Source: a virus. From it: a stretch of 64,000 bases of DNA. The translations under genes and the position numbers were made by a program. Below the pieces are notes generated by a model. The model saw only the letters and a program-made list of their open reading frames with translations. It did not search any database and was not told the origin of the DNA. Numbering within the stretch: the first letter of the stretch is position 1; the number at the start of each line of letters is the position of its first letter. Location: positions 1 to 64,000 of IMG/VR virus record IMGVR_UViG_3300045988_117314. The stretch is one strand, 5' to 3'. This document shows, piece by piece, positions 1 to 64,000 of the stretch.

Positions 1-150
1 AGGATTGCAGTGCTTTAAAACAGCATTCTGTAGGTTCTTCCAACAAGATTAAGGATTGCAGTGCTTTAAAACAGCATTCTGTAGGTTCTTCAAACAAGAT
101 TAAGACTTACAGCGTTTTTAAAACAGTATTCTGTAGGTAAGAGTTAAGGA
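1..150. repeat. tandem direct repeat, ~51-bp unit x ~2.8 (1-51 and 52-102 near-identical; 103-~150 degenerate)
   Basis: Read directly: AGGATTGCAGTGCTTTAAAACAGCATTCTGTAGGTTCTTC[C/A]AACAAGATTAAG repeated head-to-tail. The array abuts the window edge, so more copies may lie upstream. Confidence 0.8.
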
Positions 151-208
151 CTGCATTATGTGAGTATTTTTTTCAATCGGAATGTATAACAATTAAAACA
201 TAAACAAC

Positions 209-490
209 ATGAACGTATATGACTTTGCGCCTGACTTAGATTTGAGTAAGGAGGGAGAAGGTTCTATTTTTGGGGTGAAAGGAATAGAAGACGGTGATGG
301 TATAGTATATGCTAAGGTAGTTAGCTGTGCAGAAGTTAAGGATTACAGTTGTGAGGGGTGTATTTTTAATGATTGTTATAAGAATAAATGTTTATTATCG
401 CGTAGTGTTAGTTGTGTAGATGGAGACTGGCTTTGTAGGTACGAACAGGCTGCCATAGAGGGGGGGGGAGTAGGCGGCGCCTTGGGCTAA
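209..490 (+). CDS. small Cys-rich protein (CEGCIFND motif); member of a 3-gene paralog family (209, 1912, 28842)
   Basis: ATG at 209. SCEGCIFNDCYKNKC motif shared with 28842..29051 and, more weakly, 1912..2160. The C-terminus is Gly-rich and runs into a GC-rich patch. Confidence 0.5.
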   Translation: MNVYDFAPDLDLSKEGEGSIFGVKGIEDGDGIVYAKVVSCAEVKDYSCEGCIFNDCYKNKCLLSRSVSCVDGDWLCRYEQAAIEGGGVGGALG

Positions 491-505
491 GGCCTGCGGT
501 TGTAG

Positions 506-829
506 GTGGAACGTAGTTCGGAGCAGATCCGGGACAGTTTATTGTGGAACGTAAAAAGAAAAAAGATGGAAAGAACAATACATTATATTTGGATAAATTG
601 GATATCTTATACAGGTTCGAAAAGTAGTAGACTAATAAGCAACAGGTCTATGCCGGTATCAGATGCCAAAGAGATGATATTAAGAACGAGTGCTAAAGAA
701 TTGCTTAAACACAGACCGAGTTGGTTAAAGGACTGTGTTCGTATTAGTGTAAGCGCACAGGATATTACGACCGGAGAGATACTGTATAGAAGAACTATAA
801 ACATAAAGAAGAAGGAGGAAATAATATGA
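506..829 (+). CDS. hypothetical protein
   Basis: Six-frame ORF whose stop overlaps the next start as ATGA (826-829), suggesting translational coupling. Start uncertain; an internal ATG at 566 is possible. Confidence 0.3.
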   Translation: MERSSEQIRDSLLWNVKRKKMERTIHYIWINWISYTGSKSSRLISNRSMPVSDAKEMILRTSAKELLKHRPSWLKDCVRISVSAQDITTGEILYRRTINIKKKEEII

Positions 830-906
830 AAAAGGCATTTAAGATATTTTCTATTATGTTTGTCATAGAAATAGTGCTGATAGCTATTTTAGACGCTATG
901 GCGTGA
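826..906 (+). CDS. small hydrophobic peptide (26 aa, MKKAFKIFSIMFVIEIVLIAILDAMA)
   Basis: Strong SD (GAAGGAGGAAATAAT) directly upstream of ATG 826. ATGA overlap with the upstream ORF. Single predicted TM segment. Confidence 0.35.
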   Translation: MKKAFKIFSIMFVIEIVLIAILDAMA

Positions 907-944
907 GAAGAATTTTCTTCATTAATTTTCTTATGCTTTAGACA

Positions 945-976
945 AAGTGCTCCCGTCTGCGAAGATCGGAGCACTT
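945..976 (+). other. perfect 9-bp stem hairpin (AAGTGCTCC/GGAGCACTT) with 14-nt loop CGTCTGCGAAGATC
   Basis: Inverted repeat read directly. Loop core GTCTGCGAAGAT (955-966) is identical to the loop of the terminator hairpin at 5816-5848. Followed by GCTTTAT, a weak U-tract. Confidence 0.5.
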
Positions 977-1002
977 GCTTTATGGGATTCATGGTGCGGT
1001 AG

Positions 1003-1029
1003 GTCGGTTCGATTCCGGCGATCTCACAC
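1003..1029 (+). ncRNA. tRNA-like 3' element 1: T-arm-like GTCGG-TTCGATT-CCGGC plus acceptor-3'-like tail GATCTCACACA; no canonical cloverleaf found upstream
   Basis: GGTTCGATTCC T-loop signature on the + strand. A manual fold fails to find matching acceptor-5', D or anticodon arms within 70-95 nt. Paralogous to the element at 1867-1893. Confidence 0.3.
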
Positions 1030-1057
1030 AACATTAAAAACAAAGGAGGAAAGAAAA

Positions 1058-1405
1058 ATGAAAGACGGAATTGTATTACACCCAGAGTATGGAGTTAATC
1101 CATCCATAGAAATATGTATAGTATGCGGTGAAGAGATGGGGATTGCTTTATTAGGAAATGGGATTAAAGGGCAGGCGCCGCATCATATATGCACGGGAGA
1201 AATATGTGACAATTGCAAAAAGATAATAGACGAAGGAGGTTGTTTTATTATCGAAGTCGAGGATGGATCAGATCAAAAGAATCCGTATCGTACAGGGAGA
1301 TATTGCGCGATAAAGAAAGAAGCAGCAAAGAAAATACTTGGACAGGAACATAGTGTTGTGTACATGGAAAAGTCTGCGTACAGTCAAATAATACCACAAA
1401 AATAA
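1058..1405 (+). CDS. Cys-rich small protein (115 aa), possible zinc-binding
   Basis: ATG at 1058 preceded by SD AAAGGAGGA (1042-1050). Motifs CIVCGEE...HHICTGEICDNCKK. The ORF-track start at 947 would span the tRNA-like element, so the downstream ATG is preferred. Confidence 0.55.
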   Translation: MKDGIVLHPEYGVNPSIEICIVCGEEMGIALLGNGIKGQAPHHICTGEICDNCKKIIDEGGCFIIEVEDGSDQKNPYRTGRYCAIKKEAAKKILGQEHSVVYMEKSAYSQIIPQK

Positions 1406-1413
1406 AGAAAGAT

Positions 1414-1737
1414 ATGTTTACAAAAGAAGAGCGATTATTCATTTGGAAAAAGGTATATGAGAATATCGAAAGGTTAGAGGATGGGGATTATATATGCGTC
1501 ATGTTGAGAAATATAGTATTTAAGTTTTTCAGTACTCCTAAAAAAATAGAATCCTTTTATGGGCTATATTTAGATAAAATGGTGAAAACATATTTCCCGG
1601 AATTGGAGGAAAAGAAAAGTATGGCTACAGAACCAGAAGAAGAATGGAGGATATATGGATGGTTTGGCTGTATTAGTCCAGAAACGAAGGAGGTGAGGCT
1701 AAATATCATAAAAGACATTATAAAAGAATTAGAATAG
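1414..1737 (+). CDS. hypothetical protein (107 aa)
   Basis: ATG 1414; compact spacing after the preceding gene. Confidence 0.5.
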   Translation: MFTKEERLFIWKKVYENIERLEDGDYICVMLRNIVFKFFSTPKKIESFYGLYLDKMVKTYFPELEEKKSMATEPEEEWRIYGWFGCISPETKEVRLNIIKDIIKELE

Positions 1738-1866
1738 TATTTTTGTTAATCTATTTTATTCATCAAATTAAGTTTTGGGTTTTGGCATGTCGGTTCGTGA
1801 GAATAGGCATGTCTATTTCTGTATCATAGAGGGGGTGACGCGGCGTGCCGGTATGTATGTGCCGGT

Positions 1867-1893
1867 CCTGGTTCGATTCTGGGTATCTCACAA
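1867..1893 (+). ncRNA. tRNA-like 3' element 2: CCTGG-TTCGATT-CTGGG plus tail TATCTCACAAAC; preceded by a GC-rich segment with direct repeats GTGCCGG x2 and GGCATGTC x2
   Basis: Shares GGTTCGATTCYGG..ATCTCACA with element 1. About 97 nt back to a possible GTGAGA acceptor-5' partner (1797-1802), which is too long for a standard tRNA. Fold not canonical. Confidence 0.3.
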
Positions 1894-1911
1894 ACAATAA
1901 AGCATAATCAT

Positions 1912-2160
1912 ATGGAAGTAATAACATTTGGTCCAGACATGGATCTATCTTCTAAAGAAGTAGGAGATGTATTTAGATTAAAATTGTATGGCATAGAGTA
2001 TGATGTCAAAGTAGTTGGTGACGAAGAAGATCTTGATATGTCTTGCAAAGATTGCGTCTTCTTTAACAACACCGGACGGTGTTCACTCTCAGAATCGCAA
2101 GACTGGTGCCTAAAAAAGCAAGTTATTTACTGTAAAATAAGACATGATGGAAGAATTTAA
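1912..2160 (+). CDS. small Cys-rich protein, paralog of 209..490 and 28842..29051
   Basis: ATG 1912, 19 nt after tRNA-like element 2. Motif SCKDCVFFNNTGRCS aligns with CEGCIFND(C/H). Confidence 0.5.
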   Translation: MEVITFGPDMDLSSKEVGDVFRLKLYGIEYDVKVVGDEEDLDMSCKDCVFFNNTGRCSLSESQDWCLKKQVIYCKIRHDGRI

Positions 2161-2335
2161 TACGAAAGACGCCAATTTCTTGTGGTGTCAAATTGGTAGG
2201 ATTGACGGGGGGATAGAAACTCTGAACCGTATCGGAGGAGAGATGCCGGAAATCATAGCCGGAGTGCTAAAAAGAATAAGAGACGATATAGATAAGTTTG
2301 TAGACAATAAAACGAAAAATTATGAGAATATATAG
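2144..2335 (+). CDS. hypothetical protein (63 aa)
   Basis: ORF overlaps the upstream stop; same strand as its neighbours. Confidence 0.35.
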   Translation: MMEEFNTKDANFLWCQIGRIDGGIETLNRIGGEMPEIIAGVLKRIRDDIDKFVDNKTKNYENI

Positions 2336-2522
2336 GAATGATATTATAAAGGCGTCAGCGATAAGCACAGACGACGACAGAGGTTTGTTGTTGTGTTCAA
2401 TAACAGATTCAGGGTTTACGTCTATAGCGAGCGTGATATCGGCTGTTAAAAACAAGCTACCAAACAAAGATCATAAGAAGATGGTGTTTGAAATCTTGAA
2501 TGATACGAAAAAAGAGTACTGA
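2322..2522 (+). CDS. hypothetical protein (66 aa)
   Basis: ORF in frame-consistent tight packing. Confidence 0.3.
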   Translation: MRIYRNDIIKASAISTDDDRGLLLCSITDSGFTSIASVISAVKNKLPNKDHKKMVFEILNDTKKEY

Positions 2523-2639
2523 CGATATAACAATTGTGGGACAAAAGTATTGTAATAAAGAGCAGAAAACAATATGTTTATGTAATGTTAGTTTTTTCAT
2601 TTTTATTGAAAGGAGTGCCGGCCTGTGAAGGTATGCGCT

Positions 2640-2660
2640 CTTTGTATTTGTATAATGAAT
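2640..2660 (+). promoter_or_regulatory. candidate sigma70-type -10 element TATAAT (2651-2656) with TG immediately upstream
   Basis: TTGTATAAT lies 19 nt upstream of ATG 2675, in a ~150-bp AT-rich gap. There is no good -35 hexamer. Confidence 0.25.
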
Positions 2661-2674
2661 AGAACGATAATAAT

Positions 2675-2929
2675 ATGACAGATAATAACATAGATGTGAA
2701 TATCGTACCTATAAGGAATGGTGCGAAACGAGTTGTGGTATCATATTACCATTATTCACGCAAGGATAAAAATCATATGAGTTCTCAAACGGATTACGTG
2801 TGGGAAACAAAGAATGAAGAAATGTTTAAATACTTTGAGGCCAGGAGGACAAAAGTATTTTATAGTCAGATTCGTGCCATGTGTAGATTCTATGGCAAGA
2901 AAAATGTACGTAAATACAAAAAGTTATGA
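2675..2929 (+). CDS. hypothetical protein (84 aa)
   Basis: ATG 2675; ATGA overlap with the next gene at 2926-2929. Confidence 0.45.
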   Translation: MTDNNIDVNIVPIRNGAKRVVVSYYHYSRKDKNHMSSQTDYVWETKNEEMFKYFEARRTKVFYSQIRAMCRFYGKKNVRKYKKL

Positions 2930-3735
2930 TATTAAAAACGACAACCAACGAATTTTGTTTTATTAACGTAAGTTTTTATGAAACAGTAGCAGACCCGCGT
3001 CATTTCTTTTCACAGGAATATGATGAGATGCCGGAATATGAGGATGAATCAGATTTTGATTTTGATTCTTATTGTAATGCGTTCATGCCTTATGTGCAAG
3101 AATGGGCGGACAAGGTTAAAGAACGTCTTTTAGTATATGGTGTAAAGGATATAAAGGTAACATCAGTCGGACGGCCAAGAGAGTATAACTATGGTACTGA
3201 TTGGATGGAGGTAGAGGTGGAGTTCTGTGATGGGTGGCGACAGGCGATATTATCCAACATTGGTAAGATAATCAATGATGATAGGTGTAGAAAATATGCT
3301 GAGGTAAATTATAAATCAGTTCAGGGTTACATATTTTTCGGGCCTGAAGATCTAAAGGAGTTTGAGAAAGAAATAATAGAAAAGAATCCAAATTCAGGAT
3401 ATGATCCAGCAGTGCTATTAAATATGTATCTAACTTTGGCTTTTGTAAAAGAATTTGGGTTCGTAGCTGAAGATGCGTGGCATGATGTAGTAGCGGAAGC
3501 CTTTCATTATCTACAATATCATAATTTCGCAACAACGGAAACGTTTATACCGGAAGGTTCGGAGTATTTATTCAATGACGTGCATACGGCAGAAGCCGAC
3601 GAATTATATCATCATGTCCTGGATAAATTCGGATGGGCGTGGCGTGATCCGAAATATAAGTCAGAAACAGAATTATGCGCAATGTTAAAATGGGCAAAAG
3701 AAAAAGGCTTGACCATTGAAGAGTTAAGTATTTAA
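2926..3735 (+). CDS. hypothetical protein (269 aa), acidic N-terminal region
   Basis: Long ORF, ATG 2926, coupled to the upstream gene. Confidence 0.6.
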   Translation: MILKTTTNEFCFINVSFYETVADPRHFFSQEYDEMPEYEDESDFDFDSYCNAFMPYVQEWADKVKERLLVYGVKDIKVTSVGRPREYNYGTDWMEVEVEFCDGWRQAILSNIGKIINDDRCRKYAEVNYKSVQGYIFFGPEDLKEFEKEIIEKNPNSGYDPAVLLNMYLTLAFVKEFGFVAEDAWHDVVAEAFHYLQYHNFATTETFIPEGSEYLFNDVHTAEADELYHHVLDKFGWAWRDPKYKSETELCAMLKWAKEKGLTIEELSI

Positions 3736-3798
3736 TTGTTAAACATAAGGCAGTAGTGGTGCGTGAGTATAGGTGCTGCCGTTAAAATATTTTATAAG

Positions 3799-4047
3799 AT
3801 GAAAAAAGAAGAGATTCAAACTATTTTATACACAATCAAAGAAGGAGACAGTATTAAGATCAAAGTACAAGACAAAAGTGAAGAGATAAGATTGCGGGAT
3901 CATGTAAGAAGAGTACAGAAATACGGATACAGGTTTTGTTTGTCTCATTTACATGATGGAATTTTCTATCTGGAGAAGTTGGAAGAGGGAGATAAAGATA
4001 AATACTATAGAGTAATAAACAGAGGAAATGGAAAGACCGGAGTATAA
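3799..4047 (+). CDS. hypothetical protein (82 aa)
   Basis: The ORF-track start at 3763 is GTG. The first ATG (3799, MKKEEIQ...) is preferred. Confidence 0.45.
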   Translation: MKKEEIQTILYTIKEGDSIKIKVQDKSEEIRLRDHVRRVQKYGYRFCLSHLHDGIFYLEKLEEGDKDKYYRVINRGNGKTGV

Positions 4048-4321
4048 TAAGCTACGTAAAATGGCTAAGACTACTCCAGGTCTGATAGTGGACGAGGCGC
4101 AAAACATGATGCGTGTATCGCTATACGATAATGGGGAACTTAAGAAGGTGGTAGTGGTAATGAAATGCGATTCTTTTTTACAGTCAAAAAGTAACATAGA
4201 AAAGATAATGTTATTATCATCTTCTATAGAAGATAGAAAAAACAAAGAAAAAAATAAAACAAAATCAGAAAATGAACAGAATAACAAAAATAAGAGAAGA
4301 GATAGGAGGAAAACAGGTTGA
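4028..4321 (+). CDS. hypothetical protein with Lys/Asn-rich C-terminal tail
   Basis: ATG 4028 with SD AGAGGA. Same orientation as the whole module. Confidence 0.35.
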   Translation: MERPEYNKLRKMAKTTPGLIVDEAQNMMRVSLYDNGELKKVVVVMKCDSFLQSKSNIEKIMLLSSSIEDRKNKEKNKTKSENEQNNKNKRRDRRKTG

Positions 4322-4655
4322 TTTAACCTTTTACGGGCGCTTTTGCAGCCTTATCGAAGGTGATAGGAAGATAATACTAAGGGCGATAAAAAACGGTCGT
4401 AAAAAAGGCGTAATCGGAGCCATTCAGCCTGGGAGACATGATAGAATTTGGACCACATGGTCTATTGCTTTTGATGATCTGAAGGTAGGGGATACAGTAG
4501 AGTTCACTACATCTGGAAAATATAATCCCGGATTTCATACTACGGAGACGTATGTAGGATGTGTAGAATGGATAAAAGGATCGGAATGTGCGATAAAAAC
4601 CGGCAATGGAATGGCGGTAGTATTAATTAAACACGTGGAAAGGGTGGTAAAATGA
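4272..4655 (+). CDS. hypothetical protein (127 aa)
   Basis: ATG 4272; ATGA coupling to the next gene at 4652. Confidence 0.5.
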   Translation: MNRITKIREEIGGKQVDLTFYGRFCSLIEGDRKIILRAIKNGRKKGVIGAIQPGRHDRIWTTWSIAFDDLKVGDTVEFTTSGKYNPGFHTTETYVGCVEWIKGSECAIKTGNGMAVVLIKHVERVVK

Positions 4656-4936
4656 TGGATTTAAGAATGTTTATAGACCTATTTCAGGAGATTGAGGTAG
4701 AGAACTTGTTTAAAGCGTTAGATTTATGTATGGAATATGCAAGATTAGATTTACATGTGTTTAATATAGGAGCTCATGTAACATGTTCATACAGTAATGA
4801 TCTTGAATCGCTTTCACAGGCAGAAGGTTGTAATGTGAATATGATAATAGAGGTACCCTACTTGTTTGAAGCATTTATGGAATACGCTTCACCGGAAATG
4901 AAGTTGTATTATGAAAAACTAACAGAGACAGTATAA
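4652..4936 (+). CDS. hypothetical protein (94 aa)
   Basis: ATG 4652 overlapping the upstream stop. Confidence 0.5.
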   Translation: MMDLRMFIDLFQEIEVENLFKALDLCMEYARLDLHVFNIGAHVTCSYSNDLESLSQAEGCNVNMIIEVPYLFEAFMEYASPEMKLYYEKLTETV

Positions 4937-4937
4937 T

Positions 4938-5420
4938 ATGAAAGAGGAAGTAGAACGGATAAAGAGGTTGGTTGGCATAGATCATAATAGATGGGAGCAA
5001 CCTTGTACATGTGATAAATGCAAGAATATGTGTAAGGTCCCTTGTATTGGTACGCCAAAAGACATAGAGGCTATCATAGATGCCGGATACGCTGACAGGT
5101 TAAAAGAAACAATGTGGATGGTCGGGTATCTTGCAGTGAAAGAAAAACCAATAGCGATGATCCAGCCAACAGAAAAAGACGGGTGGTGCGCATTCCGCCA
5201 GCCGGACGGTCTCTGCGAGCTGCATGACCGCGGACTAAAGCCGACTGAAGGAGTTCTGGCTTCTTGCAAGGTGGTTGAAGAAGACGATATTCCAACATAC
5301 GAGACATCCGTACTTAGAGCGGTAGCCCACGAGTGGGTTAAGGTAGAGAACTTCGCAACTACAATGAGGGTCGTTTTTAAATACTTGCATTACAATGAAC
5401 GTAGAGAACAAGATAAATAA
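4938..5420 (+). CDS. hypothetical Cys-containing protein (160 aa)
   Basis: ATG 4938. CTCDKCKNMCKVPC motif. Contains a GC-rich patch (about 5190-5290). Confidence 0.55.
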   Translation: MKEEVERIKRLVGIDHNRWEQPCTCDKCKNMCKVPCIGTPKDIEAIIDAGYADRLKETMWMVGYLAVKEKPIAMIQPTEKDGWCAFRQPDGLCELHDRGLKPTEGVLASCKVVEEDDIPTYETSVLRAVAHEWVKVENFATTMRVVFKYLHYNERREQDK

Positions 5421-5799
5421 GATAGCTAAGATCTTAAAAGAAAAAGGATTTATTGTGTATAAGAAAGGCGGGAAGGAACCAGGTGTGTTTTACGCCAAAG
5501 AAGGTGACAGCCGGATAGGATTCGTTTATCCCAACAACGGATATATATACGACAGGATAAAGATGTGGTCTTTTTCAAGGATATATAAACCACATAAGAA
5601 AACCGGATCTTCGTGTTTAATGTGTGTCAGCGACGAATTTACGATAGAGAATGCGATTAAGAACATAGAGGATAGACTGTGGGTGAATTATATAAAAGAC
5701 GATAACAGAAAACGACCAGAAGAATATAAAAATATAAGAGAATTTGTTGGTAGCTTCACTAAATTCTACAACTCTGTAGAATTAGTTGAAGTTAAGTAG
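5395..5799 (+). CDS. hypothetical protein (134 aa)
   Basis: ATG 5395; followed by a terminator hairpin and T-run. Confidence 0.55.
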   Translation: MNVENKINKIAKILKEKGFIVYKKGGKEPGVFYAKEGDSRIGFVYPNNGYIYDRIKMWSFSRIYKPHKKTGSSCLMCVSDEFTIENAIKNIEDRLWVNYIKDDNRKRPEEYKNIREFVGSFTKFYNSVELVEVK

Positions 5800-5815
5800 T
5801 TTTCCATGCAAGTTA

Positions 5816-5857
5816 GTTGCCGGCACTGGTCTGCGAAGATAGGTGTCGTTTTTTTTT
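5816..5857 (+). terminator. intrinsic terminator: stem CGGCAC(T)/(G)GTGTCG, 14-nt loop GGTCTGCGAAGATA, then T9
   Basis: Hairpin plus TTTTTTTTT at 5849-5857, directly after the stop of 5395..5799. The loop shares GTCTGCGAAGAT with the hairpin at 945-976. Confidence 0.6.
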
Positions 5858-5878
5858 ATTCAAGGAAGGAGGACAAAG

Positions 5879-6406
5879 ATGGAGAAAATAAGAATAGAAG
5901 TAGACAAAGTGATATTATACTATATGGATCGGGTAGACCCTGACGGGAACCTATACCGGTTCTATGTATATAAAGATATGGCATCTGAAATAGAATACTT
6001 TTGTACGGAAGAGGCAGGTAATATGACTATACCAATCGGAGAAGGAAAGTATATTGAAATCGTGCCAAGGGAAATAGTGAAAATACCAGTAAGGGGATAC
6101 AGAAGGCTTGCTGGAAAATGGAATTGTGAGACATGTTATGGGAAAGGCTGGTATAGGCTTTTTAATTATTTCAAATACAAGCCAGACATATGTTATATTA
6201 AAAACATAGGGCGTGATAAAAATGGAAACACAAGATATGAAATATCATTATTTAATGCCACTATGAATGTGACAAGGTATTTTAATTTGTGGAGAATGAA
6301 GCCAGGAAAGCATGTTATGATAACAAACGAGTACGGAGTCTTGGATATTATAAAAGAAAAATTCGATAACATAAATATAGTGGAATATAGTGGAATATGG
6401 ATATAA
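5879..6406 (+). CDS. hypothetical protein (175 aa)
   Basis: The ORF-track start at 5843 is GTG. ATG 5879 is preceded by SD GGAAGGAGG. Confidence 0.55.
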   Translation: MEKIRIEVDKVILYYMDRVDPDGNLYRFYVYKDMASEIEYFCTEEAGNMTIPIGEGKYIEIVPREIVKIPVRGYRRLAGKWNCETCYGKGWYRLFNYFKYKPDICYIKNIGRDKNGNTRYEISLFNATMNVTRYFNLWRMKPGKHVMITNEYGVLDIIKEKFDNINIVEYSGIWI

Positions 6407-6594
6407 ATAAAAAGAGCAGAAAGGATTATGAAAAGTATCTTAACTCCATATCTCCAGATAGAGACGATGAGGCATGGATCATTGGAGGAAAGAACAGGTA
6501 TTGCGGTAGAGAGAATTATGGTACTATGATCAAAAGATATGATCCTATTGGTTTCAGTGTAGGATACAGGGAGTGGGCAGAACAGCCAGAGTGA
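6397..6594 (+). CDS. hypothetical protein (65 aa)
   Basis: ATG 6397 overlapping the upstream gene end; followed by a GC-rich palindromic patch. Confidence 0.4.
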   Translation: MDINKKSRKDYEKYLNSISPDRDDEAWIIGGKNRYCGRENYGTMIKRYDPIGFSVGYREWAEQPE

Positions 6595-6696
6595 GGCGGC
6601 GCCTGCCCTGCCATGAGGTCGGCCTGGCTGTTCGTGGCCAGGATCATACATTAATCAGATAGTGAACAACGAAAACAATACAAATGTTTGTTAATT

Positions 6697-7167
6697 ATGA
6701 GAGTAGAAGATTTAACGAAGTTTGAAGGAGAATGTCCTAACATAGTCGTATTTGGTACATATATGGATATTAGGGTTCCATTAACGAAGAAATGGAAGAA
6801 AATTATTAACGAGAGAGGAGATAAGCCAAACACGTATCATAACTGTTTGATTAGTTATATCTCAGAGCAGATCGCGTTGTCCGGATTCAACATGAAAAGC
6901 ATCGGGAACCTGTTAATAAAGGGAATCGTTTTTAATCAAAACGATTACTATAAGTATAACGACGTAGGAGGATTCCCGGCAACTATCAACGATTTGGGAT
7001 ATTGGGATAAAAACAGGGTAGAGCTAAATGAAGATTTTCACACTGTTAGGCTGTTTAATACAGTAAGTGTATATGGATTGATGTTTGGACCCATAAAACA
7101 AAATAATTTCATTACGCTGGAAAACGATATAATGCAGATTAATGTTGGCAGCATAACTTACATCTAA
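6697..7167 (+). CDS. hypothetical protein (156 aa)
   Basis: The ORF-track start at 6688 is TTG. ATG 6697 (MRVEDL...) is preferred. Confidence 0.5.
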   Translation: MRVEDLTKFEGECPNIVVFGTYMDIRVPLTKKWKKIINERGDKPNTYHNCLISYISEQIALSGFNMKSIGNLLIKGIVFNQNDYYKYNDVGGFPATINDLGYWDKNRVELNEDFHTVRLFNTVSVYGLMFGPIKQNNFITLENDIMQINVGSITYI

Positions 7168-7178
7168 AGAGATAAATC

Positions 7179-7658
7179 ATGAAGCTATTATACTTAGTAG
7201 AATCAGGAAAATCGAAGTTTCTTGTCTTCGACGAAATGCCTGATAAAATTAGCACAAAGTACGGAGATGATACCATTATTGGAAGGATAGGAGGTGTATT
7301 CTATGATTTCCTTGCAAAGAGAAATGAGAGAAGAGAAGCTTTCGGAGGTAGAAAGTTCGATATCGTACTTGACAACGGGGAGATAGAGAAGTGTGAAGGG
7401 CAATGGTGGGATGCGGTGACAGACAGAGCAAGAGAAGAATTGGAAAAAGAGGGAAATCCACTTTCTAAAATGGTACTGATTGGTGTTTCTTCAGTAGATA
7501 GATTATTGGATTGCTATGTGTATTATGGATTATGGGCATCCGAAAGTAAGATTGAAGAAATGATAGCTGACTACAAAGGTCGTATATATGAGTATTACGA
7601 ATTTAAGGAAGAGGTCATTAATAAGATAAATGAGACCCTTAGAAAATCATATATTTAA
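7179..7658 (+). CDS. hypothetical protein (159 aa)
   Basis: ATG 7179. Confidence 0.55.
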   Translation: MKLLYLVESGKSKFLVFDEMPDKISTKYGDDTIIGRIGGVFYDFLAKRNERREAFGGRKFDIVLDNGEIEKCEGQWWDAVTDRAREELEKEGNPLSKMVLIGVSSVDRLLDCYVYYGLWASESKIEEMIADYKGRIYEYYEFKEEVINKINETLRKSYI

Positions 7659-7688
7659 TCTTGGAAAGAACGGATAATACGATCTGGG

Positions 7689-7934
7689 ATGAGACAGAAA
7701 GGGAAAGACGTGTTTGAATCACCGGATGGATTGTATATTGAGATGGTATATGAGAACAAAGCGTTTGTGCCATATAGACCTATAAAAGAAATCCAGGATT
7801 TACCTATAGATGCAAAGTATATACCGCTTCTTACAAGGATATTTGGAAAGAACATACTTGCGGAGATAGGAGGATATAAGATATTTATAACTACTGGAAA
7901 ATATGCTGTGAATTTTTGGTGCTGGAAAAAGTAA
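7689..7934 (+). CDS. hypothetical protein (81 aa)
   Basis: ATG 7689. Confidence 0.4.
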   Translation: MRQKGKDVFESPDGLYIEMVYENKAFVPYRPIKEIQDLPIDAKYIPLLTRIFGKNILAEIGGYKIFITTGKYAVNFWCWKK

Positions 7935-7968
7935 GCATAATGTAAAAAGAAGATTAAAATAATAGCTT

Positions 7969-8283
7969 ATGACATTTCGAGAATTTATGCAGGAGAACGG
8001 CTATGACCGGATAACTACCTTTTGGGAAGATTTCAGCATAGCCGACAAGTATGGTGTAGCAGGTGTCAAAGATACCTACAAACGTGCATTCAGTGAATGG
8101 AAAGATGATTATAAGTTTTTCACGGAATTAACGCTCGTATTGAATCATAAAATCTGGCAGCATTATGACAGCAATCGTGAACTGGCTGCACTGTATGACC
8201 GGTTGTGGCGAGAAGCTGACGAGTATGCCATGAATAACTTTAAGGGAGAAGAACTTGATTATTATTACAGAATAACAGATTAA
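7969..8283 (+). CDS. hypothetical protein (104 aa)
   Basis: ATG 7969. Confidence 0.5.
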   Translation: MTFREFMQENGYDRITTFWEDFSIADKYGVAGVKDTYKRAFSEWKDDYKFFTELTLVLNHKIWQHYDSNRELAALYDRLWREADEYAMNNFKGEELDYYYRITD

Positions 8284-8331
8284 TATTATGACAGCAGCAG
8301 AAAAATTAAGAACTATTTAAAATATAAAGAC

Positions 8332-9141
8332 ATGGAAGACGATCTTATTACAACAAAAGAAGTAGGCGATTATCGCATTAAAGTGTATTATTGCCATGAT
8401 TCAGAATGCCCTATAACTAATTGGGGTTTGTTTGGGTCATTCTTTTTTGAATACTCTGATATGCATCGATTGCATGATGAATGCAATTGGAAAACTTTCT
8501 TCTACGATAACAAGCATGATCTTAGAGATGTTATTGATGCTATTGTAATGAAGCATATAAAACAGAAAGACATTGTAAAATATTTAAAGAAAGGGGAAGC
8601 GAATGGGATCTCATTCACATACAACAGAGGTAGCAATGTATGGGAGTTGAAGCATAAGACAAGTCCATATATAGGTCAAGAGTTTTTACCAGGTGATTTG
8701 AAGGACTTTGATTGCAGAGGAGAATTAATAGAGGATCTGGATGATGAAGACCTGTTAGATATCATATCCAAATATGGAAAAGATGTGGTAGCTATAGAGT
8801 GGTCAACAAGGGGTTATAGTCAAGGTGATTATATAAAAGGGATAGCATACGTTACAAAAGAAAAATATGATAATGAAGTCTGCAACAAAGAAGGAGATTG
8901 GAAAGAAGATTGTGCCAAAATTATAGATAATGAAGTGAAATCCATAGGTATGTGGATGTGGGGAGATGTAAAAGGGTACGTTCTTGAAAAGAAGGTAGCA
9001 TTTACCAAGAAATACAAAGACGAATCAAGAGAGGATGAAGATTGTGAAGAATGGGAAGAGGTTGATTCTTGCTGGGGATGTTATGAGGAGACAGATGAAT
9101 TGATAAAGGAAGTCATGATAGAGAATGGCTTAGAAGAATAG
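8332..9141 (+). CDS. hypothetical protein (269 aa), acidic C-terminus
   Basis: ATG 8332; long ORF. Confidence 0.55.
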   Translation: MEDDLITTKEVGDYRIKVYYCHDSECPITNWGLFGSFFFEYSDMHRLHDECNWKTFFYDNKHDLRDVIDAIVMKHIKQKDIVKYLKKGEANGISFTYNRGSNVWELKHKTSPYIGQEFLPGDLKDFDCRGELIEDLDDEDLLDIISKYGKDVVAIEWSTRGYSQGDYIKGIAYVTKEKYDNEVCNKEGDWKEDCAKIIDNEVKSIGMWMWGDVKGYVLEKKVAFTKKYKDESREDEDCEEWEEVDSCWGCYEETDELIKEVMIENGLEE

Positions 9142-9285
9142 GTTATAATGGCTGATAGTGACGGACGCCACAGGAGACAGGTGGGTAAAGTGCGAAGAGC
9201 TCCGGTTCAGGGGAGACGGGGCCTGCTTTGCGTGGAGTAAGGCTACAGTAGATGAAATTGTTGAACATTTTAAAAACAGATAATT

Positions 9286-9699
9286 ATGGGATATATATGT
9301 ACAAGATGTGGTGGAACAAATGTTGTCTGTGAAGCCATAGTAAATCCGAATACTGGAAAAATAATAGATTATCTTGATGAATCTTTCATGCATGCTATTT
9401 GCTCGAATTGTGAAAACGAGGTGATAATATCCAACATTGAAGGAGTCAAACATGAAATTGATTTAAGGTTTCATGAATTTGTAGAAAAAACAGGTAAGGA
9501 GCCTGAATACGTAGAATGTCAGATTGTATGGAAAAAGACAGGAGATGAACAAAGAAAGACAATAAAACTATCATTGGGCATTAACGATGATGACAATGAT
9601 GATGTTTTTTATTATTGCAATGGGATAGAATCGTTTAAGCAACTTACTGAATACGGAATGGGAGAATTTATCGTAACATTTTGTTGGAGTTTCTTTTAA
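9286..9699 (+). CDS. zinc-ribbon-like protein (CTRCGG...CSNCEN)
   Basis: ATG 9286; two CxxC pairs. Confidence 0.5.
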   Translation: MGYICTRCGGTNVVCEAIVNPNTGKIIDYLDESFMHAICSNCENEVIISNIEGVKHEIDLRFHEFVEKTGKEPEYVECQIVWKKTGDEQRKTIKLSLGINDDDNDDVFYYCNGIESFKQLTEYGMGEFIVTFCWSFF

Positions 9700-9736
9700 G
9701 AAACATATGTAGTTATCATTTTTAATAACATGTCTT

Positions 9737-10129
9737 ATGAAAACACAAGAAGAATATGCACGTGAGATAGACAAGATTGTTATCCGAGATTTAGATACTT
9801 GTCGGAATGATTGGTTTGAAGTTGATAAAAAGATATTTATGCGACCAGAAAATGAAAATAAGGCATTTATTTTGGGAACCCGGAAGACCGGATGTGATTT
9901 AATAATACTGGGTGGCACTAATTGTGATGAAGGTAGTATGGATTGGCTTTTTGGGAGTCTTGGCAATGAAAATTTCTATGTATGTAAGCCGCTATCTTTC
10001 TATAAATCACAACAAGAAATCCAGAAAGTAAATCCGCTTTATGCTTTCAAGGTGGCCACTGCTTATTTTAGAGAACAAGGGAAGGTTCCGGTATTTGAAG
10101 ATAGTAACTGTAGATTAATAAAACTATGA
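9737..10129 (+). CDS. hypothetical protein (130 aa)
   Basis: ATG 9737; ATGA coupling at 10126. Confidence 0.5.
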   Translation: MKTQEEYAREIDKIVIRDLDTCRNDWFEVDKKIFMRPENENKAFILGTRKTGCDLIILGGTNCDEGSMDWLFGSLGNENFYVCKPLSFYKSQQEIQKVNPLYAFKVATAYFREQGKVPVFEDSNCRLIKL

Positions 10130-10362
10130 GCATAAAAGTAATAAGATACAGGTTGCCCTCTTATTGGGCTTGCCCGTTAATCAATGATGATTACACTGGA
10201 TTAACGGATGAAGAATGTGAGGAAATCCAACGCTTCTTGGAAGCAGCAGAAGGTTATCCGGTAGATGTAGATTTGGAAACACAAGGGTTTTACCGTTGTA
10301 ATGACGCAGGAACACTTCCCGGAGAGTGTGCAGATTTTATTTTTCATAAGTGTAATGATTAA
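10126..10362 (+). CDS. hypothetical protein (78 aa)
   Basis: ATG 10126. Confidence 0.45.
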   Translation: MSIKVIRYRLPSYWACPLINDDYTGLTDEECEEIQRFLEAAEGYPVDVDLETQGFYRCNDAGTLPGECADFIFHKCND

Positions 10363-10373
10363 ACTAAAATAAT

Positions 10374-10685
10374 ATGGAAACTACAAACAAACTGTTTTAT
10401 TCAGGTACAAAATTCTTTACAGAAAATGAAGAAGATTATAGAATAACAGTTAGAATCTCTTTGGATGATGACTGCAAAAATAACATATGCGACTGGAGCA
10501 TAACAGCCGACGTTGACTGGAAAAACAAGCATGGAAAATATGAGGATTACTTAGGAGGCTGCTGCCACGATGAAGTCGCAAAACATTTTCCGGAATTAGC
10601 GAAATTCATATCGTTGCATCTTTGTAACCATTATGGTGCTCCTATGTATCCGGTAGATAATGGTATGTATCACATAAAAAAATAG
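10374..10685 (+). CDS. hypothetical protein (103 aa)
   Basis: ATG 10374. Confidence 0.5.
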   Translation: METTNKLFYSGTKFFTENEEDYRITVRISLDDDCKNNICDWSITADVDWKNKHGKYEDYLGGCCHDEVAKHFPELAKFISLHLCNHYGAPMYPVDNGMYHIKK

Positions 10686-10689
10686 TGGT

Positions 10690-11271
10690 ATGTCTGTGGC
10701 AATGGAGTATTTGCGTATATCAAAACAAGAATGCGTAGAATTATATAAAGCCTCTGAGGATAAGTTGTATTTCAAGTATCTGCTTTTCAATCTGGGGATT
10801 GTGGATAGATGGAAAAGAGAATCAGAAGAACTTATTGCGGAACTTGAAAAATTGTGTGGTAAGAAGTGGGTTAATCCATATAAGCCGGAAGAAGAAAGAT
10901 TTGTTTTAACACTAACGGACGAGGAACGTTTGCTTATTGAAGAGCGCATTAAAGCTGGGTATTATCCCGCAGAAAGTATCGAAAAACGTAGGGAAGAGAC
11001 TCATAAGGCAGAGATGTTGAAAAAGCGTGCTGAAATTTGTGAGCAATATGATAAGAAAATCAGACAAGCAGAAGCAGAAAAGAAGATAATGCTTTGTGTG
11101 TTTGATTATGGGTTGTCTACCGATAATGTTATATATTATCCTCACACGAACACTTTGTCTTTCAACTGGGACAGCTATGAAGAAAAAATCACACAAGAAG
11201 AGTTTGATGATTTTGTGAATAAGGTAGACCGCTCTCAATTGCCAGAAGATATTAGGTTTGAGCTTAAATAA
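10690..11271 (+). CDS. hypothetical protein (193 aa), charged/coiled-coil middle
   Basis: ATG 10690. Confidence 0.55.
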   Translation: MSVAMEYLRISKQECVELYKASEDKLYFKYLLFNLGIVDRWKRESEELIAELEKLCGKKWVNPYKPEEERFVLTLTDEERLLIEERIKAGYYPAESIEKRREETHKAEMLKKRAEICEQYDKKIRQAEAEKKIMLCVFDYGLSTDNVIYYPHTNTLSFNWDSYEEKITQEEFDDFVNKVDRSQLPEDIRFELK

Positions 11272-11281
11272 AATACAGGAT

Positions 11282-11572
11282 ATGGAAAGATTGAATTTTG
11301 AAACATTGTTTCGTATCGTAAGATGGGATTACAACCGCTGCTTTAAGGATGAATCACTGGATAAGGATTTGTTCATGGAAAAATACGGGAAAGTTATGGG
11401 GGAACATTATTACAACAAGTTTGTCCATGAGTTTAACGGGAATATCATGAAGATGATTGGTTACTTCAGAGGTTCCGAAAAAGAAGGGCAAATCTTCTGC
11501 GATATGATAACCGAACGTATTGAAAAATACGAAAAGAGAATGTCATATGATAAAGGTAAGTTAAACAATTAA
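11282..11572 (+). CDS. hypothetical protein (96 aa)
   Basis: The ORF-track start at 11258 is TTG. The first ATG is 11282 (MERLNF...). Confidence 0.45.
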   Translation: MERLNFETLFRIVRWDYNRCFKDESLDKDLFMEKYGKVMGEHYYNKFVHEFNGNIMKMIGYFRGSEKEGQIFCDMITERIEKYEKRMSYDKGKLNN

Positions 11573-11584
11573 AAAGATATTTAT

Positions 11585-12646
11585 ATGAACAATTCAATGG
11601 TCGCTCACTTGTGGGCTCATGAACAAGAAGAATCAGCATCAGGGAGCAATTTCTTCTTTGAAGGTACAAGTATTTATTCTTATGGGCATCACTTTGAAGT
11701 CGGGAGAATAGTAAAAAACAAACAAGGGAAGAAAGCATACCTGATAAATGAAGATTATTATTCTGCTACCACGGGCAAACATCAACGCTATGTTCGTGAT
11801 GCGATACCAATTTGGGCAATGGTTTTCAGTGTAGGGGATAATATATCGGATACTGGTAATATGAGGTTTGTTGCCAGCAAACTGGAATCAATTAAGAAGT
11901 CTATTGAAAAATACAAAAGAGCTAAGACAGAATTATCTTATACAGATATTTGGGGCGCTTTTGGGAATATGATGGATTACATTCAGTTCTTTAACATGGG
12001 AACTGCTAAGAGTATCCTTAAAAAGAGTGCTAATGATTGGCTTGGAACCAATCATGAATTATCCAAGAGCGGAGATAGTATCAAGCGTAAGCACGTACAT
12101 GAATTAAAACGCATCTTTCAAATTTTATTGGATCATCAAGGATTAAAAGTGTTAGGGACCGTAAATGTGATTGTTGATGAAGTTTGCGGGGAAGGTACAT
12201 GGATTAAGTATTCAGAAAGATCTGAAAGATGGAGAAAGGGTGAGGAAGAAAGAGAAAGAATAAAATTAGAGAGATTAAGAAAGGAAGAAGAAGCCCGTTA
12301 CAAGGATTTTGATGAAAAACTGGAAGAGTGGAAGTCAGGAGAAATCAATTTCTTGAATACACCTTTCTATATTCCTGGTGAAAAACCTAACGCCTGGATT
12401 CGTATAAAAGGAAATATTATTGAGACAAGTAAACAGATAAAGATTGGAATAGCAGAAGCCAGAAAACTGTGGCGGGCTGTGTCGGCAATGCACCGGGGCG
12501 CCGAGTTTCGGCACGGTCTGGTGGAGGACGTCACCGGTCACCAGTGGAGTCTAAATCGGTACGAAAACGATTTGCTAACCGCTGGATGTCATAGGATAGC
12601 ATATAACGAAATGGAGAGAATAGCAAAACAACTGGGATGGGTTTAA
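11585..12646 (+). CDS. hypothetical protein (353 aa), coiled-coil ER/K-rich segment
   Basis: ATG 11585. Contains a GC-rich patch at about 12476-12560. Confidence 0.6.
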   Translation: MNNSMVAHLWAHEQEESASGSNFFFEGTSIYSYGHHFEVGRIVKNKQGKKAYLINEDYYSATTGKHQRYVRDAIPIWAMVFSVGDNISDTGNMRFVASKLESIKKSIEKYKRAKTELSYTDIWGAFGNMMDYIQFFNMGTAKSILKKSANDWLGTNHELSKSGDSIKRKHVHELKRIFQILLDHQGLKVLGTVNVIVDEVCGEGTWIKYSERSERWRKGEEERERIKLERLRKEEEARYKDFDEKLEEWKSGEINFLNTPFYIPGEKPNAWIRIKGNIIETSKQIKIGIAEARKLWRAVSAMHRGAEFRHGLVEDVTGHQWSLNRYENDLLTAGCHRIAYNEMERIAKQLGWV

Positions 12647-12687
12647 GTAACCCATCTTATTTTATAACAACTAAAAACAAGAAAAAT

Positions 12688-13431
12688 ATGGAAAATCCAA
12701 TTATTGTTCCGTTTGATTTAAATACGGCGAGAAAAATTAAAAGTGGAGAAATAGAAGGTTCGGTATTAATTAATAATATTGAAATAGAATTTGTATATGA
12801 GTCGAAAGACTGCGCAGGTCCTTATAATTTACTTTTTGTAAGAAAGGATGGATATGGAATAAGTGCTATATATGCTAACACAGAAGGTTGTACTCTTGGT
12901 GACACCACTCTGGAATTGGAAGTAGAGGCTGGAGCGTATTTTAAGAAAGGAGATGTATTAATAAGCACGCTTGGGAACCCATTTATATATAATGGTATTA
13001 TTAATAGAAAAGGAGATATGGGATGCATATATGGTATATCGGCATATGGCGAGATTACATCTGAAGAAATTCCAATATGGACAAGTGTGTGTGGTGAGGA
13101 TAAATCCAAGTATGTTAGATTAGCCACAGAGGAAGAGAAAAAATCTTTTGCTGAAAGAATTGCTAATACAGAAAACCTTAAAAAAGCAGGAATAATAAAA
13201 CAATATCTAAGTGAGTACGAATACTTGCTGACTAAAGAAAAGAAATGCGATTTTAAGCCATTCGATCAAGTCTTGGTGAGAGCAAGCAATTTGGGAAATT
13301 GGAATCTACACTTATTTGCCAGAGTAAGAGAAGAAGAATACAAATATGAATGCTTGGGAGGTTTGAGATACAAAGAGTGTATTCCATACCAAGGAAATGA
13401 GCATCTTTTAGGAACTAATAAAAGCAAATAA
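12688..13431 (+). CDS. hypothetical protein, tandem paralog A (IPFDLxTAxKI...KPFDxVLVR...GNEHLLGT)
   Basis: The ORF-track start at 12637 overlaps the upstream gene. ATG 12688 (MENPIIVPFDL) matches the N-terminus of paralog B. Confidence 0.55.
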   Translation: MENPIIVPFDLNTARKIKSGEIEGSVLINNIEIEFVYESKDCAGPYNLLFVRKDGYGISAIYANTEGCTLGDTTLELEVEAGAYFKKGDVLISTLGNPFIYNGIINRKGDMGCIYGISAYGEITSEEIPIWTSVCGEDKSKYVRLATEEEKKSFAERIANTENLKKAGIIKQYLSEYEYLLTKEKKCDFKPFDQVLVRASNLGNWNLHLFARVREEEYKYECLGGLRYKECIPYQGNEHLLGTNKSK

Positions 13432-13435
13432 GATC

Positions 13436-14167
13436 ATGGAACAGAGAACAGCAACAATTCCGTTTGATTTAGAAACGGCGAAAAAAATAAACATAGGGGA
13501 AATAGCAGGTCGTATTGTGACAGAGAAAGGACAAAATAGAGCAGAAATCGTATATGAAGACAATTCGTCAAATTGTCCGTTATTGGTTGTAATTCATTCG
13601 ATTTCTGTATCGGCAGACTGGTTTTCTGCTACAGGAAAAGCACTTAGCAGCGAAAATCGCCTCCTTCTTGAAGTCCCGGAATATACTACATTTAAAGATG
13701 GAGATGTGTTAAGCAACGAAGAAGGAAATTTTATTTTTATTTTAAATACTAATGGGAAATATTTAACATCTTTGTATGCGAGTCTTGCAGCGGGAACAAG
13801 TCTTAATATATCGGATAATATTGCTGCACACGAAAACCACATAGAATGTTATAGACTTGCAACAGATTCGGAAAAACAGAGGATGATTAAAGCGTTAAAG
13901 AAAAGCGAAAATCCTAAAGCAAAAGAATATCTGAAACGCTTCTTCGGGATTAAAGAAGAGCCGAAATATGAGTTTAAGCCGTTTGATAAAGTGCTGGTAA
14001 GAAAAGAAGGAAATAAAAAATGGAATATCAGTTTGTTTGCAAGGGAAATTGTGGACGATTATAATAGATTGCCTTATAAGTACGAATGTTCTAATGGAAC
14101 ATTATGGGATTATTGTATTCATTTTGAGGGTAACGAGCATCTTTTAGGAACTGATGAGGCGCTTTAA
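13436..14167 (+). CDS. hypothetical protein, tandem paralog B
   Basis: ATG 13436. Shares conserved blocks with 12688..13431, including the same C-terminal GNEHLLGT. Confidence 0.55.
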   Translation: MEQRTATIPFDLETAKKINIGEIAGRIVTEKGQNRAEIVYEDNSSNCPLLVVIHSISVSADWFSATGKALSSENRLLLEVPEYTTFKDGDVLSNEEGNFIFILNTNGKYLTSLYASLAAGTSLNISDNIAAHENHIECYRLATDSEKQRMIKALKKSENPKAKEYLKRFFGIKEEPKYEFKPFDKVLVRKEGNKKWNISLFAREIVDDYNRLPYKYECSNGTLWDYCIHFEGNEHLLGTDEAL

Positions 14168-14227
14168 TGTACGCAAATTGGAGTTGCAAGAATATCTGTC
14201 CCCAGATATTTTGAAAATGGAACATAT

Positions 14228-14527
14228 ATGAAAATAGAATACATACAAAAATGTAAATGCGGTGCAGTCACTATCAGATTTGATAATAGTGCTTCGAATA
14301 GCATGTTTTGGGAAACATTTGAAAAATTGGATTTGGATACTGGTGATGCCACATGGCTTCACCAGTCCTACTGCTGCGACCACTGTGTCAACCATTGGGG
14401 AATAGGCTTATGCGGGTGTGGATCAGGACAGAAGGTAGGAAAATGTGAATGTGGATCCCAAAAGGCACATGATATATTAGGGGCTAAATATGATTCGTTT
14501 GGAGTAATATTAAAAAACTTTGGATAA
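14228..14527 (+). CDS. Cys-rich protein (99 aa; CKCG...CCDHC...CGCGSG...CECG)
   Basis: ATG 14228. Confidence 0.5.
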   Translation: MKIEYIQKCKCGAVTIRFDNSASNSMFWETFEKLDLDTGDATWLHQSYCCDHCVNHWGIGLCGCGSGQKVGKCECGSQKAHDILGAKYDSFGVILKNFG

Positions 14528-15003
14528 TGGATATAGTAAGTAAATACACCGCCTTGTTAGGACAACAGAAGCTAAAAGAATCATTTGTGAAAGATTTGGA
14601 GCTTGTATTATCAAGAAAAAATCCTAATATAGAAAAAGGGAAACTTAATTTCATTCGTTATTCAGAAATGAAAAATTGGAGTGTAAGAGAGTTGTTTGGT
14701 GAAGACTTGGAACAAGCTGATAGGGCTTTAATAAACAAGGTGTATCATATGCTATTTGATATAGGTTCGGATTTTAAATCGGTTATAAGAATGCTATATA
14801 GCTTTCGTAACGGACCTAAATCGGGGATAAAAGTGGCGGATCCAGAGGATAATTACGAATGGACTAACAAGGACGGAAATGAAAAATATTCTACTAAAAA
14901 TCTCCCAAAAGCGCATTTTAGATGGGATTGGAGAAGATATACCTTATCAAAAGAATCCGTTGATAAAATAACGGAGTTTGTAGACACCATATTAGAATCA
15001 TAG
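14527..15003 (+). CDS. hypothetical protein (158 aa)
   Basis: ATG 14527. Confidence 0.5.
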   Translation: MDIVSKYTALLGQQKLKESFVKDLELVLSRKNPNIEKGKLNFIRYSEMKNWSVRELFGEDLEQADRALINKVYHMLFDIGSDFKSVIRMLYSFRNGPKSGIKVADPEDNYEWTNKDGNEKYSTKNLPKAHFRWDWRRYTLSKESVDKITEFVDTILES

Positions 15004-15010
15004 AGAAATT

Positions 15011-15265
15011 ATGAACGAAGTAATTTTAAGCAACATGTTAGGATGTCAGACATATTGTATATCAGACAGTCCTTCGAATAGATACTGTCTTATTGGACCT
15101 ATTGAGTGCAATGAGAAGTTAATAGAAGTGTTTAAGAAGGGGATAACAGTAAAACTCAAATACGTGGAAAAACGGGTCCTGGATGCATTTACGGACAACG
15201 GAATCGACCTGAGTAATTACACTCATTGTATTATTGTGAAGCGGAATTTTTATCTCGCTTGGTAA
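15011..15265 (+). CDS. hypothetical protein (84 aa)
   Basis: ATG 15011. Confidence 0.4.
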   Translation: MNEVILSNMLGCQTYCISDSPSNRYCLIGPIECNEKLIEVFKKGITVKLKYVEKRVLDAFTDNGIDLSNYTHCIIVKRNFYLAW

Positions 15266-15283
15266 CGGCAAAACATAAACAAT

Positions 15284-15946
15284 ATGAATAATTTTGTAAT
15301 AGATACTCCAGATAATTTCTGGCAAATAAGATGGCTTGACAAGTATATGGAAGGCCACAAAGGATTCATAGCTGGTGGATGTTTTAAAAATATCCTTTCC
15401 GGAGAAAGAGTAAAAGACATTGATATTTTCTTTGAAAGTGAAAGCGATTTTCAGGAGGCTATTGATTCGTTCAATGATGAAAAACATCAGAAAGAAGGAT
15501 GGAAATTTAAGTACAGAAATGAGAAGGTATGTGCGTTCCAGAAAGAGGGAGAAAAGGTATGGATAGAGTTCATAGAGTCAGAGTTTGGAAAGCCGAAAGA
15601 GATTCTTAGGAGCTTCGATTTTACTGTGACAAAAATGGCTTACTATAAGGAGCCCAAATACGAAGAAAAAGAAGATGATTATTTTCCATTCTCATCTGCA
15701 AGTATAGTAGCATACGAGTACAAACTACTCTATCATGAGAAATTCTTCGAACATCTTCATATGAAGAGGCTGGTTATTGACGAAAATATCCCTTTTCCAG
15801 TAAGTACATGGGAGCGCTCATATCGGTATAAAGGATATGGTTACAATATGTGTAGGGAGACAAAGAAAAAACTTCTACAGGCTCTTAAAGGTGTAAACGT
15901 AGAGGAGGAAGATGTATCTTTGTACACTACTGGAGGATGGGATTAA
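15284..15946 (+). CDS. Pol-beta-superfamily nucleotidyltransferase resembling the head domain of class II CCA-adding enzyme / poly(A) polymerase
   Basis: Motifs GFIAGGCFKNILSGERVKDIDIFF (compare GGaVRDlLLG..vKDiDi) and LRSFDFTVTKMA (compare RRDFTINAMA). At 220 aa it is much shorter than full CCA enzymes, so the call is by recalled motif only. Confidence 0.45.
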   Translation: MNNFVIDTPDNFWQIRWLDKYMEGHKGFIAGGCFKNILSGERVKDIDIFFESESDFQEAIDSFNDEKHQKEGWKFKYRNEKVCAFQKEGEKVWIEFIESEFGKPKEILRSFDFTVTKMAYYKEPKYEEKEDDYFPFSSASIVAYEYKLLYHEKFFEHLHMKRLVIDENIPFPVSTWERSYRYKGYGYNMCRETKKKLLQALKGVNVEEEDVSLYTTGGWD

Positions 15947-15964
15947 CTTATAAAACATAGATAT

Positions 15965-16628
15965 ATGAATACATCATTTGAGAAATCTAAAAACAGTACA
16001 GATGAATGGTACACACCTAAAGAAATTATAGACGCTTTAGGGGAATTTGATTTAGATCCATGTGCGCCTATGCGTCCGTTATGGAGGACAGCCAGGGTTA
16101 TGTATAACAAAGAGCAAGATGGATTAAAACAAAAAATGGGAAGGAAGGGTATGGTTAAACCCACCTTATTCAAGACCGACTATAGAGCATTTTATTACTC
16201 GTATGGTAGAGCACAATAATGGAATAGCTCTTCTTTTTAATCGTCTTGACAATAAGATGTTTCAGAATGTTGTATTCCCGAAAGCAAAAGGTATATTGTT
16301 CATGAAAGGAAGGATAAAATTCCACAGAGAAGATGGAACAATAGGTGAAAGTCCAGGATGTGGGTCTATTCTGGTTGCATTCGGCGAAGAGAATGCGGAA
16401 ACATTAAGATCTTCTAATATTGAAGGAAGATATATACAGGTCAATCAAGAACCGTGTAACACCCATGTAGATTGGGAACAACGTAGATACGAGATGGCAA
16501 AAACCATGCTTCCGATCACAGCCGTATCAGGACATGGACCTCATGGTGAATTAATATTGGAAGCGTGTGATAAGGCGGCTGAATTAGCTGTAATATACGC
16601 AGATGCTTTAATTAAAGAACTGAAATGA
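15965..16628 (+). pseudogene. dam: phage-type Dam N6-adenine DNA methyltransferase split into two ORFs (15965..16219 and 16203..16628) by a +1 frame change at A6 run 16131-16136
   Basis: ORF1 carries DEWYTP...FDLDPCAP. The frame of ORF2, read upstream of its ATG, gives KWEGRVWLNPPYS (NPPY motif IV). Deleting one A from AAAAAA at 16131-16136 would fuse ...DGLKQK to WEGRVWLNPPYS. Confidence 0.6.
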
Positions 16629-16780
16629 AATCAACAGTACATGCTTATCTTGAGAATGATTATAGATTTTATAGACTTCCTCTATTTAAAGCTACGGCTG
16701 TAAAATACGGATGGAATAATTCTATAGAGGAAGATAGTGGGAGAGGAAAAATATAATTCAAAGTATTAAGTAGATATATT

Positions 16781-17617
16781 ATGAGCGCAAGTAAAGAATA
16801 CAAGGCAGTAAGAAACTGCATACTAAATGAACTTCACCTTACCAAAGAAGATATAATCAAAAACATAGAATCATTATTGGAAAAACTTGTAAAAAGGTGT
16901 ATGCATAATACGTACGGAGGAAACAATCAGATAGAACATTGGATCAGATGTATGGTAAACGATGAGCTTAAACAAAGGGATTATGGTTTTGTAGAAAGAA
17001 TAAGCAAGGAAGTCGTGAAAGATCATGTGCTGAATGAGTTGAACATAATCGTAAGACCCAAAAATGAAAGATGCGTATGCGAAAATAGAGTGCCATCAAG
17101 AAAAGATGGTTTGTATCTAATCTACGGGAACGGACACGTAGAGCCGTTTACCGGCGATAACTCCAAAGATTGTGTACGATACATCGGGTTGAAGCACAGA
17201 TACATGTCATTTGCAATCTCACTGACGGAGCATGATATCGTACAATTGCTTGACGATGATAGCCGTGAAGAATCCGGAAGTGGGACATATTATGAACGTG
17301 AATGTGATGCGCTGTTTGACATTGACGGACGCGGCAATACGGAACGCCTTGTAGCCAGAAATCCAAAATTGAGAAATCTGCTGGAAGATGGCGAGTATAT
17401 ACCATCTCTTGGTCAATTAAATTTAATGGCCCATTATATGGACGAACTAAACAAAGCATTCACTTATGTTTCGGCATCTCCCCTCTCCTCGACGTGGTAT
17501 TGGTCCAGTACTGAGAGCAGCCCGAGCGTCGCGTGGTACGTGGACTTCTCCATTGGTAGCGCGTACTACAGTGACAAGTACAACAGTAGCAGGGTTCGGG
17601 CGGTAATTGATTTTTAA
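16781..17617 (+). CDS. protein with C-terminal DUF1566 (Lcl / Fib_succ_major)-like domain
   Basis: C-terminus TWYWSSTESSPSVAWYVDFSIGSAYYSDKYNSSRVRAV matches the DUF1566 signature (WSST...AW.v.F..G......VRcV). This domain is encoded by a GC-rich patch. Confidence 0.5.
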   Translation: MSASKEYKAVRNCILNELHLTKEDIIKNIESLLEKLVKRCMHNTYGGNNQIEHWIRCMVNDELKQRDYGFVERISKEVVKDHVLNELNIIVRPKNERCVCENRVPSRKDGLYLIYGNGHVEPFTGDNSKDCVRYIGLKHRYMSFAISLTEHDIVQLLDDDSREESGSGTYYERECDALFDIDGRGNTERLVARNPKLRNLLEDGEYIPSLGQLNLMAHYMDELNKAFTYVSASPLSSTWYWSSTESSPSVAWYVDFSIGSAYYSDKYNSSRVRAVIDF

Positions 17618-17628
17618 AAAGGATTACA

Positions 17629-18426
17629 ATGATAACATCGGTAAAAATAAAAGACAACACAAAAACTCCTTTTGAATATGCTTCTGACATAGAAGCATTT
17701 GAAAATGGCAGAGAATTTATTTTCAAGCCAGGAGTGAACGTAATTATAGGTAAAAACGGTAGTGGAAAATCAACCTTGCTTAACATCATATCAATGTATG
17801 CGTTATGTGAGAAATCCATGTGCTCTGAAATACCGATCGAGGCACTGGATTTTCCACCTATATTTGATGATGATGACAAGGTTCTTGATGGGATTGACAT
17901 ATCGTCTGATTATGCAGGGAAAGTATTCCGTTTATTGCCATCGGCGGAGATGAATCGAGATAGCGTATTGAAAAACTTCAGCAATTTCGATTTGTATGTG
18001 AATAATATTCGAAGATCTTATGGAGAGAAAGTGGTGTTATCATTGGAATCGCTTTTCAATTTAATGTTTGGTCAAAAGGATTATACATTTCCAATACAAG
18101 ATCTTGTAGAATACAAGAAAAAATCAAATGCGTTTTGGATTAAAAGAATTGATAACCTGTTGAAGTATTATAAAAGAAACCGCATAACATTAACAAAAAG
18201 CAGTTTTGAATACACGGTTCTCATGGATGAGCCAGACAGGAATCTTGACATTGACAACATAATGCAAATTTATAATGTATTGTCATTCCATAAACCACAA
18301 ACACAAATTATAGCCATAGTACACAATCCGGCATTGATTTACAAATTAAGCAAATTAGATTGTGTGAACTTTATAGAGATGACAGAAGGGTATCTTAGTA
18401 AAACTTGTATATTTGTGTCTAATTAA
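17629..18426 (+). CDS. small ABC-type (SMC/RecF-like) ATPase, no fused effector domain
   Basis: Walker A VIIGKNGSGKSTL. Walker B / D-loop LMDEPDRNLD. H-loop-like IAIVHNP. 265 aa. Confidence 0.65.
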   Translation: MITSVKIKDNTKTPFEYASDIEAFENGREFIFKPGVNVIIGKNGSGKSTLLNIISMYALCEKSMCSEIPIEALDFPPIFDDDDKVLDGIDISSDYAGKVFRLLPSAEMNRDSVLKNFSNFDLYVNNIRRSYGEKVVLSLESLFNLMFGQKDYTFPIQDLVEYKKKSNAFWIKRIDNLLKYYKRNRITLTKSSFEYTVLMDEPDRNLDIDNIMQIYNVLSFHKPQTQIIAIVHNPALIYKLSKLDCVNFIEMTEGYLSKTCIFVSN

Positions 18427-18437
18427 TTAAAGGTGAG

Positions 18438-18752
18438 ATGAACTGGAAGAAATTCAAAGAGGAAAAACCTTCAGAGGGAGAAGAAGTGTTGGCTTATCAC
18501 CCAAGTTGGATAGATGAAGATTTCAACCCAAGAGGTATAAGAATAGGGTTTTGGAATGGAGGAGACGATTTTAAATCGGCTCATTGGTGGGATTATCAAG
18601 ATTGTTATATCACAATCTCTCATTGTGATTGTGATGATAATTCTCTTTTCAGTGATAGAATAAAAAACAGCATAGAGCCAGAGTTATGGATATCACTTGA
18701 TGTTATTACAAATTACTTACCTAACATAAAACAAAATCACTTATCACAATGA
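18438..18752 (+). CDS. hypothetical protein (104 aa)
   Basis: ATG 18438 with SD AAAGGTGAG. Confidence 0.45.
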   Translation: MNWKKFKEEKPSEGEEVLAYHPSWIDEDFNPRGIRIGFWNGGDDFKSAHWWDYQDCYITISHCDCDDNSLFSDRIKNSIEPELWISLDVITNYLPNIKQNHLSQ

Positions 18753-19132
18753 GCTATTTTATATTAATGGGAAGAAGAATCCCCAAACAAGCTATAACAG
18801 GCTTCAAATTTCAAAATGAAACAGATAACATTCGTCCTTTTCTGTCAATCAGGATAAGGGGAAAGGACGAAATTATACCTTTCAAAGATAAAAAGGAGAT
18901 ACAGTCTGTAAAAGCGCATCTGTGTTCTGTCTTCTCCGGATTTGTAAAAATAGGCGACTGGTATCTCAAGATGTCGGAAGTTAAGGAATATAAGCCGGTG
19001 ACTGCCGAAGATATGAACCCCTACATCTTGTTTAAGACATCTAAGTTTGGAAACATAAAAGTTCGTTTCCCGAAAGATGAAGATATGAATGCGGAATTGT
19101 TGGTGTTAGATCAACTTTTTGATGTAGAATAA
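18749..19132 (+). CDS. hypothetical protein (127 aa)
   Basis: ATG 18749, ATGA-coupled. Confidence 0.5.
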   Translation: MSYFILMGRRIPKQAITGFKFQNETDNIRPFLSIRIRGKDEIIPFKDKKEIQSVKAHLCSVFSGFVKIGDWYLKMSEVKEYKPVTAEDMNPYILFKTSKFGNIKVRFPKDEDMNAELLVLDQLFDVE

Positions 19133-19156
19133 ACTATTAATCATCTTTTGAAAATC

Positions 19157-19408
19157 ATGACTTGGAAAGAATTGAAAGACAAAATATCTCTTATGACAGA
19201 AGAAGAGCAACGACAAGAAGTTGCAGTATGGGGAGAAAATATGAATCTAATGAAAGATTGTTCCTTGGAGAAAACAGACGAGGATATGTACTACAACTCT
19301 GAATGGGATTATACTTGTGAAGAGAGTGAATTGGAACAGGAAGACAAGAATGACCCTGATGTACATAAGGTATATGAAGCAGGAATGTATTATATTTATT
19401 CGAATTGA
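19157..19408 (+). CDS. hypothetical acidic protein (83 aa)
   Basis: The ORF-track start at 19148 is TTG. ATG 19157 (MTWKEL...) is preferred. Confidence 0.4.
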   Translation: MTWKELKDKISLMTEEEQRQEVAVWGENMNLMKDCSLEKTDEDMYYNSEWDYTCEESELEQEDKNDPDVHKVYEAGMYYIYSN

Positions 19409-19426
19409 TTTTAAAAAGATCTGATT

Positions 19427-20173
19427 ATGGCAGCATTAACAACACTAAATATAACGGAAAAGAACGCTAATAACAGTTTGTCTGTAACTGTTAAAGTGAA
19501 TGTCACCAAAGAAGGAGTGTTTACCACTACCTTGTCAAAAGAAGATGTGGACAAGATTCATTCTTATGGGATCAAATTACCTACAAACAGATTAGGCAAC
19601 GAAGGATATTTCAATAGTATAGCACTTTCTGATTTGGAAAGTCAAATCAGGGAAGTTCTGAAGAGATGTTTGAGTTATAAAATAGTAGAAGAAGTGCCTG
19701 TTATTAAGTATCAACTGGAAACGAATTGCATGTTTTCCTATGACAAAAACGGAAATATTGTCCCTAACCCCTCTAAGGAATGGACAGGAGGCGATGAAAA
19801 TGGAGAATGGAGGGATGGAACTTCCCGTTTAGATGCCTTAAACGCCCAACCTTTCGGTTTTAGTGTTTATGCAAAACCATTTCTAAAAAGAGTAATTGAA
19901 TATGGAAATGGAGAGACAAAAGTAGAATACAGCAGGTTAAATACAGAAAAAGGAACCTATGCGCACTGGCTGAATTGTGTAACGAGCATATCATACAATA
20001 GATATAAACAGGTAATGGAAGTGGAGTGTAACGAATGTACCTCGAAATTATTCGTTGATATGATCAAGTCCATTTGTAATATAAGCGAACAAGTTAAGAG
20101 TTTTATCAATCCAGAACAAATAAAAGCAATTGCGGGGTCAAATGAACCGATTTTGCTTTTATCTAACAACTAA
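19427..20173 (+). CDS. hypothetical protein (248 aa)
   Basis: ATG 19427. Confidence 0.55.
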   Translation: MAALTTLNITEKNANNSLSVTVKVNVTKEGVFTTTLSKEDVDKIHSYGIKLPTNRLGNEGYFNSIALSDLESQIREVLKRCLSYKIVEEVPVIKYQLETNCMFSYDKNGNIVPNPSKEWTGGDENGEWRDGTSRLDALNAQPFGFSVYAKPFLKRVIEYGNGETKVEYSRLNTEKGTYAHWLNCVTSISYNRYKQVMEVECNECTSKLFVDMIKSICNISEQVKSFINPEQIKAIAGSNEPILLLSNN

Positions 20174-20179
20174 AAAATC

Positions 20180-20320
20180 ATGAGGTGTGTATGTGTTTTT
20201 ATCTGCTTTCTGTTATGGCTTATTTTTACGTTGTTATTATCATTCACTGTCATAGGATTGGTTATAAGCGTGAGTGATGAATGGCAGGAAATGGGTGACA
20301 AAATAATAGATAAACTTTAA
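20180..20320 (+). CDS. possible small membrane peptide (46 aa, MRCVCVFICFLLWLIFTLLLSFTVIGLVISV...)
   Basis: An ATG ORF below the 60-aa cutoff fills the 20174-20326 gap. Strongly hydrophobic, but no clear SD. Confidence 0.25.
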   Translation: MRCVCVFICFLLWLIFTLLLSFTVIGLVISVSDEWQEMGDKIIDKL

Positions 20321-20332
20321 AAATAATTGAGT

Positions 20333-20611
20333 ATGAGTAAATATACAGCAAAACAAATTGCCGAGTCCGATGATCTGTTTGATAAGCAAATACATAAAGT
20401 CAGAAAATTTTATTTGAGTCGTAATCCTGATAAAATGATGATGCTCGAAGAAAGAAAAGCTGTTATCAAAGAACGAAATAAAGGTCTTTCCCCAGAATAT
20501 GATAAGGAATATTATTGCGGAACCTGCGGAGCTAAAGACGGTGCGGAGCATCCTAAAACCGGATATTGCTTTCACTGTGATACGGATAACTGGATTTCAA
20601 AAAATAACTAA
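20333..20611 (+). CDS. hypothetical protein with C-terminal CxxC...CxxC
   Basis: The ORF-track start at 20327 is TTG; ATG is at 20333. Confidence 0.45.
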   Translation: MSKYTAKQIAESDDLFDKQIHKVRKFYLSRNPDKMMMLEERKAVIKERNKGLSPEYDKEYYCGTCGAKDGAEHPKTGYCFHCDTDNWISKNN

Positions 20612-20631
20612 CAGCTAAAAAGAAATGAGTC

Positions 20632-20883
20632 ATGAGCGGACAAAATAAGCAATGTCCTGAATTTCCATTTTTTGGTGCATCTTATCCAGATGCTCGTTGT
20701 ATCAATGGATATCTATGGGATTTGGATAAATGTGACGAAAACGGGAATTTATATGGAGAAGGAGATATTCCTTGCCCATTCTGCAATACCGAGAAATTTA
20801 TTGAGTATGATCCGTTTTCAAAAGAAGATGAATTTTATGAAGGTATTGAGAATGAAGAAAAAGCTAAAGAAGCCGAGTGTTGA
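20632..20883 (+). CDS. Cys-rich small protein (83 aa)
   Basis: ATG 20632; CPEF...CPFCN. Confidence 0.45.
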   Translation: MSGQNKQCPEFPFFGASYPDARCINGYLWDLDKCDENGNLYGEGDIPCPFCNTEKFIEYDPFSKEDEFYEGIENEEKAKEAEC

Positions 20884-20933
20884 AATACGTGGACAAGATA
20901 AAACAGGAGCGTGCGTACAACATCGACCTTTGC

Positions 20934-21086
20934 ATGACTTTCGAGAGATATATTGAGATAGCAGATAAAGATGCGGAGCGGGCTATGGCTTTCTTGAAAG
21001 AAGCCTACCCGTTTAATGAAGAAACAGAAGTCTTTATCAGGAAAAGATACAATATGTCTATCGATGTTAACCCAGAAGAAAATTAA
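20934..21086 (+). CDS. hypothetical small protein; start uncertain (GTG 20877 or ATG 20934)
   Basis: The ORF-track start is GTG. The gene is real only if this frame is used. Confidence 0.25.
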   Translation: MTFERYIEIADKDAERAMAFLKEAYPFNEETEVFIRKRYNMSIDVNPEEN

Positions 21087-21154
21087 TTTATATTAAATCA
21101 TTTTGTTTCTTATTAAGCAACAAAAAACATATCTTTGTCCGAAAAATAAGAAAC

Positions 21155-21415
21155 ATGAAAGAGGAAGAAGAAAAGATTAAAGAGGCTATGACTGAAGCCC
21201 TGATACATTTAGAAGGTTGCAAATATTTTGTGGCCACGATAGTAAACGAAGAAGAATGTAGGTTTGATATGAGTCAGCGTATGTCTCCTCGTCAACTGGC
21301 TTTGGTTATAAAAGGTGTATTATCAAATAATAATATGATGATGATGGATGTACTACAATGGTGCTCAGCCAGGCTTCAAACAGAAATAGAAAAAGGAAAG
21401 AAATCAACTAATTAA
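21155..21415 (+). CDS. hypothetical protein (86 aa)
   Basis: ATG 21155. Confidence 0.45.
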   Translation: MKEEEEKIKEAMTEALIHLEGCKYFVATIVNEEECRFDMSQRMSPRQLALVIKGVLSNNNMMMMDVLQWCSARLQTEIEKGKKSTN

Positions 21416-21426
21416 ATATTAATACA

Positions 21427-21897
21427 ATGAATCGCTGGTTTGAAATTACGGTAAAAGCCGAGATTGATAATATCGAGAACGGCAAAAAAAAGAAAGTAAC
21501 TGAAAAGTATTTAGTGGATGCCTTGTCTTACACAGAGGCAGAATCAAGATCGTTGGAGATCTTCGAGGATTTGTACAATTCTTTCGAGGTTGTAAAAATT
21601 AATCCTATTAAAGTGTCGGAAATCTTCTTCAACGGAGAAGCTGAGTACTGGTATAAGTGTAAGGTGAATTACATTACACTGGATGAAAAGAAAGGTAAAG
21701 AAAAGAAAACTCCATGCTATATGTATATCCAGGCCGGAAATCCTAAGGATGCCGAAGCTGTGTTGACTAAAGGTATGCAGGGTACGTTAGGAGACTGGAA
21801 TTGCGAGTCTATTGTGGAAACGAAAATCATTGAAGTGTTTAAATACGATCTTCAGAAGGGAGCTGAAAAATTAGGCGAGAAGAAGAGTGAAGAGTAA
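21427..21897 (+). CDS. hypothetical protein (156 aa)
   Basis: ATG 21427. Confidence 0.55.
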   Translation: MNRWFEITVKAEIDNIENGKKKKVTEKYLVDALSYTEAESRSLEIFEDLYNSFEVVKINPIKVSEIFFNGEAEYWYKCKVNYITLDEKKGKEKKTPCYMYIQAGNPKDAEAVLTKGMQGTLGDWNCESIVETKIIEVFKYDLQKGAEKLGEKKSEE

Positions 21898-22126
21898 GGC
21901 TGATGTAGTTTCCAACATAGCGCTTGTTGTGGCGATAATATCATTGCTTTCAGCAGGCGCTTTCCTTCTGATAGTGATTAAGACAGACGAGGTATCTAAA
22001 TTATTAATGAACGTACCTTATCTACTGGCTTCAGCGGGATTGTTCTTTTCAATAATATCATTATTATTCGAATGGAAAGCAAGGAAAAGAAGCTATACGT
22101 CTGCGAACGATGTGGACGAAAAGTGA
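21887..22126 (+). CDS. small membrane protein with two predicted TM helices
   Basis: GTG start at 21887 with AGAAGAG upstream. Two hydrophobic segments. Confidence 0.35.
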   Translation: MKSKADVVSNIALVVAIISLLSAGAFLLIVIKTDEVSKLLMNVPYLLASAGLFFSIISLLFEWKARKRSYTSANDVDEK

Positions 22127-22596
22127 TGATAAGAAGTCATGGCTTATGCCAGGCTTGCAGGAGCAAAGAGTTGACTCCGAAGAAAAAAAACAGAATTACA
22201 TCCATTAAAAACAGCAGCAAGAAGAAAAAGTTAGAGAACCCGGATTTATCCGGGTTTTTTCGTCTTATGTTGGAGGAGTTGAGTACTATTCGAATGTCTA
22301 TGACTGGTAAAGCTATTCATTTTCCTACAGTATGTAACGTCTGTCACATACTTCCGAAAAGGTTATATAAGTCGGTTGCCACTTGCAGGGATAATATAGT
22401 TTTCCTTCATGAATCAGAGCATACGGTATTCGACATGTATCTTGACCGGATGGAATTTGATAAACTTGAAACAGAATTTCCTTTTGTGTGGAAGTATGCG
22501 GTAAAGAAGGTGCTGGATATGGAAAGCAGGGGAATGATTAAAGAAAGAGGTAGATTAATTATTGAAATAATTGACAGATATGAGAAAACTTTATAA
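22072..22596 (+). CDS. zinc-ribbon protein with possible HNH-like C-terminal region
   Basis: ATG 22072. CERCG...CQAC, then CNVCHILPK...DNIVFLHESEH (H/N/H spacing). HNH assignment is tentative. Confidence 0.4.
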   Translation: MESKEKKLYVCERCGRKVMIRSHGLCQACRSKELTPKKKNRITSIKNSSKKKKLENPDLSGFFRLMLEELSTIRMSMTGKAIHFPTVCNVCHILPKRLYKSVATCRDNIVFLHESEHTVFDMYLDRMEFDKLETEFPFVWKYAVKKVLDMESRGMIKERGRLIIEIIDRYEKTL

Positions 22597-22756
22597 AATA
22601 AGAATAGAAGCTGACGATGAAACTATCTTTTATGCTCACATACAGAGAGAAAGTTATGGTAAGGATATAGCTATCGCAGTGAAAGATAGAGATAAAGATG
22701 AAGTGGAAACAGTGTTACATTGTATTAAAGAAGAATTGATTAGAGGAAGATCATGA
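22580..22756 (+). CDS. hypothetical small protein (58 aa)
   Basis: The ORF-track start is TTG; ATG 22580. Confidence 0.3.
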   Translation: MRKLYKIRIEADDETIFYAHIQRESYGKDIAIAVKDRDKDEVETVLHCIKEELIRGRS

Positions 22757-24069
22757 AAGAGAAAATAAAAATATTGACAGATTTAGGATTTGTCCCTATG
22801 GTGGAAGGAGAAGGAAATACGTTGTTTAGAATGAACGATGTTGTGATGTCGGTGTCAGATCCTAACCAAACACCAGAGCAGTTGAAGAAGGAGGTTATGT
22901 CTTTAATAAAGAACAGAGACATAGCAGAAAGAGGCGGACAGGTTCCAGTAGTTGAAGAGCCGGCGCCTGAGACAGAGCAGGCCCAGAAGGAGGAACCGGA
23001 AGCTCCGGCGGAGGAAGCCGCTCCTAACCCTGGAGAAGAGGATTCGAATCCGTTTACAGAAAATCAGGAAACGTTAGAACCGTTTTATATCTGTGATGAG
23101 TTAAAGAAGATTGAGACTCCCAAATTCGTAAGATTGACATTAGACGACAATCGTTTTTATGTAAGGAAGATGGATGATGGGACAGCCAAGATATATGCTT
23201 CGGTAACAACCTTAATCAAAGACGGATATGTAGATGATAAGACAGCACTTCAGGAATGGAAGCAAGAGATAAAGATGCTTGGTCGCAATCCAGAAGAGAT
23301 AGCGCAGTATGAAGCCGATAAGGGAACGATCATGCACTACCTATACGGATTGTACTTGACAGGTAGAGATATGGTCTTAAATCGAAATTTTATAGTTAAG
23401 ACAGTGCAAGAAGGTAAGCTGAAGATATCGAAGAAAAATCTTGACCGATTTTTTAACAGCATAGATGATCTTGACGATATGATTGTCAGGGTCATGAAGT
23501 TTGCCAAATTCTGTTCTGATTACAAGGTGAAACCGATGATGATAGAAAGAATCCTTTCTTTAGAGGATTACCTTGTAGCAACACCTATTGATGCGATGGT
23601 TAAAATGACATTCAAATACAAAGAAGAAGGTTATTTTGGAGCCGTATATCAAAGGGCTACAGGGCAGTTCAAAAAAGGCGATCCGAAGAAGGAAGTAAGA
23701 GAAGTGGAGAAGGAAGAAGTGGTCATTCTTGACTTTAAATCGGGAGGTATATGGGAATCATACGCATTCCAATTAGAAGCTGAAAGAAGAATGGTTAAAG
23801 CATGGTACGGAATTGACGCGCGTATTATGAACTTTTCTCCAAAAAGCACGAGCAGTAAAGGATATACGCTGAAAGAATGGACAGAAGATAGTGTAGCACT
23901 TGAAAAGGCGGACTGTGTGTTCCAACAAGGGATGTTGAATCACCTTAGAAAAGACAAGAGGTTCAAAGTGAGAAAAGGAGTGCTGAATATCAATAAGCCT
24001 TACAATGAAGAGGATCATATTGTTGTATATGATATTGCTGAGGAAATGTCTAAAAGATTCGTAATATGA
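22753..24069 (+). CDS. protein with C-terminal PD-(D/E)xK (RecB/Cas4-like) nuclease motifs; Pro/Glu-rich linker after N-terminal domain
   Basis: ATG 22753 with SD GAGGAAGA. VVILDFKSGG...YAFQLEAE resembles the hhDYKTG and QLxxY nuclease motifs. The N-terminal half is of unknown function. Confidence 0.5.
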   Translation: MKEKIKILTDLGFVPMVEGEGNTLFRMNDVVMSVSDPNQTPEQLKKEVMSLIKNRDIAERGGQVPVVEEPAPETEQAQKEEPEAPAEEAAPNPGEEDSNPFTENQETLEPFYICDELKKIETPKFVRLTLDDNRFYVRKMDDGTAKIYASVTTLIKDGYVDDKTALQEWKQEIKMLGRNPEEIAQYEADKGTIMHYLYGLYLTGRDMVLNRNFIVKTVQEGKLKISKKNLDRFFNSIDDLDDMIVRVMKFAKFCSDYKVKPMMIERILSLEDYLVATPIDAMVKMTFKYKEEGYFGAVYQRATGQFKKGDPKKEVREVEKEEVVILDFKSGGIWESYAFQLEAERRMVKAWYGIDARIMNFSPKSTSSKGYTLKEWTEDSVALEKADCVFQQGMLNHLRKDKRFKVRKGVLNINKPYNEEDHIVVYDIAEEMSKRFVI

Positions 24070-24299
24070 GTGATATTGTTATTCCTGAAGGAGATTATGT
24101 AGAAATCGTAAAACCGATATGTATAAATCCTTTTGGTGATTATTTTATTAACATCAAAGGGGGGTCAAGATTAAGATTATCGAAAGATTTGAAAATAGGG
24201 GATAAGTATGCAATATGCATACTTACATCTTACGAGAAATATGGCAAGACTGTTAATGTGATAATGCCTATACTGGTTAGAAACACAAGAAGAGTATGA
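24066..24299 (+). CDS. hypothetical protein (77 aa)
   Basis: ATG 24066, ATGA-coupled. Confidence 0.4.
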   Translation: MSDIVIPEGDYVEIVKPICINPFGDYFINIKGGSRLRLSKDLKIGDKYAICILTSYEKYGKTVNVIMPILVRNTRRV

Positions 24300-24646
24300 A
24301 AAGAAAAATTAGAAGAACCGGGGAGATAATAGACATAATCACCTTCAGCGGCTCAACTACAAGAAGCGACTGTGACAAAATACAATTCTATGACAGCAAA
24401 GGAAGTGTGATAAATGAGAGTTTAAATTATTATCTCGATACCCTTCCTGTGGATGATGAAAACAAAGACGTGGATTGGGAACAACGTAGATTCGATCTTG
24501 TTAAGGCTTATTCTATTGAGTTTATCAAAACACTGCATAGAAAAGGAGAGATAGATTGCGGAGTATATGTACCAGATGTGGTGTCATGGTCTATAACTAT
24601 AGCAGATAGAATCATAGAAGCAATGAGAGGAGTTCAAAATGCTTGA
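24296..24646 (+). CDS. hypothetical protein (116 aa)
   Basis: ATG 24296. Confidence 0.45.
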   Translation: MKRKIRRTGEIIDIITFSGSTTRSDCDKIQFYDSKGSVINESLNYYLDTLPVDDENKDVDWEQRRFDLVKAYSIEFIKTLHRKGEIDCGVYVPDVVSWSITIADRIIEAMRGVQNA

Positions 24647-25652
24647 TTTCAGAAGATACGAAAACGTACCTCGGTTTCAACTTGACCGCAGGCCCGGAAG
24701 GAGCCGACTGAAGCTAACCTGCCCGGCTTGCGGAAAAAGCCGGTGCCTCACTCCTTATATTGATGTGGCAACAGGTCAGGTTGTTGGCAACGAGTTCGGA
24801 AGATGCGATCATGAACGGACTTGCGGTTACGATAAACGACCTACTGGTAAGGATGTAGGTGACAAAGATCTTTGGATTTCAGGAAACAAGTGTATAAGAG
24901 CTTATCGCCCTCCTGTAAATCCTGACGTTGTAAATTACATACCTTTTAGCGAGTTTGAGAGGACTGTGGTTCCAGACGATAGAAACACTGTATTTAGATT
25001 TTTATCGTCTCTATGGGGAAAAGAAAGGGTGTCTGATGTATTCAGGAGGTATCATGTAGGAACAATGGACTTATGGGGATGGAAAGGATGTTGTATATTC
25101 TGGCAGATAGACAAAGATTTTGTATGTAGAACCGGCAAGATCATGGACTTTTATATAAAAACCGACGGCCAGGGGAATGAGATTGATGTAAAAAGAGTGA
25201 AGGAAAAAGACGGTGACAATGAGCGGCCTCATGTTATGTTTTATCACTCGTTGCATGCAAGAGACTTCTTGTTTAGACAATGCCTGTTCGGAGAGCATCT
25301 TCTAAGCCAGTATCCGGATAAGGTGGTTAATTTGGTGGAATCAGAAAAGACGGCTATTATATGCGCTGTGAATAAACCGGATGAGTTATTTGTAGCTACC
25401 GGTGGGTTGCAGAATCTAAGACCGGAAGTGATAGATGTTTTAAAAGATAGAAAGACCGTAGCTTTTCCGGACAAAGGACAAGCATTTGAGACATGGAGTA
25501 AAAAGATAGATGGGATGATGATGAAGTCAAGGATAAAAGTATCGGACTATCTTCAAAATGTTGAAAATGTAGGAGACGGAGATGATGTGGCAGATTTGAT
25601 AATCAATAACAAGGTAAAAGAAAAATATCATGAGCCTGGACGTTTATATTAA
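24639..25652 (+). CDS. putative DNA primase-like protein: N-terminal zinc finger plus TOPRIM-like C-terminal region
   Basis: CPACGKSRCL...CDHERTC zinc-binding cluster. C-terminal VESEKTAIICAV...ATGG...FPDKGQ resembles a TOPRIM E...D..D layout. Lies just upstream of the DnaB-family helicase. Confidence 0.45.
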   Translation: MLDFRRYENVPRFQLDRRPGRSRLKLTCPACGKSRCLTPYIDVATGQVVGNEFGRCDHERTCGYDKRPTGKDVGDKDLWISGNKCIRAYRPPVNPDVVNYIPFSEFERTVVPDDRNTVFRFLSSLWGKERVSDVFRRYHVGTMDLWGWKGCCIFWQIDKDFVCRTGKIMDFYIKTDGQGNEIDVKRVKEKDGDNERPHVMFYHSLHARDFLFRQCLFGEHLLSQYPDKVVNLVESEKTAIICAVNKPDELFVATGGLQNLRPEVIDVLKDRKTVAFPDKGQAFETWSKKIDGMMMKSRIKVSDYLQNVENVGDGDDVADLIINNKVKEKYHEPGRLY

Positions 25653-25983
25653 AAGTAAGAAGAAAGAAGAGGATCGTGAATGGGTTGCGAACATCACCCA
25701 CAACATGAACAAGATGGCACAAAGAATATTCGTATCAGAAAATAAAGAAACGCTGTACGATTATGTTTGGAGACCAGAAGAATTGTATAAAGAAATATAT
25801 ACCAATGAGATGAAGAATGTACTTACAAAAGGTATATGTATTATGATCTCTAAGAGAAAAAGTCTTTTGAGATACGAGCCGGAAAACGGATGGGGGTCTT
25901 ATGATTCATTTCTTAAGTTTCTTATCGAATATAAAGAGGCGTGTGAAGATAATCCAGGTTATATAATTGAAGCAAGCAGATAA
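25630..25983 (+). CDS. hypothetical protein (117 aa)
   Basis: ATG 25630. Confidence 0.45.
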   Translation: MSLDVYIKSKKKEEDREWVANITHNMNKMAQRIFVSENKETLYDYVWRPEELYKEIYTNEMKNVLTKGICIMISKRKSLLRYEPENGWGSYDSFLKFLIEYKEACEDNPGYIIEASR

Positions 25984-25984
25984 T

Positions 25985-26242
25985 ATGGAAAATTACAAAA
26001 ACACTTTAAACGAGGTAGTGGTGATCGAATCGTCACCAGAAACGTATTTTGTTTACGCTATTCGTAATGCTATTCGTATCTCTAAATGCGCGTATCCGAC
26101 AGCCAAGAAAGTAATTTTCAAAAGAGAGGACGTAGAGGTAGAGATCTCAGAAATGGAAACTGAAAGCAGTTTGTATGAAAAGTTTAAAGAAAAACAAAAG
26201 AATAGGGTATGGAACTTAATGAGCGCCAACAACGGGTTTTAA
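25985..26242 (+). CDS. hypothetical protein (85 aa)
   Basis: The ORF-track start at 25967 is TTG; ATG 25985. Confidence 0.35.
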   Translation: MENYKNTLNEVVVIESSPETYFVYAIRNAIRISKCAYPTAKKVIFKREDVEVEISEMETESSLYEKFKEKQKNRVWNLMSANNGF

Positions 26243-26775
26243 GAGGCGAAATTTGTTCTTATTGCGGAAGAGAAACTGAGCTGGTAAATGCCGATAAAAT
26301 ATATAGCAGAAAAGGCTTAGGGATGGTTATGATGTGCAAACCATGCAACGCTTATGTCGGTGTTCATGAATCAGGGCCGAATAAGGGAAAAGCTAAAGGC
26401 CGGCTTGCGGGGCCATCACTGAGATCTCTTAAGATAAGAGTCCATGCCGAACTTGACAGACTATGGTCTACGCCGGAGGAACGGAAAAGGATGTATAAAG
26501 ATTTATCTGAATTTCTCTCTATACCGGAAGAATACACACATATAGGTATGTTCGGCGAGAAGACGATGGGAAAAATCTTTCAGTTCTGTCATGTAAACAA
26601 AGAACGATCAGGTTCGAGAATAGAATGGCATAAACCTGGAGATAAGTGCCCTAATAAAAACAATCAAATAGTGTCAGGCAGTAGCGCATGTAGAGGATGT
26701 CCTGAGTATCTTCATGATGAGAAAGACGGATATGTCTGGTGTGATCCTGATATGAGCTACGGCAGGTTGAAATAG
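26209..26775 (+). CDS. multi-Cys zinc-binding protein (188 aa)
   Basis: ATG 26209. CSYCG...CKPCNAY...CRGCPEY. Confidence 0.5.
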   Translation: MELNERQQRVLRGEICSYCGRETELVNADKIYSRKGLGMVMMCKPCNAYVGVHESGPNKGKAKGRLAGPSLRSLKIRVHAELDRLWSTPEERKRMYKDLSEFLSIPEEYTHIGMFGEKTMGKIFQFCHVNKERSGSRIEWHKPGDKCPNKNNQIVSGSSACRGCPEYLHDEKDGYVWCDPDMSYGRLK

Positions 26776-26826
26776 GGCGCGAATTGCCTATCTTTGTGCT
26801 ATTATTAATCAAAAAAATATAAGCAC

Positions 26827-27105
26827 ATGGGCAGATCAACAGAGTACTACAGGACTCATCCCGAAGCCAGGAAGAAAAAGGCTAAAAAGGACAAGGAGAT
26901 AAATGCCAGACCGGAACAGAAAGCCAAACGCCGAGAGCTTGGTCGTAAAAACTACGAAACGGACAAGAAGAAGGGTAAGGGCTGGAGAAAAGGAAAGGAT
27001 TGTTCTCATACCAAGAACGGTCTTAGGTATAAATCAGTAAAAGCTAATAGGGGATCCAAATCGGATACGAAAGGTGACAAAAATGCAAGAGGATCTGAAA
27101 AATAA
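26827..27105 (+). CDS. highly basic Lys/Arg-rich small protein, possible nucleic-acid binding
   Basis: ATG 26827. 92 aa, roughly 40% K/R. Confidence 0.4.
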   Translation: MGRSTEYYRTHPEARKKKAKKDKEINARPEQKAKRRELGRKNYETDKKKGKGWRKGKDCSHTKNGLRYKSVKANRGSKSDTKGDKNARGSEK

Positions 27106-28207
27106 AATAGATATAAGAAGGATATTCAAAACCTCTAAACAGGTTATGGAAGAGGCGTATGAGAATATCTTGAAATACAGGCGGGGAGAGCTTATCCCCG
27201 CTAAAACCGGATACGATTATATTGATGAGGCTTTGCTTGGAGGTATTTTTCCTCAGCACGCTATTGCCATAGGAGCCCGGCCATCTGTAGGTAAATCGTA
27301 TGTGGCCCAAAAGATATTGGAAAATGTGATGAATCCGATGATCAACCCGCAAGCAGAAGATTATTTTCTTGTTAATTGCGAGTTCGAAATGAATCCTCAA
27401 GATCTTCTTCTTCGCAGAATGAGCCAGGATATGAAAAAGCGGGCTCCTGAAATATTAAGAAGGCAAGATTCTAATACAGTAGAAGAGATGAGGATGTTTG
27501 AAATCCTTCAAGGTGAAATCAGGAATAATATAATATACATCGATGCTCCGTGTACGGTAAAAGAGTTTGAGGCGGCTGTGTATCATATAGCTACCAAACA
27601 CAAAGACAAACGTCTTATAATATTTAAAGTCGATCATATTGCTTTGATAAAAAGAATGGGGTTAGATCCTAAGTCGGCTATAGATGATTTGGTGGCGGTT
27701 ATGAACGAAGCTAAATTAGTATATAAAAACATATTTTTCCTCATCATATCCCAATTCAACAGAGAGATAGAAGGAAGGATAAAAAGCCCACAAGAGCAGC
27801 CTCCGCGTCTTTCTGATTTTTACCAGTCTGATACGCTGGGTCAGTTATGTACGTTAATGATAGGTTTGCACAATCCTCGTAGGTACGGGCTGGATAAGTA
27901 TATGATATTTGGGAAAGACTGGTATCAGACTCTTGATAGGTTTAAAACTGAAAACAAAACATCATTCAGAACAGCCGGACTGGTGTTTCATCATATACTG
28001 AAGGTAAGGCAAGTTAGTATGGAAGAGCTTACTAATACAATCCACCCAGAGATACTGCCGGGACATGGATGGATGTACGGGGAGGGCGGGACGAAGTTCG
28101 TGAACCCCAACCAGCCGCCGACGCCGCCCAAGCTCTATACTGTGGAAGACGTTACGGACAATCAGGAACAAGAACAAGAGACAAAAGAAGAACAGTCATT
28201 GTATTAA
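27083..28207 (+). CDS. dnaB: replicative DNA helicase, DnaB family (RecA-like C-terminal domain)
   Basis: GYDYIDEALLGGIFPQHAIAIGARPSVGKS (Walker A). LIIFKVDHIALIKR. ATG 27083 with SD AAAGGTGA; the ORF-track GTG start at 27074 is the alternative. Confidence 0.75.
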   Translation: MQEDLKNKIDIRRIFKTSKQVMEEAYENILKYRRGELIPAKTGYDYIDEALLGGIFPQHAIAIGARPSVGKSYVAQKILENVMNPMINPQAEDYFLVNCEFEMNPQDLLLRRMSQDMKKRAPEILRRQDSNTVEEMRMFEILQGEIRNNIIYIDAPCTVKEFEAAVYHIATKHKDKRLIIFKVDHIALIKRMGLDPKSAIDDLVAVMNEAKLVYKNIFFLIISQFNREIEGRIKSPQEQPPRLSDFYQSDTLGQLCTLMIGLHNPRRYGLDKYMIFGKDWYQTLDRFKTENKTSFRTAGLVFHHILKVRQVSMEELTNTIHPEILPGHGWMYGEGGTKFVNPNQPPTPPKLYTVEDVTDNQEQEQETKEEQSLY

Positions 28208-28223
28208 AAAAAAAATAAGAACC

Positions 28224-28826
28224 ATGAGACTAACAGTAGAAGAAAACGAATACCTGATAAGTAAGTTCCTTTTGGTTCTTACTGAGTTTGCAGGGGATGA
28301 AAGAGAGATGTTTTTAATCAACTCCATACATGATAAGGCGGTGGCGGATATGAATTATCGTCTTCCGTCTTTAATAAGCAGAGAACGTAAAAGACGAGTT
28401 ATTGAACTCCTTAAAGAAGGAACCAGAATAATCAAGGACTTTTCCGGCTATGCAGGTGATATGGGTATGATTAACGAATACGATCGCCTAAAGAAAGAAA
28501 TAGGAACCGTCCAAGACCAGCTTGGTGACGTAGAAGGTCAACTTCGGGCAGCAGGAGAAGTTATTAAAAAAGAACTTGATATGATTGCTGACCGAATCAA
28601 AGAAGACCTCCTCGACCGGGAGCTGGCTAAAAGTAATGCTGAGGCTGAAAGAAAAGCCAAAGTAGATCCGAGATACGAAGTAGCTTTAGGTGATTACAAG
28701 GAGATGTTGGAAGTGATTTTTACAACCAGAAACAAGTATTCTACGGTAGATTCTGTACATGATGATCTTCGTCAGTCGGTATCTACCGGTAGAAATTCGA
28801 TTATCAAAGAAGGATACAATAGTTAA
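28224..28826 (+). CDS. coiled-coil protein (200 aa)
   Basis: ATG 28224; heptad-like charged repeats. Confidence 0.5.
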   Translation: MRLTVEENEYLISKFLLVLTEFAGDEREMFLINSIHDKAVADMNYRLPSLISRERKRRVIELLKEGTRIIKDFSGYAGDMGMINEYDRLKKEIGTVQDQLGDVEGQLRAAGEVIKKELDMIADRIKEDLLDRELAKSNAEAERKAKVDPRYEVALGDYKEMLEVIFTTRNKYSTVDSVHDDLRQSVSTGRNSIIKEGYNS

Positions 28827-28841
28827 AAAAAAGGAGGAAAT

Positions 28842-29051
28842 ATGGAAAAGAAGGAATTTAAAGTAGGAGAAGTGTTTGATGCCGGACTTGTAAGATTAAA
28901 ATGTGTGGATGCTCCAGAGCCAGACTTAGGATGTGAAGGATGTATATTTAATGACCACATTACATGCGGGTCGGTAGATGTAGTCGCAGGCCCGTGTAAT
29001 CACGTAGAGAGGGAGGATGGTAAGGATGTTATTTTTATTAAAGCTGATTAG
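28842..29051 (+). CDS. small Cys-rich protein, paralog of 209..490 (GCEGCIFNDH)
   Basis: ATG 28842 with SD AAGGAGGAAAT. CEGCIFND is identical to the 209 paralog. Confidence 0.5.
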   Translation: MEKKEFKVGEVFDAGLVRLKCVDAPEPDLGCEGCIFNDHITCGSVDVVAGPCNHVEREDGKDVIFIKAD

Positions 29052-29053
29052 GC

Positions 29054-29767
29054 ATGTACATCAATTTCAGACAACTTGCAGCATCAGACATGACTCCTAA
29101 TGATCTGGCTAATCTTCTTGCTATAAGACAGAAGGATACGGTTATGATCGAAGCCATGCTGGAAAAAGATGCTGGGAGGTATATAGAGCTTGGCCTGGTT
29201 GAGAAATTAAAATCAGGCGTGATGAGATTGACCAACAAAGGAACGTCTTTTGTGAATTATATAGAGACACCGGAAATGACGGACGAGGTCCTGGAAACGT
29301 TGAAGATTATGATAGGAATGTACGAATCATATTCAAAAGATATAGGTGTCAGCAGAAAAGAAGCGGAATCCAGATTGTGTTGGTTTATGGGTAACACCTC
29401 ATTCAAGAAAGAGGTCATACTTCAGGTAACAGAATCTTATATAGCAGAATCAGGAGATTACACAATGAGCTTATGTAACTTCATATGGAAACCGCCTTCT
29501 CAGGCTTTCTCAGTCCATATGAACCTCAAAAACTCAAAGCTCTTTGACTTAATAGCTGAAAAATTTAAGATCGCTACCGAACCTTATTTGGAGTCTAAGA
29601 AGAATAAGGAAATGGATTGGTTGTTTGCCGTATCTAAATTGCCTACGCCGCCAGCTAAAGGCAATCCGGATTATTTGTTTACCGGAAGTTCTGAAACAGA
29701 CAAAGAGCGATTGAAAAACATAAAAACGTATTTGTTTAACAAAATTAGAAAGCAATGGAAAAAGTAA
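29054..29767 (+). CDS. hypothetical protein (237 aa)
   Basis: ATG 29054. Confidence 0.5.
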   Translation: MYINFRQLAASDMTPNDLANLLAIRQKDTVMIEAMLEKDAGRYIELGLVEKLKSGVMRLTNKGTSFVNYIETPEMTDEVLETLKIMIGMYESYSKDIGVSRKEAESRLCWFMGNTSFKKEVILQVTESYIAESGDYTMSLCNFIWKPPSQAFSVHMNLKNSKLFDLIAEKFKIATEPYLESKKNKEMDWLFAVSKLPTPPAKGNPDYLFTGSSETDKERLKNIKTYLFNKIRKQWKK

Positions 29768-30006
29768 GAATCAGAAAGATAATAGAGGATATAATTATTA
29801 CTCAGTTTCTTAATTCAGAAATAGATATAGTTCATGAAGAAGATGTGTCGTTTAAAGAACTTGGATTAGATTCTGTTGATCAAATTGAACTGGAAGTGAT
29901 GGTGGAACAAAAATTCAATATTGTTATTATTGATTATGATATGGAGACCATCAAAGATATGACTGATCTTGTTTACAAAATAATAACAGAAGGATATGGG
30001 AAGTGA
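29755..30006 (+). CDS. acyl carrier protein-like (phosphopantetheine-binding) small acidic protein
   Basis: LGLDSVDQIELEVMVEQKF matches the ACP DSL attachment-site helix-II motif. 83 aa, acidic. Confidence 0.5.
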   Translation: MEKVRIRKIIEDIIITQFLNSEIDIVHEEDVSFKELGLDSVDQIELEVMVEQKFNIVIIDYDMETIKDMTDLVYKIITEGYGK

Positions 30007-30490
30007 CATAATTTTATGCATGGCTTTAATAGCGTCATTTGCTTTTGTTATACAGTTTTTGTTATCGATATTAGGATCTGATCTGGATACGGATATTGAC
30101 ATTGACAGTGCTTCTGATTTAAGCATGTCTTTGTCGGACATCATATCATTCAAGGGCATAACACATTTTATTCTTGGATATAGCTGGACTACCTACTTTT
30201 CGGGTTCTCATTTAGTAGGGGTTGTGATAGGGTCGTTTTTCTTTATCGTTTTGTTTTACGTATATAAATTACTTCTTAAGTTAAAACAAGAAATGGTGTA
30301 CGAATGTCCGGAAGATTTAAATGGCAGAGAGGTGGAGATAGTGTTTAGATCAGGGAAGAATCATTATATGGTAAATATTTCGAAAAATGGAAGACAAGAG
30401 CAAATGAGAGTAAGATGCTTGTCTGGAAAAACTTACAAAAACGGTGACAAGGTGAATATAAAATACGAAGAAGGAGAACTAAGTATCTAA
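29996..30490 (+). CDS. NfeD-like membrane protein (TM segments plus C-terminal OB-fold-like beta domain)
   Basis: N-terminal hydrophobic helices, then a C-terminal beta-rich ~70 aa (EVEIVFRSGKNHYMVNISKNGRQEQMRVRCLSGKTYKNGDKVNI). Lies immediately upstream of the SPFH gene, as in yqiJ/yqiK-type operons. Confidence 0.55.
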   Translation: MGSDIILCMALIASFAFVIQFLLSILGSDLDTDIDIDSASDLSMSLSDIISFKGITHFILGYSWTTYFSGSHLVGVVIGSFFFIVLFYVYKLLLKLKQEMVYECPEDLNGREVEIVFRSGKNHYMVNISKNGRQEQMRVRCLSGKTYKNGDKVNIKYEEGELSI

Positions 30491-30522
30491 TTTTTTTTAT
30501 CAACAATTAAATTTTAAAAGTT

Positions 30523-32223
30523 ATGACAACAATCATGTACGTGTCAGCTATCTTAGCTGTAGTGATTATTTTGACAATCATCGGAGTCTTATCAAGGTAT
30601 CGTAGATGTAAGCCTAATCAGGTCTTGGTCGTTTATGGTAAGACAGGTGGGGAAAAGAAATCGGCGAAATTATATCATGGTGGAGCGGCATTTGTCTTGC
30701 CTATTATTCAAAGCTATGATGTTTTGTCAATGGAGCCTATGCAAATAGATTGCAAGCTTACCGGTGCTTTGTCATCTCAGAATATTAGAGTAGATGTTCC
30801 TACGACTATTACAGTAGCTATCAGTACAAATCCAGAGATCATGCAAAATGCGGCAGAAAGACTTTTGGGAATGGATACCGAATCTACTGAAAATCTTATT
30901 ACGGACATCGTTTACGGTCAGATGCGTTTGATTATTGCTGAAATGACAATCGAAAAACTTAATTCTGACAGGGATGAGTTTTTGGATAAGGCAAGAAAGA
31001 ACATTGATAACGAGCTTAACAAGTTAGGTCTTTACCTCCTGAACATCAACATCAGTGACATTAGAGACGAAGCCGGTTATATTATGAACCTTGGTAAGGA
31101 GGCTGAAAGTAGGGCTCTGAACGAAGCACAGGCTAATATCGAAGAACAGGAGAAGCTGGGGGCTATTAAGATTGCTGTACAGCAGAAGGAGAAAGAAACG
31201 GCTGTGGCTAATACCAAAAAAGAACAAGAGATTCAAATTGCTTGTACTGAAAAAGAAAAGGAAACAATAGTAGCTGAAACGAAGAAAGAAAAAGAAATAG
31301 CTTTGGCTTTAACCGATAAAGAAAAACAGATTGGTGTAGCTCAAGCAGATAGAGATAGGGCTGCGGTTATCGCAAAAACTTTAACCGACAAGGAATCGGC
31401 GATCGTAAGATCTAAGGCAGAACTTGAAGTAAATAAAGCCGAGGCTGAAAGGATGGAAGAAGTCGGAAAGAATAAGGCTGAAGCTGACAAGGAAGCAGCT
31501 ATAGCAATACAAGACTCTGAAGCTCAGATTAAGAAGGCTGAGGCTGAGAAAAATGCGTCTATAGGATACAACAATGCCCAGAAGGAGGTTGCTGTGTCAG
31601 TATCAGAACTACAGATCATCAAAGCTCAATCAGAGAAGAAGGCCGGAGAAGAAAAAGTTAAATCGGAAGCGGCTGTAAAAACAGCAAAAGAGCTTGCCGA
31701 CAAAGAAGTGGAAGAAGCTAAGGCTAAGAAAGTTCAGGCTGCGCTTAAGGCTGAAAAGATTGTGCCGGCTGAAACCCAGAAGGAAGAGGCTATCTTGCAA
31801 GCTGATGCCGAGGCCGAGAAGATCAAACGCCGGGCTGAGGCTGAGGCATCAGCACATTTGGCAAAAGCTGAGGCAGAGGCAAAAGCTATTCAGATGAAGC
31901 TGGAGGCAGAAGCCGAAGGTAAGAAAAAGTCGTTAATGGCAGAAGCCGACGGATTTAAGGCTATGGTGGAAGCAGCAGAATCCAATCCTCAGATCGCCAT
32001 CCAGTACAAGATGGTTAATCAGTGGAAAGAAATTGCTGGAGAACAGGTTAAAGCATTTGAGCACATTAATCTCGGAAATATCACGGTATTTGACGGCGGT
32101 CAGAACAGTACCGGTAATTTCCTTAACAATGTTGTCAAGACCGTCGCTCCGGCATTGGGAGTCATTGATCAGCTTCCGATTGCAGATACTTTAAAGAAAT
32201 TAAAAGGAGATGACAAAAAATAA
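30523..32223 (+). CDS. SPFH/Band-7 (flotillin / YqiK-like) membrane protein with long Ala/Glu/Lys coiled-coil region
   Basis: N-terminal TM helix, SPFH core (NQVLVVYGKTGG...AERLLGMD...), then ~250 aa of EA/KE-rich coiled coil. 566 aa. Confidence 0.85.
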   Translation: MTTIMYVSAILAVVIILTIIGVLSRYRRCKPNQVLVVYGKTGGEKKSAKLYHGGAAFVLPIIQSYDVLSMEPMQIDCKLTGALSSQNIRVDVPTTITVAISTNPEIMQNAAERLLGMDTESTENLITDIVYGQMRLIIAEMTIEKLNSDRDEFLDKARKNIDNELNKLGLYLLNINISDIRDEAGYIMNLGKEAESRALNEAQANIEEQEKLGAIKIAVQQKEKETAVANTKKEQEIQIACTEKEKETIVAETKKEKEIALALTDKEKQIGVAQADRDRAAVIAKTLTDKESAIVRSKAELEVNKAEAERMEEVGKNKAEADKEAAIAIQDSEAQIKKAEAEKNASIGYNNAQKEVAVSVSELQIIKAQSEKKAGEEKVKSEAAVKTAKELADKEVEEAKAKKVQAALKAEKIVPAETQKEEAILQADAEAEKIKRRAEAEASAHLAKAEAEAKAIQMKLEAEAEGKKKSLMAEADGFKAMVEAAESNPQIAIQYKMVNQWKEIAGEQVKAFEHINLGNITVFDGGQNSTGNFLNNVVKTVAPALGVIDQLPIADTLKKLKGDDKK

Positions 32224-32446
32224 ATACAATGGCCCAAGGTTACACTTGGGCCTAATTGAAGAAATAAAAGCAGCATTCATAGATTTCCTGCCTGCGGGAA
32301 CAGTGATTTTAAGTGCTTTACTAATTACGATATTTTTAACATGGATTTTGGACAAGATTTAGAACCAGAAGAACTTACCGGGCATTATGATCAGTGTTAT
32401 GGAATTGATTTTGAAACAGAAGAAGAGGAGGATGAAGAATATGACG

Positions 32447-32746
32447 GATGAGGAATTTGCATTAGATAATAAGAAAAAAGTTGTTGTAAGAAAAAGAATA
32501 TCCTATTTAAGCAAAGGGGATAAAGTGTGGATCGTGTCTTCCGACGGCTACCTGCTACACACGGACGTCGTTCGGCGGGACCGGGGCCGATCTTATGTGG
32601 ATATAGACGGGATACTGTATTGGAAGCGAGGATTAGATGGCAAGCATCGTAATCGTAATAACTACATGCAGTTTGCCATGACACCAGAAGACGGTAAGAA
32701 GTATGTCGTATATTACCCGGAAGGATTTAAAGACAATGACTTATGA
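32447..32746 (+). CDS. hypothetical basic protein (99 aa)
   Basis: ATG 32447 preceded by strong SD GAGGAGGA. The ORF-track start at 32387 is less likely. Confidence 0.45.
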   Translation, partial: DEEFALDNKKKVVVRKRISYLSKGDKVWIVSSDGYLLHTDVVRRDRGRSYVDIDGILYWKRGLDGKHRNRNNYMQFAMTPEDGKKYVVYYPEGFKDNDL

Positions 32747-33762
32747 TGGTCCCGGAAACGCATTTGCTATATAAGGAGTTTAATGGTGTAAAACGTCTTG
32801 CCATATCTTATTCCCAGATAGATACGTTTCTTACCTGTCCAATGAAATGGTATAAGACTTACGTAGAGGGCAAAAGGTCTACGGAAAAACAAGAAGCTAC
32901 GTCTTATGGTACGGTTATCCATAAGACACTGGAATACTTCTTTAAGAACGGAAGACAGCCTTCTGGTAAAGACCTTGGAGAAGCGATAAGTTACTATGCT
33001 TACCAAGAAGACATACCTTGGCAATCACCGGAAAATATGATGATAGCCATGAAGCAATCCGGGGAGCTTCTTGCTTGGATTGTGGATCTATTTAAAAAAG
33101 ACGGCAATAGGTTTATGATAGCTGATAGTGATCTTAATCCCTGCGAGAAACTTATCAGGTACGGCGCCATAGTTGGAGTCGAAGAAGATTTTGTGCTGCC
33201 GTACCGTCTTCCTAAGCCTGTTGATATAAATGGGGTAATTCATACCCATGTGTACATAGTAGGATCAGTGGATCTTCATCTGGCTATAAAAAGCAAGAAC
33301 GTAGTTCACCATTATGTCATAGATTGGAAATCAGGAAATAAGGTTTTTGATTCTAAGAAATTGGAAACGAATTTACAGCATCCTATATATTCATTTTACA
33401 TCTATAGAAGATATGGTGGGGTTCTACCAGATATGAACATCTATTTCTTTACCAGGACCAGGCAGTACCAAAAGGTTAAGGTAGATGAAGAGCGTAAAAC
33501 AAAATCTATAGAAATGCTAAATGACACTTTATCTAAAATGTATGATTTTGAAGATAATAGTGTAAAATCATTTCAAGCGTACATCCAGGGAGCAGAAGGA
33601 GCCAGGTATAGCAAGCGGCGTGCCACCCTAAGCCAGCCTGTTCCGCAAAACAAGCTGCCCTGCCCGTCGGCACTGTGTTATTATTGTGACTTTGGATTAC
33701 ATAACAAAAACGAATGCCCTTTCTCTTCGGATTGGGATCCGTCTAAAAAGATAAAGCGATGA
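32743..33762 (+). CDS. PD-(D/E)xK exonuclease, Cas4/RecB-family-like with Cys cluster
   Basis: SYSQIDTFLTCPMKWY. GTVIHKTLE. VIDWKSG...LQHPIYSFY. C-terminal CPSALCYYC...ECPF. Confidence 0.65.
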   Translation: MMVPETHLLYKEFNGVKRLAISYSQIDTFLTCPMKWYKTYVEGKRSTEKQEATSYGTVIHKTLEYFFKNGRQPSGKDLGEAISYYAYQEDIPWQSPENMMIAMKQSGELLAWIVDLFKKDGNRFMIADSDLNPCEKLIRYGAIVGVEEDFVLPYRLPKPVDINGVIHTHVYIVGSVDLHLAIKSKNVVHHYVIDWKSGNKVFDSKKLETNLQHPIYSFYIYRRYGGVLPDMNIYFFTRTRQYQKVKVDEERKTKSIEMLNDTLSKMYDFEDNSVKSFQAYIQGAEGARYSKRRATLSQPVPQNKLPCPSALCYYCDFGLHNKNECPFSSDWDPSKKIKR

Positions 33763-33932
33763 AATACGAGGACGTTCAAAAGTTAAGAACAAAATACCGG
33801 CAAGATCCGGAAGTTATAAACGTAGAATACATGAGAGACGTTGCTGTAAGATGCGGGAATTTCAAGAAAGCGTTTGAGCTTCAGGAAAGACTGGAGGATA
33901 TATGGTTTAACTACTTAAAAGAGGTGCAATGA
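33759..33932 (+). CDS. unannotated small protein (57 aa), ATGA-coupled at both ends
   Basis: ATG 33759 overlaps the upstream stop (ATGA), and its own stop overlaps ATG 33929 (ATGA). Below the 60-aa cutoff of the ORF track. Confidence 0.4.
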   Translation: MKYEDVQKLRTKYRQDPEVINVEYMRDVAVRCGNFKKAFELQERLEDIWFNYLKEVQ

Positions 33933-34249
33933 AAGAAGTATTGATAGCAGGAGCAGCGGCCTTTTTATTATTATACTTGTTTGTAACGATTCTTATAAAA
34001 ATAAGCATGGCAATAGATCGGTATAAGATGAAGAAGAAGACCGACAAAATAAAAGTCGGTCAAAGATACGAATACGAAGGCTACTTCATGGATCCATTTG
34101 AAAGAGGCAAGCATGTGATTAAGATATTAGACATAAAGGAAGGGTTCGCTCTGTACGAGTACGGAAAAAGCCCAACTTTATTATTTTCTATGGAGCTTGA
34201 AGATATTGTTAAAAGATATGTTTTAATTACTGATGTTAAACACAAGTAA
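33929..34249 (+). CDS. membrane-anchored small protein (106 aa)
   Basis: ATG 33929 with SD AGAGGTG; N-terminal TM. Confidence 0.45.
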   Translation: MKEVLIAGAAAFLLLYLFVTILIKISMAIDRYKMKKKTDKIKVGQRYEYEGYFMDPFERGKHVIKILDIKEGFALYEYGKSPTLLFSMELEDIVKRYVLITDVKHK

Positions 34250-34252
34250 GTC

Positions 34253-34630
34253 ATGAAAAAAGAAGTTACAATCAAGGAAGATATGGTTGCGTTTTATAAA
34301 AATGCAGGAAAGGAACTATGGATTTATAACGGACTTTTCAGAAACAAGGTATTGTCTATAAAAAAAGATAAAGCCATTATCATGTGTGAAACTGATGCTG
34401 AATATGCTGTACTGATAGAAGATAATCAGTTTATTGCCGTAGCAAAAAACATGGATTATGATTACTGCTGCGCATTCACATTAGGTAATGCCGAGGCTTA
34501 TGGAGATCGTATGGGCATATCGTGCAGTGTATGCTTGCTCGAAGATAATGAGAATAAAGCAAGGGAAATGTTGAAAGAGGCGATAATAGAACTTTCAAAA
34601 AACAGTAAAATAGATTGCGATGGGCTTTGA
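34253..34630 (+). CDS. hypothetical protein (125 aa)
   Basis: ATG 34253. Confidence 0.5.
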   Translation: MKKEVTIKEDMVAFYKNAGKELWIYNGLFRNKVLSIKKDKAIIMCETDAEYAVLIEDNQFIAVAKNMDYDYCCAFTLGNAEAYGDRMGISCSVCLLEDNENKAREMLKEAIIELSKNSKIDCDGL

Positions 34631-36041
34631 ACTTAGACCTTACCAAAAAGAGGCAGTAGATGCCGGACTTAAGTTTCTTACAGGAAGATCTAAGAAGCCT
34701 GGCATAATCGTAGCTCCATGCGGATGTGGAAAGAGCCTTCTGATATCCAAGATAGCACATGAAATAAATAGACCGACATTAGTATTACAGCCCTCAAAAG
34801 AGATTCTGGAGCAGAATTATGCAAAGGCCGTATCATTCGGTTCTAAACCTACTATATATTCTGCTTCATGTGGTATAAAGGAACTGTCGGCTATGACTTA
34901 TGCTACACTTAAAAGCATAAAGAAAGACGTAGCAAGGTTGAAAGATATAGGGATAGACACCTTATTGGTGGACGAATGCCACTCGGGGTATTCCCCTGAG
35001 GAAGGTTCTGAATTTATGGAGTTTATGAACGGGTTTCCAGAGGCGAAGGTGCTGGGCTTCACCGCCACTCCCTGCCGACTCAGGGCCTACAGTTCCATGC
35101 TGGAAGGAAACTACAGCAAGCTCAATATGCTGACGAAAGACGAGCATAACTTCTTCAAGAAAATAGTTCATGTAACTCAAATACAAGAACTAACCTCTCA
35201 AGGGTTTTGGTGTCCACTTAAGTACGAACGATGGTCGTTTGATGAATCGGCTCTGATGTTAAACAGTACCGGGGCTGAATACACCAACGAATCTATTAAA
35301 GAAAGTATTGTAAGAAATGGCTTAAACAACTCTATCTACAAGCGCCTTCTTCAACTTATGAACGAACGTAAAGCCATTTTGGTTTGCATGGATTCTATCG
35401 AATCATGTAATAGAATATCAGAGTTCATGAATGCCAGGATGGGAGCCATAACCGGTGTCGTAACATCGCTAACAACCAAAAAGAAAAGAGAGCAAATCAT
35501 ATCAGATTTTAAAGAAGGTAAGTTGAAGGTGGTTTTTAATTATTCAACGCTTGCTACCGGATTTGATTTTCCTGAACTTGATTGCGTGATGTTTGGTCGC
35601 CCAACGTTCTCATATTCAACATATTACCAAATATTGGGCCGCGCCGTACGCATCCATCCTGACAAGAAAGAGGCACTGATAGTTGATTGCTGCGACAACA
35701 TGAGGCGTTTCGGTCGGATAGAAGACCTGACAATCGAACAATTCCCTTCTAAGGGCTGGTGTATGTTTGCCGGCGATCAACTTCTGTCCAATATAAGGAT
35801 GGGTGATATTATTACCAAAGACGAGATCCTTCGCCGGGCAGCCTCGCTTAAATCTGTGAATGGAGATGGTAGGAGAGAAGACGATCTTGACAGTATAATA
35901 ATGTGGTTTGGAAAATATGAAGGAATTAGATTCAAGGACATACCGGTGTCGTATTTTAGGTTCTTGGCTGAGAATATGGCAGTAAAACCAGGAGATAGGA
36001 AAGAAAAGATTATCGAATATTATAATAGGATAAAGGCATGA
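34620..36041 (+). CDS. SF2 DExH-box DNA/RNA helicase (type III restriction Res-like / phage helicase)
   Basis: LRPYQKEAV. Walker A APCGCGKS. LLVDECH (DExH). FTATP. QILGRAVR (motif VI). Confidence 0.8.
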   Translation: MGFELRPYQKEAVDAGLKFLTGRSKKPGIIVAPCGCGKSLLISKIAHEINRPTLVLQPSKEILEQNYAKAVSFGSKPTIYSASCGIKELSAMTYATLKSIKKDVARLKDIGIDTLLVDECHSGYSPEEGSEFMEFMNGFPEAKVLGFTATPCRLRAYSSMLEGNYSKLNMLTKDEHNFFKKIVHVTQIQELTSQGFWCPLKYERWSFDESALMLNSTGAEYTNESIKESIVRNGLNNSIYKRLLQLMNERKAILVCMDSIESCNRISEFMNARMGAITGVVTSLTTKKKREQIISDFKEGKLKVVFNYSTLATGFDFPELDCVMFGRPTFSYSTYYQILGRAVRIHPDKKEALIVDCCDNMRRFGRIEDLTIEQFPSKGWCMFAGDQLLSNIRMGDIITKDEILRRAASLKSVNGDGRREDDLDSIIMWFGKYEGIRFKDIPVSYFRFLAENMAVKPGDRKEKIIEYYNRIKA

Positions 36042-36394
36042 ACAACAAGAGAAGAAAAAAAATATCGGATGTTATTAACAATGTAAATAAGTATAAAACA
36101 GATTTTGAATACATCAAATCAAAGTTGTCGGAGTTGAAGCACAACATAAATTCAGCCAAAGATGATGTTGATATGATTTTAGACGAAGAGACTGAGGCGA
36201 GAGATAATATACCGGAATCGTTACAAGACTCAGAAAGATATTGGGAATCAGATCAGGCTGTAACTGATATGGAGGAGGTGGTTGATGACATGGAAAGTAT
36301 TATAAATGATATAGATGATGTGATTTCGACCATAGATGGGAGCATTAAAACCATAAATGGTTCTATAAAAGTAAATTTGGTAGGAATAATGTGA
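36038..36394 (+). CDS. acidic hypothetical protein (118 aa)
   Basis: ATG 36038. Confidence 0.45.
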   Translation: MNNKRRKKISDVINNVNKYKTDFEYIKSKLSELKHNINSAKDDVDMILDEETEARDNIPESLQDSERYWESDQAVTDMEEVVDDMESIINDIDDVISTIDGSIKTINGSIKVNLVGIM

Positions 36395-36439
36395 GTCCAT
36401 AAAAACACTATAAGTAAAATTTAACACTATAATTTTTTA

Positions 36440-36495
36440 TTGATGTATCATGATGTATATATTTGCATCATGATATTTTTTTAGTGTTATATTTC
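36440..36495 (+). promoter_or_regulatory. candidate promoter with two ATCATGAT palindromes (36448-36455, 36466-36473), TTGCAT -35-like and TGtTATATT extended -10-like
   Basis: Read directly in the ~100-bp AT-rich gap. The palindromes overlap the -35 region, an operator-like arrangement. AACACTATA direct repeats lie just upstream at 36403-36431. Confidence 0.3.
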
Positions 36496-37251
36496 ATGAA
36501 AACAAATGTTACAATGGTATCGAAAGATCGGGAACTGTTTGGTGTTATAATTAAACAAGACACCAAAACATCATTTATGTCCTTAACAGACCTACAAGAG
36601 GCTTATACGAGAAAAAGGATAGAAATGGGATGGAATGAAAAGAGAATAGAGAACATTCTGTCCAATAAAGAAAGTGCTGAACGAATATACTATATCCTTG
36701 AAAAACAGGGATATACGATAGAAGCAGGATTTCCTGGTTTTATCCAATCTGTTGAAAAAGAATCACTTATAAAAGTGATGAAAAAGATGGGAGCTTATAA
36801 AACTATGGGAAGAGGAGAGAATAGGAGGACGATGTGCAATCCTTATATATGGGTTCTTGTAGCTATGGAGCTTAACCCTATGCTGTATGCTGAAGTAGTA
36901 ACATGGTTGACGGACAAACTTATTTTAAATAGGATAGAAGCAGGAGATAAATATAATGTCCTATCAAGGGCCATATCAAGATTTCCTGATGCTGATTATA
37001 CGAGAATGGCTAAAGGCCTCAATTGGATCGTTTTTAACGAACATGAGAGCATGATAAGAAACAGAGCAACTCAAGAGCAGTTAAAAGAACTTGAAATGCT
37101 TCAATCCAATCTTGCATTTTGTATAGAAATGGGAACCATATCTTCTTTTTCCGATTTAATAAACATGATGGGGGCTATATATAAGAAAAAGTGGGGATCG
37201 GGAGCAGTATCTTCTAAAAATATAAAATCTTCAAATAATGGAAACAAATGA
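36496..37251 (+). CDS. hypothetical protein; start uncertain (ATG 36496 or 36514)
   Basis: The ORF-track start at 36463 is TTG and lies inside the putative promoter. Weak similarity to antirepressor/KilA-N-type N-termini is not claimed. Confidence 0.45.
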   Translation: MKTNVTMVSKDRELFGVIIKQDTKTSFMSLTDLQEAYTRKRIEMGWNEKRIENILSNKESAERIYYILEKQGYTIEAGFPGFIQSVEKESLIKVMKKMGAYKTMGRGENRRTMCNPYIWVLVAMELNPMLYAEVVTWLTDKLILNRIEAGDKYNVLSRAISRFPDADYTRMAKGLNWIVFNEHESMIRNRATQEQLKELEMLQSNLAFCIEMGTISSFSDLINMMGAIYKKKWGSGAVSSKNIKSSNNGNK

Positions 37252-37525
37252 ATTAAGGGAAATACTTAAATTGTATGGTCTTCAACATGATGTTGTTATC
37301 AACAAAAGTTCAAGAAGGTATTCTATTATCTTAGACAATAACATAATAGGAACCAATCACGACAAAGAGAAGGTGGTTGTGTTCCGTCCTATACCGGAAG
37401 GGAAAAACACATTCTGCATGGAGCGAGATAGGTTCTACACGGAGTTTGAAGAAGCTTTTGATGATGATAAAGCCATAGAATCCGTAAGACAATATTTTGA
37501 AAACAACAAAAACAGAAAGTCATGA
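37238..37525 (+). CDS. hypothetical protein (95 aa)
   Basis: ATG 37238. Confidence 0.45.
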   Translation: METNELREILKLYGLQHDVVINKSSRRYSIILDNNIIGTNHDKEKVVVFRPIPEGKNTFCMERDRFYTEFEEAFDDDKAIESVRQYFENNKNRKS

Positions 37526-37863
37526 ACGAAAATGAAGTATTTAGATTAAAGGGCAGAATAGCCATATCCAACCTATCACGTGAGGACAAGGATATGATAA
37601 ATAGCATCCTTGATGGTATCAATAAAAAGGATGAAGATGAAAAAGGGTATGTCTATACCGTAAGAATAAGACAAAACGACGGAAGGGTTGTGTATGCTAC
37701 TTTATTTTTTAAAGACAAGAAAGGCCCTACATTTGAAGATTTAAAGAAGGAGCTTGATGACATGGGAGTTAAAAATGATAGTTATAGCAATAACGGCATA
37801 ATTATCATTAATCGCATTATCATGAGCGGAGAAGAATTTGATCGCTTTGCAAAAGAAAAATGA
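37522..37863 (+). CDS. hypothetical protein (113 aa)
   Basis: ATG 37522, ATGA-coupled. Confidence 0.45.
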   Translation: MNENEVFRLKGRIAISNLSREDKDMINSILDGINKKDEDEKGYVYTVRIRQNDGRVVYATLFFKDKKGPTFEDLKKELDDMGVKNDSYSNNGIIIINRIIMSGEEFDRFAKEK

Positions 37864-37907
37864 TGGACTATATTATTATATCAATTAATTAAAACAACGA
37901 TAAAATA

Positions 37908-38474
37908 ATGGAAAAGATGGACAATAATACTAAAAACATCCTTTATCCAAAAGGATCTATTTTTCGCACATTGAAAGATGATAAAATAGATAAAAGTACT
38001 ATAATATACAAAGGATCTATAGTAGTTGCAGTAACAAACATAAAAGAAAATGACAAGTTTGCTGAAGTTTGTTACAATGGAAACACAATTATTATAGAAA
38101 CAGATATTATGGAACTTGTTCTTACAAGAGATCCAGAAAAAAGTACTTCAATAAAATCAGTAAAAAATGACATCATTGATGATAAACTACGATGGGATTT
38201 ACTTCCAATGGAAGAGATTGAGGACATTGTAAAAGTCTATCATGCCGGCGCCAAAAAGTACGGTCCTAATACCTGGCAGAATCTTGACAACGGATTTGAA
38301 CGGTATCGAGCTGCAATGTTTCGACACCTGATGGAATACATGAAAGGAGAAAGAGTGGATTCCGATACAGGATGTTTTCATCTTGCACAATGTGCATGGA
38401 ACTGCATAGCTATGCTGTGGTATGACAAGCATGGAAAAGGGTTGATACCATTAAATAAGGAGGAAAAGAAATGA
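37908..38474 (+). CDS. protein with dATP/dGTP diphosphohydrolase (DUF5664)-like domain
   Basis: KLRWDLLPMEEIEDIVKVYHAGAKKYGPNTWQNL...FRHLMEYMKGERVDSDTGCFHLAQCAWNCIAMLWY matches the recalled DUF5664 pattern (RYDLIP..FGAxKYG..NW..RH...GE.D.ESG.HLA.AAWN.). Confidence 0.6.
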   Translation: MEKMDNNTKNILYPKGSIFRTLKDDKIDKSTIIYKGSIVVAVTNIKENDKFAEVCYNGNTIIIETDIMELVLTRDPEKSTSIKSVKNDIIDDKLRWDLLPMEEIEDIVKVYHAGAKKYGPNTWQNLDNGFERYRAAMFRHLMEYMKGERVDSDTGCFHLAQCAWNCIAMLWYDKHGKGLIPLNKEEKK

Positions 38475-38779
38475 CAATAGAACAACTAAATTATTTATTA
38501 AGAAAAGAGCTTTATGCTATAAAAAACCATAAAGACAATATTGATAGAATCAAAAAAGAATATTTTGATTCCAATTATGGGTTAAAAGAAGGAGATAAGA
38601 TCCGTATTTTACACGAAGCAGGAGATGAAATGATAGGCTTCTTGAAAAAAGTTGAAGTATGTGAAGACGGAGATCTGTACTTGACAATCCAAAAACAAAA
38701 CGAAAAAGGTGACAGAGGCAGAGGAAAATGGAATATGTATCTATCATCAAAATTAATTAAAATTGAAAAATGTGTATAA
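38471..38779 (+). CDS. hypothetical protein (102 aa)
   Basis: ATG 38471 with SD AAGGAGGAAAAG. Confidence 0.45.
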   Translation: MTIEQLNYLLRKELYAIKNHKDNIDRIKKEYFDSNYGLKEGDKIRILHEAGDEMIGFLKKVEVCEDGDLYLTIQKQNEKGDRGRGKWNMYLSSKLIKIEKCV

Positions 38780-38783
38780 TACC

Positions 38784-39956
38784 ATGAGAGTGTTAAGTTT
38801 ATTTGACGGAATGTCATGTGGTCAAATAGCGCTAAAAGAAATAGGGATCACACCTGAAGTATATTATGCATCAGAAATAGATAAGTTTGCTATTAAACAA
38901 ACGCAATTAAATTTCCCTAATACGATACAAGTAGGAGATGTAAGGGATTTGAATATAGAAGATCTTGGACACATAGATCTTATTTTAGCCGGCAGCCCAT
39001 GTACGGATATGTCCTTTTCTGGAAAAAGAAAAGGGTTGTCTACCGTAGAAGGAATAGAAATCAAATCACTTAATGAGTATCTTGAACTAAAAAAACAAGG
39101 ATTTGAGTTTGCCGGTCAGTCTTACTTATTCTGGGAGTTTATTCGTATTTTGAATGATGTAAGAAAAACTAATCCTGATGTATTATTTCTTCTTGAGAAC
39201 GTTAAGATGGGAAAGAAATGGGAGCCGGTATTTGATGATGCTATAGGGTGTAAAGGCAATCATATTAATTCAGCACTTGTTTCCGCTCAAACCAGGAAAC
39301 GTATTTATTGGACTAATATTCAAGGCGGCATTATCCCTCAACCTAAAGACGAAGGTTTGACTATAAGTGATATAGCGGAATATGAAGTAGATGAAAAATA
39401 TTACTTATCTGAAAAAGTTTTAAACAATTTAGCTTTTCACTTAAAAAGAAATCACGACAAGGGAAATTATTATGGAGCTAATATTAAAACAAAAGATGAA
39501 AAATCCAATACTGTTACCGTAAAGGGTAAATACACGTACGATCTTATTTGTGTAGCAATGAGAGGTAGGAATCCAGAAAAACCTACATGTAGAGAATCTG
39601 GTCTTAAAACAGTTCAGATGATTGAATTTAAAAACGATGGAAAATCCAATTGTCTCACAACAGTTCAGAAAGATAATCTTATTTTCCAAATACCAAGAGG
39701 ATTTAACAAAGGTGGATTTCATGAAGATAAGGCTCCAACATTATCTTGTAATTCATATGATAGAAACAATTTTATCATACAGAGAGCATTACATGGCGAT
39801 TTCAGAATAAGAAGATTAACCCCTACAGAGTGCTCCAGGTTACAGACTGTACCAAATTGGTATAAATGGGAATGCAGCGAAACCCAACAGTACAAGATGT
39901 TAGGAAACGGGTGGACTATTAAAGTTATTGAACATATACTTAAAAGAATAAAATAA
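38784..39956 (+). CDS. dcm: DNA (cytosine-5)-methyltransferase, Dcm family; orphan, no adjacent restriction enzyme
   Basis: Motif I LSLFDGMSCG. Motif IV GSPCTDMSFSG (PC). Motif VI LLENVKMG (ENV). RLTPTECSRLQTVP. GNGWT. ATG 38784; the ORF-track start is TTG 38763. Confidence 0.85.
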   Translation: MRVLSLFDGMSCGQIALKEIGITPEVYYASEIDKFAIKQTQLNFPNTIQVGDVRDLNIEDLGHIDLILAGSPCTDMSFSGKRKGLSTVEGIEIKSLNEYLELKKQGFEFAGQSYLFWEFIRILNDVRKTNPDVLFLLENVKMGKKWEPVFDDAIGCKGNHINSALVSAQTRKRIYWTNIQGGIIPQPKDEGLTISDIAEYEVDEKYYLSEKVLNNLAFHLKRNHDKGNYYGANIKTKDEKSNTVTVKGKYTYDLICVAMRGRNPEKPTCRESGLKTVQMIEFKNDGKSNCLTTVQKDNLIFQIPRGFNKGGFHEDKAPTLSCNSYDRNNFIIQRALHGDFRIRRLTPTECSRLQTVPNWYKWECSETQQYKMLGNGWTIKVIEHILKRIK

Positions 39957-39958
39957 TA

Positions 39959-40489
39959 ATGATTAGAGCAAGATTTTACATTAAAAAATCCGACTGCGAT
40001 AACGACTACCGTCCAGTCAAATGGCCTATAAAATATCCATATTGGTGTAGTGCAGAATCCAGTAATTCATTTGTATTGGTGGCGTATGCTGAAGATGAAG
40101 ACAGCATAAAAGAACTGTGGCCGGAGGCGTATGATATTAATGTCTTAGAGAAAGATACCGAAATTAGATTCACATTAAGATTTCCTAAGCCGGAATGGTA
40201 TGAATTGTACGAAAGGGAATTAGAAGAATGTGATAGATTTATATGGGTTACGGATGCGTGCCTGAGAGACGGTATAATAAGAAAAGTAAAAGCTAAAATA
40301 GAAGAGTACGGCGGTCTTTTGTTAGCCGACATTCCTGATAGGTTTACTCCTTATGAAATAGGAAGGGATGCTTTTGAGAGCAAAGAAGAAGCTTTAAAAC
40401 ATGCAGAGGAACAGAGAACGAATTTAATTAAGTCTCTTAGGTTACAAATACATGAACTTGAAAATCTAAAATTCGAATGCGATGATTAA
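39959..40489 (+). CDS. hypothetical protein (176 aa)
   Basis: ATG 39959. Confidence 0.5.
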   Translation: MIRARFYIKKSDCDNDYRPVKWPIKYPYWCSAESSNSFVLVAYAEDEDSIKELWPEAYDINVLEKDTEIRFTLRFPKPEWYELYERELEECDRFIWVTDACLRDGIIRKVKAKIEEYGGLLLADIPDRFTPYEIGRDAFESKEEALKHAEEQRTNLIKSLRLQIHELENLKFECDD

Positions 40490-41195
40490 CTATGCAGCAA
40501 AAGCCAGAAAAGCTTATTTGATAAACAATTTCGATAAGATTCTTAACAGCCTCAACACGCTTCATTCAACGGTTGAAACCATGACGTTGTTCGTAAATGA
40601 CCAGGCTTATAATTACATTCTTAAGCTAAAGGAAGTAATTAAAACCAGTCCTATGTATAAGCACAATATCAAGCGTCTTTTAAATGATATGGACAAAGAG
40701 ATAAAGAAGTACAATGCTTCTATCTACTACATAAATAAAGAGCGTAGTGAGGTTATAGCTGATATAACACAAGCGATGGAAGATTACCTCATGCCATACA
40801 TAGACGACCTGGCCGGCGCTATAAGGGCAGCCGTGTGGTCGAGGGGTGTATCCGAGGAGCGGACGGAGGTGGCGGTACTGTCCCTAATCGTATCCTCCTT
40901 GGCCACGACATCAGGCAGACTTATTTCAGGTGGATATCAGATTATGAAAGAAATGGGTGGAGGCTGGGGTGGTAATCCATTTACGTTTATGAGCATTGAT
41001 AAGATAAGACACTTATCTACATCATTATCTGATGCTATTACCGGTGGAGAAATAGCTCTTGAAGAAAAAGAAGCCAATGACATAACTAAGGCAATGGATG
41101 TTTTTATTGAGAAAATGTCTGATTCAGATATCGTCGATAAAGTAATCAGCATACTCGAAGAGGCTGAGTCTAAAAATAAGGAGGAGCGATCATGA
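40482..41195 (+). CDS. hypothetical protein (237 aa)
   Basis: ATG 40482. Confidence 0.5.
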   Translation: MINYAAKARKAYLINNFDKILNSLNTLHSTVETMTLFVNDQAYNYILKLKEVIKTSPMYKHNIKRLLNDMDKEIKKYNASIYYINKERSEVIADITQAMEDYLMPYIDDLAGAIRAAVWSRGVSEERTEVAVLSLIVSSLATTSGRLISGGYQIMKEMGGGWGGNPFTFMSIDKIRHLSTSLSDAITGGEIALEEKEANDITKAMDVFIEKMSDSDIVDKVISILEEAESKNKEERS

Positions 41196-41383
41196 ATTAT
41201 TTGGATGGATATGTAGAAGAAGTTCTTTCCGAGCCGTACTATGATGATTACGGCTCTGGTATTTTTAGGTGGTGGGTGAAAGTGTCTTACGTTTGTGAAG
41301 GAATAGGAGCTGTCACTACCTTAATGTTTGATACGAGAGAAGAAGCGGAAGCTGTAAAACCAGGTTACAAATTTTTATGCTGA
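41192..41383 (+). CDS. hypothetical protein (63 aa)
   Basis: ATG 41192 with SD AAGGAGGAG. Confidence 0.4.
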   Translation: MNYLDGYVEEVLSEPYYDDYGSGIFRWWVKVSYVCEGIGAVTTLMFDTREEAEAVKPGYKFLC

Positions 41384-41390
41384 AAATAAT

Positions 41391-41636
41391 ATGAAGTATT
41401 TTATTTTATTGATGACATTAGTATTATCATCATGTTCAAATAATCATCAGGTTAATGACGGATGGGTTATATATGATCTACGTCCTTTACAGGATGGACG
41501 TGTGATATATTATGGTGAAGACGAAAGAGTTTCAATATTTAAAAATAATAGAATTATAAAATTCGTTGGATACCAAGGAGAATACAATATTGGTGATTCT
41601 ATTAAAATCGTAAAAGTAAAGCAATATGAAAGATAA
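41391..41636 (+). CDS. putative lipoprotein (signal peptide plus lipobox-like LSSC)
   Basis: MKYFILLMTLVLSSCSNN. Confidence 0.5.
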   Translation: MKYFILLMTLVLSSCSNNHQVNDGWVIYDLRPLQDGRVIYYGEDERVSIFKNNRIIKFVGYQGEYNIGDSIKIVKVKQYER

Positions 41637-42114
41637 TTTAAAACTCGTATGTCCAAAATGTGGCACCCCTCACCAGCCTCATTCTCCGCACACGTTGGAT
41701 GCAGATGGATTTGAAAGGAGTGAGATAAGAACTGTCATGGAAGACATGGGATGGTGCTACGAATGCTCTTTTTGGCAAAACTTGTACGACAAGCACAAAG
41801 ACGATCCTGGATGGGTTAGGATAGACGGTGTAAGCTGGGTGCTTAAGCCTATGGTGAAAAACGTACCAAACGGATGGAACAGCCTTGGATGCGGTGGAAG
41901 AAAAATGTATATCAATATCGAAGGGAAAGGCATTGTTGTATCAAATAACTGCTGGTGCCAAGGTGATGTTTCGGATGCATTTAAGGATCTGATGCCTGAT
42001 AATGCCACTTGGGCCACGAAGGAGGAATTTGACAAAGCTCCTGTAGTAGGATACGTTATAGAAGGTGTTGGTTTGGTTTTCACAGATAGGGGAGGTCATG
42101 AAGTTAATGCTTAG
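41626..42114 (+). CDS. Cys-rich protein (162 aa)
   Basis: ATG 41626. CPKCG...CYEC...CWC. Last + strand gene before the strand switch. Confidence 0.5.
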   Translation: MKDNLKLVCPKCGTPHQPHSPHTLDADGFERSEIRTVMEDMGWCYECSFWQNLYDKHKDDPGWVRIDGVSWVLKPMVKNVPNGWNSLGCGGRKMYINIEGKGIVVSNNCWCQGDVSDAFKDLMPDNATWATKEEFDKAPVVGYVIEGVGLVFTDRGGHEVNA

Positions 42115-42156
42115 AAACTTAGGTAATTATATACCTTTTTTTCATAACAAAAGAAA

Positions 42157-42188
42157 CCGGTTCTCTATCATCTCTGACTGAGGACCGG
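42157..42188. terminator. hairpin between convergent genes (CCGGTTCTC / GAGGACCGG, 14-nt loop); candidate bidirectional terminator
   Basis: Inverted repeat with one mismatch, flanked by TTTTTTT (42136-42143) and an A/T-rich tract. Located between the stop of 41626..42114 (+) and the stop of 42326..48739 (-). Confidence 0.45.
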
Positions 42189-42325
42189 TAAGAAAACAAT
42201 TTCAGAAAAAATTAAACCTACATAATCTTTCAAGTAAGAACAAAAAACGTACAATCTACTCTTTGACGATGCTAATATAGCATATTGGAATCATACAAAA
42301 ACAATGCAAGTCCGATATTCTTCGT

Positions 42326-45300
42326 CTATTTGTAACTAACATCATCGTCTCCTTCCGAATCAGGAGTGGCGCCAATGAAGAACATCATTGACTTGTTGTT
42401 CGTCTGCTGCCACCAATTATAGGCGCGCGCTACGTCTTCCGGCGTCTTGATATTATACCATTGTTTGATAAACGTCTGTTTGGCGAGTTGCCTAAATAAC
42501 TTAGACTCTCCTTTGTATGTACCGGACGTCACCTTATCAAGTGAGTAGTTCCTAAGATCGGTAAGATCCTTAAGTTTCCGTCCCATAACAAACGGGTCGT
42601 TAATGATATCTACCACATTAAGCTCCATAATAAACGGCATCTGTGAAGCTATTTCATTTATGGTTCTGAATCCGACGTAGGATCCGAATTGAGTAAGCCA
42701 ACTTTCCTCGTTTTCATCATCATCACGCCATCCGGCAAGAAGCATAGATACGGCCTGCATGATAAGGAACGTGCCGGCATAGACACTGAGGCGTTTGAGA
42801 TTGGTTTTTTCTACCTCATTCATATTGTCTTTATTTTCGTTCCAGGCATCTATGATGTTTTTCATACCAGACTCGGAAGCTAAGCTAAATGTTTTGGCTA
42901 TCATATTCTTTAACGTAATTGACAGTCCCTCCTCTTCTTGCATTGTCTGGAAATTGAAGCCACGACTCTTCCATAGACGCTGAGCAGCCAGCACCAACCA
43001 TCCTCGGTGGGCGGTCATGAACCTCGCTATCCAGTTGCGTGATGCGGCAGTCCGATTTTCTTCATTCAAAGATCCGTTACATATTTGCGACAAGCTACGG
43101 ACTTGATTTCGAGTTATAGCCATCTGGGTTTCAACTTCCTCAACAGTAACACCTGATCCGGGCTTTACAACCACCTTCCCATCCACGACATCTACCATAC
43201 TCCATAAAGTACGATCTTTTAATGCATTCCATTCTCTTTTTATGGTACTCTGTTCTTTATTGCGTTCTTTTTCCATCTTGAAATCTTGGAACGTGTAGAA
43301 CCGGCCTTTGTAATAACGAACATTGTCCATAGTAGCAATCATAACCTGCGGATCAAGAGGGTAGTTCAGGATTTCCATAAAAGCATACATAGGCGAACGC
43401 ATTAAGGTCCTGGCCACTCTATTATATCCGGCACCATACATACGATTTCGGATATTGAATATCCCCATTCTCTCACCTATGACATATAATTTGCTTTTCC
43501 TATCTATGTCTCCGGTTTCTGCTATACAAGATGGCGCAAGACGTGAAAACTCAGCCGATGCGTATTTAAGGGAATTTTTACTTATATACTGTCCTACGGC
43601 AGATTCCATGATGAGGTTAATATGACCTGTTAAGGCGCCGGTAGCTGCCACAAACGGGGACAGCGCCAGGTTCATGACCGACATAAATCTTTCAACGGCC
43701 ATCATTATCCTGGTAAGGTCTACTGTGTATCCACCGATGTTTACCGTCAGTTTTTTGGTGTTCATCCTAATGCCATAATAATGATCGTTGAAGAAGTCCC
43801 TGAACATCTGATATGCTTGGGTTGCTTCAGCCTTCTTACCGCCTTCAAATTGTTTATTCAGTAACATCTGCTCCAGTCCTTGGGCAAGCTCTATAGACTT
43901 CTGCTTTTCGTTGTATAACGATGACTGCATCATAAGCATCGAATAAGAATAGCCAAAATCGTGAGATACATCATCTTGGTTCTCCAATTCATATATGTAG
44001 TATTTAGGTATAGACCTAAGCCTGTCTTCCGGATCATACACTTCTCCTTGCCTGGTTTTGCCATATAGAGAATCGTCTACTCTGTCCAGGCACAGATCTG
44101 ATACAAAATTACGAACCGTATTTTTGAAGTTAATACCCAATCCTTCTACACGTTCTATATCTTGTTTGGATATCTGTGGAATAGCATACAGGTTCGGGCT
44201 CTGCTCTTTATATAGATCAAGGGATTGTCTTTTTATTTCCTTGAGTTTTTGAATCATATTCCACTGCTCTACGTTTTTAGTAGCGACCTCATTACCATCA
44301 GCATCATACTTAATGCCGAAGTCATTGAAATATGATTCATCACGATACAGGCTCTTCTTGGGCATACGATGACCATACCCGTGGTCTTTTACATAATCAG
44401 GGTTACGACCGCTATTTTCGGCCTCGGATTCAGCCACCCACGCTCTTGCAGGGTCAAAAGACAGGTATGATATATCCATACTATAATCTTGTGTGGATGT
44501 CCCATTCTGTACGTCCTTAACCATCTGCGCTACATCTATCTCACCTCGACCGATTTTGTCGATCATAGCCGCATATCCAGTAGGCGCCATGCGTTTATAG
44601 TACGAAAAGACCTGGCTCCTGGCAAATTCATTAACGATATCGTTCACTTCAGCTACTCCGTTATCGTGTCCAAATATGTCAGACATCTTAGCTCTAACCG
44701 CATTCCTAAAATCTCTACGATCTAGCTTTTTATCTATTCCCAATTTTTCTGACAAGTAGTTGGTTTCAGAGACGGTAAACATATATCTGTTATCTTGAGC
44801 CATGAATAACTTATCTCTAAGAGCCTGAATCCTTTTGGCTTTTTTGGCAGTAGTATGACGCTGTGCAAACTGCCATTCAATTTCCTTAGAGTCAGCAAGA
44901 GCATTTAAATAAGACTGATTTACTTCGTTTTCAGCCTTACTGCTTTTAGTAAGGTATTTATCAATATCTTCAAGACCCACCATCTTAGCATAATCTATCA
45001 AAATAGCGTAATCGGCTTCAATAGCTTCAGATGCGGCCCTAAAAGCATCTCTTTCAGATGAGGTAAATGTCGCTTCATTAATTTCTCCGATATCAGCCAC
45101 ATCTCGGTTGTTGCCGATTATTTCCTTGATAATGGCCTTATTTTTTTCTATATCTTTTACAATCGAATCCACGTCAGTTGCATCTCTATCACTTGTCGTA
45201 GAACTAATGATATCATGCGCCATTTTAAGATATGAAGCCTTGTTATTTGATTCGGTACGCGCCGACTGTTCTGATTCTACATCATTCCAAAACCGATCGT

Positions 45301-48300
45301 TGAATGACAGGTGACCCCCCAACATAAGCGTCTTCAGCGCAGCTTCTCCTCCTGACTCGCTCTGGATCGTTCTTAATTTTTGCAAAAACGATTCTGATAC
45401 GGCATTAGTGACATTATTTGATTCTTTTCTCCAAACTTCATTTATGGCTTGTATTTCTTTAGCCATCTTAAGTTGGTCGCCGGTTTTTTCAACACGTCTG
45501 GTCCCTACATATATGTATTCCGAAGCTGCTTCCTTACGTTGTTTACGAAGCAGTCCTTCTTCTTCGTAGTTACTACTCTTATAGTAAGCAACCTCATCAA
45601 AATTACCACCGCTATCAATAAAAGGCTGCCTCAATATCCGTTTTTGCCGGGAAAGAGCATTAAGATACTCTTTAGTTGTTTGAGAAACCGGATACCCTAA
45701 TTCTTCTTCAGCCTTTTTGTATATGGATTCCATTCTTGTGGCATAACTTTCGCTAAATTCCAGTTCCGAATTTTCAGCATCCCACTTTTCCATCTGCTCT
45801 GTATAGATCTTTTCCTGCTCGATGGTAAAAATATCGGTATTAACCCTATCAGACGATGGTTTGAATTTAGCGTTTTCAGTAACCGTATTTCCATCCTTGT
45901 CAACTACTTCTCTTTTAAATACGTAATTACGGTTATTGTCAACCACATCACCAATTTCTTCTTCTGATATCTCTATGTTCATGGCAGTCGCAAACGCTCG
46001 CATCTGCGCCAGCTTCTTATTACGATCGTATTTAGCCATATCAAGAGCACTACGAAGGTAATTAGAAGTTTTGCCGTCTACTTTCTGAAGCAGTTTTTCA
46101 AATTCAGATTTGTTAAAACCATGCTTTTTCGCATATGCCAGGAAATCGGATATGGCGGGCTGGGCATTCACCATCGCATTGTAATTGTCTTTGGCAATCA
46201 TAGCTCCAAGAGCGTTATTGAACGGACTGGAAGAATGCTCTAATATACCGAACCACCTACTTATCCAAGAAACATCGTGTTGAACCTTGTCGAAAAATTC
46301 TTTTACTCTCTTTACCTTATCTGCCGGCACATGAAGTTCGTTCATTAACTTATCAAGCAACGTACTTTCATCAAGGTCTTGTACTGATTTAATATCAGAC
46401 TGAATACCATTGATGTCGGCAATGACGGTATTGATCCTATTTGTATAATCCTGCTTTTCACGTTCATCAAATTCGGTACTTCTGTTACGGATATATCCTC
46501 GAAGATCGTTCATGATCGGAAGAACCTGATTGTTGATAATATCTACGTTCTTTCGATCATTGGTATTGAAGTGAAGCTTACCGTCTTTGGTATCACCATG
46601 AAGGATGGTGTTCACCACATTGCTTAAGTATCTGACCTGAGCTTCGGCTGTAGAGATCATGCTGTTCATGGCAGCCGCCATCTCATTCTTGTCTATTTCG
46701 GTCTCTACCTTATTTATCTTATCTTCTATGGTCTTAAGCTGAGCAAGGGTCATAGACGTAGTTACAGCCCTATCAGAGCTTATCTGACGTAAGTCTCTTA
46801 ATGTTTTCCTTAATGCCAGGATCTTAGACTCAAGAAACTTGTTCTTGTTCATAGAAGAAAGGGAGTATAATGTAAAGTCATTATCCTTTAACAGAGAGGT
46901 GTCAAATCCTTTATCTATGTCAGTAATGGCAAGATCACGAATGTTTTTAATAACGTTATTCAAATCTTGTCTTTGGGTTGATAAAGCTGATTTAAGCCAG
47001 CTTACGATTCCAGAGAAAAGCTGCCGGACGCGCCCCAGGAAGGAGGTGGGCTCTACCGGCGCCTGTGCTGTGCCGGTCTGCATCTCCCTGGCGAGGATCT
47101 TTCCAAGAATTTCTCTCCTAACAGCATTATCAAGTTCAGAGCCTTCATATACCTTACCGTATGTATTATAATACTGACCTGCATACTGATTCCATTCTTC
47201 AGTGCCTTCTACATCTTGCAAAACAGATTCAACAGCATTCTGATCTCTGTACGCCTCTACGAGAAAGTGTGCTGTTTCTTCTACTAAGTCAGACAAAGTA
47301 GCATCTTCACCGACTGCTATTACGTTATTGGCAATATCCGCCAATGCCTTAGCAGAAGGTTTGTGTCCGTATTTAGTTTGGTACTTCTCTATATAATCGG
47401 TCATGCCAACGACACTAACGCCCAGCGTTTTCAGTATCTCAACAATAGAATTTCGTTGATTACGTTCCTCTTGGCTATAATCCGATACTATCTTAGCTTT
47501 AGTATCAGCATAAAGATCATTGTCTTCTAATATAAATGAAACTACAAGCGCATCAAAGTGATCGTATTTAGCATCCAATTCATTGTATCTTCCAGACTTA
47601 AGATCGCTCTTTATCTGCTCCTTGCTAACTCTTTCTGTTCCTCCGGTGGCGAGTCTCATAGTTACCTTACTATTATCCAATGAATTTATGGTTATCATAC
47701 CCTGGTCGTTCATGGAAACATCGGAACCAAAATGATTACGGAGCTCAGTGTAGGATAAGGCTGAATTGAAAAGTCTAATTTGTCCTGTATGTCCTTCTCC
47801 TGTAATATAATAGCTTCTTGTTTCCGGATCGAATATCTTGGATCCGGACAAAAGACCTTTCTTTATAAGGTAGTTAATTATACCACCTTTTGTTGATAAA
47901 GAAGTAGAAGCAGAAGCGGTCATGACCGGTATAAAAGACTTGGGATTATTAAGAACATACTTTCCAGCCTTGTAAGTAATGTCTGCCACGCCATCCACGG
48001 CAGATTCTTGAACGGTGCCGGATAAGAATCCTATTCTAATATCATTCCCTCCAGAGCGAAGAGCTTCTCCGTAATCTTCAAATAATTGACTACGATCGTT
48101 CATGAAAAACAAACGAGGCTCTCCAGTATGATACGTTACACCCACAGGATTAGAATCTGTCTGTGGTAACTCTTCTGGGCTAAATATCTTAAGACCGTCT
48201 TTTATAACCATATAATTAACACCCTTATCCTGTACCATAGATACGGGAGTGAAGTCCGAAGATATAGCATCTTGTAAATACTGCCCGGCGTCTATTCCAG

Positions 48301-48739
48301 GTCCTTCCGGTACGGAAATACTTGACGGAACCATAGCATCCACCAACATAATATTATCACCCAGATCTTGGCTGTAGAATCCAAAGCCCGATTCTCGGAT
48401 TCCATAAGGTGCATCTGATTTTGACACAAGAATAGGGTTGCTCATCTTAGAAGCCTTATCCAGTACCCTTTCTCTATAAGCTTCCGGAATAAGATCAATG
48501 TTGGATTTAACCTTATTATAAGCCGGTTTGTTGATAGGCACTCTCTTTCTCCAGTCGCCAAAATCCTTTAAGAACTTATTAGAAAATACGGTTTTAAAAA
48601 CAGTAGTAGCCCGTTCCCTGTTCTCCATAAGAGGAATAGATGCTATCTTATCAAACAACATAGACCTGTCCCCTGATCTGGTAGAGACAGAAACAACTTT
48701 CTTTTTATTATCTCTTTTAATAATACACGTTGATACCAT
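42326..48739 (-). CDS. giant protein (2137 aa), probable virion-associated or structural protein; function unknown
   Basis: Uninterrupted 6.4-kb ORF, ATG at 48739. No DxDGD or other polymerase signature found on reading. Contains a GC-rich patch at about 47020-47100. Confidence 0.8.
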   Translation of the reverse strand: MVSTCIIKRDNKKKVVSVSTRSGDRSMLFDKIASIPLMENRERATTVFKTVFSNKFLKDFGDWRKRVPINKPAYNKVKSNIDLIPEAYRERVLDKASKMSNPILVSKSDAPYGIRESGFGFYSQDLGDNIMLVDAMVPSSISVPEGPGIDAGQYLQDAISSDFTPVSMVQDKGVNYMVIKDGLKIFSPEELPQTDSNPVGVTYHTGEPRLFFMNDRSQLFEDYGEALRSGGNDIRIGFLSGTVQESAVDGVADITYKAGKYVLNNPKSFIPVMTASASTSLSTKGGIINYLIKKGLLSGSKIFDPETRSYYITGEGHTGQIRLFNSALSYTELRNHFGSDVSMNDQGMITINSLDNSKVTMRLATGGTERVSKEQIKSDLKSGRYNELDAKYDHFDALVVSFILEDNDLYADTKAKIVSDYSQEERNQRNSIVEILKTLGVSVVGMTDYIEKYQTKYGHKPSAKALADIANNVIAVGEDATLSDLVEETAHFLVEAYRDQNAVESVLQDVEGTEEWNQYAGQYYNTYGKVYEGSELDNAVRREILGKILAREMQTGTAQAPVEPTSFLGRVRQLFSGIVSWLKSALSTQRQDLNNVIKNIRDLAITDIDKGFDTSLLKDNDFTLYSLSSMNKNKFLESKILALRKTLRDLRQISSDRAVTTSMTLAQLKTIEDKINKVETEIDKNEMAAAMNSMISTAEAQVRYLSNVVNTILHGDTKDGKLHFNTNDRKNVDIINNQVLPIMNDLRGYIRNRSTEFDEREKQDYTNRINTVIADINGIQSDIKSVQDLDESTLLDKLMNELHVPADKVKRVKEFFDKVQHDVSWISRWFGILEHSSSPFNNALGAMIAKDNYNAMVNAQPAISDFLAYAKKHGFNKSEFEKLLQKVDGKTSNYLRSALDMAKYDRNKKLAQMRAFATAMNIEISEEEIGDVVDNNRNYVFKREVVDKDGNTVTENAKFKPSSDRVNTDIFTIEQEKIYTEQMEKWDAENSELEFSESYATRMESIYKKAEEELGYPVSQTTKEYLNALSRQKRILRQPFIDSGGNFDEVAYYKSSNYEEEGLLRKQRKEAASEYIYVGTRRVEKTGDQLKMAKEIQAINEVWRKESNNVTNAVSESFLQKLRTIQSESGGEAALKTLMLGGHLSFNDRFWNDVESEQSARTESNNKASYLKMAHDIISSTTSDRDATDVDSIVKDIEKNKAIIKEIIGNNRDVADIGEINEATFTSSERDAFRAASEAIEADYAILIDYAKMVGLEDIDKYLTKSSKAENEVNQSYLNALADSKEIEWQFAQRHTTAKKAKRIQALRDKLFMAQDNRYMFTVSETNYLSEKLGIDKKLDRRDFRNAVRAKMSDIFGHDNGVAEVNDIVNEFARSQVFSYYKRMAPTGYAAMIDKIGRGEIDVAQMVKDVQNGTSTQDYSMDISYLSFDPARAWVAESEAENSGRNPDYVKDHGYGHRMPKKSLYRDESYFNDFGIKYDADGNEVATKNVEQWNMIQKLKEIKRQSLDLYKEQSPNLYAIPQISKQDIERVEGLGINFKNTVRNFVSDLCLDRVDDSLYGKTRQGEVYDPEDRLRSIPKYYIYELENQDDVSHDFGYSYSMLMMQSSLYNEKQKSIELAQGLEQMLLNKQFEGGKKAEATQAYQMFRDFFNDHYYGIRMNTKKLTVNIGGYTVDLTRIMMAVERFMSVMNLALSPFVAATGALTGHINLIMESAVGQYISKNSLKYASAEFSRLAPSCIAETGDIDRKSKLYVIGERMGIFNIRNRMYGAGYNRVARTLMRSPMYAFMEILNYPLDPQVMIATMDNVRYYKGRFYTFQDFKMEKERNKEQSTIKREWNALKDRTLWSMVDVVDGKVVVKPGSGVTVEEVETQMAITRNQVRSLSQICNGSLNEENRTAASRNWIARFMTAHRGWLVLAAQRLWKSRGFNFQTMQEEEGLSITLKNMIAKTFSLASESGMKNIIDAWNENKDNMNEVEKTNLKRLSVYAGTFLIMQAVSMLLAGWRDDDENEESWLTQFGSYVGFRTINEIASQMPFIMELNVVDIINDPFVMGRKLKDLTDLRNYSLDKVTSGTYKGESKLFRQLAKQTFIKQWYNIKTPEDVARAYNWWQQTNNKSMMFFIGATPDSEGDDDVSYK

Positions 48740-48858
48740 GATAAAACATTTTTGTTATGAGACAAAGGTAGTTAAAAATAAAGCATATCATAAAAAATAA
48801 AGCCACCTAACTTCTCAGTCTGATGGCTTAAAAATAATATGAAAAAAAAATTATAATC

Positions 48859-48874
48859 TGACGAAAAATCGTCA
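48859..48874 (-). terminator. short hairpin TGACGA-AAAA-TCGTCA followed (on - strand) by a T9 run
   Basis: Perfect 6-bp stem with 4-nt loop; T-run = A9 at 48842-48850 on +. The 9-nt spacer between hairpin and U-run is longer than ideal. Confidence 0.3.
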
Positions 48875-48882
48875 AGTTCAGC

Positions 48883-49206
48883 TTATATGTAATGCATGTA
48901 CCCATCTCGGTGTATAAACCTTCCCGATTCAAAGCGCTCAATATCTTCAGGGCAAATAGGGCCCGAATCCTCTCTCCTGGCTTCAAACCAAAGCCCCGGC
49001 TTACGAAGTCGGCAAGTTATGATATAATTGAAGCAATTGTGCGTAAAATGGAAAACAGATCCTACAGGGAAATACCTATCAGCTTGAAATACGATTCTTT
49101 TTCGTTTAGTATCAAACGTGATATCTCCTACTATCTTAGCCACGTAATAGCTTCTGCCATTTAACGTTTCATCTGTTTGTGGTATCCAATAATAACCTCT
49201 TGCCAT
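48883..49206 (-). CDS. hypothetical protein (107 aa)
   Basis: ATG at 49206 (MARGYYWIP). The ORF-track start at 49275 is TTG and would include the terminator hairpin at 49226-49250. Confidence 0.45.
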   Translation of the reverse strand: MARGYYWIPQTDETLNGRSYYVAKIVGDITFDTKRKRIVFQADRYFPVGSVFHFTHNCFNYIITCRLRKPGLWFEARREDSGPICPEDIERFESGRFIHRDGYMHYI

Positions 49207-49225
49207 GCCACAAATATATAAAAAA

Positions 49226-49250
49226 AGTCGGACAAGACACATGTCCGACT
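49226..49250 (-). terminator. intrinsic terminator: 9-bp stem AGTCGGACA/TGTCCGACT, 7-nt loop, U-run on - strand
   Basis: Perfect inverted repeat. On the - strand it is followed by TTTTTTTATATA (+ strand A-run 49214-49225). Downstream of - gene 49416..49733. Confidence 0.5.
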
Positions 49251-49415
49251 TTATATTACTTTGATTCGTTTTCAAACCGCTTTATAAGAGAAGCAATATC
49301 ATCACCACAAATAAACATCATTCGACGTTCTTCTTTTGGTTTATGAGACACTGGAATGGTTTTGTTTATCTTAATCTGATTCGCCAGACCTCTGCCTAAA
49401 CGAATATCAACTTTT

Positions 49416-49733
49416 TTACCTTTCATGAATTATTTGTTTAAACAGACCAATTCCATCTATTATAATATGACCGCTTTGCATACGACCATTATTAGGATTA
49501 TGTAGAAAATTGAAACCACTTTCTTTTTCCTGTCTTTCAAAAGAACTGATATCCTTTCCTCTACGGGCTCTTTCAAAAGCTTTCTTGAACAACTTGCCTC
49601 TAAAGGTCTTGACGAGGATCTTGGTAGCGTTATTGCCGGCTTTTACCATTGCTTTCCTTGCCTGGTCCTCCGAGACAAAACTGCTTCGGAAAATATACGA
49701 TGCTGCTGCTTGTATATCTTGTTTAGTAATCAT
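49416..49733 (-). CDS. hypothetical protein (105 aa)
   Basis: ATG 49733, ATGA-coupled to the upstream gene. Confidence 0.5.
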   Translation of the reverse strand: MITKQDIQAAASYIFRSSFVSEDQARKAMVKAGNNATKILVKTFRGKLFKKAFERARRGKDISSFERQEKESGFNFLHNPNNGRMQSGHIIIDGIGLFKQIIHER

Positions 49734-50080
49734 ATGACAAACATTTCTTTCAAGATACTATTTTGTATGCTATATATCAATTTCATCCCATCTCTATCAT
49801 ATACGTCAAAAAAGGATTCACTTAAGTTCTTTGGATTTACATTCAGTTGAATTATGCAATTACCGGTATAAACCTTAATTCCGTAATTATCAGAGTATAT
49901 ATCTTGCATAGTCTCAAATGTCTCAATTAAATTTTCAACAAGGACTCTGTTAAATGAAAAAGGTTCTTTACCATCACCTTTAAATGTGATATGATCTAAA
50001 TCCCTGTTGTCAAATTCATAATTTAATTGATTGCCGTCCATCATATTATAAATGATTGACTTTCTGATTATAAATCCCAT
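49730..50080 (-). CDS. hypothetical protein (116 aa)
   Basis: ATG 50080. Confidence 0.5.
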   Translation of the reverse strand: MGFIIRKSIIYNMMDGNQLNYEFDNRDLDHITFKGDGKEPFSFNRVLVENLIETFETMQDIYSDNYGIKVYTGNCIIQLNVNPKNLSESFFDVYDRDGMKLIYSIQNSILKEMFVI

Positions 50081-50097
50081 ATTGTTTTATTTTTTAG

Positions 50098-50403
50098 TTA
50101 ATACAAATCTTCTGAATACAACTGTTCTCTAATGGCATTCCTATCTACCACCATCTCCTGATTATTGTTTCTAACAAGTTCAGACGCTTCCTCTCTTGTT
50201 AAAAACCGATTCTTGCTTGTCAAAAATCCTTGAACACTGCGGTTTTTATGGGCTATACCGTATGCCGCAAGTTGAGATAGTATAGAGGGGTGTCTCAATC
50301 CACAGAACACGGTTCCGGATGGTATATTGGTGGGCTGATAGGGACGCTTCTTGCCGTCCTGCACCCAGATGGCAGCGCATATCACGATTTCTTTATTGCA
50401 CAT
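50098..50403 (-). CDS. hypothetical protein (101 aa)
   Basis: ATG 50403. Confidence 0.5.
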   Translation of the reverse strand: MCNKEIVICAAIWVQDGKKRPYQPTNIPSGTVFCGLRHPSILSQLAAYGIAHKNRSVQGFLTSKNRFLTREEASELVRNNNQEMVVDRNAIREQLYSEDLY

Positions 50404-50405
50404 GA

Positions 50406-50681
50406 CTATAAATTTAATATTCCGTTTTTACCAATATGTTTCTTTTCTTCTTCAGTAGGCCATTCTTTCTTGAACTTACCGTGCCACGTTCCAGGAACTA
50501 CCACCACTTCGCCTCCCTTACTATATTCAATAGCGGCACATTCAGAACAAAGAGGCTTGCCTTCATATCCCTTTAGCGACTTATCGTAAATACGATTCTT
50601 ACAAGGTCTTATAAGAGCCCAGTAATATGATGTGGCTGTATTATCTATACAGCCACATTTTGAACATACAAACAAACTCAT
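50406..50681 (-). CDS. zinc-ribbon protein (CSKCGC...CSEC)
   Basis: ATG 50681; two CxxC pairs. Confidence 0.5.
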   Translation of the reverse strand: MSLFVCSKCGCIDNTATSYYWALIRPCKNRIYDKSLKGYEGKPLCSECAAIEYSKGGEVVVVPGTWHGKFKKEWPTEEEKKHIGKNGILNL

Positions 50682-51541
50682 CCCGCAATCTCCCAGTCAT
50701 TAGACATAATATCATGTTCGGTTGGATTCCAATTTGATGCTACTTTTTGACCTGTATCTACCATCAATATATTTACGTCAAACATACAGATATACTTTTT
50801 ACCCCAATCGATTCTTTTTATCTTACGACCTAATTTAAGCCGTTCTAAAGCCTGTTCGAATGTCATGCCACGACGAGGCAGTTTGAGATACTTTTTAAGT
50901 CTGTCGGCAGCTTCATTTGGTGTATGGCCATCGTATTCGAAAGCGGTTTCTCTTTCAGGAACATCAAACAAATCCCAGTATTTGCTTTCATAGTGATTAG
51001 ATACCTGACCGGTAGGCAGGATCGCCATCACAATAAACCAATCATCAGAACCGAAGCATTTTTCTCCGTCGCTGTGTCTCCTTGATTTGCAAACTTCAAC
51101 CTGTCCGCTTCTGGCTAATAGATTAAAGAAGGCAGCGTTATACAACATGCTATACCGATACAATTCATTGAAAGTGTGGTATCCGTCAGAGACTTCTCCC
51201 ACGTCTACAGGCTTCTTGTTTTGAATACTACCCAAAATCTTCTCTACATAGAGCTGTATTTTATACAGACCCATTTCGGTGTGGCCGTATTTGTTCAAGA
51301 TATTATTGACATCGTATTGTATATTAAAATCTTTTTCAAATTCTACTTCAGGATGATTAGGATAGAAGTAATCTACTGATGCTTCTAACACTGACTTTAC
51401 GTGTTCTATTATCCTCGTAGCATCATCATGTTTAAAAAAATGCTTAAATCTTTCAACGAATTTAATATCTTCGTTGATTGCTGATTCGAACTCTTCTTTT
51501 GTCATTACTCTAACCACATCTTTAAAATCTTTTAATTCCAT
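50678..51541 (-). CDS. protein with C-terminal DUF2829-like domain (domain family of Thoeris anti-defence Tad2); N-terminal ~220 aa unknown
   Basis: C-terminus MTFEQALERLKLGRKIKRIDWGKKYICMFD...NWNPTEHDIMSNDWEIA matches the recalled DUF2829 pattern (MtFeeAl.alk.Gkkv.R..W....yi........w.ps..Dlla.DWei). Confidence 0.45.
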   Translation of the reverse strand: MELKDFKDVVRVMTKEEFESAINEDIKFVERFKHFFKHDDATRIIEHVKSVLEASVDYFYPNHPEVEFEKDFNIQYDVNNILNKYGHTEMGLYKIQLYVEKILGSIQNKKPVDVGEVSDGYHTFNELYRYSMLYNAAFFNLLARSGQVEVCKSRRHSDGEKCFGSDDWFIVMAILPTGQVSNHYESKYWDLFDVPERETAFEYDGHTPNEAADRLKKYLKLPRRGMTFEQALERLKLGRKIKRIDWGKKYICMFDVNILMVDTGQKVASNWNPTEHDIMSNDWEIAG

Positions 51542-51564
51542 GATTTGTTTTAAATTAATTGTTA

Positions 51565-52200
51565 CTATACTTTCTTTATCCTACAATACAAACCCCACAA
51601 AAACTCAGCGGAGAAACTATCCCATACATTATTCTTCTGCCAAAGTTCTACTTTGTTAACAAACCAAGACCATATGGGACCCTCATATGAAGAATCAGAT
51701 GATGATCCCAATCCGATTTTCTCCATTTCATTCGCCACATCAGAATAAGGATCTAAATCGACTCCCCTAATCATGTTAATAATATCATCCTTGTCTAACG
51801 TGAATTGAAACCGCTCCTTGTTAGTAGGCGGATCTTGATTCAATTTACCAGTCGCAAGCCATTCTCCATCATGATACAATTCGGCAAGTTTCTTTACCTT
51901 ATTTTTAAGAAAAGAATACTCTTGTGTGACTTCTATAAAATCAGCTTCGTTAGCTTTACCTTCTATGAAGATAACGGTTTTGCTTCCAAGTCTATGATCG
52001 TCTAAGCTTGCCGGGATTCCCAATATCGTCCATCCTTTAAACTCAGCTATCTTAAAACGCATAACGTCAAACACCTTATAGAAATCATCACAATCTACAG
52101 ATTCTATTACCTTAATATCCTCTTCTGTGAATTTACCTCGTATTGGAATAACGTGATGACCGGGGCAGCCATCGGTTCCGAAATATGCGATTCTAACCAC
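51565..52200 (-). CDS. hypothetical protein (211 aa); GTG start
   Basis: Maximal ORF begins with GTG at 52200 and there is no in-frame ATG near the N-terminus. Confidence 0.45.
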   Translation of the reverse strand: MVRIAYFGTDGCPGHHVIPIRGKFTEEDIKVIESVDCDDFYKVFDVMRFKIAEFKGWTILGIPASLDDHRLGSKTVIFIEGKANEADFIEVTQEYSFLKNKVKKLAELYHDGEWLATGKLNQDPPTNKERFQFTLDKDDIINMIRGVDLDPYSDVANEMEKIGLGSSSDSSYEGPIWSWFVNKVELWQKNNVWDSFSAEFLWGLYCRIKKV

Positions 52201-52220
52201 GATATTTACAATATTTTAAT

Positions 52221-52436
52221 TTATTTTGCTAAAACATTCATATAACATGGCACATCTACCACATCTCTTCTACGAAGTCCCTTATCAAAATAGGAAACCA
52301 TATAAGTATTTTTACCTTCGTGATCAGGTCTGGGATCAAAACATTCAAAAACGAATCTTGTTATACCTTCCAAATGACCAAGCATGAAAACAAATTCGCC
52401 ACTGTATCTTTTATTAGCCAATTCTTCTACAGTCAT
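52221..52436 (-). CDS. hypothetical protein (71 aa)
   Basis: ATG 52436, ATGA-coupled. Confidence 0.4.
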   Translation of the reverse strand: MTVEELANKRYSGEFVFMLGHLEGITRFVFECFDPRPDHEGKNTYMVSYFDKGLRRRDVVDVPCYMNVLAK

Positions 52437-52660
52437 AATCTGTCCCCTCCTAATCCTGAATTGATGCTAACATACTTAACACGGACATCATTTCCACGTC
52501 CAAGCTGACCCCAGCCGGGCGATGGCGTTCCCTTGGCCGGAGCAGGGACAGCCCTAAGCCGAGACCAGTCCTGCTTTTGCCTCATGGCTTCAGCCTCTTT
52601 GTAATACCGGTTACACAGTTCTTGATCCTCGTAACCAACGTAATCTTCCTTATTTTCCAT
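52433..52660 (-). CDS. hypothetical protein (75 aa)
   Basis: ATG 52660; includes a GC-rich patch at 52490-52580. Confidence 0.4.
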   Translation of the reverse strand: MENKEDYVGYEDQELCNRYYKEAEAMRQKQDWSRLRAVPAPAKGTPSPGWGQLGRGNDVRVKYVSINSGLGGDRL

Positions 52661-52740
52661 ATAGAATACTTTTTCAACAAAAGTACGACATTCATGAATT
52701 AATTAGATTTAAAATAAAACAATATGAATTAAAATAAAAA

Positions 52741-52765
52741 CCCGATACGTTAAAATCGCATCGGG
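52741..52765 (-). terminator. intrinsic terminator on the - strand: CCCGAUGCG-AUUUUAA-CGUAUCGGG, then a U-rich tract
   Basis: Inverted repeat CCCGATACG...CGCATCGGG. The single mismatch becomes a G-U pair in the - strand RNA. A/T-rich run downstream on the - strand (52700-52740). Confidence 0.5.
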
Positions 52766-53052
52766 CCTGGTATTGAAAAAAATAGGTTCAGATCTTGGGT
52801 AAAGATTCGAGCCAATTTTTAACATCTTTATATTTAGGGTCTTTGTCTATTCTATCTTTCAGTTCATGCAATGCTGAGTCCATAACCGTATTCGGTACGC
52901 CAATCAACTCTCCTATTAAATACAATGGGGTTTTATTCGATTTAGATTCGTGTGCTATATTCATATCCCAAAAAAAGTTATGTGAAACAAACCGGCCACG
53001 GGTATTCTATTGCCCGCCGACCGGTATAATATTTTTATTCCTTTTTTTCCAA

Positions 53053-53078
53053 ACGGGAAAAACGGGAATGCGGGAATC
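53053..53078. repeat. three direct copies of CGGGAA at 8-9 bp spacing (CGGGAAAAA CGGGAATG CGGGAATC)
   Basis: Read directly in the 470-bp non-coding region 52661-53128. Confidence 0.4.
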
Positions 53079-53128
53079 ATATTTTTTACTATGGCTCCCG
53101 CACCACCGGAAGGACCTGGATCTGGATC

Positions 53129-53422
53129 TCAGGTCAGATCCTTCCAGTTTATTTTTTCGCCGAGGTAATCTTGCACGGCAAGCCATCTTATAAAGGCTAC
53201 TCCTTCGGGAGCATCCGGATCATCCAAATACATTAACGTAGCTTTCACCAACTCGTTCTCACATTTGAAGACCTTCGGAAAACCATCCGAATAGTACATT
53301 GCAAAGACATATTGGACATCGCCCCATGTCGCTTTATCCGGCTTCTTCGCTCCGCACTTTTCAAAAATATCTTTTATTTCCGGCTGCTTCCAGATCCTCT
53401 TGGATCCATCGACGTTGACCAT
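53129..53422 (-). CDS. hypothetical protein (97 aa)
   Basis: ATG 53422. Confidence 0.5.
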   Translation of the reverse strand: MVNVDGSKRIWKQPEIKDIFEKCGAKKPDKATWGDVQYVFAMYYSDGFPKVFKCENELVKATLMYLDDPDAPEGVAFIRWLAVQDYLGEKINWKDLT

Positions 53423-53515
53423 CTTCTTTACCGCCTCATCAGCGAGAGCATTAGAAAAATGGTAGCCGTAAGTATCTACATATTTCTGATAAGCTGGATC
53501 CTCTGCGTCTGCTCC

Positions 53516-53884
53516 TCAATAAGAACGACCTCTGCCACGTCCGCGACCTCTACGCATCTGAGGTCCGTCACCGTAGTATCTGTCGTCTCCATAGTAATCG
53601 GTCGGGTAGGATTCGTAACCCATCCTCCGGTATTCCCGGTCCTCCATTTCATGACGACGTTCGCGCTCTTCAAGCCTTCTTTCCCTTTCTTCCAGCTCGT
53701 TTTCGCGTTCTTCCATTTCCTTCATCTTCTCATGCATACCGTAATGGTCGTAAATACCACCACCGTACCCCATGTACGTCCCATCAGAACGCCGGCTTCT
53801 GCCTCTGCCTCCACCTCGTCTGTCTTCTATCTCGTCATATCCAGGATATTCTCTGTGTCCTGAATTTAAATCATATACTATCAT
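53516..53884 (-). CDS. Arg/Gly/Glu-rich protein (RGG/RGR repeats, ERERRLEERERR)
   Basis: ATG 53884; low-complexity RG-rich termini typical of nucleic-acid-binding proteins. Confidence 0.5.
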   Translation of the reverse strand: MIVYDLNSGHREYPGYDEIEDRRGGGRGRSRRSDGTYMGYGGGIYDHYGMHEKMKEMEERENELEERERRLEERERRHEMEDREYRRMGYESYPTDYYGDDRYYGDGPQMRRGRGRGRGRSY

Positions 53885-53891
53885 ATTACAC

Positions 53892-54380
53892 TTATTTCAA
53901 ACGTTCTACAATTAACTTCTTTAAATCTTCGAATGAATCAGTAAGGTCATTCACCTTATTTTCTATACCAGCTATTTTACGATCCTGCTCTCTCGTTTGT
54001 TTGAATGCCGGATTGATGTCTTCTAATATAGATTCACAAGCCTCTATCTTGGCACGATGGGCATCTACGCTGTTTATTATGTCTTGACTGGTGTTTTTTA
54101 TAGCATTCAGTTCGTTCATAATCGGATCTATGCTGGTAGATAATGTTATGCCCATAGCCTTAGCCACATTCTGGGATTCCGGGACCGTATAGGTCTTGGT
54201 TTCGCCAGTGAGCTCTACCGTCAGATCCACCACGCGGGTCTGCATCGCCTGATACTGACCTGGCTGAGGAGGAAGATACCTGGGTTCGGATACGGCTACT
54301 ACCTTTCCCAATTCGTATTTAGGTACTGTATTAGTATCAAGGGTATGTACCTGAAACCCTTTCTTCAAATCTGAAAACAT
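53892..54380 (-). CDS. hypothetical protein (162 aa), C-terminal coiled coil
   Basis: ATG 54380; the ORF-track start at 54386 is TTG. Confidence 0.5.
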   Translation of the reverse strand: MFSDLKKGFQVHTLDTNTVPKYELGKVVAVSEPRYLPPQPGQYQAMQTRVVDLTVELTGETKTYTVPESQNVAKAMGITLSTSIDPIMNELNAIKNTSQDIINSVDAHRAKIEACESILEDINPAFKQTREQDRKIAGIENKVNDLTDSFEDLKKLIVERLK

Positions 54381-54436
54381 GATCAAAATATTAGTTAGGT
54401 GAAAATAGGGTGATGATCTTCATCACCCTACTGAAA

Positions 54437-54850
54437 TCATTTACCTGCTTTAACTTCAGACGCCTGGGCTGTTGTTGTCGGAACACAACAATCCATTAAT
54501 CTTAACACGCCACGAACTTTATTGAAGTACAGAAGGCGTTCTGTGCCATTTACCATAGCAGCACCCGTGACAGCTACGTTAATAGGGTTCACGACATTCA
54601 CTCCCGTAACCGGGCAACAGGTGTCGGCTCCTACTGTTGAAACTGTGCTGTTTGCCGGGACCGCAATCTGTACCGGTAGAGCACTTCCGGCTGTGGGGAC
54701 TACTTGCCTTATCTTAAGAAGGATAAGACCCTCACACGGAAGGGCGATCCAAGCCCGTGGGTTAATACCGAAGACTGTATTTGTCGTACTGACAATAACA
54801 TTCTTCGTAACCATCTCATACAACGATCCTATTTTAGAAACACAAGCCAT
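54437..54850 (-). CDS. small Val/Thr-rich protein with CC doublets (CCPVTG, DCCVPTT)
   Basis: ATG 54850; beta-rich composition. No confident family assignment. Confidence 0.5.
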   Translation of the reverse strand: MACVSKIGSLYEMVTKNVIVSTTNTVFGINPRAWIALPCEGLILLKIRQVVPTAGSALPVQIAVPANSTVSTVGADTCCPVTGVNVVNPINVAVTGAAMVNGTERLLYFNKVRGVLRLMDCCVPTTTAQASEVKAGK

Positions 54851-54873
54851 ATTAGCCTCCTTTCTTAATAAAA

Positions 54874-55881
54874 TCAGACAGCAGCGTTGTTATTGCAACA
54901 TCCGTTGTTACATCCGCATCCGTTATTACAGCAACCTCCTCCGAATACCTGTCCCCAAGTATAAGCCTGGTAAGGAGAACAAGAGGGGTAGGCCGGGACG
55001 GCCGTCGGGCGTAATTGACCAACGATATTCTGGGTTTGTTGCTGAGATAATGCCGAAGCTGTCAAAGCCGCTTTTTCTTCACGAAGTTGAGCAATAGTGT
55101 TCTGCATTTCCCTCATTTCCAACTGACAGAATTTGTCGTTGATCATAACGGTTTGGGCGTCAAGTTTCGCAGACAAGATATTGAATTGGCTTGTAGCTTG
55201 CTCACGATTGTTAGCCAGACCTTGGTTGAGACCGTTCTGCAAGACATTGGTTTGTTCCAACGTGCGAAGCTGGTTATCAAAACCTTGCTGAGTAATCATT
55301 CCCTGAGTCTGGCAAGTGCTTTGATTGATCAACGAACTCAGATTGCAGCAGCAAGAGCTGATTTGATTTCCTATTTCACAACCTTGTTGTTGAACTGCGT
55401 TGATAACAGCCTGAGAAGTCATACCTACCTGACCAGCTACTTTATCAATAGCACCCTGTACGTTGCAGATAGCGTTCTGAAGTTGAGTAGTAGAACAGTT
55501 CAAAGCAGAAGCAATCTGATCTATGGCGCTACGATTACCTTGAATTGCCTGCATCAAAAGTTCACGACCGTAATCGTTATTCAACTGAGCCGGCAAACCA
55601 TTGGCACAACAATCACCGCCATTTCCAAAACCGTTACCGAAGCCGCGTCCACCCCACAGCCAGAACAAAACAATTATCCAGAGCCACCAACCGTTAGCCC
55701 CACCGAAACCGTCCTGGTTGTTACGACCGTTCATCAAAGCCGCCACCAGATTCGGATCCATTTTATTACCACCTATCAAATTAGCAAACATGCCGGGAAT
55801 CATTGAAAGAAGACCGTTAGTGGCTGCACCACCACCGTTAGCCCCGGCTCCATCTAAAAGGACGATTTTATCACCACCCAT
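54874..55881 (-). CDS. Gly-rich N-terminus, Trp-rich TM helix, Gln/Asn-rich coiled region, Cys-rich C-terminus (GGGCCNNGCGCNNGCCNN) membrane protein
   Basis: ORF 54874..55938. Start is probably ATG 55881 (MGGDKIV...) or ATG 55938. TM segment WWLWIIVLFWLW. Confidence 0.55.
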   Translation of the reverse strand: MGGDKIVLLDGAGANGGGAATNGLLSMIPGMFANLIGGNKMDPNLVAALMNGRNNQDGFGGANGWWLWIIVLFWLWGGRGFGNGFGNGGDCCANGLPAQLNNDYGRELLMQAIQGNRSAIDQIASALNCSTTQLQNAICNVQGAIDKVAGQVGMTSQAVINAVQQQGCEIGNQISSCCCNLSSLINQSTCQTQGMITQQGFDNQLRTLEQTNVLQNGLNQGLANNREQATSQFNILSAKLDAQTVMINDKFCQLEMREMQNTIAQLREEKAALTASALSQQQTQNIVGQLRPTAVPAYPSCSPYQAYTWGQVFGGGCCNNGCGCNNGCCNNNAAV

Positions 55882-56003
55882 AATTTTATAGTATTTAATT
55901 GTTAAACATATGTGCATGAAGCACGTAACAAAGATCATGATTGCAGGGTGGAATATGGGTGTGTTTATTTCCTATAGAAGAGAAGTATTTTCAGAAAAAT
56001 AAG

Positions 56004-56039
56004 AAGAGATGAGTAAATATCACCATAGACTCATCTCTT
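56004..56039 (-). terminator. 11-bp perfect hairpin AAGAGATGAGT/ACTCATCTCTT (14-nt loop) followed on the - strand by a U-rich tract
   Basis: Directly downstream of - gene 56064..56717. On the - strand the hairpin is followed by CUUAUUUUUCUG. Confidence 0.5.
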
Positions 56040-56063
56040 AATCACTTTTTATTGTAATAAAAT

Positions 56064-56717
56064 TCAAGCCATGTCACACAACTTGAATTTATATTTATCA
56101 ATTATATCATTCAAATCGCAATCTGATAAGTTGAACCATTCTCTGTATATCCCTTTGATATCAAATCTTGCATGAAGCTCGCTCTCTATATCTTTATTCA
56201 CATAAGCTATTAATGTTAAGTTATCTTCTACAATAGACAACCCAGATAGCCTTCTTTTTACATCAGAGCTTTTACCTATTTTATAAAAACCATTATTATT
56301 ATTTCTTATTATATATGTAAAATATTTTATACATTTTTTATTATACCTATCGATAGATCTATGTATTATATCTAATACCCGATCGTCATTTTTAATATTA
56401 CAACAATCAAATATATCATAAATAAAATCTTTAAATAAAGATCTATCACACTTCATATAGATGATACACAGAATCGATTTGGGGAATAAATAATAGTCAT
56501 GCCTAAATACATGACTATTATTATCTATTATTTGTTCTCCATTATTATCATATCTATATGATATATAATCTATTCCATCCTTAAAATTAAAAGATGATAT
56601 TACATCCTTAATCCAATGTTTAAAATCATACTTACATTCTAACAATTTATGAACATGTTTTGCGTCAATCATTTTTCTGTCGTTTATTAACACAAAAGGA
56701 ATACAAGTATTATCCAT
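56064..56717 (-). CDS. KilA-N-like N-terminal domain fused to T5orf172 (GIY-YIG-like) C-terminal domain; homing-endonuclease-like selfish gene candidate
   Basis: C-terminus GFYKIGKSSDVKRRLSGL...ELHARF...REWFNL matches the T5orf172 signature (YKIG.T.d...Rl..L). Very AT-rich codon usage. Flanked by ~700 bp of non-coding DNA. Confidence 0.6.
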   Translation of the reverse strand: MDNTCIPFVLINDRKMIDAKHVHKLLECKYDFKHWIKDVISSFNFKDGIDYISYRYDNNGEQIIDNNSHVFRHDYYLFPKSILCIIYMKCDRSLFKDFIYDIFDCCNIKNDDRVLDIIHRSIDRYNKKCIKYFTYIIRNNNNGFYKIGKSSDVKRRLSGLSIVEDNLTLIAYVNKDIESELHARFDIKGIYREWFNLSDCDLNDIIDKYKFKLCDMA

Positions 56718-57004
56718 AATAAAAAAAATAGGCCCAAAAGAGAATGTCAGATCCCACTATGACAAACCCTAATGAGCCAAAAATATCTTTCAACATCAAA
56801 CAACCAGAGGTGGGATCTCGTTGTTCATTGTTTCTGGAACAAAGATAGGAACAGGATTTTAAATAACAAATATTTTAATACTTTTTAAAACAAACCAGGG
56901 CCCGCATCACTGCGAACCCTGATCTACACTAATCTAAACTAATACCATGAAAAACTTAAATCTAAAAACTAAAGAACACACAAATGTATGAAAATGTATG
57001 CTTT

Positions 57005-57202
57005 TCACAAAGAATCTGTATCCTGTTCTTTTGTGTGATTCAAGACATGGGATATAGTTCTGATACTTAATCCGGTTTGATTTTGTATCAGATTATAAAT
57101 ATAGGATTTTGAAACTACAGTTCTTAATTGACCTAAATCATTCATAATGTTTTTATACATAAGATGAATGCTGTTGTTACGTTTGATGGTACTGATTCTC
57201 AT
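57005..57202 (-). CDS. small HTH DNA-binding protein candidate (65 aa)
   Basis: TGLSIRTISHVLNH resembles the LacI-type HTH recognition helix (aGVS.aTVSRVLN). ATG 57202. Sits within the AT-rich island. Confidence 0.35.
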   Translation of the reverse strand: MRISTIKRNNSIHLMYKNIMNDLGQLRTVVSKSYIYNLIQNQTGLSIRTISHVLNHTKEQDTDSL

Positions 57203-57356
57203 TTCCTACTGTTATTAGTTACGTTCGGTTCTTACTTTTTCCTTATTTCCATAATCCCTTCCTGAAACTAATATTGCAAACTTAACAAAAATAATTCATA
57301 AACAATGAAAATCTAACTTTTCTTGTATGTTATTGATATACGTGCATATATAAGAA

Positions 57357-57383
57357 AAGTGAGACTTTCACAAGCCTCACTTC
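57357..57383 (-). terminator. hairpin AAGTGAG-(12-nt loop)-CTCACTT followed on the - strand by CUUUUCUUAUAUAUG
   Basis: 7-bp inverted repeat 40 nt downstream of the stop of - gene 57425..59680. Confidence 0.45.
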
Positions 57384-57424
57384 CCAAATTATAACTATGA
57401 AAAAACTATATATATATACAAAAA

Positions 57425-59680
57425 TTACCTGCATTCCAATTTGTTAAGATCATCCAATTCAGACTTGCTTACGGTCATGTCTTGCGTCAAGCCAGATCTG
57501 TTTTGGTATGGAGCGTAATCGGTTTCTACCGTCTTAGCCTTCTGAGTAGAATCGTATTTCACCTCCGATTCGGTTCCTGTCAGATTTTGGTAGATAGAGC
57601 CGGAACTACTTTCGCCGACTTTAGTAAACACTATATCCCCTATTCTGATAAAATTATCATACAAACCTTCTACGATAACATTATCATCCTGCTTAGTTAT
57701 GTTATGATCCCGAACCTCATTTAAGAGATTAGGATGTTTCGTAAAAAGATCGTGATAGAAATCAGAACCGGCATATAACATATCATAATAATCCAAATAG
57801 AACAGATCTGTAAAAGAAGGATCGGTACTGCTCATGCTATACTCAAATAACTGCTCACGATCATTACCTGACAAAGATAGTTCAATTTGTTTTAACGTAT
57901 CCGGATCTGAAACGGTAAGACCCAGTAAATGATCCGGTTTGAAATCAAGATACTTGTATGCCCCTTCATACACTTCTGTATTATGAAGCTTATTTTCAAG
58001 ATAAGATTGGTATAAATCGAATAAGAGTAAAGGATTCTCTTTGTCCTGCTTTCTGTTTATGTATCGGCTAAACTCCCGTTCTTCATTAACATACGGGCTT
58101 CCGGGAACAACAAGATGACCGAATGCCAGTCTGGTAGCATTCATCTCTTCCGTATTCTGAGAATCGGTATAAGACAGGACGTATTTTTTAATAGAATCAG
58201 CAAGGGCCTTACTATCTACGTTTTTCACGCGGAGCTTATCTAAAACACCATCTTTAAAACAATATTCAGGATAGATACCAGGTGGGAAATAAGTTAGACT
58301 CTGCTTGGCAAGCTCGGCAGCCATATCGTACAAATCACTTAAATTATCTCTTTCTACCTTATGATATAGGTTTCCACCAAGATAAAGCAGAGAATGATTT
58401 TCAAATGCCGATACCGGATCTATGTCAGATTCCATATAAACGATATTCATATTATCCATATACTCTGGCAGAAACATAACACGGCTATCCCTGCTATCTC
58501 CAAGAACATCATCAATAGCAGAAGCTAAGGTAGGAGCATAAGTGTCATCGTTGTGCCTTGCTACATAAATATCGAGATCCAACATCAAGCTATCAATTTT
58601 ATTCAGCGATTCTTCTGTTCCGTCGTATGCTTTAGACGCCCCTGCGATATCTATACCAAGACCCACACAAGCCTCTTCTACGTCCCATATCATACTTCTA
58701 AGGTCTTCTTCTGTATCAGCATTAACCCTATTTAGAAAGGCTGATATACGAGCCCGTAATGACTCAGCATTAATAGGGCTATAATAAGCATAATCTTGCA
58801 ACTTTGACAATGACCGTCTCTTCCCTTCTACGATATTATTATCTTCTAAAGCCACAACCGGAACGATGTTCATATTCGAAAATTCGTTGAACATCGACAA
58901 GACAAAACTCTTATCCGACTGATATCTTTCAACTAACTCCGGATATGAATCAGATAAAGATTCGAAAGCAGCATCAAACTCTGAAGCAACACTAATACCT
59001 CCTACTGTATTTTTTATAGCCTCGTAAACTTCAGCCGGATTGTATGATGCTCTCTTTCCTAATTTATTGAAGACGCCATTTTTATACACAACAGGACCGT
59101 ATGGTTTTTCTACGGTTGTGAAGTAAGACTCTTTCCCGAGATCGTGTTCGTTATTAGAATAGTCTAATAATAGCCTCATAAAAGAGCTGACCTCATTAAG
59201 TACAGAAGGATTATCTAATATCCTACTTATTTCCGTCTCATTATACAAACCGGATCTCCTTAGATTTTCTTCATTTAGGATAAGATTGCCATCCACATAA
59301 AAAGAGCTTCTAACTCTATTAATAAGAGATCGTATGCTATATATGGAATTGGATATCATAACATCTCTTACGTCCTTAACATCCTGAGCCGTTAAAGGAT
59401 CGGAAAAATAAGCCTGACGCTTCATATACGACAGCACGTCTTCTAAAAGAGGTTCGCCATTGGGATCGGTATTAAACATCTCCCCTGGAGCCGGGTTATT
59501 CCAATGACCATAATACGACAAAAAATCAGAAGTGTAAGCCTTAGCCCATACCTGAAGAGCCCGCTCGCTATTTCCTAATAATTTTAAGGCACTTTCGTAA
59601 AGAACGGAAGGCTCACCGTTAGGAGCCTCGACCCGTTCTATTTTATTTTCCTTCTTTTCTATCTGACATTTGACACCCAT
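57425..59680 (-). CDS. large protein (751 aa), probable virion/structural protein; function unknown
   Basis: ATG 59680 (MGVKCQ...). The ORF-track start at 59701 is TTG. Asp/Glu/Tyr-rich. Confidence 0.7.
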   Translation of the reverse strand: MGVKCQIEKKENKIERVEAPNGEPSVLYESALKLLGNSERALQVWAKAYTSDFLSYYGHWNNPAPGEMFNTDPNGEPLLEDVLSYMKRQAYFSDPLTAQDVKDVRDVMISNSIYSIRSLINRVRSSFYVDGNLILNEENLRRSGLYNETEISRILDNPSVLNEVSSFMRLLLDYSNNEHDLGKESYFTTVEKPYGPVVYKNGVFNKLGKRASYNPAEVYEAIKNTVGGISVASEFDAAFESLSDSYPELVERYQSDKSFVLSMFNEFSNMNIVPVVALEDNNIVEGKRRSLSKLQDYAYYSPINAESLRARISAFLNRVNADTEEDLRSMIWDVEEACVGLGIDIAGASKAYDGTEESLNKIDSLMLDLDIYVARHNDDTYAPTLASAIDDVLGDSRDSRVMFLPEYMDNMNIVYMESDIDPVSAFENHSLLYLGGNLYHKVERDNLSDLYDMAAELAKQSLTYFPPGIYPEYCFKDGVLDKLRVKNVDSKALADSIKKYVLSYTDSQNTEEMNATRLAFGHLVVPGSPYVNEEREFSRYINRKQDKENPLLLFDLYQSYLENKLHNTEVYEGAYKYLDFKPDHLLGLTVSDPDTLKQIELSLSGNDREQLFEYSMSSTDPSFTDLFYLDYYDMLYAGSDFYHDLFTKHPNLLNEVRDHNITKQDDNVIVEGLYDNFIRIGDIVFTKVGESSSGSIYQNLTGTESEVKYDSTQKAKTVETDYAPYQNRSGLTQDMTVSKSELDDLNKLECR

Positions 59681-59722
59681 AGTGATAAATATTTTGGACA
59701 AAGGTACTATAAAAAATATAAA

Positions 59723-60300
59723 TTATGAAACTTCTATTTCATAATGCGAAGCCTCTGTCTCAACTATCAATCTTCCCTCTCCTTCGAACTCAACGCTATC
59801 ATTTCCTGGACCAGTAACAAAAGGAAAATCAGATACGGATGTTACATAATCTCTATCACCACCAGAAAAAGACTGACTTTTGCTTTGTTTGTAATTGATA
59901 GTCAATTGTGTTTTACCTATCTGAAGAATCCCAGATAAATTTTTAATATAAGTGGTGGTAGTTGTAATATCCCCATTTTTATAGCAATACATTATAAAGG
60001 TAGTAACCGGACTCTTTTTTATATTACTATCCGGACCTGCATGATAAGATTCATTTCCTCCAAATATGCTATAAATGTGACAATAAGGACCGACTCTTTT
60101 ACTTGAAGTTTTAGCCTTATCCTCGACTCCTTTCAAAGATATAGTAACCTTACTCTTGTATTCAATATCCTTCCAATTACAGACTCCTTCACTTACGTTT
60201 CCAACAAACCTGTCATCAACATAAACCTCTATATCCCCCTGCTGATTGGTCTTCAACTGATACTGAACAAGATTTGAAACATCTTCGTATCTCCTTCTCA
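59723..60300 (-). CDS. beta-rich hypothetical protein (192 aa)
   Basis: ATG 60300 (MRRRYED...); the ORF-track start at 60310 is GTG. Confidence 0.5.
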
Positions 60301-60303
60301 TAC

Positions 60304-63300
60304 TCAACACTCCTTATTTAACTCATTTATCGAATCCGAATTATCAGAACCTTCTACGAGATTCTTATTCCTATCTATCTCTTCCTGGCTCATATTACTC
60401 ATCATATTTTGTATTTTTCTACCAGATTGAGATAAAGAGCGGATGAATGCACTGGAACTTATCTTAACTCCAAGATCCGGTTTTGCCCTAAACGCTTCAC
60501 CGGTACTGATATTATACAAATCATACACACCTGAGTTCATATAGAATTTATATATCCAGTTTCCACCAGCTTTTTTGTACCCTAATTTGGTTAACTCGAC
60601 TACACTCATACCAAATTTAATGCCATTACGACCCATTATCTTCTCTGGTATAGGTTCTACCTTAGCCGGAACAGATGTATATGCTTCATCACCGCCGTAC
60701 AGGAAATAAGGAGATGTTACCCTTGATATGTGAGTAAGCGGTTCTTCGGATATACGAGGTTCGTCTTTTTCTATTTCTCCTTTTGTAGATCCAGGTAATT
60801 CGACATTTCCTTCAACTTCGACATTTGTTCTGGATTGTCCTTTGCCTTCTCCATCTCCCTTTTTATCGCCATCTTCCTCAGTGCGTACTGCACCGCCTTC
60901 TGCACTTCCTTCTTTTCCATCATTTAAAATATTATCTGATTCTGACTCTATAGACTCCACGACAGCATCATACTCTGGTATGCCGCTAAGGAAATCTGCT
61001 ACGTTATTCAAAAACTCTATTTTTTCCTCGTTTGTCATATCAAGGCTTTCCACGGGCCTCCATATGGCAGGCAAGTTGTTTGATTTTATTGCAGTAGAAA
61101 CATCTTCTACAGTTTTATTATCCACCGTAGGCAAAACTTTAGAAACCAAACTATTGATATCAGATTCCATTTTTTCTACTTCCTCTTTTGTGCCATATTC
61201 TTTTAGGGTATCCATGCCATTGACTCTAAGAGAATAATTTAAAGCCTTACTTGGAACAAAATTAATATATTTCAAAAAGTTTTTCAACTCTGATATAATT
61301 TGTTCGTCAGATCTTGGACCAACATAATCAACCACCACCTGATCTGTTTGAGAACGAAGCCAAGAAACATATTCTTCTAAGGTCTTACCTCCCTTTTTAG
61401 AAGGAGTGGATATTTTATCACCTACTGTTCCTTTAGGTTCTAATCCCATTTCTTCCTTAAGGCTTTTAGGATTACCTCTCTCACGAAGAAACCTCAAATC
61501 ACCTCCTACAATCTTCCTTGCTATAAAATCAAAAATATTAGCATAAGACGGCAATCCTTCTTTTTCTATATGAGATTCTATTTCGTTTAACATAAGAGAG
61601 AAGTTTTTCCTGGAGGTACGCTTCTTGCCAGGTAAAGACTGCGTAGCTTGTGCCGCAGGAGCCGGCTGGGCTGGTGGCGCCGGCCGAGTCCCCCGGACAG
61701 GGTCTTCCTCTGGCATTTCATCTTCGTAAATATCCACATCTTCCTTGGAAGTAACGGTCTTACCCTCATCGGAGAAAGGGAGATCATCTTCTATAAGTGA
61801 TTTAGGTCTGGAAGATGATTTACCAAACTGAATCCTGATCTTAGGAGCGACAAACATCTCACCTTCGAAATCTATTCCAGATTCTACTTCAGACGTCACA
61901 ATGTCTTTCACATTCCTGCTTTCATCTTCTACCCACTTAACAACATCAGGAACCGTAGATAATTTTTCTATAGCCTCACGAGCTTTTCTAAGCCCTGAAA
62001 TAGGATTCAAATACGATACTTGATACGAAGCCGGATCAAGACCTAACTTGGTTAGATACGCATTAAGATCTTGTATGTCATCTTGACCCATCTGTAGCAA
62101 TTCAGAATCACCAGATTCAAGCAGCATATCTATAAAAGACATCCATTTCTGCCCTTCCTCTGATTCTACAGAACGTAGGCTAACTGGGAAAAGATAATTA
62201 AGACCGTTTTTACCTTTGATGACGACTACCGGAACTCTTACATTTTTGTAATTATTCCCCTTGTCATTTAATATAGAATAAGCAAATGGGAAGCCTGTGT
62301 ATTTAGATCCGTTCTTAAGCACGACTTTGCCATTTAATACATATCCAACATCAGATACTTTTTCAGCACCTTTTTCGGTAATAGGGAGATTTTCTATCTG
62401 GCCATATCCTTGACCGTTCACCTTCATGTTAAACACCGGTCTTCCGGGAAGGGTCTGGGCAACAACATGCGTGCCGACGCCGATGGTAGCCGACCGGCCG
62501 GCGTCCTTCTTCCACTTGTTAAAAGCCGTTCTTCTTATTTTACTTATACCATCTATGCCTCCTGTATCAGCTTTTACAACAGAAACGAATCTGTTCCCAC
62601 TCATGACCTTGATAACCATATTGGACACCAGTTTATTCTCAGCAGATTCTATTCTTTTTTTATCGCCGGACTGAACAGCATCATTGTATTCGGCAAAAAG
62701 AGACTGATTATAAGTATCATTTACATCTATTTCGAGATTAACCTTATCTCCTTTTTTCAAAGAAGATAATGCTTCCTGATCTATTTTATCTACCTCATTC
62801 TCTCCGAATCCGACACCCGTTCTGTACGGAACCAATTCATCTGAATCAAGACGCTTATAAACCAAAGAATAGGAATTACCCACGTCCTGAATAGACACGT
62901 CTGTGTAACGGTTAAGAACACGAGCCGATTCTTTGTCTATAGACCATCTCGCATGATAAGGCAGTTCAATTATAGTAGCCGTTTCTCCACCTATGTTAAG
63001 AGAATACCTTTTAGTACCATTAGCGTTCGTTTCAGAGCTTATTTGAATAGGAACCAATGATTTTATAGAAGATATAAATTTATCGGCTCTAAGACCCGCA
63101 ATTTCATACCTTTCGTTGCCATCGTTGGATATTCTTCTAACCATCAACGTCTCTGGATTTTGGGCACTATCTATGTTAGCTCCAGGCGTATTATCGGATT
63201 CATCTAACTCATTTACAAGAGAATCTATATTGGTATCATCCTCCCCAAAATTACTTAACGTAGATTCGGAAATACGACCTTTATCAATAATCCTGTTTTG

Positions 63301-64000
63301 TTCAATATAAGGAAGGAGATCTGTGATGTTTCCAACCTGGCCAAGATCTTCTATGGTAAATACAGAATCGGCAAGCTTATCTTCGTCAACCTTCTCCCCT
63401 TTATCCCGTCTGTTCATTATATCAACATACGAAGAAATAGCATCATCAAGTTCCTTCCTTTGATCTGGTTCCAAATTGGATTTAGCCATATCAATAATAG
63501 CTTTATTATCCTCATACACAGATCGATGTTCAGTAAGTCTCCTAACTTTATCTGATAAATCTTTTATCATCTTAGCCGGACTATCACCAAGATTTGATAT
63601 ATAATCATCAATATCCTGTTTATACTTTTCATATATCTCCTTCTCCCTTGGAGATAAAAGATCTTGATTACCTGTATATATCTTATCTACGATACGTTCT
63701 TTAACCTCTATAGGTGCAGACAAAAGATCTTCCATTGCCGACTCATAATCAAAATCAGACAATATATCTTCTTTCGGCTTCTGAGTTATACCATCGTTTA
63801 GATGACCAAATACTTTCATGGTAAATGCTTCATCTGAATTTATTTCTCCATTATTCAGAAGCTCATCTATTTTTTCATCCAAACTGATATTATTACCCTC
63901 TGTCTGGTAAAAACGATCACTTTCTATAGATTTAGTATTAGAAGATACCATATCATTTAAGAACTTAGAAAATAAAGAAAAATCATGTCTCATGAATTTC
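60304..64000 (-). CDS. large protein (at least 1229 aa; may extend beyond the window), probable virion/structural protein; Pro/Ala-rich linker around aa 730
   Basis: ATG at 63993 but the frame is still open to the window edge. Contains GC-rich patches at about 61630-61700 and 62440-62500. Confidence 0.75.
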   Translation of the reverse strand, partial: KFMRHDFSLFSKFLNDMVSSNTKSIESDRFYQTEGNNISLDEKIDELLNNGEINSDEAFTMKVFGHLNDGITQKPKEDILSDFDYESAMEDLLSAPIEVKERIVDKIYTGNQDLLSPREKEIYEKYKQDIDDYISNLGDSPAKMIKDLSDKVRRLTEHRSVYEDNKAIIDMAKSNLEPDQRKELDDAISSYVDIMNRRDKGEKVDEDKLADSVFTIEDLGQVGNITDLLPYIEQNRIIDKGRISESTLSNFGEDDTNIDSLVNELDESDNTPGANIDSAQNPETLMVRRISNDGNERYEIAGLRADKFISSIKSLVPIQISSETNANGTKRYSLNIGGETATIIELPYHARWSIDKESARVLNRYTDVSIQDVGNSYSLVYKRLDSDELVPYRTGVGFGENEVDKIDQEALSSLKKGDKVNLEIDVNDTYNQSLFAEYNDAVQSGDKKRIESAENKLVSNMVIKVMSGNRFVSVVKADTGGIDGISKIRRTAFNKWKKDAGRSATIGVGTHVVAQTLPGRPVFNMKVNGQGYGQIENLPITEKGAEKVSDVGYVLNGKVVLKNGSKYTGFPFAYSILNDKGNNYKNVRVPVVVIKGKNGLNYLFPVSLRSVESEEGQKWMSFIDMLLESGDSELLQMGQDDIQDLNAYLTKLGLDPASYQVSYLNPISGLRKAREAIEKLSTVPDVVKWVEDESRNVKDIVTSEVESGIDFEGEMFVAPKIRIQFGKSSSRPKSLIEDDLPFSDEGKTVTSKEDVDIYEDEMPEEDPVRGTRPAPPAQPAPAAQATQSLPGKKRTSRKNFSLMLNEIESHIEKEGLPSYANIFDFIARKIVGGDLRFLRERGNPKSLKEEMGLEPKGTVGDKISTPSKKGGKTLEEYVSWLRSQTDQVVVDYVGPRSDEQIISELKNFLKYINFVPSKALNYSLRVNGMDTLKEYGTKEEVEKMESDINSLVSKVLPTVDNKTVEDVSTAIKSNNLPAIWRPVESLDMTNEEKIEFLNNVADFLSGIPEYDAVVESIESESDNILNDGKEGSAEGGAVRTEEDGDKKGDGEGKGQSRTNVEVEGNVELPGSTKGEIEKDEPRISEEPLTHISRVTSPYFLYGGDEAYTSVPAKVEPIPEKIMGRNGIKFGMSVVELTKLGYKKAGGNWIYKFYMNSGVYDLYNISTGEAFRAKPDLGVKISSSAFIRSLSQSGRKIQNMMSNMSQEEIDRNKNLVEGSDNSDSINELNKEC

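Follow-up and report, generated by a model that had tools for sequence, protein, structure and literature searches.

An ACP, an NfeD-like membrane protein and a flotillin are encoded in a phage replication-gene block

The window analyzed here comprises 64,000 nucleotides (positions 1 to 64,000 of the IMG/VR virus record IMGVR_UViG_3300045988_117314). An ORF check found three consecutive + strand genes just as the initial annotation had placed them, encoding an acidic 83 aa acyl carrier protein (ACP; 29755-30006), a 164 aa NfeD-like membrane protein (29996-30490) and a 566 aa flotillin (30523-32223). The 5' end of the ACP ORF overlaps an upstream gene for a 237 aa protein by 13 nt, the ACP and NfeD-like reading frames overlap by 11 nt and flotillin starts 33 nt downstream of the NfeD-like gene. 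A small + strand ORF encoding 50 aa with a C-terminal hydrophobic segment (32210-32362), annotated as hypothetical in the related phage genome OR575929, overlaps the flotillin stop by 14 nt. Promoter and terminator scans with a tool that does not include Bacteroidota promoters returned nothing above background.

The window is phage DNA. Over 9 kb it is 94.7% identical to phage csAssE-Sib, whose complete genome (OR575929, 151 kb) already carries annotations for these genes, and both share a gene order running from a DnaB-like helicase through the ACP, the TM protein and flotillin to a PD-(D/E)XK exonuclease and a helicase. The identical gene order is found in 80 viral contigs, and in more than 150 the cassette lies amid phage replication genes with its order kept. 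The cassette is consequently encoded by the virus and does not represent host DNA flanking a prophage, an origin that the initial annotation had named as a possible refutation. A second lineage (L087), only ca. 76% identical in DNA, keeps the same ACP-NfeD-flotillin arrangement. The phage lineage (ca. 150 kb, human gut) is very common, with the exact NfeD-like protein present on at least 1000 contigs, and its hosts are presumed to be Bacteroidales. The nearest cultured relatives of its capsid protein are those of the Cellulophaga phages phi17:2 and phi4:1; at only 34% identity, this does not confirm a 'crAss-like' label for the phage.

The upstream 237 aa protein was checked as a candidate partner enzyme of the ACP. 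It has no Pfam or PHROG match and no homologues beyond its own lineage in the phage database, and its single-sequence AlphaFold model reaches a pLDDT of 36. A weak PADLOC match to LmuC (E = 0.002) was judged to be due to chance.

The third gene encodes an SPFH2-type flotillin

The phage flotillin consists of an N-terminal membrane anchor, an SPFH domain (residues 30-211), a coiled coil (ca. 212-470) and a C-terminal Flot domain (450-559). It scores above the cut-offs for both Band_7 (E = 7.6e-26, 91.7 bits; cut-off 23.6) and Flot (E = 1e-9, 39 bits; cut-off 27), contains one N-terminal hydrophobic segment located within residues 1-28, and is composed of 56% alanine, glutamate and lysine with a single proline across residues 212-470. 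The proposed SPFH/flotillin-like product with an N-terminal TM helix and an Ala/Glu/Lys coiled coil is thereby borne out. In-frame length variants exist in the coiled coil. The best PDB matches are human flotillin-2 and flotillin-1 (1e-22 and 6e-19, respectively). Against the NCBIfam FloT equivalog the protein scores 145 bits with a cut-off of 700, which places it outside the FloT orthologues.

Binding to FtsH is known for SPFH proteins from other subfamilies (PMC2636767), and by analogy with HflK/C, FtsH and CII the phage protein might regulate host FtsH and so control a lysis-lysogeny or stability switch of the phage. This analogy, drawn in the initial annotation, is weak and we consider such a role very improbable: the protein is flotillin-type with a C-terminal Flot domain, PDB matches at E ≤ 0.001 comprise only the flotillin-2/-1 entries 9bq2, 9l3g and 1win with no HflK/C among them, a single SPFH gene is present, its apparent partner is of the NfeD2 type, and CII-like or lysogeny genes are not seen in the annotated genome.

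The middle gene encodes a putative NfeD2-type flotillin partner

The NfeD-like protein has a TM helix at its N-terminus, followed by an acidic D-x-D-x-D loop, then an SFKGxxHF motif and a further pair of TM helices, with an OB-like beta domain at the C-terminus. An AF2 model places helices at residues 2-25, 52-69 and 72-101, in agreement with hydropathy, and six strands across residues 112-163 (pLDDT 83-90). This arrangement corresponds to the defined NfeD architecture of N-terminal hydrophobic stretches, a short linker and a C-terminal all-beta OB domain in ca. 140-210 aa (PMC2636767), and the predicted fold of the C-terminal domain resembles solved NfeD domains. Sequence searches of the protein gave no Pfam match at E ≤ 0.1, none in PHROG or PDB and no meaningful match in NCBIfam or PADLOC. 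PF01957 was matched by one of 64 family members (6e-5). A profile of these 64 members aligned in register with E. coli YqiJ in hhalign at an E value that is not significant (0.05). A profile comparison with YuaF gave an E value of 0.56. Because no profile matches, the NfeD-like label rests on fold, membrane topology and synteny; these parts of the initial assignment hold, while the Pfam NfeD profile failed. The exact protein is named DUF1449, YqiJ family, in an nr record. Weak matches to SpoIIAA (E 0.006-0.13) were put down to chance.

NfeD2, YuaF and YqiJ proteins are partners of SPFH2 flotillins, encoded in operons such as yuaF-floT of Bacillus subtilis and yqiJ-yqiK of E. coli (Hinderhofer et al., 2009; PMC2636767), to whose partner proteins the phage protein bears marginal similarity. 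The phage gene likewise neighbors an SPFH gene, as do its relatives in all of 80 bacterial loci. From predicted fold, topology and adjacency to the flotillin gene, we mark the middle protein as a probable YuaF/YqiJ-type (NfeD2) flotillin partner.

The NfeD-flotillin pair has its origin in a Bacteroidales chromosomal operon

A bacterial-genome scan of the NfeD-like family used 15 sequences. In the 80 loci, found in Bacteroides, Phocaeicola, Parabacteroides and Prevotella, flotillin adjoins an NfeD-like homologue with a spacer of 10-30 nt. Phage and bacterial flotillins are 62-67% (tblastn) or, across their full length in the alignment, 66-70% identical; for the NfeD-like proteins, identity is 32-41% at the 80 loci and 34-42% in the alignment. 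The chromosomal pair, for example that of Phocaeicola vulgatus ATCC 8482, consists of two genes in the same order as in the phage, and the partner proteins of both have the IQFILS, D-x-D-x-D and SFKGxxHF motifs in common. In P. vulgatus, the neighbors of the pair are ybeY on one side and mnmG on the other. In contrast, the phage copy is situated in a replication block with an ACP before it and a small ORF after it, and its flotillin ends without the Pro/Lys-rich tail seen at the C-terminus of the P. vulgatus protein. No ACP was found near the pair by tblastn at the 80 bacterial loci, with upstream genes read in P. vulgatus only.

For both proteins the two phage lineages form a clade that is sister to the Bacteroidales sequences. 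The base composition of the phage copies is phage-like, with GC3 values of 0.36-0.40 compared with 0.41-0.64 for bacterial copies, which makes the capture an old one. Adjacency at the 80 loci, sequence identity and tree position show that the phage pair was copied from an operon of Bacteroidales chromosomes. Viral-contig scans mostly returned this single phage lineage, and the scan led by a bacterial homologue returned one other contig only (L175), which consists of bacterial-looking DNA.

The pair is under purifying selection and flotillin is repeatedly deleted

The NfeD-flotillin pair is under strong purifying selection in the phage population. dN/dS is 0.056 for the NfeD-like gene and 0.036 for flotillin, measured at pS 0.15-0.19 and similar to the values for replication genes. 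At the same time, 14 of 77 related viral contigs, or ca. 18% of those sampled, cleanly lack a segment (30496-32331) that contains flotillin and most of the small ORF. Five junction classes can be distinguished among the 14, namely 30495/32332 (seven contigs), 30493/32335 (four) and three single cases, and the ACP and NfeD-like genes are intact in all of them. Two further deletions (ca. 30337-31962 and ca. 30372-31948) removed the OB domain and most of flotillin. Flotillin has thus been lost through at least seven independent deletions which, together with its absence from ca. 18% of contigs, indicates that it is not needed for viability. Its usefulness could depend on conditions, or it could be decaying slowly. 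The flotillin site also takes a mobile-element RNA insertion.

Our preferred reading, to which we assign a probability of roughly 0.6, is that a two-gene NfeD2-flotillin (SPFH2) operon was captured from a Bacteroidales-type chromosome by an ancestral phage and has been kept functional but dispensable. The repeated deletions, the incidence of flotillin-less contigs and the in-frame length variants of the coiled coil would also be expected of passenger DNA, a host fragment acquired by chance that brings no benefit and is being lost. We regard this as quite unlikely given the strong purifying selection on both genes despite substantial synonymous divergence, a codon composition that has drifted to that of the phage itself, the retention of the pair in two diverged lineages and an intact NfeD-like gene in every flotillin-less genome.

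The persistence of the NfeD-like gene where flotillin is lost is not predicted by a strictly pairwise function. In an unlikely alternative reading that builds on this persistence, the real lever would be the NfeD-like protein, perhaps aided by the overlapped ACP; it would target the flotillin cages of the host and re-program the host membrane scaffold during infection, with phage flotillin as an optional co-adapted subunit. If this were the case, the phage would encode a modulator of an SPFH microdomain system of bacteria, for which the natural flotillin-plus and flotillin-minus variants provide ready-made genetic controls.

The ACP and the small ORF evolve separately from the pair

The ACP is recognized by the Pfam PP-binding model PF00550 (26.8 bits; cut-off 20.8) and PHROG 5934 ('acyl carrier protein', phrog_5934; 2e-8), and a PDB sequence search gave 65 matches, every one an ACP in which the DSL serine lines up. 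Ser39 of its GLDS motif aligns to Ser36 of E. coli AcpP and does not vary among the intact phage variants, the L087 copy (34% identical) and AcpP. The expected phosphopantetheine-site motif is therefore present, and its serine is conserved in homologues, whose lack of it the initial annotation had listed as a refutation. NCBIfam AcpP equivalog cut-offs are not reached (best 29.9 bits compared with 66-106), and identity to E. coli AcpP is 26% for the window ACP and 46% for that of L087. A similar small acidic PP-binding protein with a DSL serine is g153 of the Yersinia jumbo phage fHe-Yen9-04, also in PHROG 5934. The relationship is remote (41% identity across 49 aa), the ACPs of this family are classed as auxiliary or 'moron' genes, and in their phages the ACP does not adjoin an NfeD-flotillin pair.

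The initial annotation had treated the three genes as one unit. In such a single ACP-NfeD-flotillin machine, the ACP would deliver an acyl group to NfeD, flotillin or a microdomain lipid, and the invariant phosphopantetheine-site serine, the gene order and ACP/NfeD overlap held in two lineages whose ACPs are 34% identical, and the retention of ACP together with NfeD in flotillin-less genomes are all compatible with it. However, the bacterial operon comprises NfeD and flotillin only, with no ACP at the 80 loci within the scope given above. The ACP has a dN/dS of 0.34, a weaker constraint than that on its neighbors (0.04-0.06), is truncated, beside intact NfeD-like and flotillin genes, in 8 of 80 genomes, and differs in composition (GC 0.29). 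The annotation of the 151-kb phage genome lists no PPTase, acyl-ACP synthetase or acyltransferase. With an ACP that evolves faster, is truncated in ca. 10% of genomes and is kept upon flotillin loss, a functional tie between ACP and flotillin is not supported, and we consider the three-protein machine distinctly improbable. The ACP is more probably a separate, fast-evolving, AcpP-derived accessory gene at an operon-like position. A functional link retains some plausibility from the ACP/NfeD overlap, which is conserved across two diverged lineages.

The hydrophobic mini-ORF proposed downstream of flotillin does contain a hydrophobic segment, but its longest form begins with ATG at 32210, not with TTG at 32246, and ends at 32362. 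A 52 aa ORF with similar features is found at this position in L087. In 26 of 78 related genomes, a 10-bp deletion leaves a product of 34 aa that lacks the hydrophobic tail; the dN/dS of the small ORF is 0.35. With this variability, a place for the small ORF as a fourth component of the cassette is doubtful.

A captured pair may organize the membrane of the infected cell

For a captured and functional NfeD-flotillin pair, we infer assembly at the membrane and a benefit to the phage. This accessory module lies inside the replication-gene block. During infection, phage flotillin would anchor in the host inner membrane through its N-terminal hydrophobic segment and its coiled coil would support oligomerization into an SPFH cage or microdomain. 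The NfeD-like OB domain would bind and stabilize flotillin, as in bacterial FloA-NfeD. In Staphylococcus aureus, NfeD stabilizes the flotillin oligomer, and the FloA-NfeD complex forms an oligomeric scaffold for the ATP-independent stabilization of unfolded membrane proteins (Ukleja et al., 2024; PMC11222466). Like the phage pair, FloA and NfeD are a flotillin and its partner from one operon, although FloA, which is short for an SPFH protein, belongs to a different subfamily from phage flotillin. By supplementing or replacing the host flotillin system, the phage pair might keep membrane proteins and membrane organization functional while the cell is exploited. Membrane organization would then join the host-derived auxiliary gene functions of gut phages. 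What flotillins and their NfeD partners do in bacteria remains a matter of debate, and with flotillin-plus and flotillin-minus phages both in circulation, the contribution of a flotillin scaffold under viral takeover becomes accessible to a tractable comparison.

Flotillins are rare among phages

The genes of the cassette are recognizable, GenBank and IMG already have annotations for them, and they do not represent a new kind of system. The cassette is nonetheless unusual for a phage, as the initial annotation had supposed: flotillin is matched by 11 of 50,697 phage records, one of them closely, and by no PHROG family. Literature searches for crAss-like phages with flotillin, phage-encoded flotillin and ACPs in crAss-like phages found nothing relevant. 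The 'Perkons' paper deals with a prophage that inserts into host floA and not with a flotillin encoded by a phage.

Accessory polymorphism is a pattern typical of conflict 'morons'. The rarity of flotillin among phages, its presence/absence polymorphism, the accessory genes and a site that accepts mobile-element RNA would suit a conflict module, in which the pair remodels the host membrane so that competing phages cannot enter or inject their DNA (superinfection exclusion), or so that a host defense acting at the membrane is countered. Superinfection exclusion and a scaffold for a replication site, both raised in the initial annotation, are speculative. A conflict role seems unlikely for a pair that closely copies a housekeeping chromosomal operon and has a very low dN/dS, unlike fast-evolving conflict genes; PADLOC gave no match at E ≤ 0.1 for the ACP, NfeD-like protein, flotillin or small ORF, and literature searches yielded nothing on exclusion by flotillins.

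The lytic Vibrio phage KIT04 likewise has a flotillin-type SPFH protein ('flotillin family protein'), whose gene is located with other early or accessory genes. No ACP is annotated near it, the upstream gene encodes 82 aa, and the protein is 29% identical to the window flotillin over half of its length.

Three adjacent genes in a gut phage genome include a flotillin

The initial annotation described three consecutive + strand genes, and all three are present in the ORF list: an acyl carrier protein (ACP) gene (29755-30006, 83 aa), an NfeD-like gene encoding the middle protein (29996-30490, 164 aa) and a flotillin gene (30523-32223, 566 aa). A + strand small ORF of 50 aa follows, running from an ATG at 32210 to 32362; the TTG at 32246 originally taken as its start is internal to this longer ORF. 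The ACP gene overlaps its upstream neighbor (29054-29767) by 13 nt and the NfeD-like gene by 11 nt, while the small ORF overlaps the end of the flotillin gene by 14 nt.

Window positions 27000-36000 match OR575929, the complete 151,256 bp genome of 'phage csAssE-Sib' from the human gut, over their whole length at 94.7% identity. In OR575929 the three genes are annotated as 'acyl carrier protein', 'transmembrane protein' and 'flotillin family protein', flanked by a DnaB-like helicase on one side and a PD-(D/E)XK exonuclease and helicase on the other. Terminase, portal, capsid, ring and muzzle proteins, a diversity-generating retroelement and tRNAs are encoded elsewhere in that genome. The closest cultured relatives of the capsid protein are the Cellulophaga phages phi17:2 and phi4:1 (34%; 145-kb; infecting Bacteroidota), and the 'crAss-like' label implied by the record name was not confirmed. 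Gene order is identical in all 80 IMG/VR contigs retrieved via the flotillin; this conservation and the OR575929 match therefore refute the idea of host DNA beside a prophage and uphold the genes as phage-encoded. They are also as unusual for phages as had been supposed, with just 11 of 50,697 GenBank phage records matching the flotillin at all. The partner family is encoded on 254 of 2.9 million IMG/VR contigs, and the best 80 of these 254, ranked by similarity to a bacterial homologue, all belong to this lineage bar one bacterial-looking contig. GC skew and AT skew flip sign near window position ~42000 (42 kb), at the boundary between the + strand replication and accessory block and - strand genes.

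The middle protein is an NfeD2-type flotillin partner

The flotillin assignment is borne out by Pfam matches to Band_7 (7.6e-26) and the flotillin C-terminal domain (1e-9), and among solved structures only human flotillin-2 and flotillin-1 match it at E<=0.001. The protein carries a single N-terminal hydrophobic segment, and Ala, Glu and Lys make up 56% of residues 212-470. Three homologues from long contigs (P0146, P0148 and P0152) have in-frame deletions that take ~70-100 residues out of the Ala/Glu/Lys coiled coil (residues ~320-440); such length variants, if real, would alter the height of any SPFH cage.

For the middle protein, no acceptable match was found in any sequence library searched (Pfam, PHROG, NCBIfam, PADLOC, PDB). 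An AlphaFold model built with seven homologues as input (mean pLDDT 74; C-terminal part 83-90) predicts a TM helix at residues 2-25, followed by an acidic, disordered loop (28-46), a further pair of helices (52-69 and 72-101) and, at 112-163, a beta domain of six strands. Searching all 1.84 billion representatives with HMMER gave 408 family members. Common to the family are an IQFILS helix, an acidic D-x-D-x-D loop and the motif SFKGxxHFxxGF; Pfam NfeD is matched by only 1 of 64 family members. A viral BFVD homologue with 35% identity is titled 'NfeD-like C-terminal domain-containing protein', and nr lists the exact window protein under the title 'Protein of unknown function (DUF1449)'. DUF1449 is also the family designation of E. 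coli YqiJ, which is paired with the flotillin YqiK. NfeD2 (YuaF/YqiJ) partners have been described as 'minimally conserved NfeD homologs' identifiable from their topology, their beta domain and their place in the operon (PMC2636767), a description with which the middle protein agrees. We accept it as an NfeD2-type flotillin partner on predicted fold, topology and synteny, the grounds on which the original NfeD-like assignment stands; profile searches did not support it.

The pair is of Bacteroidales origin

A genome scan using the partner-protein motif as query and one genome per species returned 80 loci, nearly all from Bacteroides, Phocaeicola, Parabacteroides and Prevotella/Xylanibacter. 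In every one of them a flotillin directly follows the NfeD-like homologue (32-41% identical). Flotillins from Bacteroidales loci are 62-67% identical to the phage flotillin over ~557 residues; within one alignment they show 71-93% mutual identity and 66-70% identity to the phage. The pair sits in a housekeeping context in P. vulgatus ATCC 8482, between ybeY and mnmG. In neighbor-joining trees of both proteins, the window and L087, a more distant phage lineage (~76% DNA identity), form one clade that is sister to the Bacteroidales sequences. The phage copies have a GC3 (0.36-0.40) in line with adjacent phage genes and lower than in the bacterial homologues (0.41-0.64). Adjacency at the bacterial loci, tree topology and phage-like GC3 thus indicate joint capture of the pair from a Bacteroidales-type genome, predating the split between the two phage lineages.

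Some Bacteroidaceae genomes carry two paralogous NfeD-like/flotillin pairs, as seen in MAG CAAFAI01 (loci L092 and L095): one is of a 'standard' type, the other of a divergent P. vulgatus type at ~72% identity.

The operon is under purifying selection where present and is dispensable

Related contigs (~80, with 92-100% nucleotide identity) give dN/dS values of 0.056 for the NfeD-like gene and 0.036 for the flotillin; the replication genes for the DnaB-like helicase and the exonuclease give 0.051 and 0.053. These values point to maintenance of the NfeD2-flotillin operon by purifying selection where present, and we consider it improbable that the genes are decaying passenger DNA. L087 keeps the order ACP-NfeD-flotillin-small ORF.

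The operon is nevertheless dispensable. Partner-protein homologues from metagenomes include chimeric products, whose contigs carry two different deletions of ~1.6 kb each (~30337-31962, in two samples, and ~30372-31948), both taking out the OB domain and most of the flotillin. Contigs were also sampled through the N-terminal motif of the partner, which introduces no bias towards flotillin; of the 77 assessable ones, 14 lack the flotillin together with most of the small ORF, a rough frequency since many contigs come from one compiled dataset. These 14 fall into five junction classes and all retain intact ACP and NfeD-like genes.

A 200-aa coiled-coil protein encoded just after the DnaB-like helicase (28224-28826) shows extraordinary population conservation (dN/dS 0.006 at pS 0.13; 74 of 74 copies intact) and has no family match.

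The acyl carrier protein lies outside the ancestral unit

As initially annotated, the first gene is ACP-like: its product clears the Pfam PP-binding cut-off of 20.8 with 26.8 bits and also matches the 'acyl carrier protein' family PHROG 5934, and all 65 of its PDB sequence matches are ACPs, with the motif KELGLDSVDQIELEVMVEQKFN aligned to their DSL helix-II region. Because it scores far under all NCBIfam AcpP equivalog cut-offs, we regard it by sequence as an ACP-family protein and not the housekeeping AcpP orthologue. Ser39, whose conservation had been proposed as a check, is invariant among intact copies; premature stops or frameshifts affect 8 of 80 copies, and dN/dS is 0.34 across the ~80 related contigs. 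The L087 ACP is only 34% identical to that of the window and 46% identical to E. coli AcpP. No tblastn match to the ACP was obtained at any of the 80 bacterial loci. The ACP is outside the ancestral NfeD2-flotillin unit. An ACP-dependent acylation machine, along the lines of the acyl delivery first envisaged, seems doubtful, and OR575929 has no annotated phosphopantetheinyl transferase, acyltransferase or fatty-acid enzyme.

The ACP gene is AT-rich (GC 0.29, GC3 0.24; all neighbors GC 0.34-0.42), consistent with separate origin or relaxed constraint.

A membrane scaffold is the most economical proposed role for the pair

In S. aureus, a flotillin-NfeD complex confines and stabilizes unfolded membrane proteins independently of ATP (PMC11222466). 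On a model borrowed from bacterial systems, the phage flotillin would form a membrane-anchored oligomeric scaffold, bound and stabilized by its NfeD partner. Expressed alongside replication genes, the phage copy may supplement or replace the host flotillin system during takeover. We consider this scaffold mechanism the most economical reading, with a probability of roughly 0.6. Of the roles initially suggested, superinfection exclusion by the pair is unlikely and control of FtsH very improbable. A strict pair model does not explain the intact NfeD-like gene in all flotillin-less genomes, and this retention suggests that the partner may act together with the flotillin of the host as well.

The genes were already annotated in GenBank and IMG records, and we found no paper discussing them. 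The pair is a known kind of operon in a new setting; new here are the assignment of the OR575929 'transmembrane protein' as NfeD2, the derivation of the pair from Bacteroidales, the difference in selection between pair and ACP, and the natural presence/absence polymorphism. Its main value is as a natural handle on flotillin function.

The small ORF and downstream region are variable

The small ORF has a dN/dS of 0.35 (~80 related contigs), and a 10-bp deletion removes its hydrophobic tail in 26 of 78 genomes. Within it, 8 nt past the flotillin stop codon, lies a perfect 8-bp GC-rich hairpin (GGCCCAAG...CTTGGGCC, 32231-32252), which may serve RNA stability or attenuation as opposed to being coding sequence. 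In flotillin-less relatives, ATGGATTTTGG directly follows the NfeD stop; it opens an unannotated, highly acidic 36-aa ORF (MDFGQDLEPEE..., window 32341-32451).

A non-coding insertion of ~355 bp separates the small ORF from the next gene in 13 of 78 related contigs, at a point corresponding to window ~32398-32400, but is absent from the window. It was tested in one contig (L250, 8403-8642), where it is a full-length HEARO RNA (Rfam RF02033, 104 bits). HEARO RNAs are associated with IscB/HNH elements; no IscB ORF is adjacent in that contig. Because the next gene (32387-32746) begins with MELILKQ, at window 32399, in relatives carrying the insertion, its annotated start at 32387 appears to be too early.

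What the first reader, a model, noticed from the sequence alone, without database searches (positions are those of the whole stretch)
50678..51541. Late-module protein with DUF2829 (Tad2-family)-like C-terminal domain
The last ~65 aa of this 287-aa protein (MTFEQALERLKLGRKIKRIDWGKKYICMFD...NWNPTEHDIMSNDWEIA) match the compact DUF2829 fold pattern. DUF2829 is the family of Tad2, a phage protein that sequesters Thoeris signalling nucleotides. Here the domain is fused to an unknown ~220-aa N-terminal region and sits among small late genes rather than early genes. It could be a fused nucleotide sponge with a novel partner domain.
Basis: partly seen in the sequence, partly recalled or inferred. Interest (0 to 1): 0.6.

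Follow-up and report, generated by a model that had tools for sequence, protein, structure and literature searches.

The report
WDGH protein fused to mini-Tad2 domain
This gut-phage gene joins a widespread, uncharacterised "WDGH" domain to an unusually stripped-down copy of Tad2, a phage domain known to soak up bacterial immune signals. It is probably an accessory counter-defence gene of a catalogued architecture, not a new kind of system.

Summary
A 287-aa ORF lies at 50678-51541, on the minus strand. Its last 60 residues match Pfam PF11195 (Tad2-like/DUF2829) at E=6.4e-11. Their AlphaFold model superposes on solved Tad2 structures (Foldseek probability 1.0).

- **The architecture is not new.** WDGH+Tad2-like recurs in 98 of the 120 best database hits. 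Some relatives also carry the validated sponge domain Sequestin.
- **This Tad2 copy is the most reduced one seen.** It has no β2-β3 insertion (Trp-Trp spacing 25, against 48-66 in solved Tad2s). It lacks the Asn of the GWNGK loop and has His in place of the adenine-contacting Thr/Ser. It keeps both pocket Trp residues and the Asp.
- **The two modules are separable.** Related phages carry the mini-Tad2 alone (62-66 aa) after independent deletions or single-base linker shifts. Others carry WDGH alone.

Best reading: two autonomous accessory modules joined in a hypervariable island. The mini-Tad2 is a possible ADPR-signal sponge, but binding is unproven.

The parts
50678..51541 (-). Whole gene: 287-aa protein made of a variable N-terminal module, a WDGH domain, a linker and a mini-Tad2-like domain. 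The stop is TGA at 50678-50680.
   Evidence: ORF list and translation. The cluster of near-identical proteins has 2378 member sequences. The start MELKDF is shared with homologues.
51212..51541 (-). N-terminal variable helical module (aa 1-110) with no family match. Residues 70-110 (51212-51334) are a 41-aa insertion absent from csAssE-Sib and most relatives.
   Evidence: No Pfam, NCBIfam or PADLOC hit. Predicted helices, pLDDT 29-72. Indel seen in alignments. In relatives the module is replaced by other N-termini, including Bro-N.
50891..51199 (-). WDGH domain (aa 115-217), carrying the motifs SDGYHTF, KSRRHSDG, SNHY and YDGH.
50867..50890 (-). Linker (aa 218-225, YLKLPRRG). M226, just after it, is the start codon of the stand-alone mini-Tad2 ORFs in relatives.
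   Evidence: In L058 a 1-nt deletion in this linker yields a complete 226-aa WDGH ORF and an ATGA-overlapping 62-aa Tad2 ORF.
50681..50866 (-). Mini-Tad2-like (DUF2829) domain, aa 226-287. It has helix α1, the loop DW246GKK, a tight β2-β3 hairpin with no insertion, and W271-N-P-T274-E-H276-D277 followed by D282-W283.
   Evidence: PF11195 at E=6.4e-11. Foldseek to SPO1 Tad2 and ModTad2. Residue mapping. Trp-Trp spacing 25, against 48, 48 and 66 in solved Tad2s.
50406..50681 (-). Downstream 91-aa Cys-rich gene, translationally coupled to the target (ATGA overlap) and syntenic in all relatives.
   Evidence: Sequence gggATGAgt at 50682-50675. phrog_11861. Synteny.
52738..52768 (-). Terminator-like hairpin (12-bp stem plus T-run) upstream of the cassette that contains the gene.
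   Evidence: Consensus scan: 12 terminator-like sites found, against 5.5 +/- 2.2 in shuffles.
52678..52685 (-). TACTTTTG, a match to the Bacteroidota -7 promoter box TAnnTTTG, 17 nt before the ATG (52660) of the cassette's first gene. Weak evidence.
   Evidence: Read directly from the sequence. The full -33/-7 pattern is not enriched in the window.
49224..49252 (-). Terminator-like hairpin (11-bp stem plus T-run) at the downstream end of the 9-gene cassette.

Best explanation
The gene encodes a facultative fusion of two autonomous phage accessory modules. It sits in a hypervariable small-gene island of a roughly 150-kb human-gut phage.

Shown: the C-terminal 61-62 residues are a minimised Tad2-family domain that keeps the Tad2 core fold.

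Inferred: this domain self-associates through helix α1 and forms an inter-subunit pocket lined by W246, W271 and D277. The pocket captures an ADP-ribose-derived immune signal (a Thoeris-type gcADPR or His-ADPR-like molecule) and so blunts TIR-based host defence.

The domain lacks the β2-β3 insertion, the loop Asn and the adenine-contacting Thr. I therefore expect altered or weakened specificity compared with SPO1 Tad2. I expect no cyclic-dinucleotide binding of the HgmTad2 type.

Shown: the WDGH domain is an independent, strongly constrained unit of unknown biochemistry.

Inferred: WDGH is a second counter-defence activity. Its four invariant His plus Asp and Arg suggest a small-molecule-binding or hydrolytic site. 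The argument rests on its fusion to Tad2-like and, in relatives, to Sequestin.
For: Family and fold membership of the C-terminal domain.

Pocket residues W25, W73 and D79 of SPO1 Tad2 (described in 10.1101/2023.05.01.538930) are kept as W246, W271 and D277. They are invariant or nearly so in all fused variants. T65 is kept as T263, I63 becomes V261, and S76 becomes T274.

The C-terminal half (257-286) and the N-terminal half (225-254) each align without gaps to SPO1 Tad2, so every pocket-forming element is present.

The module is selectively retained. Two independent clean deletions remove WDGH but spare the ORF that starts at M226: 699 bp in L020 and 1302 bp in L022. Two different 1-nt deletions split the gene and leave the Tad2 ORF intact (L021, L058). 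Against the diverged orthologue L012, dN/dS is 0.22.

More distant WDGH fusions carry a canonical long Tad2 with GWNGKG and SWVPSISD, scoring 67-69 bits. Some also carry Sequestin, PF21825. PMC12265669 showed Sequestin to be a 3'cADPR sponge, discovered because it is fused to Tad2, and showed that an Acb4-Tad2 fusion is active against both Thoeris and CBASS.

The island is hypervariable. It shows presence/absence of the 211-aa gene, IS605/TnpB insertions, and swapping of the Tad2 cassette between genes that are otherwise about 94% identical.
Against: The Asn of the GWNGK loop is Gly here (G247). That Asn contacts the phosphates (N26 in SPO1, N22 in HgmTad2), and the W21A/N22A mutant markedly reduces binding. 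It is present in all solved Tad2s.

T78 becomes H276, D67 becomes Q265 and H71 becomes S269.

The 25-residue insertion is missing. In SPO1 Tad2 it contains α2, part of the V-shaped dimer interface, so the tetramer may not form.

The PF11195 score is lower than for canonical fused forms (43 bits against 67-69).

Against its closest relatives, the Tad2 part shows 0 synonymous and 2-5 non-synonymous differences. The counts are too small to show constraint.

No oligomer model, ligand docking or experiment was possible here. The host and its defence repertoire are unknown.

Only 4 of 148 WDGH cluster representatives carry a Tad2-like domain. Other WDGH fusions are to DNA-binding domains (Sigma70_r4, Myb, FaeA, YccV, Bro-N), so guilt by fusion is weak for WDGH.
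Confidence: 0.45

Rival explanations
1. The Tad2-like domain is a degenerate relic that no longer binds immune signals. It serves as an oligomerisation or scaffold tail, or binds an unrelated ligand, for the WDGH module, which carries the protein's real function.
For: The loop Asn, T78, D67 and H71 equivalents are lost, and so is the whole insertion. Within the fused family there is a graded reduction from canonical forms (spacing 60, WNGKG) to 42, 40, 36, 31, 29 and 25, with a variable β1-β2 loop. WDGH is far more constrained than the tail (dN/dS 0.06-0.12; 94-97% against 37-61% amino-acid identity between orthologues). WDGH works alone in most phages.
Against: Stand-alone 62-66-aa mini-Tad2 ORFs survive independent deletions of WDGH. 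A mere tail of WDGH should not be kept in that way. Both pocket Trp residues and the Asp stay invariant. WDGH-only proteins need no such tail.
Confidence: 0.3
2. The domain acts like AcrIIA7, a DUF2829 protein recovered as a Cas9 inhibitor, so the protein is an anti-CRISPR.
For: AcrIIA7 chains (8kbi, 9kzr) are in the same family and match the domain profile at E=3e-14 and 3e-13. The phage comes from the human gut, as did the libraries that yielded AcrIIA7.
Against: The Tad2 discovery paper notes that Cas9 binding and mechanism were never shown for AcrIIA7. The same protein (HgmTad2) was shown to be a gcADPR/cGG sponge. The window copy lacks the insertion that makes up a large part of HgmTad2.
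Confidence: 0.05
3. Because of its position among virion genes, the protein is a late morphogenesis or virion-associated factor. It might be packaged and ejected with the DNA, not act as a cytoplasmic sponge.
For: It is on the same strand as giant virion proteins, 1.9 kb upstream of a 2137-aa protein that matches phrog_37651 'virion structural protein'. In cultured phages, WDGH genes sit inside late operons: ε34 gp6 between coat and gp4, and pneumococcal IPP39 between portal and a MuF-like protein.
Against: The gene lies in a small-gene cassette set off by terminator-like hairpins. The locus tolerates deletion of WDGH, of the neighbouring gene and of the Tad2 part, so it is dispensable for assembly. 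In A511 and Bacillus phages, WDGH genes sit among small early-type genes. There is no similarity to any structural protein family.
Confidence: 0.08

Closest known systems
SPO1 Tad2 (Gp34.65; PDB 8SME/8SMF/8SMG), the founding Thoeris anti-defence 2 sponge
   Same: Same Pfam family. Same core fold: α1, antiparallel sheet, α3. The model superposes at target-normalised TM 0.66-0.74. W25, W73, D79 and T65 are conserved. Gapless alignment on both sides of the insertion.
   Different: SPO1 Tad2 is a stand-alone 89-aa homotetramer. The window domain is 61-62 aa and lacks residues equivalent to SPO1 34-58 (α2, F44, V-dimer interface). It has G for N26, H for T78, Q for D67 and S for H71. It is fused behind about 225 other residues.
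HgmTad2 / AcrIIA7 (PDB 8KBI and related), a Bacteroides-phage Tad2 that binds gcADPR and cGG/cGAMP
   Same: Same family. Gut-phage origin. N-terminus MTFxQALExLK is nearly identical.
   Different: HgmTad2 binds cyclic dinucleotides with a 41-residue insertion. That insertion is completely absent here, so this second pocket cannot exist in that form.
ModTad2 (PDB 8V3E/9EIB), a Tad2 clade that sequesters His-ADPR of type II Thoeris
   Same: Same family and fold. It shows that Tad2 pockets can be retuned to other ADPR conjugates.
   Different: ModTad2 keeps GWNGK, WTPSVSD and the insertion. The preprint read here left open whether its ligand sits in the canonical pocket or in the insertion-dependent second pocket.
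Multi-sponge fusions: Acb4-Tad2 (Pasteurella phage Pm86), Sequestin-Tad2 and Sequestin-Acb4 (PMC12265669)
   Same: A Tad2-like domain covalently joined to another small autonomous phage module. Relatives of this protein are WDGH-Sequestin-Tad2 triple fusions.
   Different: In those cases both partners are validated sponges. Here the partner (WDGH) has no known activity, and the window protein has no Sequestin domain.
WDGH-domain proteins (PF25311): Listeria phage A511 gp21, Salmonella phage ε34 gp6 / ST64T / L Orf186, pneumococcal prophage proteins
   Same: Same domain with the same invariant His, Asp and Arg set. All are accessory, uncharacterised genes.
   Different: Most are stand-alone proteins of 100-190 aa or have other partners. 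Only about 3% of cluster representatives carry a Tad2-like tail. The window copy has S131 in place of the near-invariant Arg.

Membership tests
Tad2-like / DUF2829 (PF11195) | Significant match to the family profile, above the curated cutoff | tested here: met
   43.1 bits against a cutoff of 25, E=6.4e-11, profile positions 1-72 of 73. The family-level profile hits solved Tad2 chains at E=3.7e-17.
Tad2-like / DUF2829 (PF11195) | Core fold: N-terminal helix, antiparallel β-sheet and a short C-terminal helix, superposable on solved Tad2 | tested here: met
   Model pLDDT about 87-94 for the domain. The 11 best Foldseek PDB hits are all Tad2, with probability 1.00 and target-normalised TM 0.57-0.74.
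Tad2 sponge (functional sense) | Pocket Trp pair and Asp (SPO1 W25, W73, D79; HgmTad2 W21, W87, D93) | tested here: met
   W246, W271 and D277 are present. They are invariant or at least 90% conserved in the fused family.
Tad2 sponge (functional sense) | Asn of the GWNGK loop, which contacts the diphosphate (SPO1 N26; HgmTad2 N22) | tested here: not met
   The window has DW-G247-KK. All solved Tad2s have WNGK. The W21A/N22A mutant markedly reduces binding.
Tad2 sponge (functional sense) | W-x-[PA]-S-x-[TS]-D motif (SPO1 S76, T78) | tested here: not met
   The window has W-N-P-T-E-H-D. S to T is conservative, but the adenine-contacting T/S is His276.
Tad2 sponge (functional sense) | β2-β3 (β2-β5) insertion that forms α2, the V-shaped dimer and, in long forms, the cyclic-dinucleotide pocket | tested here: not met
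   Trp-Trp spacing is 25, against 48 (SPO1, ModTad2) and 66 (HgmTad2). β2 and β3 are joined by a tight hairpin.
Tad2 sponge (functional sense) | Short stand-alone protein that forms a homotetramer with inter-subunit pockets | tested here: inconclusive
   The domain is fused here. Stand-alone 62-66-aa versions occur at the same locus in relatives. Oligomeric state could not be modelled with these tools.
Tad2 sponge (functional sense) | Binds gcADPR or His-ADPR and inhibits Thoeris | not testable with these tools
   Needs biochemistry and phage infection assays.
WDGH domain (PF25311) | Profile match and the conserved SDGYHTF, KS..H.DG, (N/Y)HY and (W/Y)DGH motifs | tested here: met
   120.2 bits, E=4.8e-35. 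Invariant H122, H156, H183, H206, D204 and R214 are present. Exception: S131 replaces the near-invariant Arg.
Sequestin (PF21825) | Profile match to the roughly 60-aa helical sponge domain | tested here: not met
   Absent from the window protein. Present between WDGH and Tad2 in relatives P0112-P0120.
Known anti-phage defence proteins (PADLOC) and NCBIfam named families | Any profile match | tested here: not met
   No hits.

The most novel reading that the evidence does not exclude
WDGH (PF25311) is a new family of phage counter-defence domains that bind or cleave nucleotide immune signals. It has about 3700 clusters at 50% identity, a high-confidence fold with no solved relative, four invariant histidines, and members in model phages such as A511, ε34, ST64T and pneumococcal prophages. 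On this reading the window protein is a two-activity anti-signalling protein, and its 62-aa 'mini-Tad2' is the smallest functional Tad2 sponge, with a retuned ligand specificity.
Probability: 0.2. Interest if true: 0.75.

Novelty: new variant of a known kind. Interest (0 to 1): 0.4.

Why it matters
Tad2 sponges are a main way phages escape TIR-based (Thoeris) immunity. A natural 61-62-residue version with no insertion and no loop Asn would show the minimum needed for signal capture. If it does not bind, it would show how such domains decay or are repurposed.

The more useful point concerns WDGH. It is a very widespread, strongly conserved phage domain with no known function or structural relative. 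Here it is joined to one validated sponge family, and in relatives to two. The same guilt-by-fusion logic recently uncovered Sequestin, so WDGH becomes a concrete and cheap candidate to test.

If neither module acts on immune signals, the gene is simply one more accessory gene of unknown function with a correct Pfam annotation.

Tried and rejected
- **NCBIfam and PADLOC** scans of the protein gave no hits.
- **Literature:** searches for 'WDGH', 'PF25311' and 'csAssE' found nothing relevant. The Sequestin preprint has no supplementary files held as text. A search for 'DUF2829' found no paper on WDGH fusions.
- **WDGH as a diverged Tad2 duplicate:** rejected; hhalign probability 0.2%.
- **Zinc site from C151/C162:** rejected. 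The two Cys are invariant only among close relatives. The wider family has V-H or W at those positions.
- **Host identification:** no tRNAs in the window. Cluster members carry no informative names.
- **Genome-contig scan:** found WDGH in many phyla but no further Tad2 fusion. The one apparent full-length match (Nocardia, L029) is a 571-aa coiled-coil/WDGH protein with no Tad2 motifs.
- **Full Bacteroidota -33/-7 promoter pattern:** not enriched in the window.
- **dN/dS for the Tad2 part against closest relatives:** uninformative, with 0 synonymous changes.
- **Pfam/PHROG scans of the neighbouring small genes:** no functional clue.
Full report
**1. Observation**

The interval 50678-51541 holds one ORF of 287 aa on the minus strand, from ATG at 51541 to TGA at 50680-50678. 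Its stop overlaps the ATG of the next gene in an ATGA.

Against Pfam the protein has two significant domains:
- WDGH (PF25311), residues 115-217, E=4.8e-35, 120 bits.
- Tad2-like (PF11195, formerly DUF2829), residues 226-285, E=6.4e-11, 43.1 bits against a cutoff of 25.

The single sequence hits solved Tad2 chains only weakly. A profile of the domain plus its fused relatives hits them strongly: SPO1 Tad2 at E=3.7e-17, ModTad2 at 6e-16, HgmTad2/AcrIIA7 at 3e-14, SptTad2 at 8e-12.

An AlphaFold2 model of the whole protein has pLDDT of about 87-94 over the C-terminal domain.

**2. What the rest of the protein is**

The '~220-aa unknown region' is not all unknown.

*Residues 1-110* are a poorly conserved helical module with no family match.
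- Residues 70-110 form a 41-aa insertion that csAssE-Sib and most relatives lack.
- In other relatives the module is replaced by different N-termini, including a Bro-N domain.

*Residues 115-217* are a WDGH domain.
- A phmmer scan of 1.84 billion cluster representatives finds 3675 WDGH clusters at E<=1e-3.
- The domain occurs as a stand-alone protein of about 100-125 aa, for example Listeria phage A511 gp21, named only 'WDGH domain-containing protein' or 'hypothetical'.
- It occurs in 196 deposited phage genomes, from Listeria, Bacillus, Salmonella P22-like, Lactococcus, Streptococcus and Klebsiella phages.
- It occurs in prophages or MAGs of many phyla.
- Of 148 representatives only 4 also carry Tad2-like. 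Single examples carry GNAT, Sigma70_r4, Myb, YccV or FaeA domains.
- H122, H156, H183, H206, D204, G205 and R214 are invariant across 82 stand-alone homologues at about 40% identity. S118, D119, G120, E126, K152, S153, D158 and G159 are nearly so.
- It is not a diverged Tad2 (hhalign probability 0.2%).
- No paper in the library mentions the family.

**3. The Tad2-like domain is a minimised variant**

Published structures define the gcADPR pocket of SPO1 Tad2 (10.1101/2023.05.01.538930):
- W25 and W73 give van der Waals contacts.
- N26 and D79 contact the phosphates and hydroxyls.
- T78, I63 and T65 contact the adenine.
- N26, D67, H71, W73, S76 and D79 coordinate waters.

In HgmTad2 the equivalent W21A/N22A and S90A/T92A/D93A mutants markedly reduce binding. 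Its cyclic-dinucleotide pocket is built almost entirely by the insertion between β2 and β5 (10.1101/2023.11.15.567273).

Using the gapless HMMER alignments, the SPO1 residues map to the window protein as follows:

| SPO1 Tad2 | Window protein | Status |
|---|---|---|
| W25 | W246 | kept |
| N26 | G247 | lost |
| I63 | V261 | conservative |
| T65 | T263 | kept |
| D67 | Q265 | changed |
| H71 | S269 | changed |
| W73 | W271 | kept |
| S76 | T274 | conservative |
| T78 | H276 | changed |
| D79 | D277 | kept |

All solved Tad2s read GWNGK and W-x-[PA]-S-x-[TS]-D. The window reads DWGKK and WNPTEHD.

The residues equivalent to SPO1 34-58 are absent. They form helix α2, which makes part of the V-shaped dimer interface, and include F44. 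β2 and β3 are joined by a tight hairpin. Trp-Trp spacing is 25 here, against 48 in SPO1 and ModTad2 and 66 in HgmTad2.

Within the WDGH-fused family there is a series:
- Canonical long domains have spacing 60, GWNGKG and SWVPSISD, and score 67-69 bits.
- Intermediates have spacing 42, 40, 36, 31 and 29.
- The window's 25 is the shortest intact form.
- The β1-β2 loop varies across the short forms: WGK, WKN, WGG, WND, WKD.
- F228, G238, R243, W246, P273, D277, D282 and W283 stay invariant.

It follows that cyclic-dinucleotide binding by the HgmTad2 mechanism is excluded. The canonical pocket is only partly preserved, and the quaternary structure is uncertain.

**4. Context and population variation**

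The window is about 94% identical to phage csAssE-Sib (OR575929, human gut, 151 kb). There the homologue is annotated 'protein of unknown function (DUF2829)'.

Layout of the window:
- The plus-strand block 1-42 kb encodes helicases, exonucleases and a methyltransferase.
- The minus-strand block encodes giant proteins, including a 2137-aa protein matching phrog_37651 'virion structural protein', interspersed with small genes.
- The target lies in a run of nine small, tightly packed genes bounded by terminator-like hairpins at 52768-52738 and 49252-49224.
- A TACTTTTG box sits 17 nt before the first ATG of that run. This is weak evidence.

'Late' therefore rests on position only. In cultured phages WDGH genes occur in both kinds of setting:
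- Among small early-type genes: A511 and Bacillus phages.
- As inserts in late morphogenesis operons: ε34 between coat and gp4, and IPP39 between portal and a MuF-like protein.

The locus is syntenic in many gut-phage contigs of about 140-165 kb and is highly variable:
- The neighbouring 211-aa gene is present or replaced by a 67-aa gene.
- IS605/TnpB elements are inserted nearby.
- The Tad2 cassette is swapped between otherwise near-identical genes. L015 is 94% identical in WDGH but 37% in Tad2.

The two modules are separable:
- L058 has a 1-nt deletion in the linker. It gives a complete 226-aa WDGH ORF and an ATGA-coupled 62-aa Tad2 ORF that starts at the codon equivalent to M226.
- L021 has a different 1-nt deletion that truncates WDGH.
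- L020 and L022 carry independent clean deletions of 699 and 1302 bp. Both remove WDGH, and in L022 also the 211-aa gene. Both stop just upstream of the intact 66-aa Tad2 ORF.
- WDGH-only truncations also exist (P0058, P0064, P0074).

Fused forms dominate numerically, with clusters of 2378, 1026 and 812 sequences.

Selection:
- WDGH dN/dS is 0.06-0.12 against three diverged orthologues.
- The Tad2 part gives 0.22 against L012, with saturated dS.
- Against the closest relatives the Tad2 part shows 0 synonymous and 2-5 non-synonymous changes. That fits a recently shared cassette but is statistically uninformative.

**5. Mechanism**

Shown:
- The protein has a three-module architecture.
- The C-terminal domain has family and fold membership in Tad2.
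- Four of the ten mapped SPO1 Tad2 contact residues are identical and two more are conservatively replaced. The loop Asn, the Thr/Ser and the insertion are lost.
- The two modules are autonomous and separable.
- The locus is hypervariable.

Inferred (confidence about 0.45): the mini-Tad2 self-associates and sequesters an ADPR-derived immune signal, with altered specificity. The fusion simply co-delivers it with a second accessory activity, WDGH.

Support for an anti-signalling theme comes from relatives that place Sequestin between WDGH and Tad2. PMC12265669 found Sequestin by its fusion to Tad2 and showed it to be a 3'cADPR sponge. The same work showed an Acb4-Tad2 fusion active against both Thoeris and CBASS.

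Main rival (about 0.3): the tail is degenerate, no longer binds signals, and serves WDGH as a scaffold or binds something else. This is countered by its retention after WDGH deletion. Anti-CRISPR activity and a virion role are minor alternatives.

**6. Comparison, novelty and verdict**

By sequence and fold the C-terminal domain is a member of PF11195. Three defining features of the functional sponge were tested and not met: the loop Asn, the T/S of the C-terminal motif, and the insertion. I therefore file it as a variant of the Tad2 kind, not as a Tad2 sponge.

The architecture is already indexed in Pfam-based annotation, and a GenBank homologue is labelled DUF2829, so the finding is not categorically new.

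Its value lies in two testable leads:
- A natural minimal Tad2 of 61-62 residues.
- WDGH as a very widespread, structurally orphan candidate counter-defence domain.

Interest 0.4. Most novel reading: WDGH is a new signal-targeting family and the mini-Tad2 is a functional, retuned sponge (probability about 0.2, interest 0.75 if true).

Noticed in passing
window 51565-52200 (-): A 211-aa ORF lies immediately upstream of the target and has no Pfam, PHROG or NCBIfam hit. It is a presence/absence polymorphism among related phages: absent in csAssE-Sib, L005-L008, L012 and L015, where a 67-aa gene sits instead, and present in L014, L020 and L021.
   Followed up: partly
L012 4351-5208; L020 3394-4533; L009 10994-12166: IS605 OrfB/TnpB (Cas12f1-like_TNB) elements are inserted within or next to the same small-gene island in related phage contigs. 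This marks the region as a hotspot for insertions.
   Followed up: no
window 51149-51151 (-), codon for residue 131 of the protein: The window's WDGH domain has Ser131 where 346 of 355 family sequences examined have Arg. The change is shared with the 2378-member cluster P0001, so it is a lineage trait and not an error.
   Followed up: partly
window 50406-50681 (-): A 91-aa Cys-rich protein (CSKCGC...CSEC, zinc-ribbon-like; phrog_11861) is translationally coupled to the target by an ATGA overlap. It is syntenic in all relatives, including those that lost WDGH.
   Followed up: partly
window 50098-50403 (-): The homologues of this 101-aa protein in related loci are annotated PF26092 (T4_Y16D), and it matches phrog_839. 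Some database proteins join fragments of it to WDGH fragments (P0073, P0104). These may be chimeric assemblies or recombinants.
   Followed up: partly
window 49224-49252 and 52738-52768 (-); 52678-52685 (-): Two terminator-like hairpins bracket a nine-gene cassette. A TAnnTTTG box (TACTTTTG) lies 17 nt before its first ATG. This suggests a separate transcription unit and a Bacteroidota host.
   Followed up: partly
window 56064-56717 (-): A 217-aa protein combines an AntA antirepressor N-terminal domain with a T5orf172/MUG113/GIY-YIG-like domain.
   Followed up: no
window 53516-53884 (-): A 122-aa protein is extremely charged and low in complexity, rich in R, E, G and Y (ERERRLEERERRHEMEDREYRR...RGRGRGRGRSY). 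It has no family match.
   Followed up: no
window about 42.1-42.3 kb: The coding strand switches and the GC skew changes sign here, between a plus-strand replication module (helicases, exonucleases, methyltransferase) and a minus-strand arm with giant proteins of 2137, 758 and at least 1229 aa.
   Followed up: partly
L003 3821-4381 (phage ε34 gp6); L018 2920-3315 (phage IPP39); L002 3848-4303 (Bacillus phage Nate gp134): In cultured phages, WDGH genes sit as inserts inside late head operons: between coat and gp4 in ε34, and between portal and a MuF-like protein in IPP39. In Bacillus phage Nate the WDGH gene overlaps a NADAR-family (ADP-ribose-processing) gene.
   Followed up: partly

What the first reader, a model, noticed from the sequence alone, without database searches (positions are those of the whole stretch)
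56041..57424. AT-rich island with KilA-N + T5orf172 (GIY-YIG-like) gene and small HTH gene inside the late-gene block
In an otherwise tightly packed - strand structural block there is a ~1.4-kb island with lower GC and only two genes. One is a KilA-N-like plus T5orf172 fusion, a domain combination typical of selfish homing-endonuclease-like genes of large DNA viruses and phages. The other is a 65-aa LacI-type HTH candidate. About 700 bp of the island are non-coding. Both flanking late genes end in their own hairpin terminators (56004-56039 and 57357-57383). This looks like a horizontally inserted mobile cassette, possibly with its own regulator.
Basis: partly seen in the sequence, partly recalled or inferred. 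Interest (0 to 1): 0.6.

Follow-up and report, generated by a model that had tools for sequence, protein, structure and literature searches.

The report
Swappable nuclease cassette beside phage sRNA

Summary
Positions 56041-57424 are the lowest-GC 1.4 kb of the window (27% against 38%). The 217-aa ORF passes the Pfam cut-offs for AntA (not KilA-N) and T5orf172.

The mobile-cassette reading is supported, with different boundaries. Among 82 near-identical genomes the slot at about 55998-56885 is empty in 43. It holds an unrelated Bro-N/KilAC gene in 23 and the AntA-T5orf172 gene in 10. The rest carry TnpB elements, a chimera or a deletion remnant. The cassette has its own Bacteroides-type promoter, a pseudoknotted leader shared by three different ORFs, and its own terminator. 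About 45% of its copies are truncated.

The 65-aa gene is real and under purifying selection, but it is not the cassette's regulator, because it sits in every empty-slot genome. LacI-type membership is not supported.

Between the two genes lies an unreported FopS-like sRNA gene. It has a 17/17-nt seed match (19/19 in a divergent relative), a terminator with compensatory changes and a canonical promoter. A sister clade lacks the whole island.

Homing activity and sRNA function are inferred, not shown. The cassette is a new member of known kinds. The sRNA is the more interesting lead.

The parts
57354..57385 (-). Intrinsic terminator of the upstream 758-aa virion-block gene (stop codon at 57425)
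   Evidence: A 14-bp stem followed by a U tract. The fold z-score is -5.25. It is conserved in relatives.
57277..57293 (-). Two overlapping candidate Bacteroides -7 boxes (TATTTTTG, TAAGTTTG) upstream of the small gene
   Evidence: Motif scan. There is no -33 box at the canonical spacing, so this is only a candidate.
57005..57202 (-). 65-aa three-helix, HTH-like protein gene. It is part of the fixed backbone module.
   Evidence: It is present in empty-slot genomes. Against L082, pN is 0.21 and pS is 0.82, which indicates purifying selection. The motif LS(I/T)RTISHVLNHT is conserved. The AF2 model has pLDDT 90 with helices at 3-28, 32-43 and 47-56. There is no significant Pfam, PDB or Foldseek family.
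56981..57011 (-). Canonical Bacteroides sigma-ABfr-type promoter, TTTG-N19-TACATTTG, with a predicted start near 56976
   Evidence: Motif scan. The -7 box is conserved in empty-slot relatives.
56884..56957 (-). FopS-like small RNA gene: seed at 56939-56955, 11-bp terminator stem with a GUGA loop at 56896-56921, U tract at 56887-56895
   Evidence: Rfam RF04319 scores 32.7 bits (E = 0.006, below the gathering score of 56) with an exact 17-nt seed match. L082 scores 40.8 bits with 19/19. The fold has a single-stranded seed plus hairpin, z = -4.69. The stem is 97.5% paired with 2 compensatory pairs. The element is conserved in 79 of the 82 loci.
55998..56885 (.). Variable cassette slot. In 'empty' genomes it is replaced by about 95 bp of unrelated sequence with its own hairpin.
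   Evidence: Occupancy is 43 empty, 23 Bro-N/KilAC, 10 AntA-T5orf172, 4 with TnpB, 1 chimera and 1 deletion remnant.
56840..56870 (-). Cassette promoter TTTG-N19-TATCTTTG, with a predicted start near 56835
   Evidence: Motif scan. It is absent from empty alleles and shared by all cassette types.
56718..56835 (-). Structured 5' leader shared by three different ORFs. Helix 56810-56817 pairs with 56750-56757, which lies in the loop of a second hairpin (pseudoknot). It contains a 28-codon uORF (56710-56796) and a poly-T tract (56721-56728).
   Evidence: Fold z = -3.09. The structure is 99.6% paired with 3 compensatory pairs, against 32-52% in slid controls. There are 105 IMG/VR loci and 62 metagenome loci, all at this locus.
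56064..56717 (-). 217-aa ORF: AntA DNA-binding domain (aa 17-62, nt 56532-56669) plus T5orf172/GIY-YIG-like nuclease domain (aa 133-208, nt 56094-56321)
   Evidence: Pfam and PHROGs. Family-invariant residues are T134, Y135, K146, I147, G148, R156, E178, H182, E193 and W194. There are 1468 relatives at E <= 1e-3, mostly matching the T5orf172 domain only.
56004..56039 (-). The cassette's own terminator hairpin (11-bp stem AAGAGATGAGT/ACTCATCTCTT, then a U-rich tail)
   Evidence: Fold z = -3.27. It is specific to the AntA-T5orf172 cassette. The Bro-N cassette carries a different hairpin.

Best explanation
The island is a layered accessory locus between two virion-gene transcription units of a crAss-like phage that infects Bacteroidales.

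Layer 1 (56886-57424) is fixed in this clade. It holds a small HTH-like protein gene followed, with no terminator in between, by an sRNA gene. That gene has the FopS seed, its own canonical host-type promoter and a Rho-independent terminator.

Layer 2 (about 55998-56885) is a self-contained, exchangeable unit: a host-type promoter, a 118-nt pseudoknotted leader, an ORF and a terminator. In this window the ORF fuses an AntA-type DNA-binding domain to a T5orf172 (GIY-YIG superfamily) nuclease domain. This is the architecture of free-standing homing endonuclease genes.

The most likely mode of action is as follows. The protein binds and cuts the cassette-less or alternative allele of a co-infecting relative. 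Recombinational repair then copies the cassette together with a few hundred bases of flank.

Shown: the anatomy, the domain assignments, the population polymorphism, the short linked flanks and the frequent truncated copies.

Inferred: nuclease activity, the target site, homing itself, and expression of any of the three units.

The confidence of 0.55 is for the whole statement including homing. The anatomy and the exchangeability of the cassette alone would rate about 0.9.
For: - Domains pass the Pfam cut-offs, and the GIY-YIG-equivalent Tyr, Gly, Arg and Glu residues are invariant in the family.
- The gene is replaced exactly from the ATG to the terminator between 98%-identical flanks.
- There are at least six occupancy states among 82 genomes.
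- Canonical TTTG-N19-TAnnTTTG promoters lie in front of the cassette and of the sRNA.
- The cassette-linked haplotype extends only about 300 bp on each side. In tile 55700-55999 identity is 99.9% for cassette carriers, against 98.0% and 96.7% for the other two states. In tile 56900-57199 the values are 99.0%, 98.4% and 93.9%. The difference is gone in the next tiles.
- Every cassette state is found with both deep alleles of the adjacent 758-aa gene (75% and 96-99% identity), so the locus is a recombination boundary.
- About 14 of 30 scorable copies are truncated.
- T5orf172 genes are documented phage homing endonuclease genes with exactly these signatures: variable presence, decay, proximity to structural genes and position at boundaries of genetic exchange (PMC10448857).
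- A sister clade lacks the whole island.
Against: - No nuclease activity or target site has been shown.
- All 29 close copies in IMG/VR sit at this one locus, so there is no evidence of spread to other sites or other phage lineages.
- The slot is more often filled by a non-nuclease Bro-N/KilAC gene that uses the same promoter and leader and is also often truncated. Ordinary homologous recombination in the shared leader and flank could therefore explain the exchange.
- A 59%-identical homologue at the syntenic site in L082 points to long residence rather than repeated invasion.
- Some truncations may be assembly errors in homopolymer-rich, low-coverage contigs.
- The structure model of the whole protein was of low confidence (pLDDT 66) and gave no fold match.
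Confidence: 0.55

Rival explanations
1. The slot is a 'moron'-type accessory position that holds interchangeable DNA-binding effectors: AntA-T5orf172, Bro-N/KilAC antirepressor-like, or chimeras. These serve the phage, for example in competition with other phages or satellites, in prophage induction or in regulation. Alleles are shuffled by general homologous recombination and kept by diversifying selection. No homing is involved.
For: - Three different ORFs share one promoter and leader and start at the same ATG.
- A chimera exists with a new N-terminus joined to the KilAC C-terminus (L073).
- The Bro-N/KilAC allele is the commoner one: 73 of 105 loci and about 46 of 62.
- The gene is syntenic in L082 at 59% identity.
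- T5orf172 proteins are known to have been domesticated as regulators or anti-satellite nucleases (PMC10448857).
Against: - Both allele types are truncated in a large fraction of genomes that are otherwise 99-100% identical.
- Half of the genomes do without any cassette. Both facts argue against a strongly selected function.
- There is no PADLOC or NCBIfam match.
Confidence: 0.3
2. The cassette is ancestral and vertically inherited. The polymorphism reflects repeated loss by deletion only, and low GC is simply a feature of the gene.
For: - L082 has the homologue at the same site with the same low GC.
- Internal deletions and frameshifts are seen (L052/L431 with a 50-aa remnant, L425-427 with 139 aa).
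Against: - Empty alleles carry about 95 bp of unique sequence with their own hairpin, not a deletion scar.
- The cassette, the Bro-N allele and the empty state each occur on both deep alleles of the neighbouring gene.
- The cassette-linked haplotype is only about 300 bp long. This requires recombinational transfer between backbones.
Confidence: 0.08
3. The FopS resemblance is fortuitous. Positions 56884-56957 are just the 3' UTR and terminator of the small gene, and the 17-nt match is chance or reflects some other constraint at the DNA level.
For: - The Rfam score is below the gathering threshold (32.7 and 40.8 against 56).
- The canonical promoter lies 24 nt upstream of the seed, not the 4 nt seen in 75 of 81 host copies.
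- The GUGA-loop terminator type is common in these phages anyway.
- Expression has not been tested.
Against: - An exact 17-mer is expected about 1e-5 times in 64 kb, and the 19/19 match in L082 starts at model position 1.
- The seed is invariant while the adjacent spacer carries indels and substitutions.
- The predicted fold has the same architecture as FopS.
- The same seed-plus-terminator design recurs in at least 84 unrelated viral contigs. Two of these pass the Rfam cut-off, and some are relatives of cultured Bacteroides phages.
- The FopS authors themselves noted the sequence in one phage (PMC11697453).
Confidence: 0.15

Closest known systems
T5orf172-family homing endonuclease genes of ICP1, T5-like and other phages (Barth, Dunham & Seed 2023, PMC10448857)
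   Same: - It has a C-terminal T5orf172 domain with the conserved Arg and Glu, fused to a separate DNA-binding domain.
- It is free-standing and sits next to structural genes.
- Its presence is variable and copies are often frameshifted.
- It lies at a boundary of sequence exchange.
   Different: The DNA-binding domain is AntA-type, not the CapR/DUF723/DUF4397 zinc fingers found in 87% of their set. Only one locus and one phage lineage are involved, with no expansion into many sites. It alternates with a non-nuclease gene behind a shared promoter and leader. Activity is untested.
Phage 'morons' (promoter-gene-terminator units inserted between conserved genes; concept of Hendrix and colleagues, cited from my own knowledge)
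   Same: It is an autonomous transcription unit with a host-type promoter and its own terminator, placed between two genes of a conserved block. It is absent from close relatives and has deviant base composition.
   Different: Here the unit keeps its promoter and leader while the ORF and terminator are swapped. It carries a nuclease of a selfish type.
BRO / KilA-N / AntA antirepressor-type modular proteins of DNA viruses (Iyer, Koonin & Aravind 2002, cited from my own knowledge)
   Same: An N-terminal DNA-binding module of this group is fused to T5orf172 or KilAC-type C-terminal modules, with domain shuffling between alleles (L073 chimera).
   Different: The KilA-N profile itself does not match, whereas AntA does. 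No antirepressor function has been tested.
FopS/GibS small RNAs of Bacteroides (Rfam RF04319; PMC11697453)
   Same: - The R1' seed core GUUUUUCAUGGUAUUAG is identical.
[quoted passage not shown]
- The element is about 70 nt long.
- A sigma-ABfr-type promoter lies nearby.
   Different: It is phage-encoded and scores below the Rfam gathering threshold. The spacer and the stem sequence differ. The promoter spacing predicts a 5' extension of about 20 nt in this window and about 5 nt in L082. It lies directly downstream of a protein gene, so it may be derived from a 3' UTR, as B. thetaiotaomicron FopS-14 is.
Free-standing GIY-YIG homing endonuclease genes (seg genes) of T4-like phages (cited from my own knowledge)
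   Same: They are intergenic and polymorphic between close relatives, and flanking markers are co-converted over short tracts.
   Different: The nuclease subfamily and the DNA-binding domain are different. Co-conversion here is only suggested by a linked haplotype of about 300 bp.

Membership tests
T5orf172 (Pfam PF10544) / MUG113 (PF13455) | Profile score above the curated cut-off | tested here: met
   T5orf172 scores 33.7 bits against 20, and MUG113 scores 35.0 against 22.3, over aa 133-208. PHROGs 33921 and 4284 match at E of about 1e-10 to 1e-11.
GIY-YIG nuclease superfamily | Conserved Tyr...Tyr/x-I-G, catalytic Arg and metal-binding Glu on a beta-beta-alpha-beta-alpha core | tested here: inconclusive
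   Y135, K146-I147-G148, R156 and E193 are invariant in a 27-member alignment. The predicted secondary structure of residues 133-209 is beta-beta-alpha-beta-alpha-beta-alpha with pLDDT 64-93. However, Pfam GIY-YIG scores 21.1 against a cut-off of 22.6, and neither the fold search nor the PDB profile search gave a significant match.
Homing endonuclease gene | Presence/absence polymorphism at one site between otherwise near-identical genomes | tested here: met
   There are 10 carriers, 43 empty genomes and 23 genomes with another gene among 82 genomes with 98-100% identical flanks.
Homing endonuclease gene | Site-specific cleavage of the allele that lacks the gene, and super-Mendelian inheritance | not testable with these tools
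   This needs biochemistry and phage crosses.
Homing endonuclease gene | Co-conversion of flanking markers | tested here: inconclusive
   The cassette-specific haplotype is confined to about 300 bp on each side. This is compatible with co-conversion and also with any recombinational transfer.
KilA-N (Pfam PF04383) | Profile match | tested here: not met
   There is no KilA-N hit at E <= 1. The N-terminal domain matches AntA (PF08346) at 39.3 bits against a cut-off of 27.
LacI-type HTH (Pfam PF00356) | Profile match to the LacI HTH | tested here: not met
   There is no LacI hit, and the best hit is Trp_repressor at E = 0.038. There is no PDB sequence hit. The Foldseek top hits are generic HTH regions (sigma region 4, Mu transposase, Hin) at E >= 4. 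The three-helix model is confident (pLDDT 90), so 'HTH-like' is reasonable and 'LacI-type' is not shown.
FopS sRNA (Rfam RF04319) | Covariance-model score at or above the gathering threshold (56 bits) | tested here: not met
   The window scores 32.7 bits and L082 scores 40.8 bits. Other viral contigs do pass: L392 at 76.8 bits and L301 at 56.4 bits.
FopS sRNA (Rfam RF04319) | [quoted passage not shown] | tested here: met
   The seed identity is 17/17 (19/19 in L082). The centroid fold leaves the seed unpaired. The stem is 97.5% paired with 2 compensatory pairs.
FopS sRNA (Rfam RF04319) | Canonical sigma-ABfr promoter placed so that transcription starts at the seed (-7 box ending 4 nt before GUG in 75 of 81 host copies) | tested here: not met
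   A canonical TTTG-N19-TACATTTG promoter is present, but it ends 24 nt before the seed in the window and 9 nt before it in L082. A 5'-extended RNA is therefore predicted.
Moron (autonomous accessory transcription unit) | Own promoter and own terminator, inserted between genes that are adjacent in relatives | tested here: met
   The promoter is at 56840-56870 and the terminator at 56004-39. The unit is absent in 43 empty genomes, and the whole island is absent in 76 of 80 sister-clade loci. The promoter and terminator are consensus and fold predictions only.

The most novel reading that the evidence does not exclude
The most novel reading that the evidence does not exclude concerns the sRNA. 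This crAss-like phage, and many unrelated Bacteroidales phages, would encode functional mimics of the host FopS sRNA family. Through the conserved R1' seed these mimics would silence SusC-like outer-membrane transporter and PUL mRNAs during infection, for example to remodel the cell surface, block superinfection or redirect metabolism. In this lineage the sRNA would be coupled to a dedicated small HTH protein. In addition, the cassette's 5' leader would be a new pseudoknotted cis-regulatory RNA.
Probability: 0.4. Interest if true: 0.75.

Novelty: new member of a known kind. Interest (0 to 1): 0.5.

Why it matters
The cassette itself is a textbook-style case, but a useful one. It gives a well-resolved natural example, from uncultured crAss-like gut phages, of a T5orf172 nuclease gene sitting at a recombination boundary. 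Empty, alternative and decayed alleles are all available for comparison.

The greater value is the FopS-like gene. FopS sRNAs are central post-transcriptional repressors of polysaccharide-utilisation loci in Bacteroides. The literature held here mentions a phage copy only in passing. The design recurs in a highly abundant crAss-like lineage and in at least 84 other viral contigs, some of them relatives of cultured Bacteroides phages. This makes 'phages hijack the host's PUL-control sRNA network' a directly testable hypothesis.

Tried and rejected
- **Alternative genetic code.** A six-frame translation of 56690-57440 with the stop types marked shows many TAA stops in every frame. TAG or TGA recoding would therefore not open a hidden long ORF.
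- **tRNAs.** None were found in the window.
- **Group I intron, riboswitch or other Rfam family in 55500-58000.** Nothing was found apart from the FopS/GibS-like hit. The mir-3688 and snoRNA hits are AT-rich palindrome or terminator artefacts.
- **Sigma-70 promoter scan.** It found no more sites than shuffled sequence does, and it is the wrong model for Bacteroidales. I replaced it with a TTTG/TAnnTTTG scan.
- **AlphaFold model of the 217-aa protein.** The alignment was shallow and the pLDDT was 66. The Foldseek search against the PDB gave no meaningful match.
- **Profile of the T5orf172 subfamily against PDB sequences.** It gave no relative.
- **Foldseek of the 65-aa model.** Only non-significant generic HTH matches were found.
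- **PADLOC and NCBIfam.** There were no matches for either cassette protein or for the small protein.
- **Phage targets of the sRNA seed.** No complementary site with up to 3 mismatches exists elsewhere in the window.
- **Copies of the cassette gene or its leader at other loci or in other phage lineages.** None were found.
- **Literature.** No paper was found on csAssE-Sib. One literature query (GibS + crAss) was badly specified and gave nothing useful.
Full report
**1. Observation**

The island is real. GC falls to 21-34% across about 55,850-57,350, against 35-50% on either side. Positions 56041-57424 are the lowest-GC 1.4-kb stretch of the whole window (27.4% against 37.7%, z = -3.5). The 217-aa ORF has 25.1% GC and a GC3 of 21.6%.

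ORF 56064..56717 (-) passes the Pfam cut-offs for AntA (aa 17-62), T5orf172 and MUG113 (aa 133-208). GIY-YIG falls just below its cut-off, and KilA-N does not hit. PHROGs agree, with anti-repressor Ant families at the N-terminus and T5orf172-type families at the C-terminus.

ORF 57005..57202 (-) exists but has no significant family.

**2. What phage this is**

The closest GenBank record is phage csAssE-Sib (OR575929, 151 kb, human gut). Its annotation includes a crAss-type 'muzzle protein' and several large 'structural proteins' around the homologous region. The 'late/structural block' label rests on that annotation; I did not verify it independently.

Three things point to a Bacteroidales host:
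- Bacteroides-type promoter motifs.
- The FopS-like element.
- The many human-gut contigs that carry this phage lineage.

**3. The decisive comparison**

Against csAssE-Sib the window is 98% identical up to 56005 and again from 56710 to about 57424. Positions 56006-56709 have no DNA similarity at all. At that place csAssE-Sib has a 294-aa Bro-N + KilAC 'antirepressor' gene. That gene is unrelated in sequence to the 217-aa protein, yet it starts at the same ATG.

I fetched 80 IMG/VR loci through the neighbouring 354-aa gene and classified the slot in 82 genomes, counting the window and csAssE-Sib:

| State of the slot | Genomes |
|---|---|
| Empty (136-145 bp between the anchors) | 43 |
| Bro-N/KilAC gene | 23 |
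| AntA-T5orf172 gene | 10 |
| 323-aa TnpB (L047, L067) | 2 |
| 395-aa TnpB (L044) | 1 |
| TnpB plus Bro-N gene (L038) | 1 |
| Chimera: new N-terminus on the KilAC C-terminus (L073) | 1 |
| AntA-T5orf172 cassette reduced by deletion to a 50-aa remnant (L052) | 1 |

Empty alleles are not deletion scars. They carry about 95 bp of their own sequence with a hairpin. The variable unit is therefore about 55998-56885, not the whole island.

**4. Anatomy of the cassette**

- A canonical Bacteroides promoter (TTTG-N19-TATCTTTG, 56870-56840) predicts a start near 56835.
- The 118-nt leader folds better than shuffled sequence (z = -3.09).
- Two hairpin loops in the leader are complementary (56810-56817 with 56750-56757).
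- In the divergent relative L082, two pairs of that helix and one pair of the enclosing hairpin are changed on both sides.
- Over 11 variants, 99.6% of cells pair, against 32-52% when the partners are slid. The structure was derived from these same sequences, so this support is moderate.
- The leader precedes three different ORFs and occurs only at this locus, in 105 IMG/VR loci and 62 metagenome loci.
- Each ORF type brings its own terminator.

This promoter-to-terminator organisation is that of a moron.

**5. Is it a homing endonuclease gene?**

The T5orf172 domain keeps the family-invariant T-Y, K-I-G, R, E..LH and EW residues. T5orf172 genes have been described as phage homing endonuclease genes. 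Their signatures are variable presence, frameshifted copies, proximity to structural genes and position at boundaries of exchange. Glutamate-dependent nuclease activity has been shown in one case (PMC10448857).

All the genomic signatures are present here:
- The gene is polymorphic between near-identical genomes.
- The cassette-linked haplotype is confined to about 300 bp on each side.
- The adjacent 758-aa gene occurs as two deep allele classes (about 75% and 96-99% identity). These are combined freely with every cassette state.
- Roughly 14 of 30 scorable copies are truncated (12 intact and 6 truncated in IMG/VR; 4 intact and 8 truncated in the metagenome set).

Against homing:
- Close copies are found only at this locus.
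- The non-nuclease Bro-N/KilAC allele is commoner and also decays.
- A relative with 49-94% identical flanking proteins (L082) has a 59%-identical homologue at the same site with the same low GC. The gene is therefore an old resident, and low GC is a family trait rather than a sign of recent import.

Nuclease activity, the target and the drive are inferred, not shown. The main rival is an adaptive, interchangeable effector slot shuffled by ordinary recombination.

**6. The small gene**

It is present in all empty-slot genomes and in L082. There the nucleotide identity is 67% but the protein identity is 69%, with pN = 0.21 against a saturated pS = 0.82. Homologues exist only in this phage lineage, with an invariant L-S-x-(R/K)-T-I-x-H-V-L-N-H-T segment.

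AlphaFold gives a confident three-helix model (pLDDT 90). Foldseek returns only non-significant generic HTH matches.

The gene is therefore real and HTH-like. It is not demonstrably LacI-type, and it is not part of the mobile cassette. The csAssE-Sib copy, annotated 'lactose operon repressor', is frameshifted after codon 36 relative to all the others.

**7.

A permissive Rfam scan finds FopS (RF04319) at 56884-56957 (-). The score is 32.7 bits, E = 0.006 for the 731-nt search, which is below the gathering score of 56. The match includes an exact 17-nt stretch of the 5' seed, followed by a hairpin and a U tract. L082 scores 40.8 bits, with a 19/19 match that starts at model position 1.

- The predicted fold leaves the seed unpaired in front of a strong terminator (z = -4.69).
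- The 11-bp stem is 97.5% paired over 11 variants, with two compensatory pairs.
- The seed is invariant while the spacer carries indels.
- A canonical TTTG-N19-TACATTTG promoter lies upstream.
- That promoter ends 24 nt before the seed. In 75 of 81 host fopS-type copies the gap is 4 nt. A 5'-extended RNA is therefore predicted, or one processed from the small gene's transcript, since no terminator separates the two.

FopS sRNAs repress susC/PUL mRNAs by pairing their 5' seed to translation-initiation regions (PMC11697453). That paper notes the sequence in one Caudovirales phage in passing.

Of these, 84 are outside this lineage and have diverse terminators. Two of 14 tested pass the Rfam cut-off, and some copies abut tRNAs. 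One large group is related to Bacteroides phage BF1-TP2. The seed is also present, unannotated, in Bacteroides phage BX-TP2.

No complementary site exists elsewhere in the window, so host targets are the more likely ones. That is an inference.

**8. Depth of the island**

I fetched loci through the L082 homologue of the 354-aa gene. In 76 of the 80, only 360-456 bp with two hairpins lie between the two flanking genes. There is no small gene, no sRNA and no cassette. One locus (L238) has a TnpB element there. The three loci that do carry the island belong to the window's own clade.

The locus is therefore layered:
- An older HTH + sRNA module, present in the window's clade and in L082.
- A variable cassette inside it.
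- Occasional IS200/IS605-type TnpB insertions.

**9. Verdict**

The cassette is a new member of known kinds (a T5orf172 homing-endonuclease-like gene and a moron). The FopS-like sRNA and the pseudoknotted leader are the parts worth experimental follow-up.

Noticed in passing
L047/L067 (inserted just 5' of the sRNA -7 box), L044, L038, L238; csAssE-Sib record 64190-65413: TnpB-only (IS200/IS605-type, 323-396 aa) elements have inserted repeatedly into this same intergenic region in relatives. In L038 the insertion separates the sRNA seed from its promoter. csAssE-Sib also has an annotated TnpB elsewhere in its genome.
   Followed up: partly
window 56721-56728 (poly-T on the - strand) and uORF 56710-56796 (-): The T run just upstream of the cassette start codon is 7, 8 or 9 nt long in otherwise identical genomes. 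With 7 T, a 28-codon hydrophobic uORF (MLKDIFGSLGFVIVGSDILFWAYFF...) is fused in frame to the main ORF. This gives the 243-aa form that is the commonest database entry (P0001). The peptide is not conserved in L082. The variation could be real slippage, a phase switch or sequencing error.
   Followed up: partly
window 57425-59300 (758-aa gene): The gene directly upstream of the island occurs as two deep allele classes (about 65-78% and 96-99% nucleotide identity). The boundaries are sharp, at its stop codon and near 59300. The classes are independent of the cassette state. This looks like a hypervariable, possibly host-recognition, gene.
   Followed up: partly
L285-L402 (IMG/VR), e.g. L306, L301, L392, L294: Elements with the FopS seed and a terminator occur in many unrelated viral contigs. 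In L306 and L301 they directly follow tRNA genes, which suggests that the 5' end is made by tRNA processing. Many share an upstream ATATTAG(A)GTGT motif instead of the host -7 box.
   Followed up: partly
L001 8395-8619 (csAssE-Sib 'lactose operon repressor'): The deposited CDS is frameshifted after codon 36 relative to the window and all other relatives, so its annotated C-terminal half is not the conserved protein.
   Followed up: yes
window 56981-57000: There is a 10-bp tandem duplication, CATACATTTT/CATACATTTG, at the sRNA promoter. csAssE-Sib has a single copy.
   Followed up: no
L409, L419, L412, L416, L425, L407 (IMG/VR): Several UViGs carrying the cassette have large deletions that begin within or just downstream of it. 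For example, window 55821 is joined to 53108 in both L409 and L419, which removes the 354-aa gene. These could be defective genomes or misassemblies.
   Followed up: partly
window 54874-55938 (354-aa gene): The downstream neighbour has Gly/Asn/Cys-rich ends (e.g. ...GGGCCNNGCGCNNGCCNNN) and a variable C-terminal part among relatives. It matches PHROG 16490, of unknown function, and is annotated 'spike protein' in csAssE-Sib.
   Followed up: no
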